A stretch of 64,000 nucleotides of DNA from Obrimoposthia wandeli (GCA_977020255.1 CDROCS010002735.1:124001-188000), one strand, 5' to 3'; numbered from the stretch's first letter, positions 1 to 64,000 are shown. The notes: a model not told the origin generated them from the sequence alone. Translations and numbers: made by a program.

Positions 1-1
1 T

Positions 2-1387
2 TTTATTCTAGCCGCTGCAGGTAGTGCAGTTGGTATTGGTAATTTAGTTGGATTTCCCGTTAATGCTGCTAAAAATGGCGGTGGCGCATTCTTAGTTGTG
101 TACGCTTTATTTGTTATCGCCCTTTGCTTACCGGTAATGATTGCTGAGTTAGCTATGGGGCGCAGCACCCAAAAAGGCCCTGTGGGGGCATTCAATCAAT
201 TAGCAAAACGCAATATCATTTGGCGCGTAGCAGGCTTCTTGGGCATGCTAACACCCTTTATGATTGCCGTTTTTTACACCGTGATTAGTGTGTGGATTTT
301 AGGCTATCTTTTCATGGCTGCTACTGGTGATTTAGCCTTTCTAGCAGCCGATGGCACTTTTGGTAGTTATATCAGCAGCAGTCATATTTTTTCAGCGATG
401 TTCGGTGTAATAGTAATTATCTACTTAATTTTAAAAGTAGGTGTACAAGATGGTATTGAGAAAATCTCTAAAATACTAATGCCCGCATTATTCTTCATGT
501 TGATCGGCTTAGTCATTTTCGTTTTGACGCTAGATAACGCTGCAGCGGGGATTGAATTTTACCTCGTGCCTGATTTCTCAAAGATTACTGCTTCAGTCAT
601 CAACGGTGCGCTATCACAAGCTTTCTTCTCACTCTCTTTGGGTATGGGGATATTAGTCACTTACGGCTCGTATCTAACACGTCGCACTAATATAGTCGGT
701 TCTGCGAAGATGATTGCTCTGGCGGATACCGCTGTTGCTTTTATTGCCGGCTTAATGGTGATGCCAGCAATTTTCTCTTTTAATCCCGAAGTTGACCCAA
801 ATGAGCTAAGTAACTCTTCGGTCGGGTTAATTTTTGTTTTGCTACCTAAAATATTTCTGGCGCTACAAAGTTCAATAGGCTTTATCGGTGCTAGTTCTGT
901 CGCGACCTTATTCTTCTTATTAGTCTTTTTTGCGGCGATCACTTCACTGGTCTCTATCATTGAAGTACCAGTAGCCTACTTGATGGATGAAAAGCAACAA
1001 AGTCGTAAAAAGGCGCTATCCACTATTGGTATTTTTGGTGGATCGCTAATGGTATTAGTCAGTTTATCAATGGGCATGGTTAGCTTTTTAAGTGAAATGG
1101 TCAGCTACGGCAGTGGCGTTAAATCACTGTTTGATATCATCGTCGATATTTTCTACGATACCATTTTGCCATTAAACGGCTTACTGCTCTGTTTATTCGT
1201 TAGCTATCGTTGGAAGAAGCAAGCATTCAACCAAGAGCTGAGTATCGGAAATGAAGGTTTTGAGGGCTCACTAATGCAAAAATATCTCAATCTTTCACTC
1301 GGTACATTTATCCCTGTGGTGTTGTTGCTTATTTTCTTAAATACGCTTGCGGATAAATTCTTTGCATATTCACTGTTTGGGTTTTAA
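2..1387 (+). CDS. Sodium-dependent transporter, NSS/SNF family (5' end lies outside the window)
   Basis: Frame is open from base 2: FILAAAGSAVGIGNLVGFPVNAAKNGGGAFL is the NSS TM1 signature. Also contains QAFFSLSLGMG and about 12 hydrophobic segments. Confidence 0.93.
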   Translation, partial: FILAAAGSAVGIGNLVGFPVNAAKNGGGAFLVVYALFVIALCLPVMIAELAMGRSTQKGPVGAFNQLAKRNIIWRVAGFLGMLTPFMIAVFYTVISVWILGYLFMAATGDLAFLAADGTFGSYISSSHIFSAMFGVIVIIYLILKVGVQDGIEKISKILMPALFFMLIGLVIFVLTLDNAAAGIEFYLVPDFSKITASVINGALSQAFFSLSLGMGILVTYGSYLTRRTNIVGSAKMIALADTAVAFIAGLMVMPAIFSFNPEVDPNELSNSSVGLIFVLLPKIFLALQSSIGFIGASSVATLFFLLVFFAAITSLVSIIEVPVAYLMDEKQQSRKKALSTIGIFGGSLMVLVSLSMGMVSFLSEMVSYGSGVKSLFDIIVDIFYDTILPLNGLLLCLFVSYRWKKQAFNQELSIGNEGFEGSLMQKYLNLSLGTFIPVVLLLIFLNTLADKFFAYSLFGF

Positions 1388-1397
1388 GTAGCTTTTT

Positions 1398-1435
1398 TAC
1401 CTTAAAAAGGCTGCCGTCACAGCCTTTTTAAGGTA
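1398..1435. terminator. Perfect 16-bp hairpin, probable bidirectional intrinsic terminator
   Basis: taccttaaaaaggctg-ccgtca-cagcctttttaaggta, 10 nt after the NSS stop. Confidence 0.8.
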
Positions 1436-2126
1436 ATTATTTTGCAAGTCACTTTGAAAAAAACATACATACTTTGCACCCCGTATCGTTGCAGTTTTAC
1501 AATTTTGATATGATTGAATTCGTTAAAGATAATCGATTAGCGGATGACTATTGCAATAGTACAAAATAGCGACCAACACTCAATAGCCTTTGGACACTCA
1601 ACGCAAGCTTAGTAATGCAAAAATATTGATTGCCGCATAAGCCAGATTATTACTTCGCCTCTACAAGTTTACATTTTTATTGATGAACCAACTGATCCAA
1701 ACAAAACCACTTTTTAGCAGTGAATACTTAAACGATTAAGCTGCCTCACCTTTTAAGCTGCATAGCTAAAAAATGTAAATGCTTAGAACGTGCAGAAAGT
1801 CAAAATGCCTGCCACAGAGATTGCCGCTGACTCAAAGGTTGTCGACATTGCCTCATTTAAGGCAAATCATTAATGCCTATATCACAAATCACACCTTCAG
1901 CTAACCCGCTTATAACTCAGTAAATCGGTTCAATGATGTTCCTGAAAATTCAGATGCAAACTTGCGATCTATCGCTCGTGAACTTTGCGATATTCTATGA
2001 CAATGGATCTTTACTAGTCACTCGCTATCAATAACATGTAGTATAAGCCACTTGATAAGTGTACACTTATCAACTCTTCAATATCCTCCATTCTCTTACT
2101 ACATTAAAAAGATAAAGCGAATAAAA

Positions 2127-2354
2127 ATGCCCGATAAGTTTAATGAAGGCTGCTGTGATCACGGCGGCAAGCGTAGCGGTTGCGGCCGCAAGCCCGGTGT
2201 AAAAACTCAGCCGATTCGCCTGCCTGCATGGTTGCTTGAGCAATTGAGTGAACAAGGAGATCCTAGAGCGTTGATTATCGACGCCTGCCTTGCCCAACAC
2301 CCTTCTATAAAGTATCCGCCTACAAGCAAGGAAGACTTAGACAGTAATGACTAA
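2127..2354 (+). CDS. Small (75 aa) putative DNA-binding protein
   Basis: HGGKRSGCGRKPG motif (GGxRxGxGRK type) followed by TQPIRLP and a helix. Its stop overlaps the ATG of the ABC gene at 2347. ATG 2127 preferred to the track start at 2052. Confidence 0.6.
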   Translation: MPDKFNEGCCDHGGKRSGCGRKPGVKTQPIRLPAWLLEQLSEQGDPRALIIDACLAQHPSIKYPPTSKEDLDSND

Positions 2355-4191
2355 ATCAAAGTTTATAATTCACTATTTCATGTTGAACAAACATTCATAT
2401 TTGTTCGCAGTTGTTTGTATTTTTGTGGTCAATTATCTGCAAGTAGAAATTCCGCGTTACATCCAGCTTGCGGTTGATTTACTCAATCAATCAACGCTTG
2501 AATCGCAAGCGGGTTTGCTTGAAAACGTGCAGTGGGTGATCGGACTATCAGTGATCATGGTGGTGATCCGTATTCTGTCGCGCATGTACGCGTTAAACCC
2601 AGGGCGATTGACAGAAGCAACTTTAAAAAATGATGTTTTTCATCGCTTGAATCGCTTACCTGCAACCTTCCATGAGCGCTATGCCTCTGGCAAACTGATA
2701 TCCATTATCAATAATGACCTCACCGGCATTCGCCTGTTTTATGGCATCGGTTTTTTACAGTTTTTTAATATTTTGTTTGCATTGTCCCTTACACCGATTT
2801 GGATGTGGAGAATCTCTCCACAACTTACTATGTACTCGGTGGTTCCCATCGTCGTTGCCTCTATTATTTTCTGGCTGGGTTATAGAAAACTGCGCGCCTT
2901 ACAAGCAGAACGCTTGGTAAGTTTGCAGAAGCTGTCCGAGCAGCTGATGAACTATTTATCGGGCATCGACTTGATAAAAAATCAGCAAATGGGTGACTGG
3001 GCAACCAGCGAAGTTGATAAGGTTAATCGTCGTCTCTTTGTTTGCACGATGAAAATCGCCAAAATTCAAACCTTCTTCATGCCTATTTTAGATTACGCCA
3101 ACCACTTCATGAAAGTGCTAATTTTGGGGCTCGGCGGTTACTATCTTTTACAATCACAACTGTCGATTGGCGAGATTACCGCGTTTTTGTCTTACTCGGT
3201 ACTATTGGCTCTACCGCTGATGCACTTAGGCCGCATTGTTACCGTTTATCAAATGGGCATGATCAGTATTGATAGTGTGCAAAGTATTCTCAATAACGAT
3301 ATTCCCAGTACAGATATGCTGAGAATGGACGACGCTGAAAAAGCCACCTTACGAGGATCAACCCTCTGGGTAAAAAACCTCAGTTACCGCTACTCTGGTT
3401 CCGGTTCTAGCTCTGGTTCTAATTCTGGTTCTAAAAGTAAACTCAGTGAAGTCGTGCTAAAGAACCTCAATTTCTCCATAAAAGCCGGCGAAAAAGTGGG
3501 CGTTTTGGGCAGCATTGGCTCGGGAAAAAGTACCTTAGTAAATTGTTTGAATCATCATTTATCCATTGAAACGGGGCAAATTTTTTGGGGTGACAAAGAT
3601 ATTACGCAAATGTCACGTAAGGATTGGCGCAGCTATGTGCGTACCATTACCCAAGAGCCTTTTCTGTTTTCCGATACCGTTGCTGAGAATGTTACCTTCG
3701 GAGCCAAACGCCAAGCTCAAAGTAAAGGTAAAGGTAAAGGTAAAACCGCAGATGATTTCGATGTCGAGCAAGTGCTCAAACTCAGCCAGCTAAGTGAAGA
3801 TGTACAACGCTTTAGCAGTGGCGATCAAACCTTAGTAGGTGAAAAAGGAATAATGCTATCAGGTGGCCAAAAGCAACGCCTCAGTATCGCCCGTGCTCTT
3901 CTCACCCCCTGCGACCTTATCATTATGGACAATGTGTTATCGGCGGTGGATTACGAAACTGAGCGATCCATTCTAAAAGGCGTATTCAAGCGGATGCAGG
4001 GGCAGAGTTTGCTGGTCGTTTCTCATCGCGTTAGCGCACTGGAATACATGGACAATATTTTGGTGTTGGAACAAGGTGAAATCATCGCCCGTGGCACTCA
4101 CGCTCAATTACTTAAATCGTCTAGCTATTACCGCCAAACATGGGAATTACAGCAGCATGAATTGCAAAGCGAGTCGGAGACTGCCACATGA
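2347..4191 (+). CDS. ABC exporter, fused TMD-NBD subunit 1 (MdlA/TmrA-like, degenerate site)
   Basis: N-terminal TM domain, Walker A GSIGSGKST, LSGGQKQR signature, Walker B LIIMDN (catalytic Glu replaced by Asn). Confidence 0.9.
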   Translation: MTKSKFIIHYFMLNKHSYLFAVVCIFVVNYLQVEIPRYIQLAVDLLNQSTLESQAGLLENVQWVIGLSVIMVVIRILSRMYALNPGRLTEATLKNDVFHRLNRLPATFHERYASGKLISIINNDLTGIRLFYGIGFLQFFNILFALSLTPIWMWRISPQLTMYSVVPIVVASIIFWLGYRKLRALQAERLVSLQKLSEQLMNYLSGIDLIKNQQMGDWATSEVDKVNRRLFVCTMKIAKIQTFFMPILDYANHFMKVLILGLGGYYLLQSQLSIGEITAFLSYSVLLALPLMHLGRIVTVYQMGMISIDSVQSILNNDIPSTDMLRMDDAEKATLRGSTLWVKNLSYRYSGSGSSSGSNSGSKSKLSEVVLKNLNFSIKAGEKVGVLGSIGSGKSTLVNCLNHHLSIETGQIFWGDKDITQMSRKDWRSYVRTITQEPFLFSDTVAENVTFGAKRQAQSKGKGKGKTADDFDVEQVLKLSQLSEDVQRFSSGDQTLVGEKGIMLSGGQKQRLSIARALLTPCDLIIMDNVLSAVDYETERSILKGVFKRMQGQSLLVVSHRVSALEYMDNILVLEQGEIIARGTHAQLLKSSSYYRQTWELQQHELQSESETAT

Positions 4192-5969
4192 TTAAATCTC
4201 TTGATGTGCAATACCTCAAACACTTCTTTAAGTATGCATCACGCTACAAAAAAACGGCCGTCATTGGTTTGCTAATGATGCCAATATCAGTACTGGCTAA
4301 TTTACTGTTCCCCTGGTTGGTTATTCAAGTCATTGACGAGCACCTCACTCCCGGCAAATACGATGGGCTGATGATGCTAATTGCCTTCATGTTGGTGGTA
4401 TTAGTGGTCAACTACGTTGCCGATGCCATCTACACTTATTGCTTGCGCATGACCGGGCAGAAGGCTATTTTTGATATTCGTATGGCCCTGTTTAAGCGCG
4501 TGTTGAAACTACCCAGAACCTATTATGACAAAACCCCCACGGGGGTCACGTTATCGCGCTTAACCAGTGATTTAGAAGTCATCGGTGATTCGTTTGTACT
4601 GGGCGTACTGAGTTTGGTAAAAGACTCCATCAATACGCTGGCAGTGCTAATATTTATGTTTTTCATTAACTGGCAATTAGCTTTGTTAGTTTTACTGATA
4701 TTTCCGCCGGTGCTAATGCTGACTCAGTATGTGCGCAATCGCCTGCGGGCAATGTATGCCATCACGCGCTCATCTTTGGCCAAAAGCACCGGCTTTTTGC
4801 AAGAGTGTTTGTTAGGCGTAAAAACCGTGCAATTATATGGCGCCGAGGCAGAGGTAGAAGCTAAGTATCATCGTTACACCGAAGATTTCTTGCGCGCGCA
4901 ATTAAAGACCAATAAATACGATGCCAGCCTGTTCTCAGTGATAACGGGTATCACCTCTATCACTATCGGACTGATTATTTGGTATGGATCCGGTAAAGTA
5001 CTCGCGGGAGTGGTCAGCCTTGGCGTATTGATAGCCTTCATTAATACCCTAGAAAAAGTGTTCGTACCGCTGCGCGACTTCACTTCACAAATTGCCTCTA
5101 TACAGCGCTCTTTCGCCGCCTTTGAGCACATCGAAGAACTGTTTGTAGAAGACTTAGAAGAACAAGGGCTAACACTTTTACCCGCAGAATCCTTAAAGAA
5201 TAAACTGGCTAATTTCGAAACACTCGAATTCAAAAATGTGCGTTTTCGCTATAACGGCGCCGGCCCTTATGTTTTAAATGATGTGTCCTTTATTCTCAAC
5301 AAAGGAGAACAATTAGCCTTAGTCGGTACCACGGGCTCAGGCAAGTCGACGATCATTCGCATCATGAATAAAACCTACCTGAACTACCAAGGTAGTATTC
5401 TTCTAAACGGCATTGAACTGTCAAGTATTCCCAAAGATTCAATGTTGCACTTATTCTCCTTGATGCAACAAGACGTGTTTTTGTTTGAACAGAATATCCA
5501 TTTTAATATTTCTCTAGGCAGCGATCAAATCGCAGAAGATGCCGTGATCGATGCCGCGGAATACGTTTATGCCCACGACTTTATTTTGGGGCTGGTTGAT
5601 CAGTACCAGTTTGAACTAAAAAATAATGGCAGTAATTTGTCAGCGGGCCAAGCTCAGCTGATTTCCTTTGCGCGCTCAGTGGCGCAAGGCGGACAAGTGA
5701 TGATGCTCGATGAAGCCACCAGTTCGGTAGATTCCATCACCGAAAACTTGATCCAGAAAGCTATTGGACGTTTGTTTGAAGAAAAAACGGTGATTGCGAT
5801 TGCTCACCGCCTAAGTACGATTCGCCATTCTGATCAAATTTTGGTGCTCAACCAAGGTAAAATTGTAGAGCGAGGCAACCATTATGACCTACTGGCGATG
5901 TCAGGTGTTTATGCAAGCTTACTCACGGATAGCGCTAATATTGAAGACGACGAGGTTACGATTGATTGA
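4188..5969 (+). CDS. ABC exporter, fused TMD-NBD subunit 2 (MdlB/TmrB-like)
   Basis: Walker A GTTGSGKST, LSAGQAQL, Walker B VMMLDE, IAHRLST. ATGA overlap with subunit 1. Confidence 0.9.
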   Translation: MIKSLDVQYLKHFFKYASRYKKTAVIGLLMMPISVLANLLFPWLVIQVIDEHLTPGKYDGLMMLIAFMLVVLVVNYVADAIYTYCLRMTGQKAIFDIRMALFKRVLKLPRTYYDKTPTGVTLSRLTSDLEVIGDSFVLGVLSLVKDSINTLAVLIFMFFINWQLALLVLLIFPPVLMLTQYVRNRLRAMYAITRSSLAKSTGFLQECLLGVKTVQLYGAEAEVEAKYHRYTEDFLRAQLKTNKYDASLFSVITGITSITIGLIIWYGSGKVLAGVVSLGVLIAFINTLEKVFVPLRDFTSQIASIQRSFAAFEHIEELFVEDLEEQGLTLLPAESLKNKLANFETLEFKNVRFRYNGAGPYVLNDVSFILNKGEQLALVGTTGSGKSTIIRIMNKTYLNYQGSILLNGIELSSIPKDSMLHLFSLMQQDVFLFEQNIHFNISLGSDQIAEDAVIDAAEYVYAHDFILGLVDQYQFELKNNGSNLSAGQAQLISFARSVAQGGQVMMLDEATSSVDSITENLIQKAIGRLFEEKTVIAIAHRLSTIRHSDQILVLNQGKIVERGNHYDLLAMSGVYASLLTDSANIEDDEVTID

Positions 5970-6067
5970 TTTTGAGGACCAGAAGCTTGCGAGACATCCC
6001 TGCTGAATTTAATCTGATTGCACATCGCTGATCTAATAATTAGCGCTAACACTTAAGAAACCTATCT

Positions 6068-6235
6068 TTAAATTAAATCATCAATTAGCGGGTTCTGCAT
6101 GCGTATAGAGATCGCTTTTAAACCCACCGCTTCATCTAAAACCAAATCATTGAATATTGATTTCTTAACAAACTCATTTTCTGCGCCAAGCTTACGCGTA
6201 TCCCAAGCTTCATCAGTGCCTATAATTTTTTCCAT
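6068..6235 (-). pseudogene. Truncated CopG/BrnA-like antitoxin
   Basis: GAGGTG RBS, then MEKIIGTDEAWDTRKLGA...VGLKAISIRMQNPLIDDLI*. It stops inside the predicted ribbon-helix-helix, where I recall homologues continuing. Confidence 0.6.
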
Positions 6236-6265
6236 ATTCATCACCTCTACCATACTACACGTCTA

Positions 6266-6547
6266 TTAGTATGCGTGCTTCTCATATATACCTAATTCAA
6301 TTTCGTTAGGGACGTATGCTGTTTTAATTGCAACACCCTCATCGTTAACAATAAAAACAACCTTCAGTAATCGGCCAGAGTCTGTTTGTGCAATAAACCA
6401 TTGAGTGACAGGGTCTGTTCGATGATCTTCTCTTGTATCCTCAAGTAAGGAGCCGTCGCGGTTGCCAAAACATTGAACAATTTCATTTCTGCTGACTCCA
6501 TGCTTAGAAGCTAGTTTGCGCATCATTTTGATGAGATTGTAATGCAT
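6266..6547 (-). CDS. Putative BrnT/RelE-like toxin of a type II TA pair
   Basis: KHGVS..EI.QCF.NR...LLEDTREDHRTDP.TQWFIA.T..GRLLKVVF...IKTAY.P pattern, directly upstream of the antitoxin-like ORF. Confidence 0.65.
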   Translation of the reverse strand: MHYNLIKMMRKLASKHGVSRNEIVQCFGNRDGSLLEDTREDHRTDPVTQWFIAQTDSGRLLKVVFIVNDEGVAIKTAYVPNEIELGIYEKHAY

Positions 6548-6855
6548 GAACTACTCTTTATTACGGTCTATGTTTTTCCATCAGACATCTCTATTATCAG
6601 ATTACTTTATAATTGCCACTAATTTGCATATGCTTGAAGAGCTACCAGCTTCAGTTGTATATACATGCTCACGCTGACTATTTTAAGGTGTAGGGCTACG
6701 CGGCAATGCTGATCAACCCCTCGTTCCATCTTAAGGAGTCATCCAGAAGTTTACGCATGCCTGACCGATAATAGAGTGCAACATACCGTCATTACACATT
6801 CCTGTAACTCAATTTGATAACGACAAGTATTCTAAACCTCCACTGATGAGCTTGC

Positions 6856-7536
6856 TTAACGAATCATTCTAAACCAACGCCACAAACTCAAAACATCAGC
6901 AAGTGCTGCGGCAACATAAGTCAATGCGCAAGCTTTTAGAATCTGCCTCGCAGCGGCCATATGCTCTGCAGGCAAATACCCTTGCGCTAAAATAGGTAAT
7001 GCTTTCTTATAACTTGCATCATATTCTTCAGGCAAAATAGCGGCGTACATAAACACCGAAGACAGCATCGTTAACAAGCCAACAGATACCCCAATAAACA
7101 TAATTACTGGGCTTTTCAACACGATAGTAAATATTGGGATGCTCATCATTATCATCGATCCCAAACGTTTGACTAACAATGCCTTTGATAAATAGCGCTG
7201 GCGTAATTTTGTGACGGGCTCATCGTTATTAAATTGAATTGCATGGCCAATTTCGTGAGCGGCAACCGCAACCGCTGTCAAAGATTTACCTTCAAAGACA
7301 TCAGGGCTTAGGCAAACTATTTTTTCCTCAGGTGAATAATAATTCTCCCCTGCCGCCCCACGCACAACTTGCACATCTGTTAGCTTAAAACGCTCAATAA
7401 GGTGTGTGGCTAACTCAGCGCCTGTTCCCGGCATATTGTCTATCGGTGTTGAGTATTTATGCAATACGAAGCGCACCCATAACGATGGGCCGTAAATTAC
7501 TAATAACACTAAACAAATTAATAAAAGGTAAATCAT
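6856..7536 (-). CDS. Putative neutral zinc metallopeptidase (YugP-like)
   Basis: AVAAHEIGHAIQ HExxH motif, LPEEYDAS, AxALTYVAAA and membrane segments. Confidence 0.88.
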   Translation of the reverse strand: MIYLLLICLVLLVIYGPSLWVRFVLHKYSTPIDNMPGTGAELATHLIERFKLTDVQVVRGAAGENYYSPEEKIVCLSPDVFEGKSLTAVAVAAHEIGHAIQFNNDEPVTKLRQRYLSKALLVKRLGSMIMMSIPIFTIVLKSPVIMFIGVSVGLLTMLSSVFMYAAILPEEYDASYKKALPILAQGYLPAEHMAAARQILKACALTYVAAALADVLSLWRWFRMIR

Positions 7537-7881
7537 GTTTTATAGATCACTAAGCAAAAGAGTTATAAATAAAAAAAGAGTTTGTGAGGTGCTTTTCACT
7601 AAGAGTTCTCACTAGGCAATTGTACATTATTTTCAAATTAACTACCCGTCATCAGCGCCATAGAAGCAGCGTGGGTATTTATTTATGATCTTATTGATTC
7701 AATAATAGCGGTAGGTATATTTCTGGTATTTAATTAAGATAATTATTCGAAAACATTGACTTTAAACTCCTGCCGCACGCGTTTATCAACCGTTTTATAG
7801 AAAACAGTATATTGTGATCTAGCAATTAGATTTTAAGTTATATATAAGGTTTTCGAGACCACCCTAACAGCCAGCCCTTAC

Positions 7882-8793
7882 CTAAAGTAAAGGGTATTGT
7901 TCTGAAAACGCTTGTGACTTTCGTTTTAAAAAATCGATCACTGTTCTCATTTTATGACTTGGATAATCGGTTTGCAGATAAACGAGCTGCAACGGAATAT
8001 GTTCTGCCAATTGATCCGCAAACAGTAATACTAATTCTCCATTGTGCACTTCCTTGGCAACATCAAACCAACTTTTATAAGCGATTCCCTGCCCATCAAG
8101 TACCCAATCTTTTATTACCGCCCCATCATTGCAAACCTTATTACCGGTGACATAAACATCATATTGTTTCACTTTGTTGCGAAAACGCCATTTATCCCAA
8201 AGCTCTCCCCCTCGATTTAGCAGGAGTATTTGGTGATTTCGCAGCTCTGTCGGGTGCAAAGGGCAGCCATGGTTTTGAATGTAATTTGGCGATGCCACCG
8301 CTACTCTTGGCATCACCCCGAGTTGCCGGCGTATTAAGTTTGAATCTTCTAGCTGCCCATAGCGTATAGCTAATTGCACATTATTACTTATAAGGTCTGT
8401 CATTTGATCGCCAAAAAACAGAGATAAGACGATTTCAGGGGCGGATTCAGAAAACTCATCTAGCCATGCTCGAATAATATTACGGCCAAGATCTGATGGT
8501 AAAGCGATACGAAGCTCACCTTTTAGCTCGCTGCGTTTATCGGCAAGTGCATTACCAGCATTATCCAAAAGTACCAGCGCTTGGCGGCCAGACTCAATAA
8601 AAAGGTGGCCCTCTTCGGTGAGGGTCATCTGCCTAGTAGAACGCGAAAATAGTAAGCAACCGAGCTTTTTCTCCAACCGTTGCAGGGCCGCACTTGCTGC
8701 AGCGGGTGTCATGCCAAGTTCGCGCCCCGCGGCGGAGATATTCTGTAAGTCGGCAATTCGGATAGCTAACTGAAGATCATTCAAATGATACAT
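7882..8793 (-). CDS. LysR family regulator (DmlR/CrgA-like), divergent from the alkene reductase
   Basis: N-terminal HTH (NISAAGRELGMTPAAASAALQRLE..LG..LF.RSTR) and LysR substrate-binding domain. Confidence 0.93.
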   Translation of the reverse strand: MYHLNDLQLAIRIADLQNISAAGRELGMTPAAASAALQRLEKKLGCLLFSRSTRQMTLTEEGHLFIESGRQALVLLDNAGNALADKRSELKGELRIALPSDLGRNIIRAWLDEFSESAPEIVLSLFFGDQMTDLISNNVQLAIRYGQLEDSNLIRRQLGVMPRVAVASPNYIQNHGCPLHPTELRNHQILLLNRGGELWDKWRFRNKVKQYDVYVTGNKVCNDGAVIKDWVLDGQGIAYKSWFDVAKEVHNGELVLLFADQLAEHIPLQLVYLQTDYPSHKMRTVIDFLKRKSQAFSEQYPLL

Positions 8794-8987
8794 ATCAAAA
8801 ACTTTTTGAAAATGATTATCATATTAGCCTAGTTATCAATATATGTTAATAGGGATACACTCTTTAACAGCATATGACTATGAGTGATTATCAATATTCG
8901 GCAAGCCCGAAGCAGTGACCTTTAATCAATCACTTTAGATATGGTTAGCAATACTCAACGTTTTCTAAACTTACAACCGGAGCTAAT

Positions 8988-10091
8988 ATGAGCCTTTTTA
9001 CCCCATACCATAAAGCCAATTTATCGTTGCACAATCGTATTGTCATGGCACCTATGACACGCTCTAGAACCAATCAGCCAGGTAATATCCCCAATGAGAT
9101 GATGGCCACTTATTACGGACAACGTGCTTCATCCGGGTTGATTATTAGTGAAGCCACCCAAATTTCTGACGATAGCCAAGGTTATTCATTCACCCCAGGT
9201 GTTTATACTCAAGAGCAAATAGCCGGTTGGCAAAAAGTAACAGCTGCTGTACATCACGCAGGCGGCCATATATTTAATCAACTTTGGCATGTAGGTCGGG
9301 TATCACACCCTGTATTTCAACAAGGTAAAGCGCCGATAGCACCTTCGCCGATCAAACCTACCGATACTCAAGTGTGGATTGTCGATGCCACTTATCCTGA
9401 CGGAAGCATGGTAGATTGCCAAACACCCAGAGAGATGGACCAAGCTGATATTGATCGCGTTGTTGCAGATTTTGCAAAAGCAGCTGAAAACTCGATTGCT
9501 GCAGGATTCGATGGCATTGAAATCCATGGGGGAAATGGTTACCTTATCGATCAATTTTTACGCACTAACTCTAATCATAGAACCGATGAATATGGTGGTT
9601 CGCCACTAAAGCGTATTCAATTTCTACTAGATGTTGTAGAAGCTGTCAGTGCAAAGATTGGTTCAGGCAAAGTAGGTGTTAGATTGGCGCCGTTTGTCAC
9701 TTTTAAAGATATGGCTTGCCCCGAGATCGTCGAAACAATCTTATTGGCAGCGGAGCATCTAAACCGCTTGGGCGTTACTTATATTCATCTTAGTGAAGCT
9801 GATTGGGACGATGCACCACAAATCCCTAAGAGTTTTCGTATCAAATTAAGAAACGTTTTCAATGGCACTATTATAGTAGCGGGCCGTTATGATACTGAAC
9901 GTGCAAATAAGATAATCGAAAACGGTTATGCCGATCTCGTTGCTTTTGGGCGCTCATACATTGCAAATCCCGATCTACCTTATCGATTACAATATCAATT
10001 GCCTTTAGCTGAGTTTACTAAAGGACCATTGTTCGGTGGTGGAGCACTGGGGTATATTGATTATCCTGTTTATGAGAATGTTGAAATTTAA
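8988..10091 (+). CDS. nemA: Alkene reductase, old yellow enzyme family (NemA-like)
   Basis: NRIVMAPMTRSR, QLWHVGRVSH, GFDGIEIHGGNGYLIDQFL, DEYGGS, VAFGRSYIANPDL. Confidence 0.9.
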   Translation: MSLFTPYHKANLSLHNRIVMAPMTRSRTNQPGNIPNEMMATYYGQRASSGLIISEATQISDDSQGYSFTPGVYTQEQIAGWQKVTAAVHHAGGHIFNQLWHVGRVSHPVFQQGKAPIAPSPIKPTDTQVWIVDATYPDGSMVDCQTPREMDQADIDRVVADFAKAAENSIAAGFDGIEIHGGNGYLIDQFLRTNSNHRTDEYGGSPLKRIQFLLDVVEAVSAKIGSGKVGVRLAPFVTFKDMACPEIVETILLAAEHLNRLGVTYIHLSEADWDDAPQIPKSFRIKLRNVFNGTIIVAGRYDTERANKIIENGYADLVAFGRSYIANPDLPYRLQYQLPLAEFTKGPLFGGGALGYIDYPVYENVEI

Positions 10092-10100
10092 TAATAGGGT

Positions 10101-10132
10101 CGCTATTTATCCCTTATAAGGGGTAAATAGCG
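10101..10132. terminator. Hairpin, probable terminator
   Basis: cgctatttatccctt-at-aaggggtaaatagcg, 10 nt after the nemA stop. Confidence 0.65.
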
Positions 10133-10449
10133 AAGCCAACAAATTAAATGACCTAAGCGGTTTCGGCTATAAGTTTTTTAAGGCAATTATTGAATTAATT
10201 TTGTGTGCCCAGAAGAAACCGAACCAAAAGCAAAAGCCACTATTACTTTTACAGCCTCCGAAAATAATCTAGGATAGTTACTTTTGGTATTTCAAGAATT
10301 GGCAGTATGTTCATTGCACGAGTAATTCCCATAAACAGGACACACTGACTCCACCATTGCAGAGATATCTACCTTGTCTTAGCTATGTTCGCTAAGTTAT
10401 TCAGATAACGTAGCTACCAACCAATCTAAAACTCTAGCCTCTGTGAGCA

Positions 10450-12171
10450 CTAACCAGTTTGAACTTGCTTAAGTATATTGTTAATTTCAGCGACAGCTTC
10501 CTTTGAGCTATTCTTTTCCTTGTCGGGTTCATCAATCCCCAGTAGCTCATCAAATGTCCATACTTCCCTGGATTCGCGAATCATAGATAACACGTTATCA
10601 ACCAACTTTTCTGTCTTCTCTTCACGTGTTAATTGTGGTTCTGTAGTTCCATCGCGCAACCATTGGGAATCAATATAGTCCGCTAAACGCAGCTGTTCAG
10701 TGCTAAACGCAAATTGAATCTGATCGGCATAAGGATGTGGTTTGCCGTTTTCCATCAGGCCTAATGGTTTACCTTGCCTGAAGTTTGCAATCAATTGATC
10801 CAAGGTAAAAGGCTCTGCAGACAAGCCCTTAGTGTCATCTAGCAACTGCTGCAAATCTGACGCTAATGCAGTGGCTTCCTCTTTAAGGCGCACTTTCCAT
10901 TGCCTACCCGTGAGTACTTCATCCTTTAAATGATAACTCCCATCTGGCGTGAAGCTATCTTGATCAAATTTACGAAAGCCGCGCGCCATACGCGATAAAT
11001 CACCCGTTTCCCAGCGCTCTATATCGTAGATTTCTTCCATTTTTTGATAAGCTCGATCGGCGTTGTTAGGGTTTTCAAGCCATTCAAGCATAGTCACTCT
11101 TTTCTCAAGCCCTTGCTGCATCTGCACTATGCTTTGCAGTGCTACCACCTTGTCTTGATAAAATGCTTCAATTTTCGCTGCTTGGGGATGCTGCTGATAA
11201 CCTTGCGGCGTATACACAGCACTCGGATCTCGACCTTCACGCAAGTTATCAATAATATCTTGGAAAGTGAATCTAGACTCTAACTCAGTGGCAATTTGAT
11301 CATTAAAAGTATCAGCAAAGGGTTGGCTCAGTTGTACATATGCCTGGTAATTTTCTCTTTGATCTTCGCGCATTAAAGCCTGTGCTGGCTGTCTAACGGC
11401 ATACTTCGAATCACCCATAAAGCCAACAAGTGAAGCATAAATTTCACTGCCTTCTATTACCCAACTACTTTTTGGCGCACCGAACTTGTTACTCACTTCA
11501 TCCAGCGCACTCACCCCTGCCGATTTACCATTATGACCGATATACTGATACTTCTCAGCGAGTTTATCCACCACCAAAGGCCTATCGATATTTTTTTGAT
11601 CTAACCAATTAGAGAGATGTTTAGGGAATGTATAAATCTCATCTGACAGTTGTTGAATAGCGGTAATCTGCTGCTTAAAATCTTCCTGAAATCGATTAAT
11701 CAAGGCCGATTCAGGCAATGCGCTGCCATCGGCATTGTCAGCGGCAAGCCGCCCTGCCTTAACATTGTCTAATATTGTCTCTAAATCAATACTTTGTAAA
11801 TTTTCAAGTTTAACAATTGAAGAAAGCTCAGCGGCTAATACATCGTATCCTTTCAAATAGGTATCTATATTAGATCGTTTCTCGGTAATCATTTGCTCTA
11901 AAAACTTCGCGGCTTGCTGCCCGTAAGGTCCTGCGTTATTCAGTTGAATCCATTGATCATTATAGTTTTCACTAGCTTGGTAAGCCTCAAACCCCCGCTC
12001 GTTCTGCACTGAACCCAGCATCCAAGAATCTCCTCCCATCACTTGATCCTTAATTAATTGCTGCATCTTGTCAGACGTTTCAATATGGCTATCAATTATC
12101 CGCCGTCCGGCATCGGTGACTGTGAAAGTACCATCAGTATTGGGAATAAATATTGGGTTACTCGAAATCAT
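10450..12171 (-). CDS. Hypothetical alpha-helical protein (573 aa) with three internal repeats
   Basis: Long open frame. AAGGA RBS upstream of ATG 12171. Repeat cores LETILDNVKAGR, FQDIIDNLREGR and LDQLIANFRQGK. Confidence 0.75.
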   Translation of the reverse strand: MISSNPIFIPNTDGTFTVTDAGRRIIDSHIETSDKMQQLIKDQVMGGDSWMLGSVQNERGFEAYQASENYNDQWIQLNNAGPYGQQAAKFLEQMITEKRSNIDTYLKGYDVLAAELSSIVKLENLQSIDLETILDNVKAGRLAADNADGSALPESALINRFQEDFKQQITAIQQLSDEIYTFPKHLSNWLDQKNIDRPLVVDKLAEKYQYIGHNGKSAGVSALDEVSNKFGAPKSSWVIEGSEIYASLVGFMGDSKYAVRQPAQALMREDQRENYQAYVQLSQPFADTFNDQIATELESRFTFQDIIDNLREGRDPSAVYTPQGYQQHPQAAKIEAFYQDKVVALQSIVQMQQGLEKRVTMLEWLENPNNADRAYQKMEEIYDIERWETGDLSRMARGFRKFDQDSFTPDGSYHLKDEVLTGRQWKVRLKEEATALASDLQQLLDDTKGLSAEPFTLDQLIANFRQGKPLGLMENGKPHPYADQIQFAFSTEQLRLADYIDSQWLRDGTTEPQLTREEKTEKLVDNVLSMIRESREVWTFDELLGIDEPDKEKNSSKEAVAEINNILKQVQTG

Positions 12172-12445
12172 AGAGACACATCCTTGGTATCGGTATAACT
12201 TATTATTGATAGAAAATGAACACCTTGATTCAATCAAGAACGTCATTTAAAGCTGATAATTTCTAAACAGCAATAATTAGACCAATAAGTAAAAAATGCA
12301 AGGTGTGGGTTTGAGGGGGTTGGTAAAAGTAACGAAAGGAGGAAGAGCAAAGCAAATTTGCTAAGTTTACTTACTTCTCGAATAAATAATTCACTGTAGA
12401 AGAGCTTAGCTTCACTTTAAATAAATTATATCGTTGAAAAGGCTA

Positions 12446-12476
12446 TTGACCTCAACTTAGGTTGGGGTTTTATTAT
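12446..12476 (+). promoter_or_regulatory. MerR-family (SoxR-like) promoter: -35, dyad operator, 19-bp spacer, -10
   Basis: TTGACC (12446-51), dyad CCTCAACTTAGGTTGGGG resembling the SoxR box CCTCAAGTTAACTTGAGG, then TATTAT (12471-76) exactly 19 bp after -35. Confidence 0.72.
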
Positions 12477-12572
12477 ATTTATCAGCTAGTACCTCTCAAC
12501 TCTCACCGTTAGGAATCAAGAATTTAAAATTAACTATTCACCGAATCAACAAAATAACTTTAAGGAATTTTA

Positions 12573-13331
12573 ATGAGTTTTAAAAACAAAAAGGTTGTCA
12601 TTACAGGCACTGGGCGAGACTTTGGACAAACGCTTGCCATATTATTTGCGAAAATGGGTGCTGAACTATTTCTTTCTGCTAGAACATTAGAAAATGCAAA
12701 TGCAACGGCAAACCTAGTGCGAAAGACGGTACCTGATGCCAAAGTATCGACTTTCCAAGTAAATACCTGCAACCCTACTGAGATAGCTAAATTCGCCCAA
12801 GATGTAAGCATTAAGTCACCAGAAATAGATGTTTTAATCAATAATGCGGCCTATTGGTTAGATGGCGATATTGAAGAAACAGCAGACGAAGATATTGTGG
12901 AGGCTGTTAATTCAACAGCGACAGGGAGTATGTTAGTAACAAAACATTTCTTGCCTCTGCTTAAAAAATCCACTTGCCCAGATATCATATTTATCAATAG
13001 CACCGCCAGTTTAGAGAACAATACTCACGCGACTTGCAATGAAGCATTCAGTGCTGCAAAAGCAGCTCAGTCTACGTTTTCAGACAGGCTTCGCCACAGA
13101 TTGAAAGGCAGCGGTGTCCGTTTTACTTGTATATATCCACCTAATTTTGATAACACCTCACCTATTAAGGAGCAAGATTGGGATGAAGAACGCGCACATA
13201 CTGATACTCGTTTTTTAACTGCCAGGAATATTTTTGGATGTATCAAATTTTGTTTGACGCAAGATCGCATATGTTCAATAGATAAAATTATACTCAGCAA
13301 TAACAATTACACCGCAAAGCTGTGTGAGTAA
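12573..13331 (+). CDS. Atypical SDR family oxidoreductase
   Basis: VVITGTGRDFG Rossmann motif, IDVLINNAA, FSAAK in place of YxxxK. Confidence 0.85.
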   Translation: MSFKNKKVVITGTGRDFGQTLAILFAKMGAELFLSARTLENANATANLVRKTVPDAKVSTFQVNTCNPTEIAKFAQDVSIKSPEIDVLINNAAYWLDGDIEETADEDIVEAVNSTATGSMLVTKHFLPLLKKSTCPDIIFINSTASLENNTHATCNEAFSAAKAAQSTFSDRLRHRLKGSGVRFTCIYPPNFDNTSPIKEQDWDEERAHTDTRFLTARNIFGCIKFCLTQDRICSIDKIILSNNNYTAKLCE

Positions 13332-13449
13332 TCCTGTGAAATAATTAGACAAAGGAGTTGATGGCTTCTTAATATAGCTTGAGAGGCCTTTTAGTTTTTA
13401 ATAATCAAAAAACCTTTTTAAGAACAAGCAAAATCAAGAGATTGCGGGT

Positions 13450-13795
13450 GCAGTTTCGCTGCAGCGAGTTCATTTCTTTTTACGAAAAGCTACCGCGTCC
13501 TGCTCACGCCCCTTACCTACAAAAGAAACAGAACCAAAGCGCTCTTTTCCATTGCCTGCAAGCTGCTTCATGCCGAAACCTGTCGTGTAGCTTTGGCGAC
13601 AATACAAGGGAACTGGTAGGCTTTGCACATTGCTGTCCGGTTAAAAAATGTAAGTTCTCTAACTCATTGATTTGAGGTTTTCTATCATGATGAAATAGAT
13701 ATCTTCTAGCTAAATAGTATTTTTCGTTAACGTAAAATCAATAAGTTATAGATCAACAAAAATTAAACCGGACTCTAATGGGCTTTGTAGCTTAC
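13450..13795 (-). repeat. Dispersed repeat R, copy 1, interrupted by a MITE
   Basis: Reverse complement matches both ends of the 23753-23988 element: ..AAAAGAAATGAACTCG..CGAAACTGC and TAAGCTACAAAGCC..CCCTTGTATTGTCGCC. Confidence 0.7.
13628..13780. mobile_element. MITE family A, copy 1 (153 bp)
   Basis: TIRs cattgctgtccggtt / aaccggactctaatg. 9-bp target duplication ggctttgca / ggctttgta. Homologous to 15504-15654 and 51952-52103. Confidence 0.85.
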
Positions 13796-13838
13796 ATTTG
13801 AGTGTATTTGTTTCGATATTTCAGTAGCTGATAATTGA

Positions 13839-14168
13839 TTAATTAAGTGTTGTTAGACGCTTAGTTAAGTGATTTTTGACATCTTGCCTGCCATCAAATA
13901 TAGCGAGCACTGTCACTTCTTCTGGCATCAATTTATAGATAATACGATAATGGCTTTTTATTATTTCGAATATTGTTGAATTGGCGACTTGGTAAAGTTC
14001 ATGGGGTTTATGGCCGCGTTCTGGCATCTGTGAAAGCGTCTTTATTGCAGCTTCAATAGTATCTATTAGCTGTTTTGCTACTGTAATACCCGCCTTCGAA
14101 AGGTAAAACTGACCGATAGTAATTAAATCGTTTTTAGCACTATTGGTCAATTTAACAGCATATATCAT
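13839..14168 (-). CDS. RelE/ParE family toxin
   Basis: Y.V.LT.SA..DL..I..F, PERG..P.EL, YRIIY, V.VLAIFDGRQD. Lies downstream of a Phd antitoxin. Confidence 0.88.
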   Translation of the reverse strand: MIYAVKLTNSAKNDLITIGQFYLSKAGITVAKQLIDTIEAAIKTLSQMPERGHKPHELYQVANSTIFEIIKSHYRIIYKLMPEEVTVLAIFDGRQDVKNHLTKRLTTLN

Positions 14169-14176
14169 GTTGTCGC

Positions 14177-14452
14177 CTATACACCAAATAACCTATTGCG
14201 GATTTCACTAAAAGCACTATCAGCATTTTGTGTATTACCCTCCGCTATTTCACGTTCGCCTTGGTTTATAAGCTGCAGCAATGCAATAGTATTTTCTTTG
14301 CGTTCATATTCTGCAACTGATTGTACCACCATGGTAGCTTCGCCATTTTGGGTAATAATATACGCTTCGCCATCATCTTTTAGCTCTTTCGCAATTTGTG
14401 CGGTGTTCGCTTTCAAATAGCTGATCGGTTTAATATGATCGTGTAATGCCAT
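14177..14452 (-). CDS. Phd/YefM family antitoxin
   Basis: IKPISYLKANTA, YIITQNGEA.MVVQSVAEYE. Confidence 0.9.
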   Translation of the reverse strand: MALHDHIKPISYLKANTAQIAKELKDDGEAYIITQNGEATMVVQSVAEYERKENTIALLQLINQGEREIAEGNTQNADSAFSEIRNRLFGV

Positions 14453-14550
14453 GATATACCCCTCATTTAAAGCTTCCCTTAGGTGAAGTTAGGGTGAATG
14501 ATACCACCTTAAGGCAAGACTGAATATAGCCCATATTTAGACATACACAG

Positions 14551-14586
14551 ACAATACAAGGGGATTGATGGCTTCGTAGCTAGGTT
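14551..14586 (-). repeat. Repeat R, isolated left end upstream of phd
   Basis: Reverse complement aacctagctacgaagccatcaatccccttgtattgt matches 23753-23790. Confidence 0.7.
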
Positions 14587-14854
14587 TTATTTTAATTTAT
14601 TCCGATATATTAATTACTTACAAGACAATTAACTGTAAAGTTATAATTCTAGTGATACAAATAGTCTGTACCATTTTTTACGCCATTTTTTACGCCATTT
14701 TTTCCGGTGATAGACTTAAATTATGAGAATGTGGTTTCACCGAATGGTAATATTTAAAGCTATCGTTTTTCACCTGTTCAATAGCACCAGCGATATTACA
14801 GCAACCTGATTTGGCCATGTTTTCTGGCTTTATACTCTTTTATTGAGCATGTCA

Positions 14855-15484
14855 TTAATGCTTCATAATAATAGTAAAATCGTTTTCGGCGTAGTTATCA
14901 AATAATTGACTGTTAGGACATATTGAAAGGCAAAAACTCAATACCTCATTTGGATTGTAAGCCACTAATGTTTTTCCAGATGTAAAATAACGGCTATCTA
15001 ACAAATTAAACGCCACGGCATCCTGTGTACACTCATACATGACTGCGATCATTTTATAGAGATAATTTAAGTCTCTACTGAAGTAATTTAATGATCCACT
15101 TACAATAACGACATCAACTTTAGGTAAACAAATATTGGAGAAGTCAGCGTTAATAAAATCAGTATTCGCACTGTTCACAAAACGTGCACGCGCTGCTTTC
15201 ACAAATGCACTTTGTTGATCAATACCCAAATAGCTGGCGATTCTATTGTTCGCACTAAGCTGCGCTTTAGTTATTTCATCAAGGTAGTGCTTAAGATCTC
15301 CATAACCACAGCCTAAATCCAGTACACTTTTACCTGCAAGCTCAAGTGGCTGACATAAAGCTTGAAAACGTACTTGCTGGGAATCAAACGAATGCCAACC
15401 TTGCACTTTTGCGTTATCAGTAGCTGATTTCTTGGAGCGTTGATGGTGATAATTCTTTATCTTTAGCTTATCGAGAAAATGCAT
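14855..15484 (-). CDS. Class I SAM-dependent methyltransferase
   Basis: GW.S..SQ..RF, SVLDLGCGYGDL, YLGID, D.V..SGSLNY, VAFNLL. Confidence 0.88.
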   Translation of the reverse strand: MHFLDKLKIKNYHHQRSKKSATDNAKVQGWHSFDSQQVRFQALCQPLELAGKSVLDLGCGYGDLKHYLDEITKAQLSANNRIASYLGIDQQSAFVKAARARFVNSANTDFINADFSNICLPKVDVVIVSGSLNYFSRDLNYLYKMIAVMYECTQDAVAFNLLDSRYFTSGKTLVAYNPNEVLSFCLSICPNSQLFDNYAENDFTIIMKH

Positions 15485-15503
15485 GGAAATAAGTGCCTAT
15501 TAA

Positions 15504-15654
15504 CATTGCTGTCCGGTTAAAAAGTGTAAGCTCTCTAACCCATTGATTTGTGGTTTTCTAGCATAGATAGTTGGATTTTTTAGCCAAATAATACTTGTGG
15601 TTAGCGTGAAATCAATGAGTTACAGAACAACAAAAATTAAACCGGACACTAATG
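15504..15654. mobile_element. MITE family A, copy 2 (151 bp)
   Basis: TIRs cattgctgtccggtt / aaccggacactaatg. Degenerate 9-bp flanks gcctattaa / tcctatgga. Confidence 0.82.
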
Positions 15655-15759
15655 TCCTATGGATTAATTTTAAGCTTAATACCCTGAACCGATATAAATA
15701 GCCTGTGCTATTTTGGTTACTATTTCGGTTAGCCTGCCCACTTAAGAAACGGTTGCCCA

Positions 15760-18660
15760 TTAATGTAACGCCATTTCTTCAAACTCTACTTGATCGCGTT
15801 GTTTAGTGTTACTACAGCTAGGTATTTCTTTACCTCTATAATTTCGACAACCCCAAAACTCACCGCGCGGCCCTTTACGCAAAGCCATTTCGGCACCACA
15901 AATCTCACACAAGGGAATGATATTCTCGCATGCTTCGCCCAAGCACACTTTAAATCCACTGTGCTGCTCGCGGCTCATTGGCGAAGCACATTGGCTACAG
16001 CCATTTTCTTTATGCTTACACCTTGGATAATTAGAACAGGCATAGAAAGCGCCAAACTTACTTAAGCGCTCGACTAACGCCCCAGAATTGCAACGCATAC
16101 ATTTAATATCATGCATTAAACGTTCGACAAAAGATGTTTCAAACTCATCGAGTGCAACATCATATTCCTTTTCAATCAACTCAGTGACGAATGCACTATA
16201 ACCACTGAGGCCCGCTAACACATAAACGCGTTTACGTGCCCTAGTGAGTGCAACATAAAATAAACGCCGCTCTTCTGCAAAAGCATAGTCCTCAACCGCT
16301 GGTAATAATGCATCTAATAAAGGGGGCGTTGCTTTTACTGACGGAAAACCATGCTTACCCTTGGTCATACCCATTAACACCACGTAATCCGCTTCTTTAC
16401 CTTTAGAGGCATGTATCGAAAGGCTTTTAATCTGCAAATTAGGGAACATAGCATTTAACTGTTTCTGTTGCTGTTTATCAGGCAAGTGAAACCAAAAGCG
16501 CGCTAATAGATAAACGGTTGCACTTATCTGTACCCGCTCAGAAATAGCTTGCAGTGCTTGTTTTAAAGGGCCTGTTTCTAAATTTGAATCCTCGGGAGCT
16601 CGCAGTATAGATACCGCTGGTTGCGTGACTGTCTCTTTCGAAGTAATTGTTTTAGATAATTGCACTGGGTTTTGAGTCACGAACTGGCTGGCAATATCAC
16701 CAATGCTATTATTAAACCTAAAGGTTTGATCTAACACGCTGGTTGTTGTCAGCCCAAAATATTTGGCAAAACCAGTCGTTAACCCCACATCGGCACCGCT
16801 AAACCTATAAATAGCTTGCCAATCATCGCCGACACAAAAGAGTGATGTACTAGGGTTACTATCACGCAGGGCTCGCACTAGCCTTGCTCTAGGCTCTGAA
16901 ATATCTTGAAATTCATCTACCATGATATAACGCCAAGGCGAGCGAAACCTACCTTGCACAATATAAGCCAACGCCTTGGCAATCATATCTTCAAAGTCAA
17001 TATAATCATTTTCAACTAACAGATCTTGATACCGCTCTAATACCGGTTGCAGTAGCTCAAAAGCTTTTGTTGTTTGCTTGGCATCTGCTGAACCAGCAAT
17101 AACTTTTTCGAGCCCTTGCTCATCTAAACAAGCCGATTTATAAAGCCCTATTAATTGTGAGAATAAGCTAGCTAACTCTGTAACACGGCCTAACTCATTC
17201 AATGTTGCTAGCATTGCCTCATCGGGCAGTGGAACACTTTTTACATCGAGTGACGCTAGCTGTTTTTCCAAGCGCGTTAATAATTCTCCATCGCGGTGCT
17301 GATAATAAAACAACTCAAATAATATCGTTTCATGTTGCTGGTGAATACTGCGCTTCCATTTTATAGATGCCTGGTATTCTTCGCGGTCAATGTATGGCGC
17401 AGTATTGCCTTGTTCATCGATACCATAATACTCAATGTAAACACCGTATTCCGGCAAATAGAAATCAGGCTGGTATTGCCTAAAATCTAAGTTACTGACT
17501 TTATGTTGATAACGTACTTCATATTGATATTCAATGCCCATACCAAAGAGCCAATTGGCAATATACAACTCACCAAAGCTCTTCACTAAATCTCCTTTAA
17601 GTGAGCGGATATCATTGGCACTCAAATAATCTAAATAATCCCCCATTGATGCAAATTCATAGTCATTTTTCTCGACATAATAATACTTACTAAAATATTC
17701 AAGAATCTTGTGCCTATAACTCGCTTCTAACATCAATGCTTCAAGCGTATTGTGCACCCACTTTTCTTTGGCTTTCTCATCATTCACCCACGGCGAAAGG
17801 CTTGGCTTAACACCCTCAACATCGCTGATCACTTTCATACCTAAGCTATGAAAAGTACTCGCTTTAACCTCATCATTATCCAGTTTTTGTTTAATGCGTT
17901 GATCCATCTCACTGGCGGCATTTTTTCCATAAGCCAATAATAATATCTCGCTGGCAGCAGCTTGGTTACTCGCTAACAAATAACCAGTACGGCCCACCAT
18001 CACGCTAGTTTTCCCGGTACCTGCCCCCGCTAATAACAGATTATTATCATCATCAATAACACAAGCTTCGCGCTGTTTTTGGGTTAACGGGTTAGATTCA
18101 ACCGTATCAAACAAATGCTGAAAACGATTAAGCTGCTCATCCACATAGATCGATTGAATATCACTAACACATTGATCATCCCACTTAGCAATAGTGATTA
18201 ACTTATTAAGCCTGTCACGCACCTCTAAACTTAGCTCGGTCTTTTCAGCCCAAGGCAACCATCGCGCGCAGCCATCTATTGCGGATTGCTTTATGGACTG
18301 TTGATAGGATTGGCGTAAATATCGACGCTTAAAGAGGTTCTCAATTTTACTGAGCAGTGCAGACAATTCATGCTGATTAGCATTAACCCAATGTGTGGTT
18401 ACTTGTGATGCAAATATCTGTTTGGCAGAATATGTGAGGTATGAGTGCTGGTAATCTTTACCACCGGCAGTAAAAGTAATAGTGCAACCCAAGTAACCTA
18501 TGCTAAAAACAGCAGGTTTCTCTAATTGCGCCCAAGTAACTATTTTAGTATTAACCCCAGCTGATAACTTAAAGCCTTCAGCAGCAACTGCTAGCGTTTT
18601 AGCCTTCTTGTTAAATAAACCACATAATTTCCCAAACCAACTTTTACCAACTATTTGCAT
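15760..18660 (-). CDS. UvrD/HelD (helicase IV)-like SF1 helicase with an inserted PD-(D/E)xK-like domain and C-terminal Zn ribbons
   Basis: AGAGTGKT, DEFQD, VGDDWQAIY, HASKGKE, EERRLFYVALTRAR. Insert YQPDFYLPEYGVYIEYYG. C-terminal CxxC clusters (GAFYACSNYPRC, GEFWGCRNY). Confidence 0.88.
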   Translation of the reverse strand: MQIVGKSWFGKLCGLFNKKAKTLAVAAEGFKLSAGVNTKIVTWAQLEKPAVFSIGYLGCTITFTAGGKDYQHSYLTYSAKQIFASQVTTHWVNANQHELSALLSKIENLFKRRYLRQSYQQSIKQSAIDGCARWLPWAEKTELSLEVRDRLNKLITIAKWDDQCVSDIQSIYVDEQLNRFQHLFDTVESNPLTQKQREACVIDDDNNLLLAGAGTGKTSVMVGRTGYLLASNQAAASEILLLAYGKNAASEMDQRIKQKLDNDEVKASTFHSLGMKVISDVEGVKPSLSPWVNDEKAKEKWVHNTLEALMLEASYRHKILEYFSKYYYVEKNDYEFASMGDYLDYLSANDIRSLKGDLVKSFGELYIANWLFGMGIEYQYEVRYQHKVSNLDFRQYQPDFYLPEYGVYIEYYGIDEQGNTAPYIDREEYQASIKWKRSIHQQHETILFELFYYQHRDGELLTRLEKQLASLDVKSVPLPDEAMLATLNELGRVTELASLFSQLIGLYKSACLDEQGLEKVIAGSADAKQTTKAFELLQPVLERYQDLLVENDYIDFEDMIAKALAYIVQGRFRSPWRYIMVDEFQDISEPRARLVRALRDSNPSTSLFCVGDDWQAIYRFSGADVGLTTGFAKYFGLTTTSVLDQTFRFNNSIGDIASQFVTQNPVQLSKTITSKETVTQPAVSILRAPEDSNLETGPLKQALQAISERVQISATVYLLARFWFHLPDKQQQKQLNAMFPNLQIKSLSIHASKGKEADYVVLMGMTKGKHGFPSVKATPPLLDALLPAVEDYAFAEERRLFYVALTRARKRVYVLAGLSGYSAFVTELIEKEYDVALDEFETSFVERLMHDIKCMRCNSGALVERLSKFGAFYACSNYPRCKHKENGCSQCASPMSREQHSGFKVCLGEACENIIPLCEICGAEMALRKGPRGEFWGCRNYRGKEIPSCSNTKQRDQVEFEEMALH

Positions 18661-18782
18661 ATTTAACCTTATCTAAAACGATGCGACGTAAAATGACTAA
18701 GCAGCCATAGAATACGCAACTCAAAGTGGTTTGGAACTAGTTTTTAATATCTTAATGATAAATATGCTGTTTTGGCTTTGTT

Positions 18783-18816
18783 ATACAAAGGGGTTGGTGG
18801 CTTCGTTGGGTAGTTT
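18783..18816 (-). repeat. Repeat R, degenerate isolated left end upstream of the helicase
   Basis: Reverse complement aaactacccaacgaagccaccaacccctttgtat. Confidence 0.55.
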
Positions 18817-18849
18817 GAGGTTTTTATAGTATTCAATAGGCAAAAGTGA

Positions 18850-18874
18850 ATCAATAGGGTCAGAGTAAATTGAT
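18850..18874 (+). repeat. REP-like sequence flanking the RAYT (left)
   Basis: atcaatagggtcagagtaaattgat, an inverted copy of 19663-19687 with 1 mismatch. Confidence 0.8.
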
Positions 18875-18888
18875 TTCCACACTGTTAA

Positions 18889-19602
18889 TTACTGATTTTT
18901 ATCGGCTTGATACTTTTTCGATTTATGATCGCCGCCACGTTTATATGGACTGCTACGCCTAGCAGTTTGCTCTTCTATTTGTTGCTTGAATCCTGCATCG
19001 CCTAAGACCCAAGACTTGTTTGTCGTATCTCTAATTTCTTGGATTGTGTGTTCCGCTAGTTGCTGATCGAACAACTCAATATAAGCTTGTAGCCGTTCTT
19101 TTCTTTTTGACGCTAATGCTTTATATACCGGGTGGTTTGTGACTAATGCAACCTTCTTACCAAGGCCATTATGCTGGAAGCTTGACCAAGGATATTCAGC
19201 AACTAACTTCACCATTTTTGCACGCACTGGATTTAGCTCTATATAACGCATAACACTGAGAAAATAAAAATCAGATTGCACAAGCGTGGATTTGAATCGC
19301 CCTTCCCACAATGTACCGCTGCGTTTATATTTCACATTGATATAGCGTACATAGTAACGGCCAAGTGACTGCATCATTTGACTCACACCAAAGGTTGTTG
19401 AAGGCGTCGCTAATATATGAACGTGATTTGTCATTAATACTAAAGCATGCACGGCAACCTTATATTCTACGCTATATTCTAAAAGTTTAACTAGATAGAC
19501 TTTATAGTCTTGTTCTTCAAGAAAGCACACTTGACGGTTATTACCCCGCTGAATTATATGCTGGGGAATATTTGCTAAATTGAGCCTTGGTAAGCGAGCC
19601 AT
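18889..19602 (-). mobile_element. REP-associated tyrosine transposase (RAYT, Y1 HUH)
   Basis: MARLPR, HIIQRGNNRQ..F, VLMTNHVHIL (HUH), LWEGRFKS, RYIELNPVRA..V..YPWSS. AAGGA RBS before ATG 19602. Confidence 0.92.
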
Positions 19603-19662
19603 AAGATATGATCCTTCCTTAGAACGGCCATGCCATTGGTCATAAATCACTCAGATCAAATT

Positions 19663-19687
19663 ATCAATTTACTCTGACCCCATTGAT
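19663..19687 (-). repeat. REP-like sequence flanking the RAYT (right)
   Basis: atcaatttactctgaccccattgat. Confidence 0.8.
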
Positions 19688-19708
19688 CGATCTTCTAATA
19701 TTAATTTT

Positions 19709-22700
19709 TTATTCTAATACGGTGACAAATTCACCAACGACTCGCATATTTTCACAATCATCTTCATGAAGGACAATATCTTTAAATACTGGGTCAGTGG
19801 AATTGGGCTTAAGTAAAATAACAGAATGCTGCCACTCACCATCATCAGAGGCTATTTTTCACTAGCATATGTTTTAACCGTAAATGATGAATTATAATCT
19901 TCATCATTTTTTCCATAATTTTCAACAAGTACAATTTTACCGTTTCGTGAACCACCACGAGATTCTTTAAATAGACAAACAGAGTTATTCCCAATTCTAC
20001 GGTTCATCGACTCCCCAATAACCCTACAAGCAAAGTACCTTTGCTCTCCTGAGTACTGAATAGGTACTTTAATCATATTGTAATCTTTGTTTTCTTGCAT
20101 TTCACTAAATGACCCTGCTGCTGCATAAAAGTCATAAAATGGAATAAGGCTCTCTTCTTTATCATCAACTAGAAAGAGGGGTGCGAACTCTACAGGAACA
20201 GGAACACTCTCTACTTCGACTACTTCTTTCTTTCGTAGATACTGATACATTTCGTCCGAAACTGGTGTACAAAGGCTGAAAATAAATCTGACTACTGATA
20301 TTTTTTTACCGTTGCCTGAATTCAATGATGTTTGTTCAACTTTATCTTTTTCTGGTTCAACATCACCCATATAGTAAAATTCAATGCCTTCATCGTTACT
20401 TTTCTTGATAAACAATGGAAGTCTAATATCACCTCTATTACCTAGTATGGATTGAACATCATTACTTTCTAATTTTCGATTAGATTTTGACATCCATGAA
20501 AATTCTTTGTTATTAACAAATTCATCTTCATATTTAGTTGATTCAGAAATATCTTCATCTTTATGGTAGTTAACGAATATGGGACAATGTGTGCTGTTAG
20601 GGCTAACTAGATAACCACCTACATTTTGAGCCACTGGATTTATTTCTACATTTAAGATTCTAAAAACATCTTTCCTTGAATACTTTTCGTACAAACAAAA
20701 ACCATCACGCCAGTTTTCACTTTCATAGAGGTCATTAAATTTATGAATCGAATAGTTAATAGAGTCTTGTAAATATCGTTCAAACAAATCGTGTTCAAGT
20801 AATGCTTTGAATTCTGCCGTTAACTGAAAAACACCGTCATCAAGTGTTAAAATATTTAATCCATAAATTTCATTAAGCGTGAGTAATTTCCCCAAGCTCT
20901 TTTCACGAATGAATTTAAAGTTAAGGTTATTTAGACACGATTCTACTGTTTCATCTGATACTTCATAATCATATTTATCAAATACAGTAGTTTTTAATTG
21001 TAAAACTGTACAAACGCCTTCCTGCAGTAACTCATTGAGAATTATGCTTTCTTCAACTCTTTTACCGTTATTCAGTTCATTGGAAAAGAACTCAAGCAAT
21101 TTTACAGATTTTTCTGAAAGTGCATGTGTAAAACCTTTTTCAACCTTACATACAAAATTGAAAAATGATTTTGAATAGCCTATGTACAAAAATGGATCTC
21201 GTGAACCATATTCGATAAAATCCATCATCAAAGGTATACGTCCAAGCTTATATTTTAAAAGAAAATAATCCTTTTTTAAATCGGTAAGCATTTTCATATT
21301 TGCAGAATCAATTGATGCAAAAATTCGTTCTTTAGTAATGGCATCAAAATTGATGGTGGAACTTCCGGGGATAAGTCTACTACCGCTTGATATTGATCTA
21401 CGCAAAGCATCTTTGTTATATGAAGTGTCGCCATAAAGAGCAATGGGTATGAGGTAATTATTACTATAATTACCAATGAAATCGATAACTGTAAGGTACC
21501 CCTTACCATCTACTTTTCGCAACCCACGCCCCAGCTGTTGTACAAAAATTATGGCCGAATCTGTAGGTCGAATCATAATAATTTGATTCACTTTCGGAAT
21601 ATCAATTCCTTCATTAAAAATGTCAACGGTGAAAATATAATCCAACTTTTCGGCTAAATTATCCGACTCCAACAGATCAATTGCATTGCTTCTTTCATCT
21701 TCCGAATTTTCTCCCGTGAGAGCTAAAGAACGAAAACCACACTTATTAAACAATATTGCTAGCTTCTTCGATTCTTCATTTCGAGAACAAAAAACTAGAC
21801 CACGTGTAATACCGTTATCAGTACCATAAAAGCTAGCATGCTTAATTATATTATCGACTCTGTCTTGTGACGGAAGAGATGCAAAGTCTCTTGTGTTTTC
21901 TTGTACAACATCATCAATTATCAGATCAGCAACTCCATAATAATGAAAGTCACTCAGCATCCCTTCTTCCATAGCTCTATTTAAACGAATCTCATAAGCA
22001 ATGTTATGGTCAAACAGACTAAAGATATCTTCACCATCCGTTCTTTCTGGCGTTGCTGTCATTCCCAATAAAAAGCGAGGTTTAAAATGATAAAGAAGTC
22101 GTTTATATGAATCTGCACCCGAGCGATGCGACTCATCAATTACGATATAGTCAAAACAGTCTTTATTGAATTGATCCAAATGATTTTGTTTTGAAATGGT
22201 TTGCACGGTAGCAAATAGAAAATCTTTATCAAGCTCTTGTTGAGAGCCAGAATATACTCCCATTGTTTTATCCGCTCCAAAAATATCTTGGAATGCTTCC
22301 AATGATTTTAGTGCAATTGTTCGTCTATGCACGACAAACAATAATCGTTTTGGTTTAAAGTTCCGTGCATCAAAAGCAGACAAATAGGTTTTACCAGTAC
22401 CTGTTGCAGATATCAGTAGAGCTTTTGTAGCACCTCGTTTTCTTAAAATCTTAATATTCTCTAGTGCTTCTACCTGCATAGAATTTGGCGATATTTCAGG
22501 TTTAATTAATATTTTTTCGTGTGCTTTAGATAGCAACTTTTGTTTATTATAAATATCTTCATAAGTGTCAATAAACGGTGCAGTAACAGGTGTAGCACTT
22601 TGAAAATCCGAATAAAATTCCTCTGTGATTTTTTCAACAATGCTACTGGTATGAAGCGCTGAAACTTTAAGGTTCCACTCTTTATTTGTAGTTAGCGCCG

Positions 22701-23127
22701 CGGACGTCAGGTTACTACTACCTATAATGAGATTATGATATTCCTCTTTTTTAAACAAATATCCTTTTGAATGGGAGTCTTCATTGGTGGCAATACGCAG
22801 TTCAATATTAGTGAATTTCAGAAGTTTTCTAAGCGCTTCAGGTTGCGTAAAGTTTAAGTACTGTGAAACAACAACTTTTCCTTTAACACCTTTTTCTTCA
22901 AGGTCTTTGAGGGTATTCATTAAAGTTGCAACACCATTTGTTGTCACAAATGCCACTGAAATATAGAATTCTTTACAATACCGTAGCTCTTCTAAAATTG
23001 TACAGAGCACTTTTTGAGGCGGGTTCTTTTTGTTAACCAATAACGTCGGTTGATACAACTTTTCAGAAATTGATTCTTTATCAATAAAACCAGTTTTTAA
23101 ACTTTTACTCAATTCATCTAATATCAT
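19709..23127 (-). CDS. SauUSI-like type IV (modification-dependent) restriction enzyme: PLD nuclease, SF2 helicase, DUF3427 and S24-like tail (frameshift at about 19855)
   Basis: HSKGY..IGSSNLT (PLD), ATGTGKT, DESHR, QQLGRGLR, YSRKDV..LN/PIFVNYHK (DUF3427-like), FYAAAGSF/V.GESMN/FTVKTY (S24-like). The track ORF ends at 19852; a shifted frame adds 48 aa and ends at 19709. Confidence 0.8.
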
Positions 23128-23141
23128 GTGATATGGAGTTC

Positions 23142-23540
23142 TTATATATGGTCTATTTCGAGTTTTTTGACTATTGGAATATCAGCTGCAGCCCAATCAA
23201 GTTGATGCAACTCATCGATTTGTAACCACTTGTGATCAATGTGTTCAGTCAGTGTTATATCCTTGTGCTCAACTGGACAAATGAAAGAGTGCATCGTAAT
23301 GTAAAAGTCTGGATATTGATGATTAACGGTATTGAAAAATTTGGGCTCAATAATATCTAAGTGCAATTCTTCTTTAATCTCTCTAATTATTGCAGATTCT
23401 TTTGTCTCACCTGTTTCAATTTTACCACCAGGGAATTCATATTTTTTTGAAATGTAATCAAGCTTTGCTGGCCCACGTTGAACGCAAAGGATTTGCTCAC
23501 CATTTCGTATAATTGCAGCAACTACTTCTATTTTTTTCAA
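23142..23540 (-). CDS. MutT/Nudix (deoxy)nucleoside triphosphate pyrophosphohydrolase
   Basis: Nudix box EFPGGKIETGETKESAIIREIKEEL. TTG start at 23540 with TAAGGA RBS. Stop is 14 nt before the restriction gene. Confidence 0.9.
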   Translation of the reverse strand: MKKIEVVAAIIRNGEQILCVQRGPAKLDYISKKYEFPGGKIETGETKESAIIREIKEELHLDIIEPKFFNTVNHQYPDFYITMHSFICPVEHKDITLTEHIDHKWLQIDELHQLDWAAADIPIVKKLEIDHI

Positions 23541-23752
23541 GAATTTACGATCCTTATAATATGTTATGACAATTAGGTACAAAGTAAATTGATTTAATAC
23601 AAACAAGTAATGTTTTTAACTTATTGAAACCCATAATATTTCACTTCAACAACCAGCTCAATCAAAAAGAACATAGAACAGCCATATTTAAAGCCTCTAG
23701 GATCCCGCATTTACTAACGATTCTTTCTACCATTCCAATGTATTCCAGAAAC

Positions 23753-23988
23753 AACTTAGCTACGAAGCCACAATCCCCCTTGTATTGCCGCCGGAGCAAT
23801 TCACTAAATTGTCGAAGCGTAGCGACAGGACGTCGCGAAGAGCGAAGCTAGGCCATGGACGGCCTATCTGAGCGGCCGTCAATTTTGTGAATTGCGTAGG
23901 GATCTTTCGGCAATGGTAGGGCGAAATTTTCTTTGGTTCCGTTTCTTTTTTTCGCAAAAAGAAATGAACTCGACGCAGTCGAAACTGC
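23753..23988 (+). repeat. Dispersed repeat R, most complete copy (about 236 bp, highly structured)
   Basis: Left end aacttagctacgaagccacaatcccccttgtattgccgcc. Right end ctttggttccgtttctttttttcgcaaaaagaaatgaactcgacgcagtcgaaactgc. Internal hairpins (aggccatggacggcct). Both ends recur elsewhere in the window. Confidence 0.75.
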
Positions 23989-24063
23989 TCTTAAATTTAT
24001 TGATTTTAAACCTCAAAAAAGACATCAGTTATAGTCTTTTAACGAAAACATATAGAAGGCCCA

Positions 24064-25110
24064 CTAAACCGCCAAACCAATACTTACCTCACACTCTTGG
24101 CAGTTAAGGGTGTAACTCTCACGTTTTTTGCTCACTTTGGTTTTTTTGCTTTTACAACTAGGACACGGCTGTTTCATCGATGTATTAGTACTGCAATTAT
24201 CGCAAGCCGTGTAATAGCCATACTTCCCATAACTTGGAGTTAGCTTGGGGCCTAATCCACATTTTTTACAAGTCAATTGCAAAGCTTTTACCGCAGGCTC
24301 TGCCACTAGCGTAGGTTCTTTTTTATCTGTGGGTGCGTGCCAAACAGCGTCATTTTTTAAGACGAGTGTGTCTGCTGCCGGAACTGCTTTATCCGCTGTA
24401 ATATTGATGCTTTTAGGGGAATCTAGTTTGGGTGTGATTTTTTTGATGGATTGTTCTACAACGCCCTGAGATAAAATAAATTGACTGATACCTGCCATTT
24501 CTGATGGAGTAAATTTAGGCCGAGAATCAAGTATATTAATAACACTCAATACTGCATTTCTTAATTTCATTATCGAATTTAGTTTTTCAACCAAGAATTC
24601 AGACTTAACCAACTGCTTAGAAACTTTGCTGGGCATGCTATCACGATCAATAATTGCATTACTTGAGACCGCACATACATTATCCCAACAACGGCCACCA
24701 AAACCTTCCTGCCTCAAGCCTAAGACTTTCCCTAACATCTCTGCTTTGTTCTCAAAGAGCATTTCTCTAAATAGTCGCTGTTGTAGCTCAACTTGCTTTA
24801 TAGGAGAAGGCATACCCTGCCACTTATCGTTATAACTACGTGTCCATTCTTCCTGAGCATTGACCTTCACTTCTCCAGTAATACTTTTAGACTCGATCAA
24901 AACAAAACCATAAGGATAAAACACCAAGTGATCTATCTGTGCTGTCTCTTGGTTATAACTAAACTTTAGGTCGTTAAATACAAATACTTGTTCATGATCT
25001 TTAAAGGCTCGACGTAAATAAAAAGCCACATCAAGCTCTTGCTTAACTCCAGCTTTTGCTTGAGCAGTATTAACCGCTTTAGTTACTTTATCTTTTAGAA
25101 TCAAAATCAA
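24064..25110 (-). CDS. NERD-domain nuclease with C-terminal Zn ribbons
   Basis: AG..QE..VA.YL, VFNDL, AQIDHLV..PYG..LIESKS, SP..QV. C-terminal CKKC/CDNC/CPSC/CQEC. Confidence 0.88.
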   Translation of the reverse strand: MILILKDKVTKAVNTAQAKAGVKQELDVAFYLRRAFKDHEQVFVFNDLKFSYNQETAQIDHLVFYPYGFVLIESKSITGEVKVNAQEEWTRSYNDKWQGMPSPIKQVELQQRLFREMLFENKAEMLGKVLGLRQEGFGGRCWDNVCAVSSNAIIDRDSMPSKVSKQLVKSEFLVEKLNSIMKLRNAVLSVINILDSRPKFTPSEMAGISQFILSQGVVEQSIKKITPKLDSPKSINITADKAVPAADTLVLKNDAVWHAPTDKKEPTLVAEPAVKALQLTCKKCGLGPKLTPSYGKYGYYTACDNCSTNTSMKQPCPSCKSKKTKVSKKRESYTLNCQECEVSIGLAV

Positions 25111-25224
25111 AATCCATTTAATACAATCTCTATTCTGGGTGTATAAACTATGAAAAAAGAGACTGCCTATTTATATTCTATTGCGTCATTCAAATTATTT
25201 GGCTTACAGATCGCAACTCATTTT

Positions 25225-25395
25225 TCAGTCATTCTTATTAATCATTATCTCAATAGATTTACTGCTACCTGCATACCACTTTTGAACATACAAAGAGCCT
25301 ATGATTGGAGCGGTTCCTTCATCAGGGACTTCCTTATAGCGGACACTGTTTTTTGTTTCTTTCTCGTATTCAAACTTTACTACTTTCTTAGACAT
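25225..25395 (-). CDS. Unannotated 56-aa microprotein, copy 1
   Basis: AGGA RBS, then MSKKVVKFEYEKETKNSVRYKEVPDEGTAPIIGSLYVQKWYAGSSKSIEIMINKND*. The paralog at 42840-43010 differs at about 12 synonymous sites and 1 nonsynonymous codon. Confidence 0.85.
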   Translation of the reverse strand: MSKKVVKFEYEKETKNSVRYKEVPDEGTAPIIGSLYVQKWYAGSSKSIEIMINKND

Positions 25396-25453
25396 AAGGT
25401 TTTCCTGATAAACTAATATCTGACTACATTCATCGCTTCCCAGCTATAAACTA

Positions 25454-25804
25454 TTAATCATATTGGTCATACTTTTTAGCACTGCCCCTTACTTTATCCG
25501 CTGGATATTTAGCGGCGTTTTTCAACATTTTTTGCTCAACGGCCTCTAAAATATTCACATCCAATTGGGTGGCTAAACGTAGTAGATAGATTTGTACATC
25601 GGCGATTTCATCAACCACTGCTGATAACTGTTCAGGGGATAAATTTTGCGATTGTGCCTCAGTGAGCCATTGAAAACATTCTACTAATTCAGACGCTTCA
25701 ACACTTAATGCCATAGAGAGGTTTTTAGGTGAATGGAATTGATCCCAATCACGATCATCAGCAAACTTTTTAAGCTTTACTTTTAAAGCGTCTAATTCAT
25801 CCAT
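25454..25804 (-). CDS. MazG-like nucleotide pyrophosphohydrolase
   Basis: F..DRDWDQFHSPKNL.MALSVEASEL.E.FQW, DEIADV.IYL, KM.KNA.KYP. Confidence 0.9.
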   Translation of the reverse strand: MDELDALKVKLKKFADDRDWDQFHSPKNLSMALSVEASELVECFQWLTEAQSQNLSPEQLSAVVDEIADVQIYLLRLATQLDVNILEAVEQKMLKNAAKYPADKVRGSAKKYDQYD

Positions 25805-25888
25805 TGGGTAATAACCTCCCTAGCAATATCATTACAAACAACAGATTACACTTAGGCATGGAACCCGTCTTCATTTAAACGCTGAATA

Positions 25889-26059
25889 ACTAAGTGCCAT
25901 TCGGAACAGCGTAAATTGATTTCGTGCTTTTTTAGAATTATTAAACAAAAAACACAGCACACCAAGGCAACTAATCTCATAAATCAATTATATTCAATTA
26001 GTTAGCAGATAGTACTCCTTATATATTAATACTTGCTGAACAAAGAAATAGTACTTAGT
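25889..26059. mobile_element. Possible MITE, family B (171 bp)
   Basis: Imperfect TIRs actaagtgccatt / aatagtacttagt. A further ctaagtgcca half-site occurs near 26472. Single copy, no clear target duplication. Confidence 0.4.
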
Positions 26060-26184
26060 TAAACTGTAACTCTTTGTTTTAAAATTATTTATTTTTCTTT
26101 GGTAAGCAAGGATCAATGGAGCAGTTCAAATTGATTATAGAATTATCAAACCACCCTGCCTTTTTCATTGCTTGTTGAATCAAG

Positions 26185-26211
26185 AACCCCGCAGCAAGCT
26201 GCGGGGAATTT
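26185..26211. repeat. GC-rich hairpin resembling IS200/IS605 subterminal or REP hairpins
   Basis: aaccccgcagc-aa-gctgcggggaattt in an AT-rich intergenic region. Confidence 0.5.
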
Positions 26212-26583
26212 ACCCTTGGATGATTTAGGCTCCGCCTAATTCATCTCTATTAAACAGCCTGTCTTGAAGTCATTAATTTCATCTCATGATAAGTTTCCAG
26301 TTTCTGAAAAATACTGGATAGCAATAAAGAAGTAATTTTATTTAAAAACAGCAACATAAGATACTGTAACTAGTTATAGGTTTTGAGGCTATTTTTGGCA
26401 AAAAGCAGTAAAAAACATACTTTTTTCAAAAGCATGAAACTATAGTGTAAAAACAGCGATTATCTATAGGCTAAGTGCCAGGCAGAAACGTGCATTTTCT
26501 AGAACTAATAATTTAATTTTTACAGCCATTTACTCTAATTTTTTAAAAACACTACCAACCTCTGTTTATAACGACGAAATCGC

Positions 26584-26718
26584 TCAATACCTGATATTTC
26601 CGCCGTAGCTATTCACCAAATCTGCTATACAAGATGGCAGTCCTGTATTAGTTGCTGCCACTTCAAACATATCACCTTTTTCACTGTCATCGAGTGTGAA
26701 CAGAAATGGTTGGCTCAT
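26584..26718 (-). pseudogene. N-terminal remnant of an AbiEii-like nucleotidyltransferase toxin
   Basis: MSQPFLFTLDDSEKGDMFEVAATNTGLPSCI... starts 3 nt after the DUF6088 stop and resembles AbiEii N-termini up to just before the expected EKD motif. Stops at 44 aa. Confidence 0.6.
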
Positions 26719-26721
26719 TAA

Positions 26722-27342
26722 TTACTGCTCCAAAATTCCGACAACCCAAGACAGCTTACCGTTAAGTGTTGTCATAAACTTCTTTTGTGCACGAATAGAG
26801 CATTGAGAAAATGACTGTTGAATCAACTTTGATTTCCCCAATGATTCACTTTCCCCTAAGTATTCCAGAGCGACCCATATTAATGAGGCACGCTTCTTTT
26901 CTTCAATATTGAGCCCTTCTAGTTTTTTTACCGCATCTTCAAACGCACGACTATAGCGAAAGTTAATTTGATGCTTACCTATATTGAGCGGTGAAATGCG
27001 CTTAGTTGAAATATAGCTATACATCATACTCATTTGAGTTGACCAGCCTAGTGAATTAACCGCTGCTGCGCCTGCAGGAACGACAAACGCCTCGCGCTCT
27101 TTTACTATAATAGCCGCAACTGTTTCTGGTTTAGGGCCTATCACACCGAAACGAGTAACTTTAGGGCGGTGCCAAAGACCGCGCTCAAGTCGACTAACAT
27201 GATTCTTAGCTTCGAGTTTAGTTAGTGCATGCGATAGTGAATCTTTTGAGACATTCAATTTTGCTACAATTTGACCGAAACTAAATATCGTGCCAAAAGG
27301 CCTATGCTTGATATATTCTTCCGCTTGCTGATAAACAGTCAT
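26722..27342 (-). CDS. DUF6088/AbiEi-like type IV TA antitoxin (wHTH)
   Basis: G.IF, L..L...V.RL.RGLW.RPK.TRFG...P, PAGAAAVN.LG.STQ. Confidence 0.82.
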   Translation of the reverse strand: MTVYQQAEEYIKHRPFGTIFSFGQIVAKLNVSKDSLSHALTKLEAKNHVSRLERGLWHRPKVTRFGVIGPKPETVAAIIVKEREAFVVPAGAAAVNSLGWSTQMSMMYSYISTKRISPLNIGKHQINFRYSRAFEDAVKKLEGLNIEEKKRASLIWVALEYLGESESLGKSKLIQQSFSQCSIRAQKKFMTTLNGKLSWVVGILEQ

Positions 27343-27554
27343 AATTGAAGCCCTAACTTACATGATTTAATACAATTTCATTCAATGGATTGTACATAGA
27401 AATTCAATGATTTGCACATACAAGATAAATGCATCTATCTTCTGAGCTTAAAAATAAAATCAATAAGGGTGCGATCTACCTGCCTTTTGTAATTGGAATG
27501 ATTAATTAGTTGGTAGGTTATTTCTAGAATTTTGTGAAAAGAGACAGTCACTTT

Positions 27555-27904
27555 TCACCACCAAGCGATTAATCAAAGCACCCCGAAAGGCGATAGCGCA
27601 CCCTTCAATGAGTTTATGCTGACAATGATTAAGTAATCGTTAACGCTACTTGAACTTCATATCCCCTCAAAAATCAGCCCCCATGTCCCCTCCCCCTGTA
27701 AACCTCCAAGTTAAAATGCTGTTAGAAGTACTTATCGACGAGATGAACCGCGATGAATTACAACAAGCTTGCCAGCTAAAAGATCGTAAATCTTTTAGCC
27801 AGCGCTATTTAAACCCTGCATTAGATGCGCATTTGATAGAGATGACTATCCCAGACAAACCCCGCAGCCGCCTTCAGCGTTATCGGTTAACTCCATTAGG
27901 GTGA
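27555..27904 (+). pseudogene. C-terminal remnant of a Fic-family protein
   Basis: QAINQSTPKGDSAPFNEFML (in-frame stop follows), then in another frame LKDRKSFSQRYLNPAL...IEMTIPDKPRSRLQRYRLT. The Fic catalytic motif is absent. Confidence 0.75.
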
Positions 27905-28001
27905 GAGGCCACCAGCCCATTATAATCACGCAACAGGGATCAAAAGAGTTAGTGAGGCGTTCGCAGTAGACATTCGTTTCTGGATGGGCACTAGTTCACT
28001 A

Positions 28002-28739
28002 TTACGAAACCGCGAAGGCGGTTAGCATTAGCTTAGTGGCAGCAATGCTGGCCATTATCCTGATCAACCATTTAAATTGATTTAAATTAAGCCGTTTTAA
28101 TAACCAATAACCTATTAAGGCGCCGACTACCAAGCCGGGTAAAGATTGCAAACTAATCAAGGTTGACTCAACACTTAACAAACCCATTGATAGTAGCAAT
28201 GGTATTTTTGCTATATTAATCAATAAAAAAGCCCAACTTCGGGTACTTACATAAGTGGCTTTATCGAGCTTTTGCTCCATGAAATATATACTAAATAATG
28301 GGCCTGCGGCATTAGATATCAAACTGACAACCCCGCCAATAAAACCAATAACACTTGCCATTAAAGGATGGCGCATAAAATTGGATTGAAAGCTGTCCAT
28401 GACAATGCTCAACACCAGCATAGCTATAATCATCAGCGCTAATAGCAAAGTGAATTGGTTTGCATCTAAGTTTGAAAGAAACCAACCCCCTAACAGCATG
28501 CCAGCAAGACACAGTGGTAATAAACGCCATAATAAAGGCCAGCTAATATTTTTTCGATAGCTAATCACCGCAAGAATATCGGTAATAAAATACATCGGCA
28601 GGATAATACCTAGTGCCTGAGGCCCAGGAAAAGCAATCATAATAACTGGCAGTATCAATAGACCCATGCCACCGACTGAAAATTTTGAAAAGCCCGTAAT
28701 TAAACCTGCACTTAAGATAACCAATAACTCGATAGACAA
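28002..28739 (-). CDS. Sulfite exporter TauE/SafE family membrane protein
   Basis: G..TG.SK..VGG.G.L..P, GII.P...TDI.AV..YR, NAAGP....Y, about 8 TM segments. Confidence 0.88.
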   Translation of the reverse strand: MSIELLVILSAGLITGFSKFSVGGMGLLILPVIMIAFPGPQALGIILPMYFITDILAVISYRKNISWPLLWRLLPLCLAGMLLGGWFLSNLDANQFTLLLALMIIAMLVLSIVMDSFQSNFMRHPLMASVIGFIGGVVSLISNAAGPLFSIYFMEQKLDKATYVSTRSWAFLLINIAKIPLLLSMGLLSVESTLISLQSLPGLVVGALIGYWLLKRLNLNQFKWLIRIMASIAATKLMLTAFAVS

Positions 28740-28909
28740 CGCTCAACTCCCCTTGTTTAGTTTGGCGCTAGTATAACGACGAATATGATAGTAAGATAAT
28801 TGCATTAATTTATTAAAACGATAGCTTTAGGCTTTCATTATTGAAAAATTCGCTTTAACACAGCTCTTTTAAATACCTTCTTTTTAGAAACATGTTTGAG
28901 AAATAAATA

Positions 28910-29782
28910 ATGACTAACGAGCAATTAAAAGCTTTTGTAGCAGTCGTCGAAAAAGGAAGCTTTAGATCAGCAGCCAATGCGCTATTTAAAACCCAACCAA
29001 GTATTAGCGCCGCGATAAAATCGTTAGAGCGACAATTCGAATTCTGTTTATTTGATCGCGATCATTATCGCCCTGTGCTGACTTCAAAAGGCAAAGCGTT
29101 TTACACCCAGGCAAAAAAACTGTTGAAACAAAGCTCTGAACTTGAAACTTATGCTCATCAACTTGCCAATACAGAAATGCCACAACTGGCCATTTCTTTA
29201 AGTGCCATGAGTGCATTCCCCCCTGTGTTGGATAAAATAAAAACCTTTTGGAACCGCCATCCGCACATGCAGTTACAGCTCAATACAGAGCATTTGTCGG
29301 GTGTATTAGAACAAATTCAACTGGAGAAATCCGAAATTGCCATAGGCCCTGCGGTGGGTATTGACCAGCAATATGATGTTATTGAAATAAGCCAAATTAA
29401 CATGATCACAGTCGCGGCACCGGGCTTATTTAAAAGGGCTGATAACGCAATAGTCAGCCAACAAACCTTGCGAAACTTACCCCATATCTTAATTTCAGAT
29501 ACTGGATCAATGGCACCTTTCGATCATGTAAATGTCATTAATGGCGGCCAACCTTGGTACGTAAATGATTACCAGATGAAAAAAGCCTTAATTATTTCCG
29601 CTATGGGCTGGGCGCGTATTCCCGAGCATGTGGTCGCATCACAGCTCGCCGATGGGTCATTACAAAAAATCCAAGTGGAAAATTTTAATTCGCAAAACAC
29701 AGTGCCTATGTACTTAATCAAATTAAAACGTCAATCACTCAGTAAGCTGGCAAAATTGTTTTGGGATGAAATGCAACGATAA
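28910..29782 (+). CDS. LysR family regulator, divergent from tauE
   Basis: MT.EQL.AF.AVVE.GSFRSAA..L.KTQPSIS HTH. Confidence 0.92.
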   Translation: MTNEQLKAFVAVVEKGSFRSAANALFKTQPSISAAIKSLERQFEFCLFDRDHYRPVLTSKGKAFYTQAKKLLKQSSELETYAHQLANTEMPQLAISLSAMSAFPPVLDKIKTFWNRHPHMQLQLNTEHLSGVLEQIQLEKSEIAIGPAVGIDQQYDVIEISQINMITVAAPGLFKRADNAIVSQQTLRNLPHILISDTGSMAPFDHVNVINGGQPWYVNDYQMKKALIISAMGWARIPEHVVASQLADGSLQKIQVENFNSQNTVPMYLIKLKRQSLSKLAKLFWDEMQR

Positions 29783-29788
29783 AAAACT

Positions 29789-30332
29789 CGGTAGCTTTAT
29801 TCGCAAAAAGAAATAAACTCGTATCAAGCGAAATCCCGCTAGAAATGGGCCTTTAGTTTTAGCTTGCAAACAACATTTACCCAACCGTTTAACTCGCCAC
29901 TTATCATGTTGATCTTTTAATTCCTCCTCGGTGAACTCTGTGCCCTGCGTGGTGAAAAAGCCTTTACAATCTATCTACCACCGAGGCCACAGAGGCGCTT
30001 CGCTGCACAGAGAAAATAAAAACTAGTTAAAAACCCAATCTCTAATTAATGAGCCCAAAACAAGTGGAGTATCAGGATGCGCGGTAGTTTTATTCGCAAA
30101 AAGAAATAAACTCGTATCAAGCGAAACCCCGCTCGAAATGGGCCTTTTGCTTGTAACCAATATTTAGCCAACCGTTTAACTCGCCGCTTATCATGTTGAT
30201 CTTTAAATTCCTTCTCGGTGAACTCTGCGCCCTGCGTGGTGAAAAAGCCCTTACAATCTATCTACCACCGAGGTCACAGAGGCGCTTCGCTGCACAGAGA
30301 AAATAAAAACTAGTTAAAAACCCAGTCTCTAA
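29789..30332 (+). repeat. Near-tandem duplication: 29789-30045 and 30082-30332 (about 255 bp each, 36-bp gap)
   Basis: Both start cggtag(c/t)tttattcgcaaaaagaaataaactcg and end actagttaaaaaccca(a/g)tctctaa. Each contains a repeat-R right end and an inverted ctcggtgaactctg / caccgagg..cacagag pair. Confidence 0.9.
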
Positions 30333-30392
30333 CCTTTTCATTACTTCTCGATTCTTCCCTTCCTCTGGGTACTAAAATGGGCATATTGTGTA

Positions 30393-30503
30393 GCTCTAGA
30401 ACGCGACATTTACTAGCGATTATTTCTACCACTGTACTGTATTGCAGAAAATTTATTACAGTGCCACTTAGCTACGAAGTCACAATCCCCTTGGTATTGC
30501 CGC
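30393..30503 (+). repeat. Repeat R left end plus about 70 bp of upstream homology to 23693-23790
   Basis: ctctag..catttacta(a/g)cgatt..tttctacca..tgtatt.cagaaa..acttagctacgaag.cacaatcccc is shared with the 23.7-kb copy. Confidence 0.7.
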
Positions 30504-30574
30504 AAAAACTCTTAAAGAAATTATTGAAGTGCAGCATCAGGCAGGCTTTATGCACCGGGCAAAGTTTAATATTT

Positions 30575-30608
30575 CTCATAACTCATAACTCATAACTCAT
30601 AACTCATA
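30575..30608. repeat. Heptamer tandem repeat (CTCATAA) x about 5
   Basis: Read directly from the sequence. Confidence 0.9.
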
Positions 30609-30624
30609 GCCTGCATTGCCTAAA

Positions 30625-30742
30625 ATTATCGCGTACGCATAAATATAATCGAATACCCCCTTTAAATATCATTATTTATACGATCGCATAAAATTTGCAT
30701 GTTTCACCAAAAACCATGTTAAACTTTATGCATACGCATAAA
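30625..30742. promoter_or_regulatory. Three palindromic operators upstream of hipB (consensus TTTATGCG-N2-CGCATAAA)
   Basis: attatcgcgtacgcataaat (30625-44), tttatacgatcgcataaa (30675-92), tttatgcatacgcataaa (30725-42). Confidence 0.75.
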
Positions 30743-30753
30743 AGGCTATCAAG

Positions 30754-31011
30754 ATGAAAATAACCATTCACGATACTAAACAATTAGGGGCTATTGCTAA
30801 ACACGTTAGACAAGGCCAATCTCTGGATCAAGAAACAGCAGGTTTACTTTCTGGTAATGGTTTGACCTTTATTAGTCAATTTGAAAACGGCAAAGAGTCC
30901 GTTGAAATAGCCAGAGTTTTTAACTTGTTAGCGCAGCTAGGTATTGAATTAGAAATAAAATTGCCTCCCAACCTTAATAGTAAGACGCTGAATAAGATTG
31001 AAAACATATAA
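30754..31011 (+). CDS. hipB: HipB-like HTH_XRE antitoxin
   Basis: LG...R..Q.L.Q...G.....FISQFENGKESVEI..V..LL..LGI, directly upstream of hipA. Confidence 0.85.
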   Translation: MKITIHDTKQLGAIAKHVRQGQSLDQETAGLLSGNGLTFISQFENGKESVEIARVFNLLAQLGIELEIKLPPNLNSKTLNKIENI

Positions 31012-31037
31012 ACTTTACGCTATTGCGGATCAAATAA

Positions 31038-32297
31038 ATGCGCCAACTTAACGTTTACATTAATCAAGACCCTATCGGTTGTTTGAGAGAGGAGAATGAC
31101 ATTTGGTCTTTTCAATACTCTTCGTTTTGGCTTTTTCATCCACAGAATTACCCTTTATCTCCTCACATTCCTTTACAGGAAAGCGCTTTAATAGATGGAT
31201 CTACCCATCGGCACATACAATGGTTTTTTGATAACCTGTTACCAGAAGAAGGCGCTAGAACCCTTTTAGCAAAAGATATTAATATTAACTCAGCGGATTC
31301 GTTTGGTATTTTAAATATTACAGGCTCAGAATCTGCAGGCGCTATAACCTTAGTCGCAAATAAACCGACAGACGACGGCTCAGTTAGTGAGTTAACGGCA
31401 CAGGAACTTAATACGCGTATCGATAACTTACCGAACCTGCCTCTTAACAACACAAAAAGTAAGCGAATGTCGATTGCTGGCGCACAACACAAGATGCTGA
31501 TCGTGATGTATAAGGGTGTCATATACGAACCTAACGGTGCTATGCCCTCAACCCATATTTTAAAGCCACTACACACACAACCTGATATGTATTGGCAGAG
31601 TGTTAGAAATGAATGGTTCGTAATGAGTCTTGCACGCGCTATAGGGTTAGATATCCCAGAGGTGCAAGTGCATTACTTTCCTAATACCACTTACATCATT
31701 GAGCGCTTTGATAGAAAAGGTAGCTACCCTAATCAGTCAAGGCTGCACGCATTGGATGGCTGTCAGTTATTAGGTTTAAGTAAATCGGCAAAATACAGTC
31801 AAAGCACGGTTGCACAGTTAAAAAGCTTTGCTGAAAAAATAACAGCAAAGGGCCAGGCAAAAATAACCATTTTCCGCTGGGTCATTTTTAATGCATTAGT
31901 TGGTAATACTGATGCTCACCTTAAAAATTTAAGCTGCCTATTCAATGAAAACGGGTTAGTGCTCTCACCCATGTACGACCTTTTAAGCACTGCAATCTAC
32001 GAAAAAGCAGGCCAACACTTAAATGCTGAACTATCACAACCCATCGGCAACGCTATCACTTTAGCAGAATTAACCACGGATAATATATTCGAGTTTGCTG
32101 ATGAATTTGGTTTAAATAGAAAAATTGCACGACGTATCTTAGATAGCTTGTTGAATAACATTGAAACCGAAGCTGATAACTTAATTCGCGTTGTAGAAGA
32201 AGTAAAAAATATCCCTTATAAACTAGCTGAACTAAGGATGCTACGTGAGGTACGCTACAATCTAATCGCTGAAATGGTGGCCAAGCTTAAGAGATAA
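31038..32297 (+). CDS. hipA: HipA family Ser/Thr kinase toxin
   Basis: HipA N-terminal coupling domain (WFFDNLLPEE.AR), SIAGAQHK, THILKP, IERFDR, GNTDAHLKN, LSPMYDLL. Confidence 0.92.
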   Translation: MRQLNVYINQDPIGCLREENDIWSFQYSSFWLFHPQNYPLSPHIPLQESALIDGSTHRHIQWFFDNLLPEEGARTLLAKDININSADSFGILNITGSESAGAITLVANKPTDDGSVSELTAQELNTRIDNLPNLPLNNTKSKRMSIAGAQHKMLIVMYKGVIYEPNGAMPSTHILKPLHTQPDMYWQSVRNEWFVMSLARAIGLDIPEVQVHYFPNTTYIIERFDRKGSYPNQSRLHALDGCQLLGLSKSAKYSQSTVAQLKSFAEKITAKGQAKITIFRWVIFNALVGNTDAHLKNLSCLFNENGLVLSPMYDLLSTAIYEKAGQHLNAELSQPIGNAITLAELTTDNIFEFADEFGLNRKIARRILDSLLNNIETEADNLIRVVEEVKNIPYKLAELRMLREVRYNLIAEMVAKLKR

Positions 32298-32313
32298 ATT
32301 AAAACCTAGGTCC

Positions 32314-32334
32314 ATAGGGACATAGTAAATTGAT
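32314..32334 (+). repeat. Distal copy of the RAYT-flanking REP-like motif
   Basis: atagggacatagtaaattgat versus atagggtcagagtaaattgat (2 mismatches in 21). Confidence 0.55.
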
Positions 32335-32513
32335 GTCGTAACTTTCTAGAAGTACTCTGAGATTTAATGACCAGGAAAACAAGACAACTAATTTCATATT
32401 GATATAGCACACTTAGTAACGATCAAGAGGCATCGCTTAAGCTGCGCCCAGAGCTAAGGGTTATGGATTAAACAAATTTTATGGATGCTTTTAAAATAAT
32501 GTGTTTTATTACA

Positions 32514-32547
32514 TCGTCATTCAATCGTCACATTTTCAATTTATCCT
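32514..32547 (+). promoter_or_regulatory. Pho box plus -10 upstream of phoX
   Basis: TCGTCAT-tcaa-TCGTCAC (11-bp period, similar to CTGTCAT-N4-CTGTCAC), then TATCCT 10 bp downstream. Confidence 0.62.
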
Positions 32548-32582
32548 CCCTATAACAATCCCACTTATAAGAGGAAACCTCA

Positions 32583-34475
32583 ATGACAAACCTGACAAAA
32601 ACAGCTGAGCAAAATGTTTCTTTATCCGATAACACAGCAACAGATAATGATTTTTCATCTATTGCTGACCGAGCTATTTCACGCCGTCATTTTTTATCGG
32701 GCAGTGTGGCTATTGGCGCATCTGCTTTCGTGATGGGCGCCGCAGGTATGCTGACCACTAATATAGCCAAGGCTAGTAGCAGCCGTTTCGGTTTTACACC
32801 TGTTGCCACCAATTCACTAGATACAGTCACTGTCCCTGAAAATTATAACTGGCAAGTTGTCACTAGCTGGGGTGACCCTCTGTGGTCAAAAGGTGCTGAG
32901 TTCGATCACGCATCACGTGGCACGGGTGCCAGCCAAGAACTTGCTTTTGGTGATAACAATGACGGCATGTCACTTTTTTCTAAAGATAATGATCATATTT
33001 TAGTGGTCAATAATGAATACGTTAACCGCAGCATATTTCATGGTAACCGCGCGACCGGTGTACCTGAAAACGCTGATGATGTGCGTAAAAGTAAAGCCGG
33101 TCATGGTATTTCTGTGGTGCAAATTGAACACACAGACGGACACTGGAATGTCATCAAAGATGCACCATATAACCGTCGTATTACCGCCGATACCCCGATG
33201 GAAATTACCGGGCCTGCCCGCGCTCACGCTTGGTTAAAAACAGCAGCAGATCCCGAGGGCGTGCTAGCGCTAGGTACCTTTAATAACTGTGGCAACGGGC
33301 GCACTCCCTGGGGTACTTATTTAGCCTGTGAAGAGAACTTCAATGGTAACTTTGGCAGCAGCGATGCCGAATTCTCACGCTCAGCTGCGATGAAACGCTA
33401 CGGCATCAAAAACAAAGATCGTGGTTATGGCTGGTATAAAGAAGATGCACGCTTTGATATCAGCAAAAACCCCAATGAGCCAAACCGCTTCGGTTATATC
33501 GTTGAAATTGACCCTATGGATCCTAAATCAACTCCTAAAAAGCGCACGGCTTTAGGTCGCTTTAAGCATGAAAATGCCGAAGTAGTGCTCGCAGCCAATG
33601 GCCATGTAGTGGTGTATATGGGCGATGATGAACGCGGTGAGTTTCTGTATCGTTTTGTCAGCCATAATCGTTATGTAGAAGGGGGAGATAATAGTAATTT
33701 ACTCGAAGACGGCGACCTTTATGTGGCGCGCTTCAATGATGATTTCAGTGGCCAGTGGCTGGCATTAACCCCTGCAACCACTGGTATGAAATCACAAGCT
33801 GAAATATCTATCCATACCCGCCAAGCAGCCTCGGCTGTTAAGGCAACCACCATGGATCGCCCTGAATGGGTGGCGGCTAACCCGGTTAAAAACGAAGTGT
33901 ATTGCTGCCTAACTAACAACAAAAATCGTGCGGTTAAACCCAATGCCGGTGGCGATGCAACCCCCACAGGTGGCCCCAACCCGCGTAAAGCGAATAATTA
34001 TGGCCAAATTGTACGCTGGACGCCACAAGATGAAGATCACACAGCCAGCACTTTCAAATGGGATTTATTTGTAGTGGCGGGCAACCCCAGTGTACACAAC
34101 AATGCCTATGCAGGATCTGACAATATTAACCTGCAAAATATGTTTAACTCCCCAGATGGTTTAGCCTTTGATGATAAAGGTATGCTATGGATACAAACTG
34201 ATGGCAAATATAGCAACAAAGATGATTACGCAGGGATGGGCAACAATCAGATGTTGGTTGGCGATCCAGATACCGGTGAAATTCAACGCTTTTTGGTGGG
34301 GCCTAAAGAATGTGAAGTTACTGGTATTTGTTGGAGTGGTGATCGCAGAACACTGTTTGTTGGCATTCAACACCCAGGCGAAAAAGGCAACAGCCATTTC
34401 CCCGGCGGTGGTGATACCGTGCCACGCTCTTCTGTGATTGCGATTAGCCGTGATGATGGCGGGTTGATTGGTTAA
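32583..34475 (+). CDS. phoX: PhoX family alkaline phosphatase, Tat-exported
   Basis: SRRHFL twin-arginine signal, G.NNDGM, VNNEY, NCGNG.TPWGTYL.CEENF, GRFKHE, PDGL.FD..G.LWIQTDG, IQHPGE. Confidence 0.95.
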   Translation: MTNLTKTAEQNVSLSDNTATDNDFSSIADRAISRRHFLSGSVAIGASAFVMGAAGMLTTNIAKASSSRFGFTPVATNSLDTVTVPENYNWQVVTSWGDPLWSKGAEFDHASRGTGASQELAFGDNNDGMSLFSKDNDHILVVNNEYVNRSIFHGNRATGVPENADDVRKSKAGHGISVVQIEHTDGHWNVIKDAPYNRRITADTPMEITGPARAHAWLKTAADPEGVLALGTFNNCGNGRTPWGTYLACEENFNGNFGSSDAEFSRSAAMKRYGIKNKDRGYGWYKEDARFDISKNPNEPNRFGYIVEIDPMDPKSTPKKRTALGRFKHENAEVVLAANGHVVVYMGDDERGEFLYRFVSHNRYVEGGDNSNLLEDGDLYVARFNDDFSGQWLALTPATTGMKSQAEISIHTRQAASAVKATTMDRPEWVAANPVKNEVYCCLTNNKNRAVKPNAGGDATPTGGPNPRKANNYGQIVRWTPQDEDHTASTFKWDLFVVAGNPSVHNNAYAGSDNINLQNMFNSPDGLAFDDKGMLWIQTDGKYSNKDDYAGMGNNQMLVGDPDTGEIQRFLVGPKECEVTGICWSGDRRTLFVGIQHPGEKGNSHFPGGGDTVPRSSVIAISRDDGGLIG

Positions 34476-34556
34476 ATTGATGATTTAGATAAATAGCTTA
34501 TATAGATGGATTAGGTAAATGAATTAAATAGCTGATTTATATTTAAAAAGAATGTT

Positions 34557-34580
34557 AACAGGGGCTTGGCCCCTGTTTTG
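34557..34580 (+). terminator. Intrinsic terminator after phoX
   Basis: aacaggggc-ttg-gcccctgtt followed by T residues. Confidence 0.75.
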
Positions 34581-34710
34581 CTTGTTTCCTATTTTCAAGA
34601 TAGCAGCAGCGAGCCAGCGCTTTTAAATCGACCCTGTAAATCCGCTGCTTGTGACATTAACCTATAACGCTCAAGGCATTATTTAGCATTCAAATACTGA
34701 TCAAAATCTT

Positions 34711-35457
34711 TTAATCAAGGCCCGTTATCATAGCCACTATTTCATTTTTATCGGTATTTTTAGTTTCTCTGATGCCTATCTGCTTGCCTCTTCTAAGTAT
34801 GCAAATACGATCGGATAAGCGAAATACTTGATCCAAGCTGTGGCTAATGATGAGTATTGCTAGGTTTTTCTCTTTTAAAGTTTGAATGGTGTTTTCTACT
34901 TTAGCTGTTTCGGCAACACCTAAGGCGGCGGTCGGTTCATCTAGCAAAATCAGTTTTTTTGCCCAATGTGAGGCGCGTGCAATAGCGACTCCCTGGCGCT
35001 GCCCACCCGATAAATCCCGAATAATGGCATTAGGTGAAGGAATTCTAACATCGAGTTCATCAACTAATGTTTGAGTTTGTTTTATCATTTCCTGCCTATC
35101 TAGCTTATTAAATACTCCCTTGGTAAGCTCACGGCCTAAAAATAAATTCATATAAACCGGTTGCTGATCGACTAACGCTAAATCTTGATAAACAACTTCA
35201 ACACCTACTTCTCTTGCTACGCTGGCATCCGCAAATTCACGCTGCTGGCCATCCACTTTCAGCACCCCTTTTGACGGTTGGTATACTCCCGAAATAATCT
35301 TAATTAAAGTTGATTTCCCCGCCCCGTTATCACCCACTAACGCAACCACTTCGCCTGCGCTAACCTCTAGCGAAAAGTTTTCTACAGCCATTACGCCACC
35401 AAATTGCATTTGGATATTTTGTAGCTCTAGTACAGGTTTACTCGATACATTATTCAT
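34711..35457 (-). CDS. Sugar ABC transporter (CUT2) single-domain ATP-binding protein
   Basis: GDNGAGKST, VYQDLAL, LSGGQRQ, LDEPTAALGV. Confidence 0.93.
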   Translation of the reverse strand: MNNVSSKPVLELQNIQMQFGGVMAVENFSLEVSAGEVVALVGDNGAGKSTLIKIISGVYQPSKGVLKVDGQQREFADASVAREVGVEVVYQDLALVDQQPVYMNLFLGRELTKGVFNKLDRQEMIKQTQTLVDELDVRIPSPNAIIRDLSGGQRQGVAIARASHWAKKLILLDEPTAALGVAETAKVENTIQTLKEKNLAILIISHSLDQVFRLSDRICILRRGKQIGIRETKNTDKNEIVAMITGLD

Positions 35458-36682
35458 AGGGCGTTCCCTGTAAAGGCTTTTCCATTAAAGGCCACGCAAC
35501 GGTATCACCAAAGCAGTTCTCGATTTTATTCACGGTTGGGTTTCCACTGTTTAAACCGCTAATACCCACAATGTTGGCGCGTGTAACAAAGGCTTGCCCG
35601 CGAAAACCAAACACCACACTATCCCCTGGCGCTATTTTATTGCTAGCGGCATCTTTTATCATTGCATAATAATCAATAGCGGATGGTGCGGGTATTTCCA
35701 CACTTGCTAAAGTTGTATCATCACAATTAGCTTCTGCGCTGACCACTGCTTGCACTTGATAGTTATTAAACACAGGATCAACATACAAACCTCCACCAAA
35801 ACAGTAGGCAGTATCCGCATGTATGTGTGATACCTCTGATAAGTAGACTACGGCAGGTATTTCAGGTAAATCTTGTACAGCGTGTAAAGGCGTAGTGCCA
35901 TGTAATGCATTACCAGGTTCACACTGGGTCGCTCCTGCATTCGCCAATATAGGTAACACTGATACTGAGGTAGTACCCGGAGCATTCACTTGTACATCTT
36001 TGATGCCTGCTGCGGATAAAGCTTGTGCCGCATTTTCCAAGGTTGTTAGGTTAGCAGTGCTTTTCACTTGTTGACTAACAGGGTCAAACAGCAAAGCCGG
36101 GAAAGTGGTAATGCCAGCAAAACGAGCACCTGCCAATTGGTTGATTTCATTGGCTACCTCAACGACGGTGCTTGCCGCAAAACCACCTTCGTGGCCGCGA
36201 TAAAACGTATCTGCTGGTGCGTGAATACGTGCTAGTATTTTTTGCTCTCTCCCCGCTTTAACACTTACAGCTGCGGCCTCTTGCGCTTTTTGATGACTAA
36301 ATACACTCCAGTAATCCGGTTTTAGTACGCGCGCTGCAAATTCCGCTTCAAAGCGAGGTACTTGTACTAAATGCCCTAAATGCGCAATCTCTAAACCCGC
36401 TTTGAAACAAGCGCTGGCACAGGCCATATCAACCGCGACCACTTGATTGAGTCCGCCCTTTTTTAGCGCTTCACAAAAACCTGAATGCCTGCCCACTTGT
36501 TTGGTCATTGCAAATGTTTTCAAACCCAGTTTATCTGCCTCTGCTTTAAACAGCACTGCATTATCGGTGACTGCGTCTAAATCAATCACATAACTATTAG
36601 CGGGGATTTTTCCTTCTTGGTGTAAGGCAATTGCCGCTTTAATCAATTGGGGGTTACGCCTGCGTAATAAATCCAAAAACAT
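35450..36682 (-). CDS. YhfX-like PLP-dependent enzyme (alanine racemase fold)
   Basis: N..LI..A..LHQ.G.IP.N.YVIDLD, FAMTKQ.GR (PLP Lys), HLGHLVQ.P, EPGNALHGTTP. Confidence 0.85.
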   Translation of the reverse strand: MFLDLLRRRNPQLIKAAIALHQEGKIPANSYVIDLDAVTDNAVLFKAEADKLGLKTFAMTKQVGRHSGFCEALKKGGLNQVVAVDMACASACFKAGLEIAHLGHLVQVPRFEAEFAARVLKPDYWSVFSHQKAQEAAAVSVKAGREQKILARIHAPADTFYRGHEGGFAASTVVEVANEINQLAGARFAGITTFPALLFDPVSQQVKSTANLTTLENAAQALSAAGIKDVQVNAPGTTSVSVLPILANAGATQCEPGNALHGTTPLHAVQDLPEIPAVVYLSEVSHIHADTAYCFGGGLYVDPVFNNYQVQAVVSAEANCDDTTLASVEIPAPSAIDYYAMIKDAASNKIAPGDSVVFGFRGQAFVTRANIVGISGLNSGNPTVNKIENCFGDTVAWPLMEKPLQGTPYE

Positions 36683-36709
36683 CGTTTTGACTCCTGTAAA
36701 TAAAGATGA

Positions 36710-37702
36710 TTAATGGCGGGTGTCACGCAATGACAAAGCCACTGCGATTAAAATGATAAAGCCGCGCACAACCATTTGATCGGAAACAGATAATCCCATC
36801 AAAATTAAACCATTATTGAGCATACCCATTAACAAAGAGCCCGCTAGTGCCCCGATGATTGTGCCTTTACCGCCGCTGAGTAAGGTACCCCCGACAATCA
36901 CAGCTGCAATCACTGTCATTAAATCTGCTTCACCTAAGGTATAACGAGCCCCCTGCAAGCGCCCAGCATATAAAAGCCCTGCCAGTGCTGCGCAAAAGCC
37001 AGAGAGCATAAGTACCGATAACCTCACTCTTAAAACTTTTATACCTGCAACACTTGCCGCTCTTGCGTTATCGCCTAACGCGAGCACATGTGCCCCATAT
37101 CTGCTTTCTCTAAAAACTAAGTGACCAATAATGACCGCGCCGACAGTCCAATAAACCAGTGATGGAATACCAAACAGGGAACCCGAGCCAAAAATGCTGG
37201 CAAACGTTGAATCTAGCACGGGTACTGAGCGTAAATTGGTCAACATTCTAGCCACACCCGCAAATAAACCCATTGTCGCTAAAGTAACTAAAAAAGAAGG
37301 CAGCCTTAAATAGGCAACCAATATTCCATTAAATAACCCTATGCCCAAACCACAGCCTAAACCAGCTAGGACACCGACTACCATTGAATATTCATTCATC
37401 ATCAACGTGCCGACTAAAGCCGAGACGGCAACAATAGAACCAAATGATAAGTCGATTTCTCCGGCACTTAATACAAACACTAACCCAATCGCCATAATAG
37501 TGATTGGCGCGGTTTGCAATACAATGTTGGTTAAGTTACGGCTAGTTAAAAAGCCGTCATCTTTTAGAACAATGGCAAAAAACAAAAATATAAGTAAAAA
37601 GCCAATATAAACAACATACTGCTTAATGTTTAAACGATTTGCTAACAAAGCGAGTTGATTCATGATGACAAGCATCTCCAATCTAAGATAGGTGCTATTC
37701 AA
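36710..37702 (-). CDS. Sugar ABC transporter permease (RbsC family)
   Basis: GEIDLS.G, LPSF.VTL, A.GDN..AA..AGI, I.AVIVGG..L.GGKG. The true start may be a few codons downstream. Confidence 0.92.
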   Translation of the reverse strand: MNSTYLRLEMLVIMNQLALLANRLNIKQYVVYIGFLLIFLFFAIVLKDDGFLTSRNLTNIVLQTAPITIMAIGLVFVLSAGEIDLSFGSIVAVSALVGTLMMNEYSMVVGVLAGLGCGLGIGLFNGILVAYLRLPSFLVTLATMGLFAGVARMLTNLRSVPVLDSTFASIFGSGSLFGIPSLVYWTVGAVIIGHLVFRESRYGAHVLALGDNARAASVAGIKVLRVRLSVLMLSGFCAALAGLLYAGRLQGARYTLGEADLMTVIAAVIVGGTLLSGGKGTIIGALAGSLLMGMLNNGLILMGLSVSDQMVVRGFIILIAVALSLRDTRH

Positions 37703-37871
37703 GTTTGTGGATTTATACTAACAAGTAGCTTCAAGCGCTAATGACTGCCAAGTGTTGGATGGTTAAACTAGCCAACCATTAGCGTTTTACGTAGCCAAGA
37801 TGGATAGTGTTATTAGCAACAATCCATCTTTAGTACATGTGACTTGACCTTTAAACTAGTCAATAATTTAG

Positions 37872-38921
37872 CTACTTTAATAGCGATTTAGGTAACTCGC
37901 GATGTAGAGATCTCATCCAGCCTTGTGCAATGTTATCCGCCGTTACCGTAATTGCAGGTGCGACAATGAAAGCGGGTGTATCGAGCCCTGCTAGTGCTCT
38001 AGCTCCGGCGGCTGCCATTACCCGCCCAAGTTCATAAGCTTCGTCGGCAACAATACCGGTGACATTACCTTTTCTAATCATATCTAAAGCGATAGGTTCA
38101 GATAAATCGAGGGTGACCACTTTCGTGGTTTTATTACCGTTTGCTCTTAAAGCAGAGAGCACGCCTTCAGCAGGGCCTGCCCAAGTGACATAAATGCCTG
38201 CAAGATCAGGATTTTTTAATAACATGGCATTGGCGATTTCTTCGGCTCTGGCAGGATCACTAATACCTTGTTGCGCGACTATCTTAATATTTGGATAGTT
38301 GCTTTCTATGGTGCTTTTAAATGCATTGTCACGTTGGTTGGTGACGTAGTAATTTGCATCGTGAAAAATATAGCCAATCTCCCCCTTAGCCTGAATAGCC
38401 GTGGCTAATTGATCGGCAGCTTGCTTACCCATTTGAAATAAGTCATCAGTAACAATCGCAGCATAGTCTGTTTTATGCTGGTAATCTTTAGGTACATTTG
38501 ACAGGAACACCAATTTCACACCCGTGCTAATTGCTTCTTTAAAGGCGGCAGCTGAAGTGACAGGATCAAGAGGCAGCGCCAATATAATATTGGGCTTTTT
38601 AGTTAGCGCTGTTTCAATATCGCTTCTTTGCTTAGCGGCGTCAAAACCCGCACTGGCGGTTGCGACAACCTTTATACCTAACCGTTTAAACTCCGCCGTT
38701 GCTCCCTCAGTAACCGCGTTTACAAAATCTGATTGCTCATGCCACAGCAGTGCAGCACTGTAATTGCCAGCTTTTAGGGTTGCCAAAGCGCTTTGTGGAA
38801 CGCTCACTTGTGATGAAATAGTCGCTTGCTCTCCATTGGGTCCAACGGTTTGAGAGTATGCGGGGCTGTGTATTAACATTGCTGAGATAATACTAGTAAG
38901 AACCATTTTTTTTATTTTCAT
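37872..38921 (-). CDS. Sugar ABC transporter periplasmic binding protein
   Basis: Signal peptide (HSPAYS-QT) and class I periplasmic binding protein patterns (TDD...G..AA, R...F). Confidence 0.9.
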   Translation of the reverse strand: MKIKKMVLTSIISAMLIHSPAYSQTVGPNGEQATISSQVSVPQSALATLKAGNYSAALLWHEQSDFVNAVTEGATAEFKRLGIKVVATASAGFDAAKQRSDIETALTKKPNIILALPLDPVTSAAAFKEAISTGVKLVFLSNVPKDYQHKTDYAAIVTDDLFQMGKQAADQLATAIQAKGEIGYIFHDANYYVTNQRDNAFKSTIESNYPNIKIVAQQGISDPARAEEIANAMLLKNPDLAGIYVTWAGPAEGVLSALRANGNKTTKVVTLDLSEPIALDMIRKGNVTGIVADEAYELGRVMAAAGARALAGLDTPAFIVAPAITVTADNIAQGWMRSLHRELPKSLLK

Positions 38922-39123
38922 TTTACTACCTTCTATTTTTTCATTACTTTCATATAGAAATTGATGCGTAAGACACTGTAATAGGAAGTCGTAAAATCAC
39001 TGCACTCAATAATAGGACGTTAAAAACAGGCTCATTTACACCCATCTACAAAGGGGCACAGACACCGCTATTTCGCCGATTATTATAGTTGGCTACTTTT
39101 TACGAAAACCTCCTAAGTTACTG

Positions 39124-40407
39124 TTATTCGTTATGAACGCCACAGTAATTCACCATGAAAACAGCATAAGCCAACACACCCGCTAAAAACTCATCTACCC
39201 TCACCCGTTCATCAAACGTGTGACAGTTCGCAATATTGCCTGGTGCACAGTAAACCGTAGGACAATCTAATTCTTTTATTAAAAATGGCGCCTCTGACCA
39301 GTAAGGTGCCCCTTCGATTGCACCTTTACCGGGCATTACAGCGGCTAAAGCCGTTGTCAATAGAGCAATTGCGGGGGAATCTAATGCTATTTGCGAGGCC
39401 GACCCTCCGTATTTATGATCCCGCCCTGCAGGCTCGTTAATTTCAATACTGATACCTGGTGCACTGGCACTTTGTTGAATCACATTCTCCAGTTCACTCA
39501 CTGCTGTATCCAGGCTTTCACCGGGTAACAGTTTGCGAATTAAAGAAAAAGAAGCCTCACCTGGTACCGCAACAGAGCCACCTGCCTTTATTTCAGTGAC
39601 TAGCACAAATGCCCGGCCTACTAAATCATGCTCGGCTCTTTTTGATATATCTTCAGAGTGCTGCCAGATCGCCGTTAATGCTTTGTGGGCTGCCTTTAGC
39701 GCATCAACGCCTTGCTCTGGGACTCCAAAATAGGCCGATTTGCCAGTTATTTTTACATCCGCGATAAAAAATCCCATCTGTGCAGGAAACACCGCTAATT
39801 GAGTGGGCTCTACATAAACGGCAAAATCTGGCTTCGATATTTCGTTGGATAGCACTCTTTTAACGTAATCTTTTGCTCCCGCACTGACTCCAGACCCACA
39901 TTCTCCACTCTCTTCATCACCAACAAAGGCAAAAGCAACATCGCCTTTTAATTTAATACCGGCTTTTTGTATTAGCTCAATCGCTAATAAGCTGGCGCAA
40001 ATCCCGGCTTTAAGATCGCCCGTGCCACGCCCCCACATTTCGCCATCAATGATAGGTCCGCCAAAAGGGTCTTCTCGAATATCTCCTGCCCAGTGTTCAG
40101 CCCAACCTCGAACATGCACGGTATCGGTATGCCCAATAAAGAGCAGGCGCTTTGCTTGTTCTTCACCATCATCTCTTTTTTGCCCCTGCCCTTTAAGCTC
40201 TCCCCAAAGATTGGGCCTGCCGGGTAAGAAGTCTGCCGTTTTTGGTTGCAGGTTTAGTCGTTGCATTTCCTTTTGCAGAAACTCCACCACCGTTGCTTCA
40301 TTCCCCGTTACACTATTACAAGCGACGGCACCTCTAAACATCGATATAGCGCGTTGCTCGTCAAAATGTTGCTCTAATTGATGTTGCATGCTTTTATGAG
40401 TCACCAT
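39124..40407 (-). CDS. M20 family amidohydrolase (ArgE/DapE-like)
   Basis: GHTDTV, MWGRGTGDLKAG, GDEESG, YVEPT, G..AH-like segment, CHTFDE. Confidence 0.88.
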   Translation of the reverse strand: MVTHKSMQHQLEQHFDEQRAISMFRGAVACNSVTGNEATVVEFLQKEMQRLNLQPKTADFLPGRPNLWGELKGQGQKRDDGEEQAKRLLFIGHTDTVHVRGWAEHWAGDIREDPFGGPIIDGEMWGRGTGDLKAGICASLLAIELIQKAGIKLKGDVAFAFVGDEESGECGSGVSAGAKDYVKRVLSNEISKPDFAVYVEPTQLAVFPAQMGFFIADVKITGKSAYFGVPEQGVDALKAAHKALTAIWQHSEDISKRAEHDLVGRAFVLVTEIKAGGSVAVPGEASFSLIRKLLPGESLDTAVSELENVIQQSASAPGISIEINEPAGRDHKYGGSASQIALDSPAIALLTTALAAVMPGKGAIEGAPYWSEAPFLIKELDCPTVYCAPGNIANCHTFDERVRVDEFLAGVLAYAVFMVNYCGVHNE

Positions 40408-40418
40408 ATCTACCTTCC

Positions 40419-41642
40419 TTAGGCTTGTTTAATTTTTTTTAGGCTGTGTAACGGGGGTAAACGAATAACAGCGCCTGCCACACCACCGGAAAATAACAAA
40501 GCGTGTAATTGAGTCAATCCGATAACCGCACCACCTACAATCGCAGCTAAAGACCCTAAGTTAGAACCACTAATAGTGACCGGATAGGGAAAACACTGTG
40601 GCATTATTTGCTCTATACGCGTCAATAACTCGTTTCTAGCGCCTATTGACCCACCAAACACAACTTTTTCTGGATTTGTAATACTACAAATTGCTGTAAC
40701 AGCTCTGGCCAAATAGCGGGCAACCTCATCTAAAACTTGTTCAGCATGTTGATCACCACTTTGTGCAGCATCAAATATTTGCGGAACGTTAAGCAATTTA
40801 CCCGCTAATTCCTGATACCGTTTTTGTATGCCGCCAGTGGCCACCACACGTTCTAGAGCTCCTACTCTAACCGATTCCTTTTCGAAAGAATCGGCCCCTA
40901 AAGGTAAGTAACCTAGCTCCCCTGCCATATTGCTAAAACCTCGCACTAACTCACCACTGACCATAATGCCCGCGCCGATTCCAGTGCCTAATCCGATGTA
41001 AACTAAATTATCAATATTGGCACCCACACCAATCCAGTGCTCTCCTAATAAAGCTAAATTGACATCGTTTTCGAGAATCACCACCGTACCGATGGCTTTA
41101 CTCAACTGCGTTTTTACATCAATTTTATCTAGGTCTAAAATGTTTGGGGCCATTAACACATTGCCGGATTCTGCATCTGGAGCACCAGGCACCCCGACCA
41201 CTGCTATTTTAATTTTATCAAAGTTAATGTCATGGTCATCAGCAGTCTGACGACTCATGCGCGCTATCTGTGCAATAACATCGTACCCCCCAGCGGGGTC
41301 GGTAACTTCTGTTAGCTCTGCCATAATGTTACAAGCCAAGTCTGCTATTGCCACACGCACTTTTGTGCCGCCTAAATCAACCGAAATAATACAAGCAGCA
41401 TTTGGAATAATTTCATAAGTCACTGCCGTTCTACCCACATGGCCGCTAGTTCTGCCTGTTTCGCGAATCCAATTATCAGTTTCCAGTTTGCGTACTACTT
41501 CAGAGACTGTCTGTTTGGACAAGCCTGTTTGTTTTGCAATGCTGGCTCGTGAAATCGGTGCACAATGCACTATCGCTTCCATTACATTACATAAAGATAA
41601 TTGACGTAAAATGGGTAATGTTTCGCTCAAGATGTACTCCAA
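40419..41642 (-). CDS. ROK family transcriptional regulator
   Basis: N-terminal wHTH (ISRA.IA..TGLSK.TVS), VDLGGTK, ENDVN.A.LGE, GTGIGAG, GELG. Lacks the CxCG Zn motif. Confidence 0.92.
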   Translation of the reverse strand: MEYILSETLPILRQLSLCNVMEAIVHCAPISRASIAKQTGLSKQTVSEVVRKLETDNWIRETGRTSGHVGRTAVTYEIIPNAACIISVDLGGTKVRVAIADLACNIMAELTEVTDPAGGYDVIAQIARMSRQTADDHDINFDKIKIAVVGVPGAPDAESGNVLMAPNILDLDKIDVKTQLSKAIGTVVILENDVNLALLGEHWIGVGANIDNLVYIGLGTGIGAGIMVSGELVRGFSNMAGELGYLPLGADSFEKESVRVGALERVVATGGIQKRYQELAGKLLNVPQIFDAAQSGDQHAEQVLDEVARYLARAVTAICSITNPEKVVFGGSIGARNELLTRIEQIMPQCFPYPVTISGSNLGSLAAIVGGAVIGLTQLHALLFSGGVAGAVIRLPPLHSLKKIKQA

Positions 41643-42040
41643 ACTTATAATTAATTCGTCAGCCTTGCGAACATATTATTATTTGTTTATTTATTAATCA
41701 ACATAAATATTTATTAATTATGCGAGGTTTGTAAAATATAACTTTAGGAAGTTCAAATGAGGGGTGCTTGCCAATGATTTTTTATATTTATTCTATCTAT
41801 GATCTTCACCACGTTGATATACTGCTAAGGCTAGTCGTTTGCGCTTCAATTTTCCGCCTAATACTCAACACTATTCGCCAAAATGCAGATAGCTAAAAAG
41901 CAATGGAAAAAGTAGGCCTACCCTGCAATATCAAACAGACCTCTCTCTTCAAATGAGTGAGAACTAAAAGCGTAAGAGTCAATTGAAATCCGTGGAATTT
42001 TAATTGGCTTCTAAAATCAAATTACTCTTTAACAAAAGAG

Positions 42041-42688
42041 TCACTCATAACACGCATCGAAGAACTGTTTTTCTAATTTAACAGCCCGTGAAAAATAGCT
42101 TTGCGCTTCTCGTTGTTGCTCTTCATTGAGTAGTACAAATGCGTTATCTAATTGAGAGCGTAAATGTTCAATTACTGAGGAAAAGTATTCTCCGCAATGG
42201 AGATTTATCCATTCGGAAAAGTAAAAAGGCAGTTCAGAATCATAATCAGCGACAGGGCTTGCCCAGCTAAGATAAATCCATTCGGCAACACATAATACCG
42301 CAACCATATTTGCGTATGAATTACTGGCCGCAGCTTCTAGCATTAAATCTTGAAAATCTTGAGTAGGTTTCAATAATATAGGGTTGTTCTGGTGTTGCTC
42401 TGGTACTTTTAACTCATTAAATGATCGCTGAAAATAAGTATTCTCAGGGCCTGCTATAACGCCTAAAAACTGTGCTAAAGGGAGGCGATCGGCCAATGTA
42501 GGCGCATGGTATATAGCTGCTGAAGATAGGCGCACGAAATTATCGATAAAAGTATAATCTTGCACCAAATAGATGCGCATTTTAGCTAACGGCAAAGTGC
42601 CTAATGCTAATTCTTTACAAAAAGCGTGTTCACTAGCTTGCCGCCAATCATCAATACAAGCAGTTCTTAATCTATCTGTTGGGCGCAT
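42041..42688 (-). CDS. tenA: TenA family protein, TenA_E-like (no catalytic Cys motif)
   Basis: H.F..EL..GTL, YLVQDY.F, L.VAEWIYLSW instead of LPCxxxY, EWI.LH, LE..FFD. Confidence 0.8.
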   Translation of the reverse strand: MRPTDRLRTACIDDWRQASEHAFCKELALGTLPLAKMRIYLVQDYTFIDNFVRLSSAAIYHAPTLADRLPLAQFLGVIAGPENTYFQRSFNELKVPEQHQNNPILLKPTQDFQDLMLEAAASNSYANMVAVLCVAEWIYLSWASPVADYDSELPFYFSEWINLHCGEYFSSVIEHLRSQLDNAFVLLNEEQQREAQSYFSRAVKLEKQFFDACYE

Positions 42689-42702
42689 ATTTTATCCTTA
42701 GC

Positions 42703-42704
<2 letters not shown>

Positions 42705-42735
<31 letters not shown>

Positions 42736-42739
42736 GATG
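42705..42739. repeat. Heptamer tandem repeat (AATGATG) x5
   Basis: Read directly from the sequence, between the tenA start and the microprotein cassette. Confidence 0.9.
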
Positions 42740-42839
42740 AGAAAAGAGACAGCCTATATATATCATTGCGACATGCTAGTCATTTAACTAGCAAACCGGA
42801 AATCGCAATTCGCGACTCATTTTTCAATCACTATTATTT

Positions 42840-43010
42840 TTAATCATTCTTATTAATAGTTATTTCAATAGATTTACTGCTACCCGCATACCACTTCTGC
42901 ACATATAAAGAACCTATGATTGGAGCAGTTCCCTCATCTGGGACTTCCTTATAGCGAACACTGTTTTTTGTTTCTTTCTCGTATTCAAACTTTACTACTT
43001 TTTTAGACAT
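42840..43010 (-). CDS. Unannotated 56-aa microprotein, copy 2
   Basis: AGGA RBS, then MSKKVVKFEYEKETKNSVRYKEVPDEGTAPIIGSLYVQKWYAGSSKSIEITINKND*. Confidence 0.85.
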   Translation of the reverse strand: MSKKVVKFEYEKETKNSVRYKEVPDEGTAPIIGSLYVQKWYAGSSKSIEITINKND

Positions 43011-43039
43011 AGGATATTCCTGATAAACTATTCTTGTTT

Positions 43040-43071
43040 GACTAATGACTAATGACTAATGACTAATGACT
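43040..43071. repeat. Heptamer tandem repeat (GACTAAT) x4.5
   Basis: Read directly from the sequence, in the 5' leader of microprotein copy 2. Confidence 0.9.
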
Positions 43072-43384
43072 TAACGCGTATAGAGAGATAGATTTTTACA
43101 TCATCAACAAATTACCGCAATTTAACTAATCGTTTCCCAGCTATAAATTCTTAATAGCTTTTATTACTTCATTTTTTGATTGAAGGCTTAATTAGTAGCT
43201 TTACTTTTGCACAGGTATTATTGCGGGAAACAACAATGACTCTACCCCTTAAGACTATCAAGTTAATCATTGTTTTGTAAGTTATTTAAATTTATTTCAT
43301 CCCAGTATTACGACACAACAACAGCGGTATAGTTTTAAGTATGTTCATTGAAAATACTATATTTGGTTACAGCCCTATTGCACT

Positions 43385-43610
43385 TTGGATCGAAATAGCA
43401 AGAGTGTTTAACTTAGTAGCTCAGCTAGGTATTGAAATTATGCTGCCACCCTACCTGACCGATAAGGTGATTGATAAGATTAGACATATATTAATTTCAC
43501 AGTACTTTTGGGTAGGACAAATACGGCAATTTACCCCTCACATTAATCAAGATAAAACAGGCTACTTGAGAGAATAGGATGAGATTTGGTCTTTTGAAGA
43601 CTCACTTTTC
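43385..43610 (+). pseudogene. Decayed duplicate of the hipB 3' end and hipA 5' end
   Basis: IEIARVFNLVAQLGIEI matches HipB VEIARVFNLLAQLGIEL. IRQFTPHINQDKTGYLRE*DEIWSF matches HipA MRQLNVYINQDPIGCLREENDIWSF. Confidence 0.82.
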
Positions 43611-45010
43611 TATTTATTAACCACAGGTGTTTTTAAATCTAACCTATTAATAATATAAAAACAGCAAATTAGCGAAGCAACTCCAAAAACCACATTACCG
43701 ATAGCGTTACCCATGAATACACCGTCAACCCCTAAGTAATGGACGCCTATGAGTACAAAAGGCACAGTGCCAACACTCGCTTTTGCAAAATTGAATAATG
43801 TCGATATAAACGGATAACCCAAATTATTAAACGCGGCATTTGCTACGAACAAAAAGCCATAAAAGGCAAAAGCAGGTCCTATCCAAATACTGACAAAACG
43901 CATAAAATGTGCAGCATCTCCGCTAGTGTTGAACCACAGTATCAGTGTTTCAATACTCAAATAAAACATCAGAGCTGCCACCGTACAATAACTTGTCACA
44001 AAAATACAACTATCTGATAAGGTACGTTTTACCCGAGAAAAATTTTGCGCACCAAAATTTTGCGCATAAATAGGCCCCACGGCTGAAGACAACGCAAAAA
44101 TCACACCGAACACCACCGGCGTCATTCTCCCTGTTAAAGTCCAACCCGCCATATAACTTTCACCAAACTTAGCAATTTCATAAGTCATATATGCATTTGC
44201 AGAAGGTGTAGCGAGCTGAGTCGCTATTGTCGGAACCCCTATCGCAATTATTAACTTTACATTGTTCAAAAATCCGGACATTTCAAAGTCCGTAAAGAAA
44301 TCGTGTTTGGCATAAATAAAATAAAGCGCTGTGACAGCCACCGCAATACGCGCAAAAACCGAGGCCAGTGCAGCGCCTTCTATACCCATTTCTAAAACAA
44401 ATATAAATAGAGGATCTAACAGGACGTTAACCAAAGACCCACTGAGCATCGCCAACATTGATAACTTAGGTGCGCCCATCGCTCGTAATAGAGCGCCGCC
44501 TGACATAGCAACCGCTAAAAAAGGCAAGCTTGGTAAAATAATTGCTAAATATTGATCTGCATATATAAACGCATCTTGCTGTGCGCCTATTAATAAAAGT
44601 AGATCTTTCCTAAATACCCAAGTAATTGCTGCAACGACGGTTGTAAATAGGATACTAAATGCAAAGTTACTCAGTGCAAGAGACCTCGCTCGTAAGTCTT
44701 CTCTTGCACCTATCGCCTTGGCAACGGTCGCAGACATTGAAATAGAAAGTCCGATAGAAAAGCTCATGTTAAAGAACATGATACTGGCAGCAAACCCTAA
44801 GCCTGCCACGATACTTTGATTATTGAGTAACGTTAGGAAGTATAAGTCTATTAAATCTACCGCAAAAAGCGAGACTAAACCAATTGATGAAGTAACCGTT
44901 AATATCGCAACATGTTTCATAATTGATCCTTGCAAGAATTTTGCAACGACCTTCTTTTTGTTCTTTTTCAGAGGATAACCACTTAATGTAACTAATTGAA
45001 GAGATGGCAT
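43610..45010 (-). CDS. MATE family efflux transporter
   Basis: About 12 TM segments, D.YF, NV.LDPLFIF, G..GAA.A, G.P. The start may be downstream of 45010. Confidence 0.9.
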   Translation of the reverse strand: MPSLQLVTLSGYPLKKNKKKVVAKFLQGSIMKHVAILTVTSSIGLVSLFAVDLIDLYFLTLLNNQSIVAGLGFAASIMFFNMSFSIGLSISMSATVAKAIGAREDLRARSLALSNFAFSILFTTVVAAITWVFRKDLLLLIGAQQDAFIYADQYLAIILPSLPFLAVAMSGGALLRAMGAPKLSMLAMLSGSLVNVLLDPLFIFVLEMGIEGAALASVFARIAVAVTALYFIYAKHDFFTDFEMSGFLNNVKLIIAIGVPTIATQLATPSANAYMTYEIAKFGESYMAGWTLTGRMTPVVFGVIFALSSAVGPIYAQNFGAQNFSRVKRTLSDSCIFVTSYCTVAALMFYLSIETLILWFNTSGDAAHFMRFVSIWIGPAFAFYGFLFVANAAFNNLGYPFISTLFNFAKASVGTVPFVLIGVHYLGVDGVFMGNAIGNVVFGVASLICCFYIINRLDLKTPVVNK

Positions 45011-45487
45011 TTAGCATAAATGCAAAAGCAAATAGTAATTTTATGCTTTAACAATCATCATAAATAAAAAGTAAACGTATGCTAAGGAAGTAGCGCACAA
45101 GTCCCAGACGCCCCTTGCGCACAGGATAGTTTGTGATTGAAGCAATAGTTACAGGCGGGCTGGTTGCCCGGCGAAAACCATTAACAAAAAGCACGAATAA
45201 TACTTATGTATCGGAAACAAGTGCAGAGAATTCTAATCAGCAGCTTCTAAAGCTGCGAAATGATAGCTTAAATTAAAATCGAAAGCAGTAGTTATATAAA
45301 GACATTACTTTGATAACCGTTGCGTTGTTATCCGAAGACAATAAAACTTCGTGTATTTTATCAAAATTAAACAGCGGCGCTAAAAGTGCAGACTTTTATG
45401 TATTATAGCGACAGCTACGGGTGTTTTGCGCACCAAATATCTTTAAATGCTATTTGGTGTTGTAAGTGATAAAGAATCACTCAAAAG

Positions 45488-46138
45488 CTAAGGTCTTACA
45501 ACACCATGGCGTATAGCTAAATGCACAAGTTCAGAATTATTGGTCAAAGATAACTTGCGCAAAATATTGGCGCGATGGGCATGTACCGTTTTATTAGATA
45601 AGCACATGTCATCTGCAATTTCGGAAGCTTTTCGGCCATCTGCTAACAGTGAAAAAATTTGAACTTCACGCTTCGTTAGTATTTCTAAAGGGCTTGCAGG
45701 CTCGCTCCCATCAAGTTGGGTTTTCACAGTGGGCGATAAGTAGTGTTGACCGCTATTAATTATTTTCACCGCGGTGATTAGCTCTTTGGCAGGGCCCCGT
45801 TTCGTTAAAAAGCCTTTAGCCCCTGCCTTTATTACCGTACTTGGGAAAGGGGCAGTATCAAAACCAGATAAAACTAATATTTTGGCATCTTTATCAAAGG
45901 CTAGTATTCTTCTGATGGCTTCTATTCCACCATGAGTACTGTCAGAGGTGCCTGAATCAGAGGGAAGTGATAAATCCATAACCACTATATCCGGTAAGTT
46001 TTTTTTATAAGACTCATAAGCTTCACTGCTTGATTGAGCTTCAGCGGTAACATCAATATCTTTCTGGGAATCTAAAATACTTTTAAATCCAGCTCTTACC
46101 ACTTCATGATCATCAACTAATAAAACTTTAATCGTCAT
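45488..46138 (-). CDS. NarL/UvrY-type response regulator (REC + LuxR HTH), no kinase adjacent
   Basis: VLLVDDH, PDIVVMD, G..GFLTK, LTKRE.QI, S.KTV..HR.NI..KL. Confidence 0.92.
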   Translation of the reverse strand: MTIKVLLVDDHEVVRAGFKSILDSQKDIDVTAEAQSSSEAYESYKKNLPDIVVMDLSLPSDSGTSDSTHGGIEAIRRILAFDKDAKILVLSGFDTAPFPSTVIKAGAKGFLTKRGPAKELITAVKIINSGQHYLSPTVKTQLDGSEPASPLEILTKREVQIFSLLADGRKASEIADDMCLSNKTVHAHRANILRKLSLTNNSELVHLAIRHGVVRP

Positions 46139-46351
46139 AATAACTACTCAACTTTTAATCTATTTGCTTATAGCTTGTTTCATTTTTATTGCGCAACTGA
46201 AAAATAAATATCCAACCAACTAAATAGACTAAAATTAGGCCACGCTATTAAGATGATATAAACATAACGCATTTTATTATAAGTAGCTCAAAGAATATCA
46301 AAATAAGACTATTTTTCTTAGAGTCAGTACAATTAATAATCAATTTTGCAG

Positions 46352-46774
46352 CTATGCGCCTTTGTAGGTTTGGCTGGTATCAATTTCTAAGCAGTATTCC
46401 GACGCAAGATCTATATTGTCACAATTAGCAGGATAGGCGACTAATTCATCACTATATCCGATTAGTTTTATACCCTCACGCTGGCAGTGCTTCAACACTT
46501 TCTCCATGGCTTTTATAACCGCTAATTGGCGATCTGAAAACTCGGTTTCTTTATCTGCTTCTTCCCTTTTTTTACTGGTAACTTGCTGAAGCACATAATC
46601 ATCTTCATCTAATAACTGCACTGTTTTTTCCGTGAGTTTCTCATTGATTAAAACGGATTTTGCTTCATCAAACACCTCTAAACTGTAGCAATTTACCACA
46701 TCTTGTGGGGTGCACTTTATCAGTACTGATTTAATATCTTCATAAGTCGTATTATCTACTAAATCGTATTCCAT
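46352..46774 (-). CDS. Hypothetical acidic protein (140 aa)
   Basis: Open frame co-oriented with its neighbours; no family recognised. Confidence 0.65.
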   Translation of the reverse strand: MEYDLVDNTTYEDIKSVLIKCTPQDVVNCYSLEVFDEAKSVLINEKLTEKTVQLLDEDDYVLQQVTSKKREEADKETEFSDRQLAVIKAMEKVLKHCQREGIKLIGYSDELVAYPANCDNIDLASEYCLEIDTSQTYKGA

Positions 46775-46836
46775 GAACTTTCCAACATTTCCAAATTAAG
46801 GGTATATAATCAAGTATAATTTTAACTGGGGAGTGA

Positions 46837-47619
46837 TTATTGTAAATTTTCCAACTGCTCTTTCACATTATTGTATTTTGTATCTTGCTGGGCAATGACT
46901 ATTTCTAAGCGGTGTATTTGTTTTAAACTCGTTTTCTCTTGATCAAACAATTGTTGTTGCAGCATATTACAGTGGTTTTCTTTGAGCAATAGGTTTGCTT
47001 TTAAATCACTAATAATGGTTTCATTTACTTTGATGTCTATTTTCGCTTGAAAGAAATCATCTGATTGATATTGAACTTCAGCGCTTTTTACATGGGTGTC
47101 TATTATTTGTTGCTGCTTAGTTCGCCGTTGTAACTCAACGTTTTTTGCCAGCTCTCGAATAAGCTCAGCTTCCACTTCATTAATTCTTTGGTTCAAAATA
47201 TTTTTCTGTTCAAATAGCTTTTCATTCGTTTCTAGTAGCCTATTATTTTGTTGCTGCATCGATAATAGATTATTTTGTGCCGCTATTAACTTATTGCTAC
47301 CAACATGATTTTGCTCTTCTAACTTTGTTTCTATTTCAAGGCGCTGCTCATCTAGCGCAGCGTGTGAATACTGTAAAGCTTGATCCCACAATTTTGAAGC
47401 GGCTGTTATCACAGGATCGGGCAATCCAGGATGCTCGTTCTGTCTAGTTAAACGCTCAGATAAGTTCGACCACCAATAATTTAGCGCATGATTTATAGTA
47501 GTAATACTGCCAGTGCCTATCAATTCGCGTATCGCTTGCTGGGTAGGCCTTTGCCCACGGGATAACAGCTCATCTGCGGCGAGTTGTACTTTATCAGAAG
47601 TTTCAGATCTTTTAGGCAT
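46837..47619 (-). CDS. KfrA/TnpT-like DNA-binding protein with coiled-coil tail
   Basis: V..AAD.LL..G.RPT...IR..IGTGS..TI...L..WW N-terminus followed by heptad-rich Q/E/K helices. Confidence 0.8.
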   Translation of the reverse strand: MPKRSETSDKVQLAADELLSRGQRPTQQAIRELIGTGSITTINHALNYWWSNLSERLTRQNEHPGLPDPVITAASKLWDQALQYSHAALDEQRLEIETKLEEQNHVGSNKLIAAQNNLLSMQQQNNRLLETNEKLFEQKNILNQRINEVEAELIRELAKNVELQRRTKQQQIIDTHVKSAEVQYQSDDFFQAKIDIKVNETIISDLKANLLLKENHCNMLQQQLFDQEKTSLKQIHRLEIVIAQQDTKYNNVKEQLENLQ

Positions 47620-47950
47620 TCGATGTACTACTTTGATTTTATTTAACTTAAGTACTTATATACTACATTTATAACACACTGAGGTATGAAGTTTCCAAAT
47701 AATGAGTGGCTTATCAGTGTTTAGTACCACTTTAAAAGTAAAAGTAACAATCACTGCATTGAACATCCTGTAAAAAACAAACTTTAGCCCTTGATGTCCT
47801 TTATCACTTTCGTTTGTTAATCCATGCATGTTTCTAAAAGAGACTAGTTTATAACAATACTAAAGTTTACAATTCCCGCTTTGAAGCAGCAGATCGCCAA
47901 ACAACGAATTTAAACGGTGTTTTTTAATTATTTGCAAGGAAACCATTATT

Positions 47951-48622
47951 TTGAATAACTGTAAATTGATCATTTTTGACTGGGATGGAACCATTATGGA
48001 TTCGTCTGCTCGAATTGTATCAAGCATGCAAAACGCTAGTAAGAGCCTATCGCTATGTGTTCCTAGTGCATTGGCTGTGCGCAACATTATTGGTTTATCA
48101 TTAGATGTGGCAATACCGCTAATTTTACCCAATATTAGTGACGCAGATGTTAAACGATTAACACAAGCATATTCCAAGCACTATGTAGAGCTTGACCAAA
48201 CCCCGACGTATTTGTATGAAGGTGTTGTAGAAACGCTCACCAGTTTAAAAAATAGAGGTTATATGTTGGGCGTAGCAACTGGAAAAAGCCGTAAAGGCTT
48301 AGATAGAGTGCTTGCACAAACCCAGCTTGATAGGCTAATTGATATTCCCAAAGGAGCTGATGAAGCAAACTCAAAGCCAGATCCTTTAATGTTAATGCAA
48401 ATTTTGCAGCAAGCTGATATTAAAGTGCACGATGCAATCATGATTGGTGATACCAGTTACGATTTAGAAATGGCGCAACGCGCAAAAATGCCCAGTATCG
48501 GGGTTAGTTATGGCATGCATGAAGCACAATTATTAAATCAATATAACCCTTTAGTAATCGTCGACAGATTTCCTCAAATTGAAGAATGGTTAGTTAGTAA
48601 ATCGGAGAGTAAAAGTGAGTAA
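47951..48622 (+). CDS. HAD-IA hydrolase (phosphoglycolate phosphatase-like)
   Basis: FDWDGTIMDS, VATGKSR.GL, SKPDP.ML, MIGDT.YD.EMA. Confidence 0.92.
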   Translation: MNNCKLIIFDWDGTIMDSSARIVSSMQNASKSLSLCVPSALAVRNIIGLSLDVAIPLILPNISDADVKRLTQAYSKHYVELDQTPTYLYEGVVETLTSLKNRGYMLGVATGKSRKGLDRVLAQTQLDRLIDIPKGADEANSKPDPLMLMQILQQADIKVHDAIMIGDTSYDLEMAQRAKMPSIGVSYGMHEAQLLNQYNPLVIVDRFPQIEEWLVSKSESKSE

Positions 48623-49640
48623 CGACCCCTGGAATGAGAAAAAGAACACTAGTGCCCAAAACGCAGTAGATACTGTAAAAAACGCTGCGAATAATGGCCG
48701 TGAATGGCGATTAATAGAAAGTTTAGTTAACGGTTTGTTTAAAGAGCAGAAAAAAGCTCGCCGTTGGGGAATCTTTTTTAAATCTTTAACCTTTTTATAC
48801 CTTTTCGCGATTCTAGGGTTGTTTTTATATAACCAAAATGAATCGCAGTCGGCAGACTCTGATGATAGTGGTGATTCATATACTGCAATTGTCGAACTTA
48901 ATGGCCCTATTGCGGCAGATAGTGAGGCCAGTGCTGATATATTGATTGGATCTTTAAGGCGTGCTTTTAAATCACCAATGACTAAAGCGGTCATCATGAG
49001 AATTAATAGCCCAGGTGGGAGTCCAGTTCAATCGGGCTATGTGTATGATGAGATTAAACGCCTACGTGTTTTATATCCCGATACAAAGCTATACGCCGTT
49101 ATTTCAGATATTGGCGCAAGTGGCGCATACTACATAGCATCAGCTGCTGATTATATTTATGCCGATAAAGCCAGTTTAGTCGGCTCCATTGGTGTTATTT
49201 CTTCTGGATTTGGCTTTGTAGGTTTAATGGATAAAGTAGGAGTAGAAAGACGCGCATTATCCTCAGGCGAGCATAAAACATTTTTAGATCCATTCAGCCC
49301 TTTGAAAGATTCAGACAAACAATTTTGGCAAACCGTATTGGGCGCTACTCATAAACAATTTATCGATCAAGTGAAAAAAGGACGTGGTGACAGGCTTGTT
49401 GAATCGCCTGAGCTATTTAGTGGTCTAATTTGGACTGGCGAGCAAGCACTGGGTAAAGGTCTTATTGATGGCCTTGGTAGCTCCAGTTATGTCGCTCGTG
49501 AAATCGTTGGGGTAGAAACTCTACAAGTATTTTCACCTAAGCTATCCCCTTTTGAGGAAGTAATAGATAGATTAGGCGTGTCATTTGCTGGCGAGCTTGC
49601 AACAAAACTTGGCTTATCTAATACTTTAAACCTTCAATAG
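48615..49640 (+). CDS. sppA: S49 family signal peptide peptidase (short SppA)
   Basis: RRWGIFFK + TM, INSPGGSPVQS, ASGAYYIA.AAD, VGSIGV, WTGEQA...GLID. Confidence 0.9.
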   Translation: MSNDPWNEKKNTSAQNAVDTVKNAANNGREWRLIESLVNGLFKEQKKARRWGIFFKSLTFLYLFAILGLFLYNQNESQSADSDDSGDSYTAIVELNGPIAADSEASADILIGSLRRAFKSPMTKAVIMRINSPGGSPVQSGYVYDEIKRLRVLYPDTKLYAVISDIGASGAYYIASAADYIYADKASLVGSIGVISSGFGFVGLMDKVGVERRALSSGEHKTFLDPFSPLKDSDKQFWQTVLGATHKQFIDQVKKGRGDRLVESPELFSGLIWTGEQALGKGLIDGLGSSSYVAREIVGVETLQVFSPKLSPFEEVIDRLGVSFAGELATKLGLSNTLNLQ

Positions 49641-49652
49641 CAATATTTTAAA

Positions 49653-49689
49653 CGCTTATAGCGCTAGCAGCATGCTAGCGCTATAAGCG
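49653..49689. repeat. Perfect 17-bp inverted repeat with a 3-nt loop
   Basis: cgcttatagcgctagca-gca-tgctagcgctataagcg, with no U-tract. Confidence 0.85.
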
Positions 49690-50146
49690 GAGACTATCAG
49701 GATCATTGACTAGCACTTTAAAGTTATAGTCTCTTCTAATTCAGGTATTAATCCAGGAGCTAACAGCTCGTGATTTCCAAAGCTTCAAACCCTATTATCA
49801 ATAGTTAACTTAGTATTTGGCGGATTAGATAAAAGTATCAAATTGACATTGGTAGCTCCTTCAATGCTTTATTGATTTCTCTCCAAGGTGCTTGTACAAA
49901 AGTAACTGATGTTTGAATTGCCGTATATAAAAATTCTTTATGATTTATCCCCGAATATTTATTCAAGTTAGTGAGTTGCTTCTTGGCCTAGTGCTTGTTT
50001 TGCTTGCCAGTAATAAGATGCATGCAACCGGTGCCTTTATCACTAGTAAATACAACTAATAGCATTTTTATGCGCACGAATGGACAGCTAGATAAATTAT
50101 TTTACCCATGAAATAGAAGCCGCTAAAACAAACACTTCAAGATAGT

Positions 50147-51019
50147 ATAAATTGGAATGACCTGCGTTATGTATTGGCGCTGGCTCAGGAAGGCTCGATG
50201 AGCGGCGCTGGGCGCGCTTTATCAGTAGAGCATACAACAGTGGCTAGACGTATTAATGCATTAGAAAAACAACTGGGTAGCCGACTATTCGATCGATTAC
50301 CCAATGGTTATGTTATGACTCAGGTGGCGGAAAAGCTTTATCCACACGCGGTATCAATGGAAGAGTTAATTCAGGTGGCCGATAGAGAAGTGTTCGGCAT
50401 GGATGCACAGTTAAGCGGAAGTTTAAAGTTAACGGCTGCCTACGACGTTTTTAGCCGTTTAGTAACACCTGAACTCAGCAAGTTCACCCATAAATACCCC
50501 AACATTGTATTAGAGCTTCTTAGTTCAACAGGCCTAGCTAATCTATCAGGTCGTCAAGCGGACATTGCTGTGCGGCTGACCTCTAGTCCGCCAGAATATT
50601 TAATTGGCCGCAAAGTATTACCACTCGCTCATGGAGTTTATGCCACTGCCAAGTACCTCAATAAAAATCGCAACACCGACACTCTAGTCTTGTGGGAGCA
50701 TGAGCACAAAACCCCTCAGTGGGTGACAGACCATTTTCCAAAAGCACGGGTTGCCATTAGAGCAAATGAAGTATTGAGTATGATGGAATCTATAAAAAAT
50801 CATTTAGGCGTTGGCAGACTCCCCTGTTACGTCGGCGATAGTGAGCCAACACTACTTCGTCTTGATCTTAACCTCACACCTTCAACTTGGGGAATATGGG
50901 TATTGAGCCATGTTGACCTACGTTCCACAGCAAGAGTGCGTGTTTGTCGAGAATTTTTGATTAATATTATCCAGCAACAAAGAGAGTTAATTGAAGGTTT
51001 AGAGTCGAAATATTACTAA
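50147..51019 (+). CDS. LysR family regulator; probable start at ATA 50147 (non-ATG)
   Basis: In-frame (I)NWNDLRYVLALAQEGS matches the usual LysR MxWxDL start. HTH and substrate domain are intact. Confidence 0.85.
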   Translation: MNWNDLRYVLALAQEGSMSGAGRALSVEHTTVARRINALEKQLGSRLFDRLPNGYVMTQVAEKLYPHAVSMEELIQVADREVFGMDAQLSGSLKLTAAYDVFSRLVTPELSKFTHKYPNIVLELLSSTGLANLSGRQADIAVRLTSSPPEYLIGRKVLPLAHGVYATAKYLNKNRNTDTLVLWEHEHKTPQWVTDHFPKARVAIRANEVLSMMESIKNHLGVGRLPCYVGDSEPTLLRLDLNLTPSTWGIWVLSHVDLRSTARVRVCREFLINIIQQQRELIEGLESKYY

Positions 51020-51296
51020 GCCACTACTAACCTCCTTTAAAACCAAAATAGAGTCCGTTGTTTTATTAATAACTATAGATTTATTAGGTGACTTAAAAGC
51101 ATCCTTAATCATTACGACAGGCTGCTAATCTGGATAGGCCAGTAAATATAGGCAAAAGTCGACTAAATAGTGGAGTCAATGTACCCCGCTTCTTGGTATT
51201 GAGTAGGTTTTTAACGCCGTACTATTACGCGCAGCTACCATATTCTCCAGGGAAGTGATGCTAAGATCTCAACTTATCTTTCAACGCCTATAGCGG

Positions 51297-51920
51297 TTAT
51301 GTTACTTGCGGACCTTGATACCAATCACTAGACGGTGTCGGTACACGCATTTTTTCGCGCAAGCTTGCTACATTTTCTGCTGATGTGATTTCTTTTAATA
51401 ATAAGAAAGCTACTTCAATCGCAGTTCCCGGGCCTGTTGAAGTAATAATATGCCGATCTTGTACTATTGGCTTATCAACAAAAATTGCACCGGATTTTTC
51501 TAATTGTTGCTTACGTTGACCACCAATTTGATGATAAGTCGTCGCTTTTTTATTTACGAGTATTTGCGCATGGCCTAGGGCAATGGATGAAACACAGACG
51601 CTAGCAATGGGTTTATTAAGCTGATGAAAGTGTTTTATTACATTTAAAAATGGAGCGCTTAATGCGTCATCATAAAACCCAGAAGGCTCGAACCCGCCAG
51701 GCACTGCAAGCGCATCGTAATCATTTAAGTTAACCTCTTCCAGTAACTTAGATGGTTTAAAAGTTAAACCAAAGGTTGTTTTGATTTCGCTATGCAAAGC
51801 AGCATCAGTGAGCTCAATGGCTACATCTCCAAGTAAAGTTGCCCACCCCATAACATCGGTAAAAGCAGACATTTCTAGTGGTTCAACACCATTGGCAACT
51901 AGCATAAGAATTTTTTTCAT
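51297..51920 (-). CDS. DJ-1/PfpI family protein
   Basis: KKIL.L.ANG.E..E, YDALAVPGG, IAS.C, V.D..IITS.GPGTA. The start could be up to 51950. Confidence 0.9.
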   Translation of the reverse strand: MKKILMLVANGVEPLEMSAFTDVMGWATLLGDVAIELTDAALHSEIKTTFGLTFKPSKLLEEVNLNDYDALAVPGGFEPSGFYDDALSAPFLNVIKHFHQLNKPIASVCVSSIALGHAQILVNKKATTYHQIGGQRKQQLEKSGAIFVDKPIVQDRHIITSTGPGTAIEVAFLLLKEITSAENVASLREKMRVPTPSSDWYQGPQVT

Positions 51921-51951
51921 ACGATTCATACCCATTTTTTGAATTATCATT

Positions 51952-52103
51952 CATTGCTGGCCAGTTAAAAAATGTAAGCCCTCTAACTCATTGATTTGTA
52001 TTTCCCTGTGATGGCTAAAGGGTATTCTTCAAGAAAACAATACTTTTCGTTAGCGTCAAATCAATGAGTGATAGAGCAACAATAATTAAACCGTACAGCA
52101 ATG
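51952..52103. mobile_element. MITE family A, copy 3 (152 bp)
   Basis: TIRs cattgctggccagtt / aaccgtacagcaatg. Flanks attatcatt / aatattatt (7 of 9 identical). Confidence 0.82.
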
Positions 52104-52110
52104 AATATTA

Positions 52111-54000
52111 TTAAAGATTTAAGCTGATTGAGTGACTTTTTGTGCGTGAAACACACACACACAAACTATGCGTTTTTTCTTCTTTAGTTAAATAAACGTC
52201 TCTATGTTCAGGGGTGCCTTCAACATATTCAGTTGCGCACATACCGCATTCTCCTCTCTTACACGCAAATGGCACTTTGACGTTTGCTTTTAGGAGCCCA
52301 TCTAATAATGTTTCTTTGGGGTCAATAACAATAACTTTTCCTGACTTTTTCAGCCTTACTTCAACTGCTTTATCAGTTTTGTGTAGGGAATGACCAAAGC
52401 TTTCAAAATGAATGTGGCTAGGATCCCAGTTATGAACATTCGCTTTCTCTTTAACAGCTTCGATCATGCTTAGTGGACCACAAATATAAATATGACTAGA
52501 TTTATTGCCCTCCATGAAAAGAGACTTTAAGTCCAGCCTGTTTGCATCGCGCCCCTGCGTAATATAAAAATGTGCATCTTTTCCCGCCAGCCTGGTGATT
52601 TCCTCTTTGAATGCCAAGTCACCTGCCTTCTTCACGCTATAATGTAACTCAAATGATTGATTGCTTTGAGACAACTCTTTGAGCATAGAAATAATAGGGG
52701 TTATGCCAATTCCACCCGCAATTAAAATATGATGCTTGCCAGAAGATGTCAGTGAAAATTTATTAACAGGATGTAAAGCGGTTATAAAATCACCCGTTTT
52801 CAATTGCTCATGAATATAGTTTGAGCCACCACGCCCTTGCTTTTCTTGCTGTACAGCAATCTCATAAAAGCGATTATCATGGTGAGATGAGGTAATTGAA
52901 TAATGGCGTTGCACGGTTGTTTTTTCTGATAACTTAACTTCAATAGGTAAATGTGAGCCCGCTTTAAAAGCAGGTAAAATGCCACCATTGATTGCTGTTA
53001 ATCTCAATAATTTAATTTTTTCAGATATATTTTCAATAGCAGATATCTGTAAAATCAACTCTGTTGAGCTTTCAATTTTAGGGTTGTGCGGTGAATAGTC
53101 AAAAAACGTCCAATTTAAGCCCGATGGCAATTGTGTTTCTTGCCAACTTTTAATAATAAAACGCCAGTAACGTTTAGTACCACCGGTATTATTATTATCA
53201 TCGGGTTGATCCCATAAAATTTTTGCCGTACCAGTAAGTTGCAATAGTTTGTTATGCACAAAATCGATAAACACCAAACCTGCATTGGGGTTTGATTGAA
53301 AATTTCCTAAGGTATTAAACATGCTATTGCCCTTATAATCAGGGATCTGCAATTCATATTTATTTATAACGCTAACGAAACCAGTTTCACCGCCTCGATA
53401 TGAAGCATCACTGTGGTTATTATCCACACCAGAGCCGACAAAAAAACTGTCTGAATTTGAAATCAACTCAACTTGCGTTGCCGTTAAACTATCACCGAGC
53501 TGAGGTTTAGGTGTTTTATAAGTCAGCACGTTATCTGATAACTGTGGCTGTCTTCGTTGAATGTACTTAGGGCAATTAGGGTATGTCTGAGCGACAACGA
53601 CTTCATATTGACCATTACTTAACAAACTAATATTACCATTTACTCGAAGACGACGACGAGTACTCAGCTCTATTATCAATAGGCCTACTTGTGTATTTCG
53701 CGTTATATTTAGCCATAACGGATCGGCGGATTGATTAATAATTTGTTGAGGATTAATCAATATATGTTGATCATCTGGGGCACTTATAAAGCCTGGCTTA
53801 CCAAATAATACAGATGTCCAGATTTGGTTTTTTTTATCTGTACTGGTGATCACTGTCATATATTGCTGAGCAATAAAAGGGAGAGCGCCTTTAATTATAT
53901 GCTGACTAACGACAATACCGTTGCGTTGAGCAATATCTGCTTCATTAGCGCGTGCTTGTACTGTCAATTCGCCTTTATGAAAAAGTGACTGCTCATTCAT
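52111..54000 (-). CDS. Pyridoxamine 5'-phosphate oxidase-like domains fused to an FNR-type FAD/NAD reductase and a 2Fe-2S ferredoxin
   Basis: FH.GE..VQ, CPKYIQRR, DASYRGG..GF, PDY.GN.MFNTLGN, R.YS.TS, GGIGITP, YICGP, ESF, C..G.CG.C...C. Confidence 0.9.
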   Translation of the reverse strand: MNEQSLFHKGELTVQARANEADIAQRNGIVVSQHIIKGALPFIAQQYMTVITSTDKKNQIWTSVLFGKPGFISAPDDQHILINPQQIINQSADPLWLNITRNTQVGLLIIELSTRRRLRVNGNISLLSNGQYEVVVAQTYPNCPKYIQRRQPQLSDNVLTYKTPKPQLGDSLTATQVELISNSDSFFVGSGVDNNHSDASYRGGETGFVSVINKYELQIPDYKGNSMFNTLGNFQSNPNAGLVFIDFVHNKLLQLTGTAKILWDQPDDNNNTGGTKRYWRFIIKSWQETQLPSGLNWTFFDYSPHNPKIESSTELILQISAIENISEKIKLLRLTAINGGILPAFKAGSHLPIEVKLSEKTTVQRHYSITSSHHDNRFYEIAVQQEKQGRGGSNYIHEQLKTGDFITALHPVNKFSLTSSGKHHILIAGGIGITPIISMLKELSQSNQSFELHYSVKKAGDLAFKEEITRLAGKDAHFYITQGRDANRLDLKSLFMEGNKSSHIYICGPLSMIEAVKEKANVHNWDPSHIHFESFGHSLHKTDKAVEVRLKKSGKVIVIDPKETLLDGLLKANVKVPFACKRGECGMCATEYVEGTPEHRDVYLTKEEKTHSLCVCVSRTKSHSISLNL

Positions 54001-54049
54001 ATTAGTGCCCAACCTATTAATCTGTGTTAATAGGGTTCCTCGGGTGAAG

Positions 54050-54129
54050 AACCCTGATGTATGCTCATTAGAAAGTTAGAATAGAATAACCCTGATGTAT
54101 GCTCATTAGAAAGTTAGAATAGAATAACC
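54050..54129. repeat. Perfect 38-bp tandem duplication covering the dsrE-like 3' end
   Basis: aaccctgatgtatgctcattagaaagttagaatagaat x2 (54050-54087, 54088-54125) plus aacc. Confidence 0.95.
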
Positions 54130-54480
54130 TTGTGTCGCTAATTTGTGTACGCTTGGTAAACCACGAGTTCCGGGCACTGCGTTTTCAGTCAAGTAATCAA
54201 AACCTGATGCTTCAACGTCTTCAGCTGAACCAAATACATCTGCACAACCGCAAGAGACACCTGCAATGTTATCTTTTACTGCTTCGAATAAAGCGTGAAC
54301 CGGATTTTCAGGCTTAGCTAATTCTGCAATCCAACGCGTGCCGGTACCATTGAAAATAACTTTTACATCTGCGCCACTTTGCTGGTAATCATAAGCAGTT
54401 GCTAAGGCGTTAAACACGCGACCTAATGCTTCTTCTTGACCGTGGCTTGGATCCGATAAAACTAAAATTGCTGCTTTCAT
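54106..54480 (-). CDS. DsrE/DsrF-like small protein
   Basis: GRVFNAL..A, V..IF.GTG.RW, AG.SCGCA.VFG. Confidence 0.75.
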   Translation of the reverse strand: MKAAILVLSDPSHGQEEALGRVFNALATAYDYQQSGADVKVIFNGTGTRWIAELAKPENPVHALFEAVKDNIAGVSCGCADVFGSAEDVEASGFDYLTENAVPGTRGLPSVHKLATQGYSILTF

Positions 54481-54608
54481 TGTATATCTCCTAAAAAACT
54501 GGTTACGAGCTCTTGCTCTGTTGAATCTAAAGCCATTATTAACCCTTTAACTCACGCAATAAATAGACTAATATTGATAACATAACTCCACTTTATGAAG
54601 GAATCATT

Positions 54609-55505
54609 ATTAATAAACTTATTGCGATGCAAGTATTCATGCAAATCATAGAAAGTGGCAGCTTGACCAAAGCGGCAAATGAATTAAATACTTCATTGCC
54701 CACCGTTGTACGTACATTGGCTGGATTGGAAGATCATCTAAAAATTAGACTTATTAATAGAACAACACGCAAGATAGCTATTACAGAAGAAGGTCAGCGT
54801 TATCTGCAAAGATGTCGCAAAATACAATACGAAATAGAGCAATCAGAACTAGAAATAAGTGCAAATCAGCAGGCGCCCAGAGGAAAACTTAAAGTCACAG
54901 CATCAGTAATGTTCGGTTCAATTTACATTGCGCCATTAATAACCAAGTTTTTACAGGCACATGAACATGTAACGATAGAGCTGATATTATCTGATCAGAA
55001 CATCAATTTAATAGAAGAAGGAGTAGATGTTGCTATTCGAATTGGCGCTTTAAGTGATTCAAATATGATCGCAAAAAAAGTAGGGAGCGTACGAAAAGTT
55101 ATTTGTGCAACACCTGCTTTTTTGAATAAAATAGACCCTATTATCCAGCCTAGAGATATTGCGAATGTACCTTGTATTATTTTTACAGGCTTAAGCCATG
55201 GCAGTAATTGGCATTTGCATCAAAGTGAAAAAACCCATTCAATACCCGTTAAAGGACCACTAATTTGTAACAATATCACTTCAGCGCTTAGTGTCGTAAA
55301 AGAGAGTCTTGGATTAGGCATGTTTCTCTCTTATCAAGTAGAAAAAGAACTTGAAAAGGGTGAACTGCGAACTGTGTTAGCAGAGTTTGAACCGCCTCCT
55401 CTTGAGGTGAATGTCGTTTATTCTCATACGAAACTGATGTCAACGCGTACTCGCTATTTTGTTGATTGGGTCACACATGAATTAAGGCATCAAATGAATA
55501 ACTAA
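54609..55505 (+). CDS. LysR family regulator (DmlR-like); probable start at ATT 54609 (non-ATG)
   Basis: AAGGA RBS then in-frame (I)NKLIAMQVF, matching the usual M.KL.AM..F start. Divergent from the dsrE operon. Confidence 0.88.
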   Translation: MNKLIAMQVFMQIIESGSLTKAANELNTSLPTVVRTLAGLEDHLKIRLINRTTRKIAITEEGQRYLQRCRKIQYEIEQSELEISANQQAPRGKLKVTASVMFGSIYIAPLITKFLQAHEHVTIELILSDQNINLIEEGVDVAIRIGALSDSNMIAKKVGSVRKVICATPAFLNKIDPIIQPRDIANVPCIIFTGLSHGSNWHLHQSEKTHSIPVKGPLICNNITSALSVVKESLGLGMFLSYQVEKELEKGELRTVLAEFEPPPLEVNVVYSHTKLMSTRTRYFVDWVTHELRHQMNN

Positions 55506-55510
55506 CGGCT

Positions 55511-55715
55511 AAAATTCAAAAGTGTTATCTACATTTGGTGCCCGCTCTCTGAGTATTTCTTCGAGTTCCCGGTAGCTAATGACATTATTACCATACCAGC
55601 GTGCAGTGCAAATAATCATGTCATCTTGGAAGTGATTCTATTTAAATAGTTTCGCAGGCAACGGTCTTTAAAACATCAACCATTATAACGATAGGAGCTT
55701 ATTTGCAACGTAGCC
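55511..55715 (-). mobile_element. IS6-family left-end remnant
   Basis: Reverse complement starts GGCTACGTTGCAAATAA (IS26 end is GGCACTGTTGCAAA). About 63 nt later comes LFK*NHFQDDMIICTARWY...ISYRELEEILRER..NVD, matching the IS6 transposase N-terminus. Confidence 0.8.
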
Positions 55716-55947
55716 GTTGGCAGAGATGAAAGGTGTAAGGTGCGAGCAAACAGTGGTTTCTGCTCTTCATTAAAAATTTTATAGATAAACAATGCTTTGT
55801 ACTAATTATATGTGTATTTTATAAATTTGCACAATGACGGTTCTCGATTTAGTTCTATTAAAAACACATACATGCTATTTTCAGTTTCTATTTACCTTTA
55901 CCTCTCCACTCATTATCTGCTTATGGCAAATAATTTGGATAAAATTA

Positions 55948-57075
55948 ATGCAAAAACAAAGCACTCATCGTGATAAACGAGCATTACGTGCAGTGGCGGC
56001 TCAATTTGTCATTAATGGCATAGTTGCTGGCGCATACATACCGCGCTTACCTGAAATAAGAGATAGCTTAAACCTCGATTTATCAGCCATCGGCCAGCAG
56101 CAAGCATTGGCGGTCTTCTAGTGCTGGTTATGTAGTTACTTTTAAAATATTTTATTTTGAAAACCGTGCTAATCAGCGGCTATTTTCTTTTATTGTATTG
56201 CTTCCGTGTATCGCGCTGGCATCTGAGTAATTGCACTGGCTTTAGTGCTCGCGTTAATACTATTCGTCGACGTTACTGCTGATTAATATGCAGGTTCTAA
56301 TTTAAGTGCTAGGCGCCATAAACCTGTCTGAATCGATTACATGGTTTATGGAGTATTAACATGTACGGGCGGTTTGATCGCCTCTATCATGGCAGCCTAT
56401 GCCATTCCTTTAATTTGGCATCTAACGTCTTTATCACTGTTAATATTCATCTGTTTAATTTACGTCGGCAAAGGACTTTTAAATGTTGATGAGCAGCCAT
56501 TAAGTACACGGCGAAGCACCCAGCAACCTACCTCAAAAACTCGTCGCCTCTGGCTGTTTGCAATATTAGGCGGCTGCGCCTTTATACCTGAAATGGCATT
56601 AAGCGATTGGTCGCCGTTTAGATTAAAAGATGATTTATTAGCCAGCGAAGGGCTCGCAAGTTTAGCCTATGTATGCTTTGGTAGCGGGATGGTATTCGGC
56701 CGGTTGTTAGGCGATTGGGTGGTAGCTAAAATAGGTATGAAATGGGAATTACTTCATTGCTCAATAACCACTGCCCCGTGTTGGGCGCCTTGACATGCAT
56801 TGGCAGTTCCATAACCATTACTTAGGGCTAGTCATCGCAGGATTAGGCATCCTTGTGCTTTTCCCAACTTTGACGCTGCAGCCCAAGACAAACAACGCCC
56901 CGGGGCTATGTTGGGAGCCATGACAGCGGGATCTAGATTAGCCGCCTTAATTGCACCACTTGGGATCGGCATACTGGCTAATGCGCCTAGCTTCTCCGTT
57001 GGCTTAGCCATTACGATGTTTGCAGCACCTTGCTTAATCTTCATCTGGCTACTAAACAACAAACTCACAAGTTAA
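55948..57075 (+). pseudogene. Fragmented MFS transporter
   Basis: Fragments AVAAQFVINGIVAGAYIPRLPEIRDSL, E.A.SDWS, MVFGRL.GDW in several frames. Confidence 0.8.
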
Positions 57076-57899
57076 ATCTGCCTTATTTTATAACGCATCT
57101 AAGATTCATTTTTTTTAAAAGGAGGCCTCTGTAGAGCGTAACGAGCAATAATAAGTTAACACCTTAAATAGCGAAACCAGCATGTCCCGTTTTGGTTTTA
57201 TTGAACTTAGCAGCAATTAATACATAGAAATAGACTTTCAAAATCAAAAGTGCCTTACTTGGCCGCATAGTAAAGATTGTGCCCGTTGATATTTAATAAC
57301 CTGCGCGCGCAAAAAAACTATCAATTTGTCGCTCATCTTCGGCGCTTTCAAAAACGGTAAACAGTGAATCAATGTTTTGCGCAGCCTTAACTTCATCATT
57401 TGCAGTTTGTGCCGGGTGATTGTCTGCTAAAAGCTAACTATTTGGCGCTGCACCTTGGGCTGCTTTCGAGTATTAGCTCAGCGAATTGATCGGCATTTTC
57501 AGCAGCCGCATGTACAGCGCGCCAAATCATCATTGCTCTGGTTTCTGTCTGTTGTTCAACTTTTTAGCTACAACAGCAGTGATTCGATATCTTTAGTGCC
57601 AGCTGGTGCGTTCGCCTGTTCACCATGCGCCAGTTGCTCTGAAATCTGTTCTTTTTCGATTTGATCACAGAGGACCTTGCCCGTTGAGTTTTGGCGCTAA
57701 CTTTACCTGCCGCTTAACTGATCTTTTATCAGCATCTAATTGCAGTAAATTTTGTGCAAGATTTTCGGTACTTCCTCTTATAGGCTACATCGGTAGTACT
57801 GGCATATTAACTGGCTAAAGGCATTGCCGACTAGTAGGTAATGCTGCTCTTTTGGTCTTGTGTCGGCTGCAAATTTATCCTTTATTTCATAAAATTTTG

Positions 57900-58700
57900 A
57901 GCCGGTGCCACTTGTGTCGGAGTCCCCCATACGGCTTTAGCAACGAGATCTCCTGGCGGAATAACTATCTCTAACCTCATCAATAGCTTTAATCACCAAC
58001 GCTTCGTCTCGTAAGTCAATTTTCTCAGATGACTGATTACCGCCCGTTAAAGATCTAGACCTACTTATCTGTAATTTCTAAGTAGGCTCTTTGATTAATA
58101 GTGACATCTAAGCTTCCCAATGAAGAGAACATATCATCCAATTGCTGCTCATCAAACTCATAATTTTCTATTAAACTCAAAGTTTTATCTAGCATGTCAA
58201 ATCGTGTTTGCTGGTTATTATTGTCAAAACCTAATACTGTGCTCGCACCTTTGATCTTTTCTATACCTTCGGCCATCATTGGGCTGAAACTATCTACTTT
58301 TTGTAGTGTGTCTGCAAAGAAACTTAGCGCGCTGCCGACTAAATCTTCTGGTATGTCATCCAACCGCTCTATTACACGATTGGAAAACACTTCATTAGGG
58401 AGAAATTGCCAGCAAGATCGGATTGGTGATCGGCACTAAATTCCTGCAACTTATCCAGCACCAGTACATTTCGCTGCTATTAACCGCAAGCACAAAATTG
58501 CGTATATCGTTGCTTTCGCTGAAAAGAATTGCTGCTTTGTAATGCTTGTCGGTTGTATGTCTCGCCTGACTCAGTGGAAGGTACTGGCTGCGTGAATTTT
58601 CCCTTGTTGTAGTACCTGCTTCTCGATCGGCAGGCTTTAATTCTAATGAGTTTGGGTAAAGGTATTGAGAGTCTAGAAATAAATGTACTATTAATAGCAT
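57900..58700 (-). pseudogene. Fragmented gene of unknown function
   Basis: Protein-like acidic fragments (109 and 101 aa in the track) in alternating frames; no family recognised. Confidence 0.4.
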
Positions 58701-59559
58701 CTAATGCCGGGGCTTTTGAAGTGCTTTAGCGACACCCATAAAATCACCACTTCATCATCCTTAATTGCTCCGCCAAGTTTAGAAAATCTTCATCGTTAAT
58801 TAAATTAGTATCCCAACTATATTTTCCTGATCATTACTAGATAAACGATCGTAGACATTGGTATACGCTCTTTGATTTTATGAAGTCATCTAAGATCAGA
58901 ATTATGTTCCTTGCCTTCGATACTGGTTGGCCTACCTTCTTTAGGGTTACTCTGAGGAAGGTTTGTCTGCTGCACTTGTGCTGTTAGGGCGAACAACTTG
59001 CGCTTGGCTTGATTCGAGCGGATTTTCAAGCATACCTCAGAATCAGCCTTCATTACTGAACTTAGACGTTGCGACTTCAATGAATGGGCACTATCAAGAG
59101 ATTAGTGCTGCTGAATAAGGAGTACATGCGATAAATTTTCACCATTACTTAGGGAAAAGTAATAGAAGACCTTTGCACAAAGTAGCGAGCGACAGTGAGA
59201 CAAGGCAAAAACAAGCGAAAAACCAGAGTTTATGCCTATAAATGAGTTTTGAGCTTGTTTTTGCCATATCACTGAGTGCAGTGGTGTGCAAGGTCTCATC
59301 ATCACGCTCTAAAACCATTAGATAACAAAACTTGTATATTTTTCTATTCATAGTTGAAAGTCAGTGAAGGAAACAGTAACACAGCAAAAAAACAGTTCAA
59401 TCATTAATCTGAAAATAATACGCAGCTACAAGTACTCACAAATTTCGAATACACTTATTTTTATCACCAATGACTTAATTAGTCAGTTTCACCATTTTGC
59501 AATAATACAAGCCTTAAGGTCAGCTAACTTGCTTCCTTGTCTTGAATCATAGAGTTGCA

Positions 59560-59998
59560 TTCCGAGATACCTAATCCCTCAGCTTCCTTAGATATTAAAG
59601 TGCGTCTCATCAATTTAATACCCTTCTTTTTGAAGAAAAGCGAAACTTAGCATAAAAAACTCTTCCATTTCACTAAGTAATATTACAATTCAAAATGTTT
59701 ACGTGTTTTATTTAACAGCGATTTTCCAATATGCTTCATCAGCTTTTTACCTAAACCATTACCTCGATGGCTAGAACATACTATTACATCAGCGCTTGCT
59801 ATAAAATCACTAATGATACGCGCGAACACCAATGAGTTACCCTCATCATCAATTAATCCTATACAGACTTGACCATTAATACAGTGCTCGGTCTCTTGTA
59901 AATGCGATCTTTACACCACCACTCTTGTTTAAATAGCTGGTGTACTTGCTTGACGTTATCTGCATAGATATCATTTCATATAAATCGTTCATATCCAT
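59560..59998 (-). pseudogene. Fragmented GNAT acetyltransferase
   Basis: Across frames: CIGLIDDEG...FARIISDF..DVIV.SSHRGNGLGKKLM.....KHFEL....E.FY.KF.F (motif A RGxGLG). Confidence 0.75.
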
Positions 59999-61618
59999 TA
60001 TTTGATGATATTAATACTGCTTTTTTCGGCACACAAATTAGTATGCCACTATGTTATCTTTGTTTGTAGTAGATTAATTCTATTCAAGTAAAGATAAGAG
60101 AAGCAACTATGGCAATCACTAAGCTTGCCAAAAGAATTAGGACTTAAAAGTAAATTAGTTTGTATAACTTTACTCACTAGCCGCAGTTAATTTAACGCCC
60201 GTTGCACCTATAGCCGTGATGGTTCTATGTAATTCTATAGCTAAATTGCGGTGTTTCTCCACTTCGTGGCGGTGCTGTCTACAAATGTTCCAAGAGGTAT
60301 CACTTACCACCACTAATTGGCCCAATCAGCATAGTATGTAAGCTGTTAATACTACGGTTAACCGCCTTTTTCGAACTGTTATCAGCTCCTTGGCAATCAT
60401 TCTTTCAAAAGGTCCTCACTGTAATACCATCGTAAAGGCCACTGATTACCTATACTCAGTTATCTCTTACAGTATTTGTTGATCAATCTGCAGATACACC
60501 TTTAGCTATATCAATACAGAACGATGAACAGCAGCCTGTTCAGCTACATTTCTAAGTATTTCAGTTTTCTGCATCAGGCGGCTTTACCAGGCACGCCCAA
60601 AAACTCATAGCGAGCAATAATAATAAGCTAACACCCAAATTAACGCAGCGTGTATCGCCTTAGATATTGTTAAACTTAGCTGCAATAAATACATAGCAAT
60701 AAGCTTTCAAAATCAAAAATGCCATGCTTGGCTGCGTTTTAACAATTCAAACTAAAGAGTTTACAATCTAAAAAGAAAATAATTCACCACAAAATCTGAG
60801 TATGAATAGCTTCTTGCCCATAACCCTTAATGATTTACTACTCCATTCAACAAAAATGTAGCAATTATTACCTTAAAACCCTTTAAAATCATAAGTCACT
60901 ATTTTTAAAATAATTACTCACTAACTCAACTTCATAAACAATGCATCACTCACCCAATAATGAAAATAATCTTAAATATGACTAAACTCATTTTTCAGCA
61001 ATTAATAAACACACAACTTCTTTCAAGCACAACGTAATATGATTAAGAATATTGCCAAAAGCGCCTACTGTGTTATGCGACAATGTCAAAAACCACTGCA
61101 ATTAACCACGCCAATTAAGGGAAAAAAACATTAAAACGGGGATTTACTGTTAAGGCTGCACCGATATAGAGCTAGAGTTTGTGCCTTAGCTCGTCCTAAC
61201 TTTGCGGTAGACACTGATAACCGATTTGAGCTTCACATACATACATCTTTTTCATAGCAGTCAAAACCAAGCTCCTTCGTTATTTTAAACTAGCTAATTG
61301 ACAGCTGATCCAATACAACATAAACCTCTTTTAGGCAGTATTAATCTTAATACAAAAAACTCAATTCTAGCCACTTCAAAGGGATGTAATGTGCATTAAC
61401 TTCCTGGGCTAACTTCAATCAAGCACCGACGTTAACTATATAGTTATTAATAACATATAAAGTAGAAACACCCTCATCTACTCTCTCTTTTATAATTAAT
61501 ATTTAAAAAGGTTGTGATGTAAATAGCTAAAGGGCAGAATATAACTAGTGCTGTCGGTTGCCATCATTCTTATCACAAGGTCTCGTCATATTAATAACCT
61601 GCTAATAAAAAGAATACT

Positions 61619-62620
61619 ATGTCTGATATCAACTTAACCGTACTTGATCAAAGCCCCTGCCCTCAAGAAAATGCCTTTAATTAACTAAATGCTGCAATGT
61701 CATTAGATTAGCGAAGAAAACTTGTGACACACTAGGCTATAGCCGCTATTGGGTCCTTCGACATCTAGCAATACACTTTGCGAACCCAAGCCCAGAAGAT
61801 CCTAGATTACCAGTATCACGCATGGTGTGACTAAAAACATGCAGGATTGGTAGTGGCGGTGTCTCCAGCTACAGTCCGTAAAGTCGCTGAAGTATTTAAT
61901 AATTAAATGCACTATTTCCCGAGCGTATTGATTTGGGCATAGGTCGCGCACCTGGTGGCGATGCGATGGCTTCATCGGCTTTTAACATGACCTTGAAAAC
62001 CAGCCACTAAATGCCAGCAATTATCACCAAGCAGCTACATTAAAAGGCATTATTGGAGCAAGATATACCTAGCGATCACCCGTGGAAAAGATTTGCAATT
62101 AAAATCTAGCCCTCAAATGTGGATATAGGTTCTAACAACAACGCTGTTAATAAGCCAAGTTGGAATGCGCGAAAAGCACAGCGCGCTTCATTTCTCCAGA
62201 TCATTGCACGCCTATTTTCGACGCACGACCAAGCTGGCATGAGGCAGGACACAGCGGCAAGCAAATCATGCTAGCCCTTGGTAGTTTTTGTGCGCAAACA
62301 CAAGAGGAAGCACAGTTACTAGCCGGCACTGCCATCTACAGGAAGATGACGAGACTGAGCGGTGCTCAAGATGCATTATTAGCGCCAGAAGAAGTACAAA
62401 ATCACCGCAAACATTTTTCAATCTCAGAGGAAGCTCACTATGCCCATCTTTTAAAGGCTATACAGTAGAGCACGCCTGAGCGCTGTAGAACTGAAATAGA
62501 AGAGCTAGCCAAGAGCTTCAATACCAATGAGATGCCGTGGTAGTATTACATATTTAGGTGGAACAGTTGTGGTGATTGTTGATTCGTATGTAACGTTGCA
62601 GGCAGCTTTGGCATGTCAGT
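61619..62620 (+). pseudogene. Fragmented LLM-class (luciferase-like) flavin monooxygenase
   Basis: MSDINLTVLDQSP, LGYSRYWV, IGSGGV, KVAEVF, LFPERIDLGIGRAPGGD across frames. Confidence 0.85.
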
Positions 62621-62699
62621 GATGATACTGATCGGTCTGGCGTCTCTGATTATTATATGTCCGGTGGGTATTAAATGTATCTGTCACCACAGTTGATAT

Positions 62700-64000
62700 T
62701 TTGTGATAACATTTACGTATTAGTCACTGGTTGGTCATTATCTCGTAATTGCGCGTTATTCGTCGAGCAGTGCGATCTCTTTAAAGATTGATTTCACTCA
62801 TTTCTTATAACCACCTTATCGATAAATGCGCTGGCGATCGGTTGATTGGAACGTCATCAATGTAAAGTAGGTATGATGAAAGTGACAGTAGCCCGTCGAT
62901 TACAGCTAATGATCTGCATATTTGTGGGCAGATCGTCACGATAATGTATAAACTTGATGCGCTTTATTATATGGCACAGTATTGGTAAACCTTAGATTCT
63001 GAAGAAACACATCATCATCTGCTGTTATTTGCTTAAACGTGTAAACGCTTGTCTATTCTGAAAACATCGTGTATATGACAACTCCAACAGTAATAACATT
63101 GTGGTGGCTAATGGTACGATGTTAGTAAAGCCTCGTTATTGACGTCGGTGGTTAAGGATTCGTTTATCTTCTAATACGTGTATGAGTGATATTACTTCTT
63201 ACAGCTGATACATTATATCTTGATCAGTTCAGCTCCCCGATCTTGTGAATGGTGGGTATAATGATGGTGTGTTTGGCATTTCCAATTGCTGGGTGGCAAG
63301 TCTTGTCATATTGAGCACGTTAAAAATTCATCGCCACCTAAGCGCCAAGAAATCACCTTCTGTGACCAAAGACTCTAATCAACAGCGCATTGTTGAAACA
63401 ACTGATCGCCAATGGCATGCCCAAAAGTATCATTGACGAATTTGAATCGATCAAGATCAATAAAAAAGAAAGATAGTTGTGTCTCAATTTTGCCATTCAT
63501 ATCTGCCAGTAACTGATCCAGCGCTTTGGCCACGAATTGGCGGTTTAGACAGCCCGTTAAGAAATCATGATTAGCTCGCTGCACCAATTCAGCCTGTGAT
63601 TTACGCTATGGTAACATCGGTGAAAACAGCGCACAAGCCACCCCCTGAGAGGTAATAGCGATTGATTTGGATGACTCGACCATCCGAGCCGTTTAGATCT
63701 TCTTGCAGTTTCATTTTGCGGGTAAGAATAATATCCACGTACTCTTGCGCCAAGATCTTGGGATCTCCAGGACCAAGCACACCCTTGCGTGCTAATTCTA
63801 GATAGTGATCTTTTAAGTTAGCTCCTTCGCGAATAGGCCCTGCAGGATTAATACCCATAGTTTCGAATTTCGAATTCCAGGTCACTAAGCGTAATTGTTC
63901 ATCGTAGGTGAAATTCCTTGGTCTATAGCATCAAAGGTCCACGCGCAGCATGTCTTATGGATTATGCTGATCGCTCTCGAAAAACATATTTTCTAGTGGA
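62700..64000 (-). pseudogene. Fragmented PAS-GGDEF(-EAL) c-di-GMP signalling gene (5' end beyond the window)
   Basis: PAS_7-like WNSKF...G.V...TDVT, A.HD.LTG..NR, FIDLDRFK.VNDTFGH..GDQL, LARLGGDEF, followed by a degraded tail. Confidence 0.8.

What the first reader, a model, noticed from the sequence alone, without database searches (positions are those of the whole stretch)
25151..25456. Hidden 56-aa microprotein duplicated with its flanks and under purifying selection (second copy 42741-43155)
Seen: the ORF track shows only the antisense 88-aa shadow. The minus strand encodes MSKKVVKFEYEKETKNSVRYKEVPDEGTAPIIGSLYVQKWYAGSSKSIEI(M/T)INKND with an AGGA RBS in both copies. By my count the copies differ at about 12 synonymous third positions, a TGA/TAA stop swap and one amino acid. 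Non-coding flanks are also conserved (upstream TTTATAGCTGGGAA; downstream AAAAATGAGT.GCG and ATAGGC.GTCTCTTTT). Copy 1 lies between MazG-like and NERD genes; copy 2 lies before tenA and beside a decayed hipBA. Inference: a small beta-rich (possibly AbrB/MazE swapped-hairpin-like) protein moving as a self-contained promoter-ORF cassette in defence contexts, and a candidate for an undescribed regulator, antitoxin or defence accessory.
Basis: partly seen in the sequence, partly recalled or inferred. Interest (0 to 1): 0.8.

Follow-up and report, generated by a model that had tools for sequence, protein, structure and literature searches.

The report
Conserved 56-residue orphan protein, two copies
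The two small reading frames are real copies of a strongly conserved 56-residue gene; it belongs to a large, undescribed family found patchily in marine bacteria and some phages, probably forms a dimer, and has no known function.

Summary
Minus-strand ORFs at 25225-25395 and 42840-43010 encode the same 56-aa protein. They differ by 12 synonymous changes, one M/T change and a stop swap (dN/dS about 0.02, dS about 0.55), so they are old in-genome paralogues.

The family is large: over 1,000 clusters at 90% identity, 431 hits in species genomes, and 1,089 clusters at 50% identity by profile search. Every source calls it "hypothetical" or "orphan". Nothing matched in Pfam, NCBIfam, PHROGs, PADLOC, PDB sequences or the papers searched.

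It stays 80-90% identical across gammaproteobacterial orders. Yet it is accessory and usually single-copy: 12 of 81 Marinobacter and 5 of 101 Vibrio species searched. No neighbouring gene is shared between genera. Distant relatives lie in phage replication and early-gene regions.

AlphaFold gives four strands and a short helix (pLDDT 90.5), with only noise-level OB-like fold matches. A homodimer is supported (0.64 against a best control of 0.01), and natural tandem-domain relatives exist. Orthologue sequence appears in RNA-Seq assemblies from three studies.

The AbrB/MazE and antitoxin ideas are not supported, and the defence context is not general. My best guess, at low confidence, is a minimal OB-like dimer that binds nucleic acid or another conserved target through its invariant hairpin. 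The scan's notes record this only on this same stretch.

The parts
25225..25395 (-). Copy 1 of the 56-aa protein gene (ATG 25393-25395, stop TGA 25225-25227)
   Evidence: ORF list and translation; homologues at E down to 1e-28; dN/dS 0.02 against copy 2
42840..43010 (-). Copy 2 of the 56-aa protein gene (M51T, stop TAA)
   Evidence: sister of copy 1 in the tree, support 99/92
25403..25406 (-). AGGA ribosome-binding site of copy 1, 7 nt before the ATG
   Evidence: Read from the sequence; G-rich then A-rich consensus at -11 to -5 across 84 family genes
43018..43021 (-). AGGA ribosome-binding site of copy 2
   Evidence: Read from the sequence
25437..25450 (-). Upstream motif TTTATAGCTGGGAA of copy 1, directly after the mazG stop; possibly a -35/UP region (inferred only)
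   Evidence: Exact and unique to the two copies; also present in the C84 copy L003; no consensus promoter called
43134..43147 (-). The same upstream motif at copy 2, about 125 nt before the ATG
43040..43070 (-). (GTCATTA)x4.4 heptanucleotide repeat inserted in the leader of copy 2
   Evidence: Read from the sequence; about 1.5 units in the C84 relative
25155..25225 (-). Downstream flank of copy 1 shared with copy 2 (motifs AAAAATGAGTTGCGA and ATAGGCAGTCTCTTTT)
   Evidence: fold no better than shuffles, z = +1.1
42742..42824 (-). Downstream flank of copy 2 with the same two motifs
   Evidence: fold z = -1.5, not significant
25150..25416 (+). 88-aa antisense shadow ORF; not a gene
   Evidence: The matching frame in copy 2 has a stop and 12 amino-acid differences
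25454..25804 (-). MazG-like gene 58 nt upstream of copy 1, same strand (context)
   Evidence: PF12643, E = 2.9e-15
24064..25110 (-). NERD-domain gene 114 nt downstream of copy 1, same strand (context)
   Evidence: PF08378, E = 6.6e-19
43341..43616 (+). Decayed hipBA relic upstream of copy 2 (hipB C-terminal part and the first 32 codons of hipA)
   Evidence: tblastn against the intact hipBA at about 30.7-32.3 kb: 64% over 36 aa and 53% over 32 aa
42041..42688 (-). tenA downstream of copy 2 (context)
   Evidence: PF03070, E = 3.9e-24

Best explanation
Both loci encode a genuine 6.5-kDa, mildly basic (pI 8.9) cytoplasmic protein. It belongs to a large, so far undescribed family of accessory genes in marine Gammaproteobacteria, with distant relatives in other phyla and in phages.

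Shown or well supported:
- It is a protein-coding gene under very strong purifying selection.
- It is a stand-alone gene with no conserved partner gene.
- The two window copies are old paralogues from a segmental duplication in this lineage. Everything duplicated with the gene (the mazG end, probably hipBA) decayed; the small gene did not.
- The protein is predicted to fold as beta1-beta2-beta3-short helix-beta4 and to form a symmetric homodimer through residues 29-56.

Inferred:
- The strand order is that of an OB fold without its fifth strand.
- The dimer leaves two copies of the invariant beta1-beta2 hairpin (E11 K12 .. K15 N16 S17 . R19) exposed.
- I propose the dimer uses these hairpins to bind a highly conserved target, most likely nucleic acid (ssDNA or RNA). 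It would then act as a small chaperone-like or regulatory factor, not as part of a toxin-antitoxin pair.
For: Gene reality:
- 13 of 15 differences between the copies fall at third codon positions; dN 0.011, dS 0.55.
- Over 3,003 orthologue pairs, median pS is 0.70 and pN 0.067.
- There are more than 1,000 homologues at 79-98% identity, hits in 431 species genomes and 1,089 50%-identity clusters at E<1e-3.

Expression of relatives:
- A Vreelandella-type orthologue is held at 55-70% of sampled words in RNA-Seq contigs of three studies, including assemblies of only 1-2 Mb.
- Two brine metatranscriptome contigs cover just the ORF.

Stand-alone and accessory:
- 294 neighbour ORFs fall into 212 clusters, shared only within genera.
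- The gene is single-copy in 5 of 5 genomes tested.
- It was found in 12 of 81 Marinobacter and 5 of 101 Vibrio species.

Paralogy:
- W1 and W2 are sisters (99/92) inside an Amphritea/Nitrincolaceae clade.
- A mazG relic lies upstream of the C84 copy.

Fold and dimer:
- AlphaFold2 pLDDT is 90.5.
- The homodimer score is 0.64 against a best control of 0.01. That mark was reached by 21 of 30 proteins solved as pairs of one chain and 0 of 23 solved as single chains. The three runs agree in at least 91% of contacts, and partner pLDDT is at least 86.
- Natural two-domain relatives model as one compact unit (pLDDT 93.6, pTM 0.82).

Conserved exposed hairpin:
- E11, K12, K15, N16, S17, R19 and E22 are invariant and lie outside the predicted interface at residues 29-56.

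Nucleic-acid lean:
- The best weak fold matches are OB, S1 or KOW-type domains: EF-P domain II at TM about 0.55; S4e, NusG, RPA, telomere-end protein, RsgA.
- Phage relatives sit beside a clamp-loader-like ATPase, a DNA-repair protein, a ParB-like nuclease and an exonuclease.
Against: - No fold match rises above noise. The best Z is 4.6 for the monomer and 5.1 for the tandem form, and Foldseek E-values are 0.04 or worse.
- Net charge is only about +2 per chain.
- No binding was tested.
- The one fusion to a DNA-binding domain (KfrA_N, P0129) comes from a 911-nt contig at 1.2x coverage and is probably chimeric.
- The dimer is a model score, not a measurement.
- Expression evidence comes from contigs of relatives, not from reads of this organism. 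Such contigs cannot exclude DNA carry-over or show translation.
Confidence: 0.4

Rival explanations
1. A phage- and island-borne modulator of immunity. The dimer would sequester a defence signal (a nucleotide sponge), or bind and block or tune a defence protein. Chromosomal copies would be domesticated from phages.
For: - Relatives occur in predicted viral contigs and in arrays of small phage early genes.
- ESM Atlas clusters of about 57 aa are labelled more than 55% viral.
- BFVD fold hits include PhiJL001 Gp43 and phiAsp2 Pas48.
- Distribution is patchy and accessory.
- Copy 1 lies in a co-oriented mazG-micro-NERD-Nudix-SauUSI-like block.
- In Denitrificimonas-type genomes it borders a strain-variable region holding Gabija-like OLD+UvrD, ParE, CcdAB, BrnT, DndB and CHAT genes. 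In Alcanivorax it lies next to ParDE.
- Conserved Y36, Q38, K39 and W40 at the dimer interface could form a ligand pocket (inference).
Against: - There are no PADLOC hits for 51 diverse members.
- tblastn found nothing in 50,697 isolated phage genomes or 72,556 plasmids.
- The nearest relatives lie in stable housekeeping contexts.
- Identity of 80-90% across orders with dN/dS about 0.04 is the opposite of the fast evolution usual for arms-race proteins.
Confidence: 0.2
2. A protein-binding adaptor or stress factor of cold or saline marine bacteria. It would bind a conserved host machine such as the ribosome or RNA polymerase, or protect it under cold or salt stress.
For: - Extreme conservation fits a conserved protein target.
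- Many carriers have polar, sea-ice or brine names: Psychrobacter, Oleispira, Zhongshania antarctica, Vreelandella glaciei and arctica, Marinobacter antarcticus, Arctic surface MAGs.
- Relatives are present in a brine metatranscriptome at contig depth 44-51 and in very small RNA-Seq assemblies.
- Weak fold matches include ribosome-associated KOW and OB domains.
Against: - The habitat pattern is read from organism names only and was not tested against a background.
- The gene was not found in most species searched of the same genera, so it cannot be essential for those habitats.
- No partner is known.
Confidence: 0.15
3. An AbrB/MazE-type swapped-hairpin antitoxin or transition-state regulator, paired with MazG, NERD or HipA.
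For: - It is small, beta-rich and predicted to dimerise.
- TA genes lie nearby in this window and in some other genomes.
- There is a noise-level structural resemblance of the tandem form to CbeA/YeeU antitoxins: Z 4.4-4.9, Atlas TM 0.45.
Against: - No Pfam MazE/AbrB hit for the window protein or for 51 diverse members.
- No AbrB, MazE or SpoVT chain appears among the top 50 matches of four PDB searches.
- The short helix lies between beta3 and beta4. From memory, AbrB has it between beta2 and beta3.
- No neighbour is conserved between genera.
- The TA modules nearby already have their own antitoxins: PhD, ParD, CcdA.
Confidence: 0.04
4. An integron gene cassette, or a relic of one. This would explain the conserved flanks and the changing neighbours.
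For: In a Denitrificimonas-type contig (L102) the orthologue lies at the far end of an array. The array has an intI-like gene (PF13495) and clear attC sites such as GCCTAAC...GTTAGC. The scan's notes list integron-like arrays elsewhere in this mixed assembly.
Against: - In the L100-L107 strains the gene stays with the conserved downstream backbone while the array side varies.
- The window flanks contain no R''/R' boxes, and their folds are no better than shuffles.
- My attC scans were ad hoc and missed known sites, so this is only weak negative evidence.
- The nearest relatives lie between ordinary genes on the opposite strand.
Confidence: 0.05

Closest known systems
OB-fold nucleic-acid-binding domains (EF-P domain II, S1, RPA, RsgA N-terminal domain)
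   Same: The secondary-structure order is the same: beta1-beta2-beta3, a short helix, then beta4. The strongest conservation falls in the beta1-beta2 loop, which is a ligand-contacting loop in OB folds (from general knowledge). These domains are the recurring weak structural matches, at TM about 0.5-0.56.
   Different: There are only four strands, with no beta5. All scores are within noise (Z up to 4.6). There is no sequence similarity. A homodimer through beta4 is predicted instead of a closed five-stranded barrel.
AbrB/MazE/SpoVT swapped-hairpin dimers
   Same: About 50 residues, mostly beta, obligate dimer, and often found near TA genes.
   Different: There is no HMM or fold match. The position of the helix differs. 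There is no cognate toxin.
Uncharacterised phage proteins PhiJL001 Gp43 and phiAsp2 Pas48, and unnamed ~57-aa AlphaFold DB and ESM Atlas clusters
   Same: Same length and predicted fold: Foldseek probability 1.0, TM 0.6-0.89, identity 22-40%. These are probably the same superfamily.
   Different: They too have no known function, and they are much more divergent than the marine gammaproteobacterial subfamily.
Small dimeric beta-proteins that bind RNA or DNA (CsrA; Sso7d/Cren7-type chromatin proteins)
   Same: Size, beta-rich build and mildly basic charge. CsrA is also a beta-strand-paired homodimer (from general knowledge).
   Different: No sequence or structural hit to any of them appeared in the PDB searches. 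The likeness is an analogy of mechanism only.

Membership tests
AbrB/MazE (swapped-hairpin, Pfam MazE_antitoxin/AbrB-like) | Match to the family HMM | tested here: not met
   No Pfam family at E<=1 for either copy. None among 51 diverse members at E<=0.1.
AbrB/MazE (swapped-hairpin, Pfam MazE_antitoxin/AbrB-like) | Fold match to solved AbrB, MazE or SpoVT dimers | tested here: not met
   No such chain in the top 50 of Foldseek or VIA searches, for the monomer or the tandem model.
Type II toxin-antitoxin antitoxin | A cognate toxin gene kept next to it across genomes | tested here: not met
   294 neighbour ORFs from 78 genomes fall into 212 clusters, and none is shared across genera. Nearby TA pairs are already complete on their own.
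OB fold | Five-stranded closed beta-barrel with a helix between beta3 and beta4 | tested here: inconclusive
   The model has four strands with the helix in the OB position. Matches to OB domains reach only TM about 0.55 and Z up to 4.6.
Integron gene cassette | An attC site (R''-L''...L'-R' imperfect palindrome ending GTTRRRY) directly downstream, and the preceding cassette's attC upstream | tested here: inconclusive
   No such boxes in the window flanks, and no significant hairpin. My scans were ad hoc and missed the clear attC sites seen by eye in L102.
Known anti-phage defence or candidate defence proteins (PADLOC-DB) | Match to a PADLOC model | tested here: not met
   0 of 51 diverse members match at E<=0.01.
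Any curated protein family (Pfam-A, NCBIfam, PHROGs) | Match to a curated HMM | tested here: not met
   The only hit was phrog_36767 at E = 0.18.
Type I toxin (small peptide with antisense RNA) | A hydrophobic or membrane-active peptide and a conserved antisense promoter | tested here: not met
   The protein is hydrophilic (GRAVY -0.73) and models as a soluble beta fold. The plus-strand promoter-like hits are fewer than in shuffled sequence.

The most novel reading that the evidence does not exclude
The family is a new class of minimal (56-aa) OB-like homodimers that spread among marine bacteria and phages. They would act on immunity or nucleic-acid transactions, for example as a sponge for a defence signal or as a decoy or cap for DNA or RNA ends. 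The invariant KETKNS.R hairpin and the aromatic dimer interface would form the binding sites. The target's conservation would explain why the protein stays 80-90% identical across bacterial orders while being gained and lost like an island gene.
Probability: 0.15. Interest if true: 0.8.

Novelty: categorically new. Interest (0 to 1): 0.55.

Why it matters
Small proteins are under-annotated. This family is unusually tractable: it is abundant, very strongly conserved and confidently modelled. It occurs in cultivable bacteria such as Marinobacter, Vreelandella, Psychrobacter and Vibrio. No curated library, solved structure or paper that I could search describes it.

The combination of near-invariant sequence across orders with patchy, single-copy, accessory distribution is uncommon. 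So is survival of both paralogues while their duplicated neighbours decayed. Together these point to a specific, portable function acting on a conserved target.

Defining that function would name thousands of "orphan" genes. It might also reveal a new minimal nucleic-acid-binding or ligand-binding module. The novelty claimed here is at the level of the protein family and fold assignment. No new mechanism has been demonstrated.

Tried and rejected
- **Curated libraries.** Pfam, NCBIfam, PHROGs and PADLOC gave nothing, for the window protein or for 51 diverse members.
- **PDB sequence profiles.** Only chance hits.
- **Fold searches.** I searched the monomer and tandem models in PDB (Foldseek and VIA wide), AlphaFold DB clusters, Swiss-Prot, BFVD and the ESM Atlas. 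I found only uncharacterised look-alikes and noise-level OB, KOW or PAS-like matches.
- **Isolated phages and plasmids.** tblastn with three family members against phage genomes, and with the window protein against plasmids, found no match.
- **Flank elements.** Rfam and the promoter/terminator scans found nothing. Folding the flanks gave z between -1.5 and +1.5.
- **attC detection.** Three ad hoc scans were unreliable and missed sites visible by eye in L102. I therefore treat the negative result for the window as weak.
- **KfrA_N fusion (P0129).** Rejected as evidence for DNA binding because it comes from a 911-nt contig at 1.2x coverage.
- **Literature.** Full-text searches for ten peptide fragments returned zero papers.
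- **Horizontal transfer.** The tree shows genera scattered, but the backbone is unresolved, so I do not claim particular transfers.
- **Partner tests.** I did not test MazG, NERD or HipA as binding partners. Neighbours are not conserved, and the single complex job went to the homodimer.

Full report
**1. The observation**

The minus strand carries two 171-nt ORFs, at 25225-25395 and 42840-43010, that encode the same 56-residue protein. Each has AGGA seven bases before the ATG.

They differ at 15 nucleotides: 12 synonymous third-position changes, a two-base Met51/Thr change, and TGA against TAA. By Nei-Gojobori, dN = 0.011 and dS = 0.55, a ratio of 0.02.

Only this frame is open and conserved in both copies. 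The 88-aa antisense ORF at 25150-25416, which a 60-aa cut-off would show instead, has a stop and 12 amino-acid differences in the second copy.

Three flank motifs are exact and occur nowhere else in the 64-kb window. The upstream motif also sits beside the related copy on contig C84, and none was found in the loci from other genomes fetched by then.

About 60 nt upstream and 85 nt downstream are alignable with indels.

The stated neighbours are all confirmed:
- MazG-like and NERD beside copy 1.
- TenA downstream of copy 2.
- A hipB C-terminal and hipA N-terminal relic at 43341-43616, upstream of copy 2.

**2. What the sequence belongs to**

The assembly holding the window is 1.35 Gb in 6,912 contigs and is clearly mixed. 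The window itself is a 39.8% GC bacterial contig.

The protein has more than 1,000 homologue clusters (at 90% identity) at E<=0.01. The best 120 are 79-98% identical and nearly all exactly 56 aa. They come from Amphritea, Nitrincolaceae, Marinobacter, Halomonas/Vreelandella, Oleispira, Zhongshania, Vibrio, Psychrobacter, Cocleimonas, Alcanivorax and others.

A scan of one genome per species found 431 encoding stretches. A profile search of 1.84 billion representatives found 1,089 clusters at E<1e-3. These include members from other phyla, tandem two-domain proteins and a few fusions.

Every source names it "hypothetical" or "orphan" protein, and RefSeq WP_ accessions exist. So the gene is hidden only from a 60-aa ORF filter.

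Nothing matches in Pfam-A, NCBIfam, PHROGs or PADLOC, either for the window protein or for 51 diverse members. PDB sequence profiles gave nothing. Full-text searches for ten peptide fragments found no paper.

**3. Selection and history**

Across 3,003 orthologue pairs the synonymous sites are saturated (median pS 0.70), while pN is 0.067. The median dN/dS of the measurable pairs is 0.04.

In a maximum-likelihood tree the two window copies are sisters (99/92). They sit inside an Amphritea/Nitrincolaceae clade. They therefore arose by duplication in this lineage and were not acquired separately.

A third copy on contig C84 (98% protein identity) lies in a region 86-93% identical to the copy-2/tenA region. 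It has a mazG C-terminal relic 1.1 kb upstream. In copy 1 the shared upstream motif starts right after the mazG stop.

The simplest history is an old segmental duplication that carried the mazG end, the small gene and probably hipBA. After it, only the small gene was kept intact.

This argues against a self-contained mobile cassette in this genome. It argues strongly for selective value of the small gene.

**4. Distribution and context**

Five free-living carriers each have one copy. Only 12 of 81 Marinobacter species and 5 of 101 Vibrio species searched have it. It is therefore an accessory gene despite its conservation.

Genera are scattered in the tree, but the backbone is unresolved. Horizontal transfer is thus suggested, not shown.

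Of 294 predicted neighbour ORFs in 78 genomes, 212 are singleton or genus-restricted clusters. No partner is shared between genera.

Pfam-annotated contexts split two ways.
- Denitrificimonas-type strains: the gene marks the fixed edge of a strain-variable region. That region holds Gabija-like OLD+UvrD, PhD/ParE, CcdAB, BrnT, DndB and CHAT genes. In one contig it also holds an intI-like gene with clear attC sites.
- Alcanivorax: it follows ParDE.
- Nearest relatives of the window protein: it stands alone on its strand between a siderophore ABC transporter and a dicarboxylate symporter.
- Oleispira: it lies between a 2OG oxygenase and a zinc alcohol dehydrogenase.

In the window, copy 1 lies in a co-oriented block of mazG, the small gene, NERD, Nudix and a PLD-helicase-DUF3427 enzyme. 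DUF6088 and an intact hipBA lie upstream. Copy 2 lies between a MatE pump and a tenA/ROK catabolic cluster.

Defence context is therefore real for copy 1 and for some lineages, but it is not a property of the family.

**5. Phage relatives**

tblastn against isolated phage genomes and plasmids found nothing.

Eight IMG/VR contigs encode relatives at 36-65% identity. These lie next to a clamp-loader-like ATPase, a DNA-repair protein, a ParB-like nuclease, an exonuclease and QueC.

A 317-aa fusion protein lies in an array of small co-oriented phage-type genes.

Fold searches recover PhiJL001 Gp43, phiAsp2 Pas48 and unnamed clusters of about 57 aa that are mostly viral.

**6. Structure**

AlphaFold2 with a 22-sequence alignment gives pLDDT 90.5. 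The elements are strands 2-13, 17-22 and 34-38, a one-turn helix at 39-42, and a strand at 47-54.

No solved structure matches above noise. The recurring weak matches are OB, S1 or KOW-type domains, above all EF-P domain II at TM about 0.55. The order strand-strand-strand-helix-strand is that of an OB fold lacking its last strand. This last point is my reading, from general knowledge of the fold.

The homodimer test scored 0.64 in all three runs, against 0.01 for the best of three controls.
- That mark was reached by 21 of 30 proteins solved as pairs of one chain and by 0 of 23 solved as single chains.
- The runs agree in at least 91% of contacts, and partner pLDDT is at least 86.
- The interface spans residues 29-56, with beta4 pairing to beta4.
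- This supports dimerisation but does not show it.

Natural tandem two-domain relatives exist, and one models as a single compact unit (pLDDT 93.6, pTM 0.82). This agrees with a dimer as the working unit. The tandem model also has no solved relative above noise; its best match is Rpb8 at Z 5.1.

The invariant residues fall in two groups.
- The interface region: P30, G33, Y36, Q38, K39, W40, A42, G43, E49.
- The beta1-beta2 hairpin: E11, K12, K15, N16, S17, R19, E22. This lies outside the predicted interface, so it would be displayed twice on the dimer.

**7. Expression**

For the window stretch itself, two contigs of a brine metatranscriptome cover just the ORF. They are about 86% identical to it, at depths 44 and 51.

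For a Vreelandella orthologue, RNA-Seq assemblies from three studies hold 55-70% of the sampled words. Three of those runs assembled to only 1-2 Mb, so only well-expressed genes should appear in them.

These are contigs of relatives. They show presence in RNA libraries, not translation, and they are not from this organism.

**8. Flanks**

No sigma-70 consensus, intrinsic terminator or Rfam family is called on the gene's strand. The flank folds are no better than shuffles.

The upstream motif could be a -35/UP region: TGGGAA, then 16-17 nt, then GATATT or GGTAAT. This is my reading only.

In Oleispira a conserved TTTGCGATACTAT about 45 nt before the ATG looks like an extended -10. That is also a reading only.

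Across 84 family genes the last 20 nt before the ATG share an A/T-rich, GGGAA-type ribosome-binding-site consensus.

**9. Interpretation**

It is firm that this is a real, selected, probably expressed, stand-alone gene of an undescribed family. It is likely that the protein is a homodimer.

The antitoxin and AbrB/MazE readings fail every test I could run.

The mechanism is open. Three things point to a conserved target: near-invariance across orders, a twice-displayed invariant polar and basic hairpin, and OB-like topology. The phage replication-module context makes nucleic acid the most likely target. I put that at about 0.4, which includes the firm parts of the statement.

The rivals are:
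- an immunity-related role (signal sponge or modulator), about 0.2;
- a stress or adaptor role, about 0.15;
- an integron cassette origin, about 0.05;
- a TA or AbrB role, about 0.04.

**10. Novelty and score**

At the level of protein family and fold assignment, nothing known could be attached, so I rate it categorically new. The gene models already exist in public databases as hypothetical proteins, and no new mechanism is shown.

Interest is moderate to high (0.55). The family is abundant, tractable and oddly conserved for an accessory gene, but it has no function yet.

The scan's own notes list only this same stretch for this finding.

Noticed in passing
L102:1-4200 (ENA gut-metagenome contig, Denitrificimonas-type): An integron lies next to the orthologue. 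An intI-like gene (PF13495) is followed by co-oriented small cassettes (DUF6678, PhD/ParE, CcdAB, BrnT). The attC sites are visible by eye, for example GCCTAACAATTC...GGCGTTAGC at about 1519-1575, plus an 82-nt repeat at 1020-1101 and 2875-2956. The small gene sits at the far, strain-invariant end of the array.
   Followed up: partly
window 43040-43070 and 42705-42739: Heptanucleotide microsatellites flank copy 2. (GTCATTA)x4.4 lies in its leader, and (CATCATT)x5 lies between its flank and the tenA start. The related C84 copy has only about 1.5 GTCATTA units, so repeat number varies between the two versions. This could alter the spacing of the leader or promoter.
   Followed up: no
window 25411-25450: The stretch after the mazG stop (TAGTTTATAGCTGGGAAGCGATGAATGTAGTCAGATATTAG) resembles the gene's own ribosome-binding-site and start region (TAGTTTATCAGGAAAACCTTATGTCTAAGAAAGTAGTA). 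It may be a relic of a partial tandem duplication of the 5' end. It encodes only a 6-codon ORF.
   Followed up: no
G000 contigs C84, C6359, C5192, C253, C2815 (L003-L008): The mixed assembly holds further family members: 98% identical (C84:95157-95324), then 84%, 68%, 63% and 56%, plus a broken 47% copy with TGA and TAA inside (C84:50357-50491). The C84 region is 86-93% identical to the copy-2/tenA region. It is either a second related strain or a diverged duplicate.
   Followed up: partly
window 43341-43616 and about 30700-32297: An intact hipBA (HipA_C and Couple_hipA domains, 419 aa) lies 5.6 kb upstream of copy 1. A relic of a related hipBA (hipB C-terminus, hipA codons 1-32) lies 0.33 kb upstream of copy 2. 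This suggests the old duplication spanned hipBA as well.
   Followed up: partly
P0136, P0145, P0158, P0216 and others; P0264, P0235, P0254: Superfamily variants exist. Some are tandem two-domain proteins of 107-141 aa, partly from high-GC organisms. Others are fusions with N-terminal Cys-rich (zinc-ribbon-like) segments and low-complexity linkers. P0254 (317 aa) lies in a phage early-gene array.
   Followed up: partly
organism list: Many carriers have polar, sea-ice, deep-sea or brine names: Psychrobacter, Oleispira, Zhongshania antarctica and borealis, Vreelandella glaciei and arctica, Marinobacter antarcticus and ELB17, Arctic surface MAGs. No background test was done.
   Followed up: no
window 13657-13751, 15533-15606, 51981-52055: A dispersed repeat has the end CTCTAACTCATTGATTTG and an inverted partner ...GTTAG(C/A)G. 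It turned up in my attC-like scan.
   Followed up: no
window 19852-23606: A PLD + ResIII helicase + DUF3427 protein with a C-terminal Peptidase_S24 segment (1,091 aa) is followed by a Nudix gene. Both are co-oriented with NERD, the small gene and mazG.
   Followed up: partly
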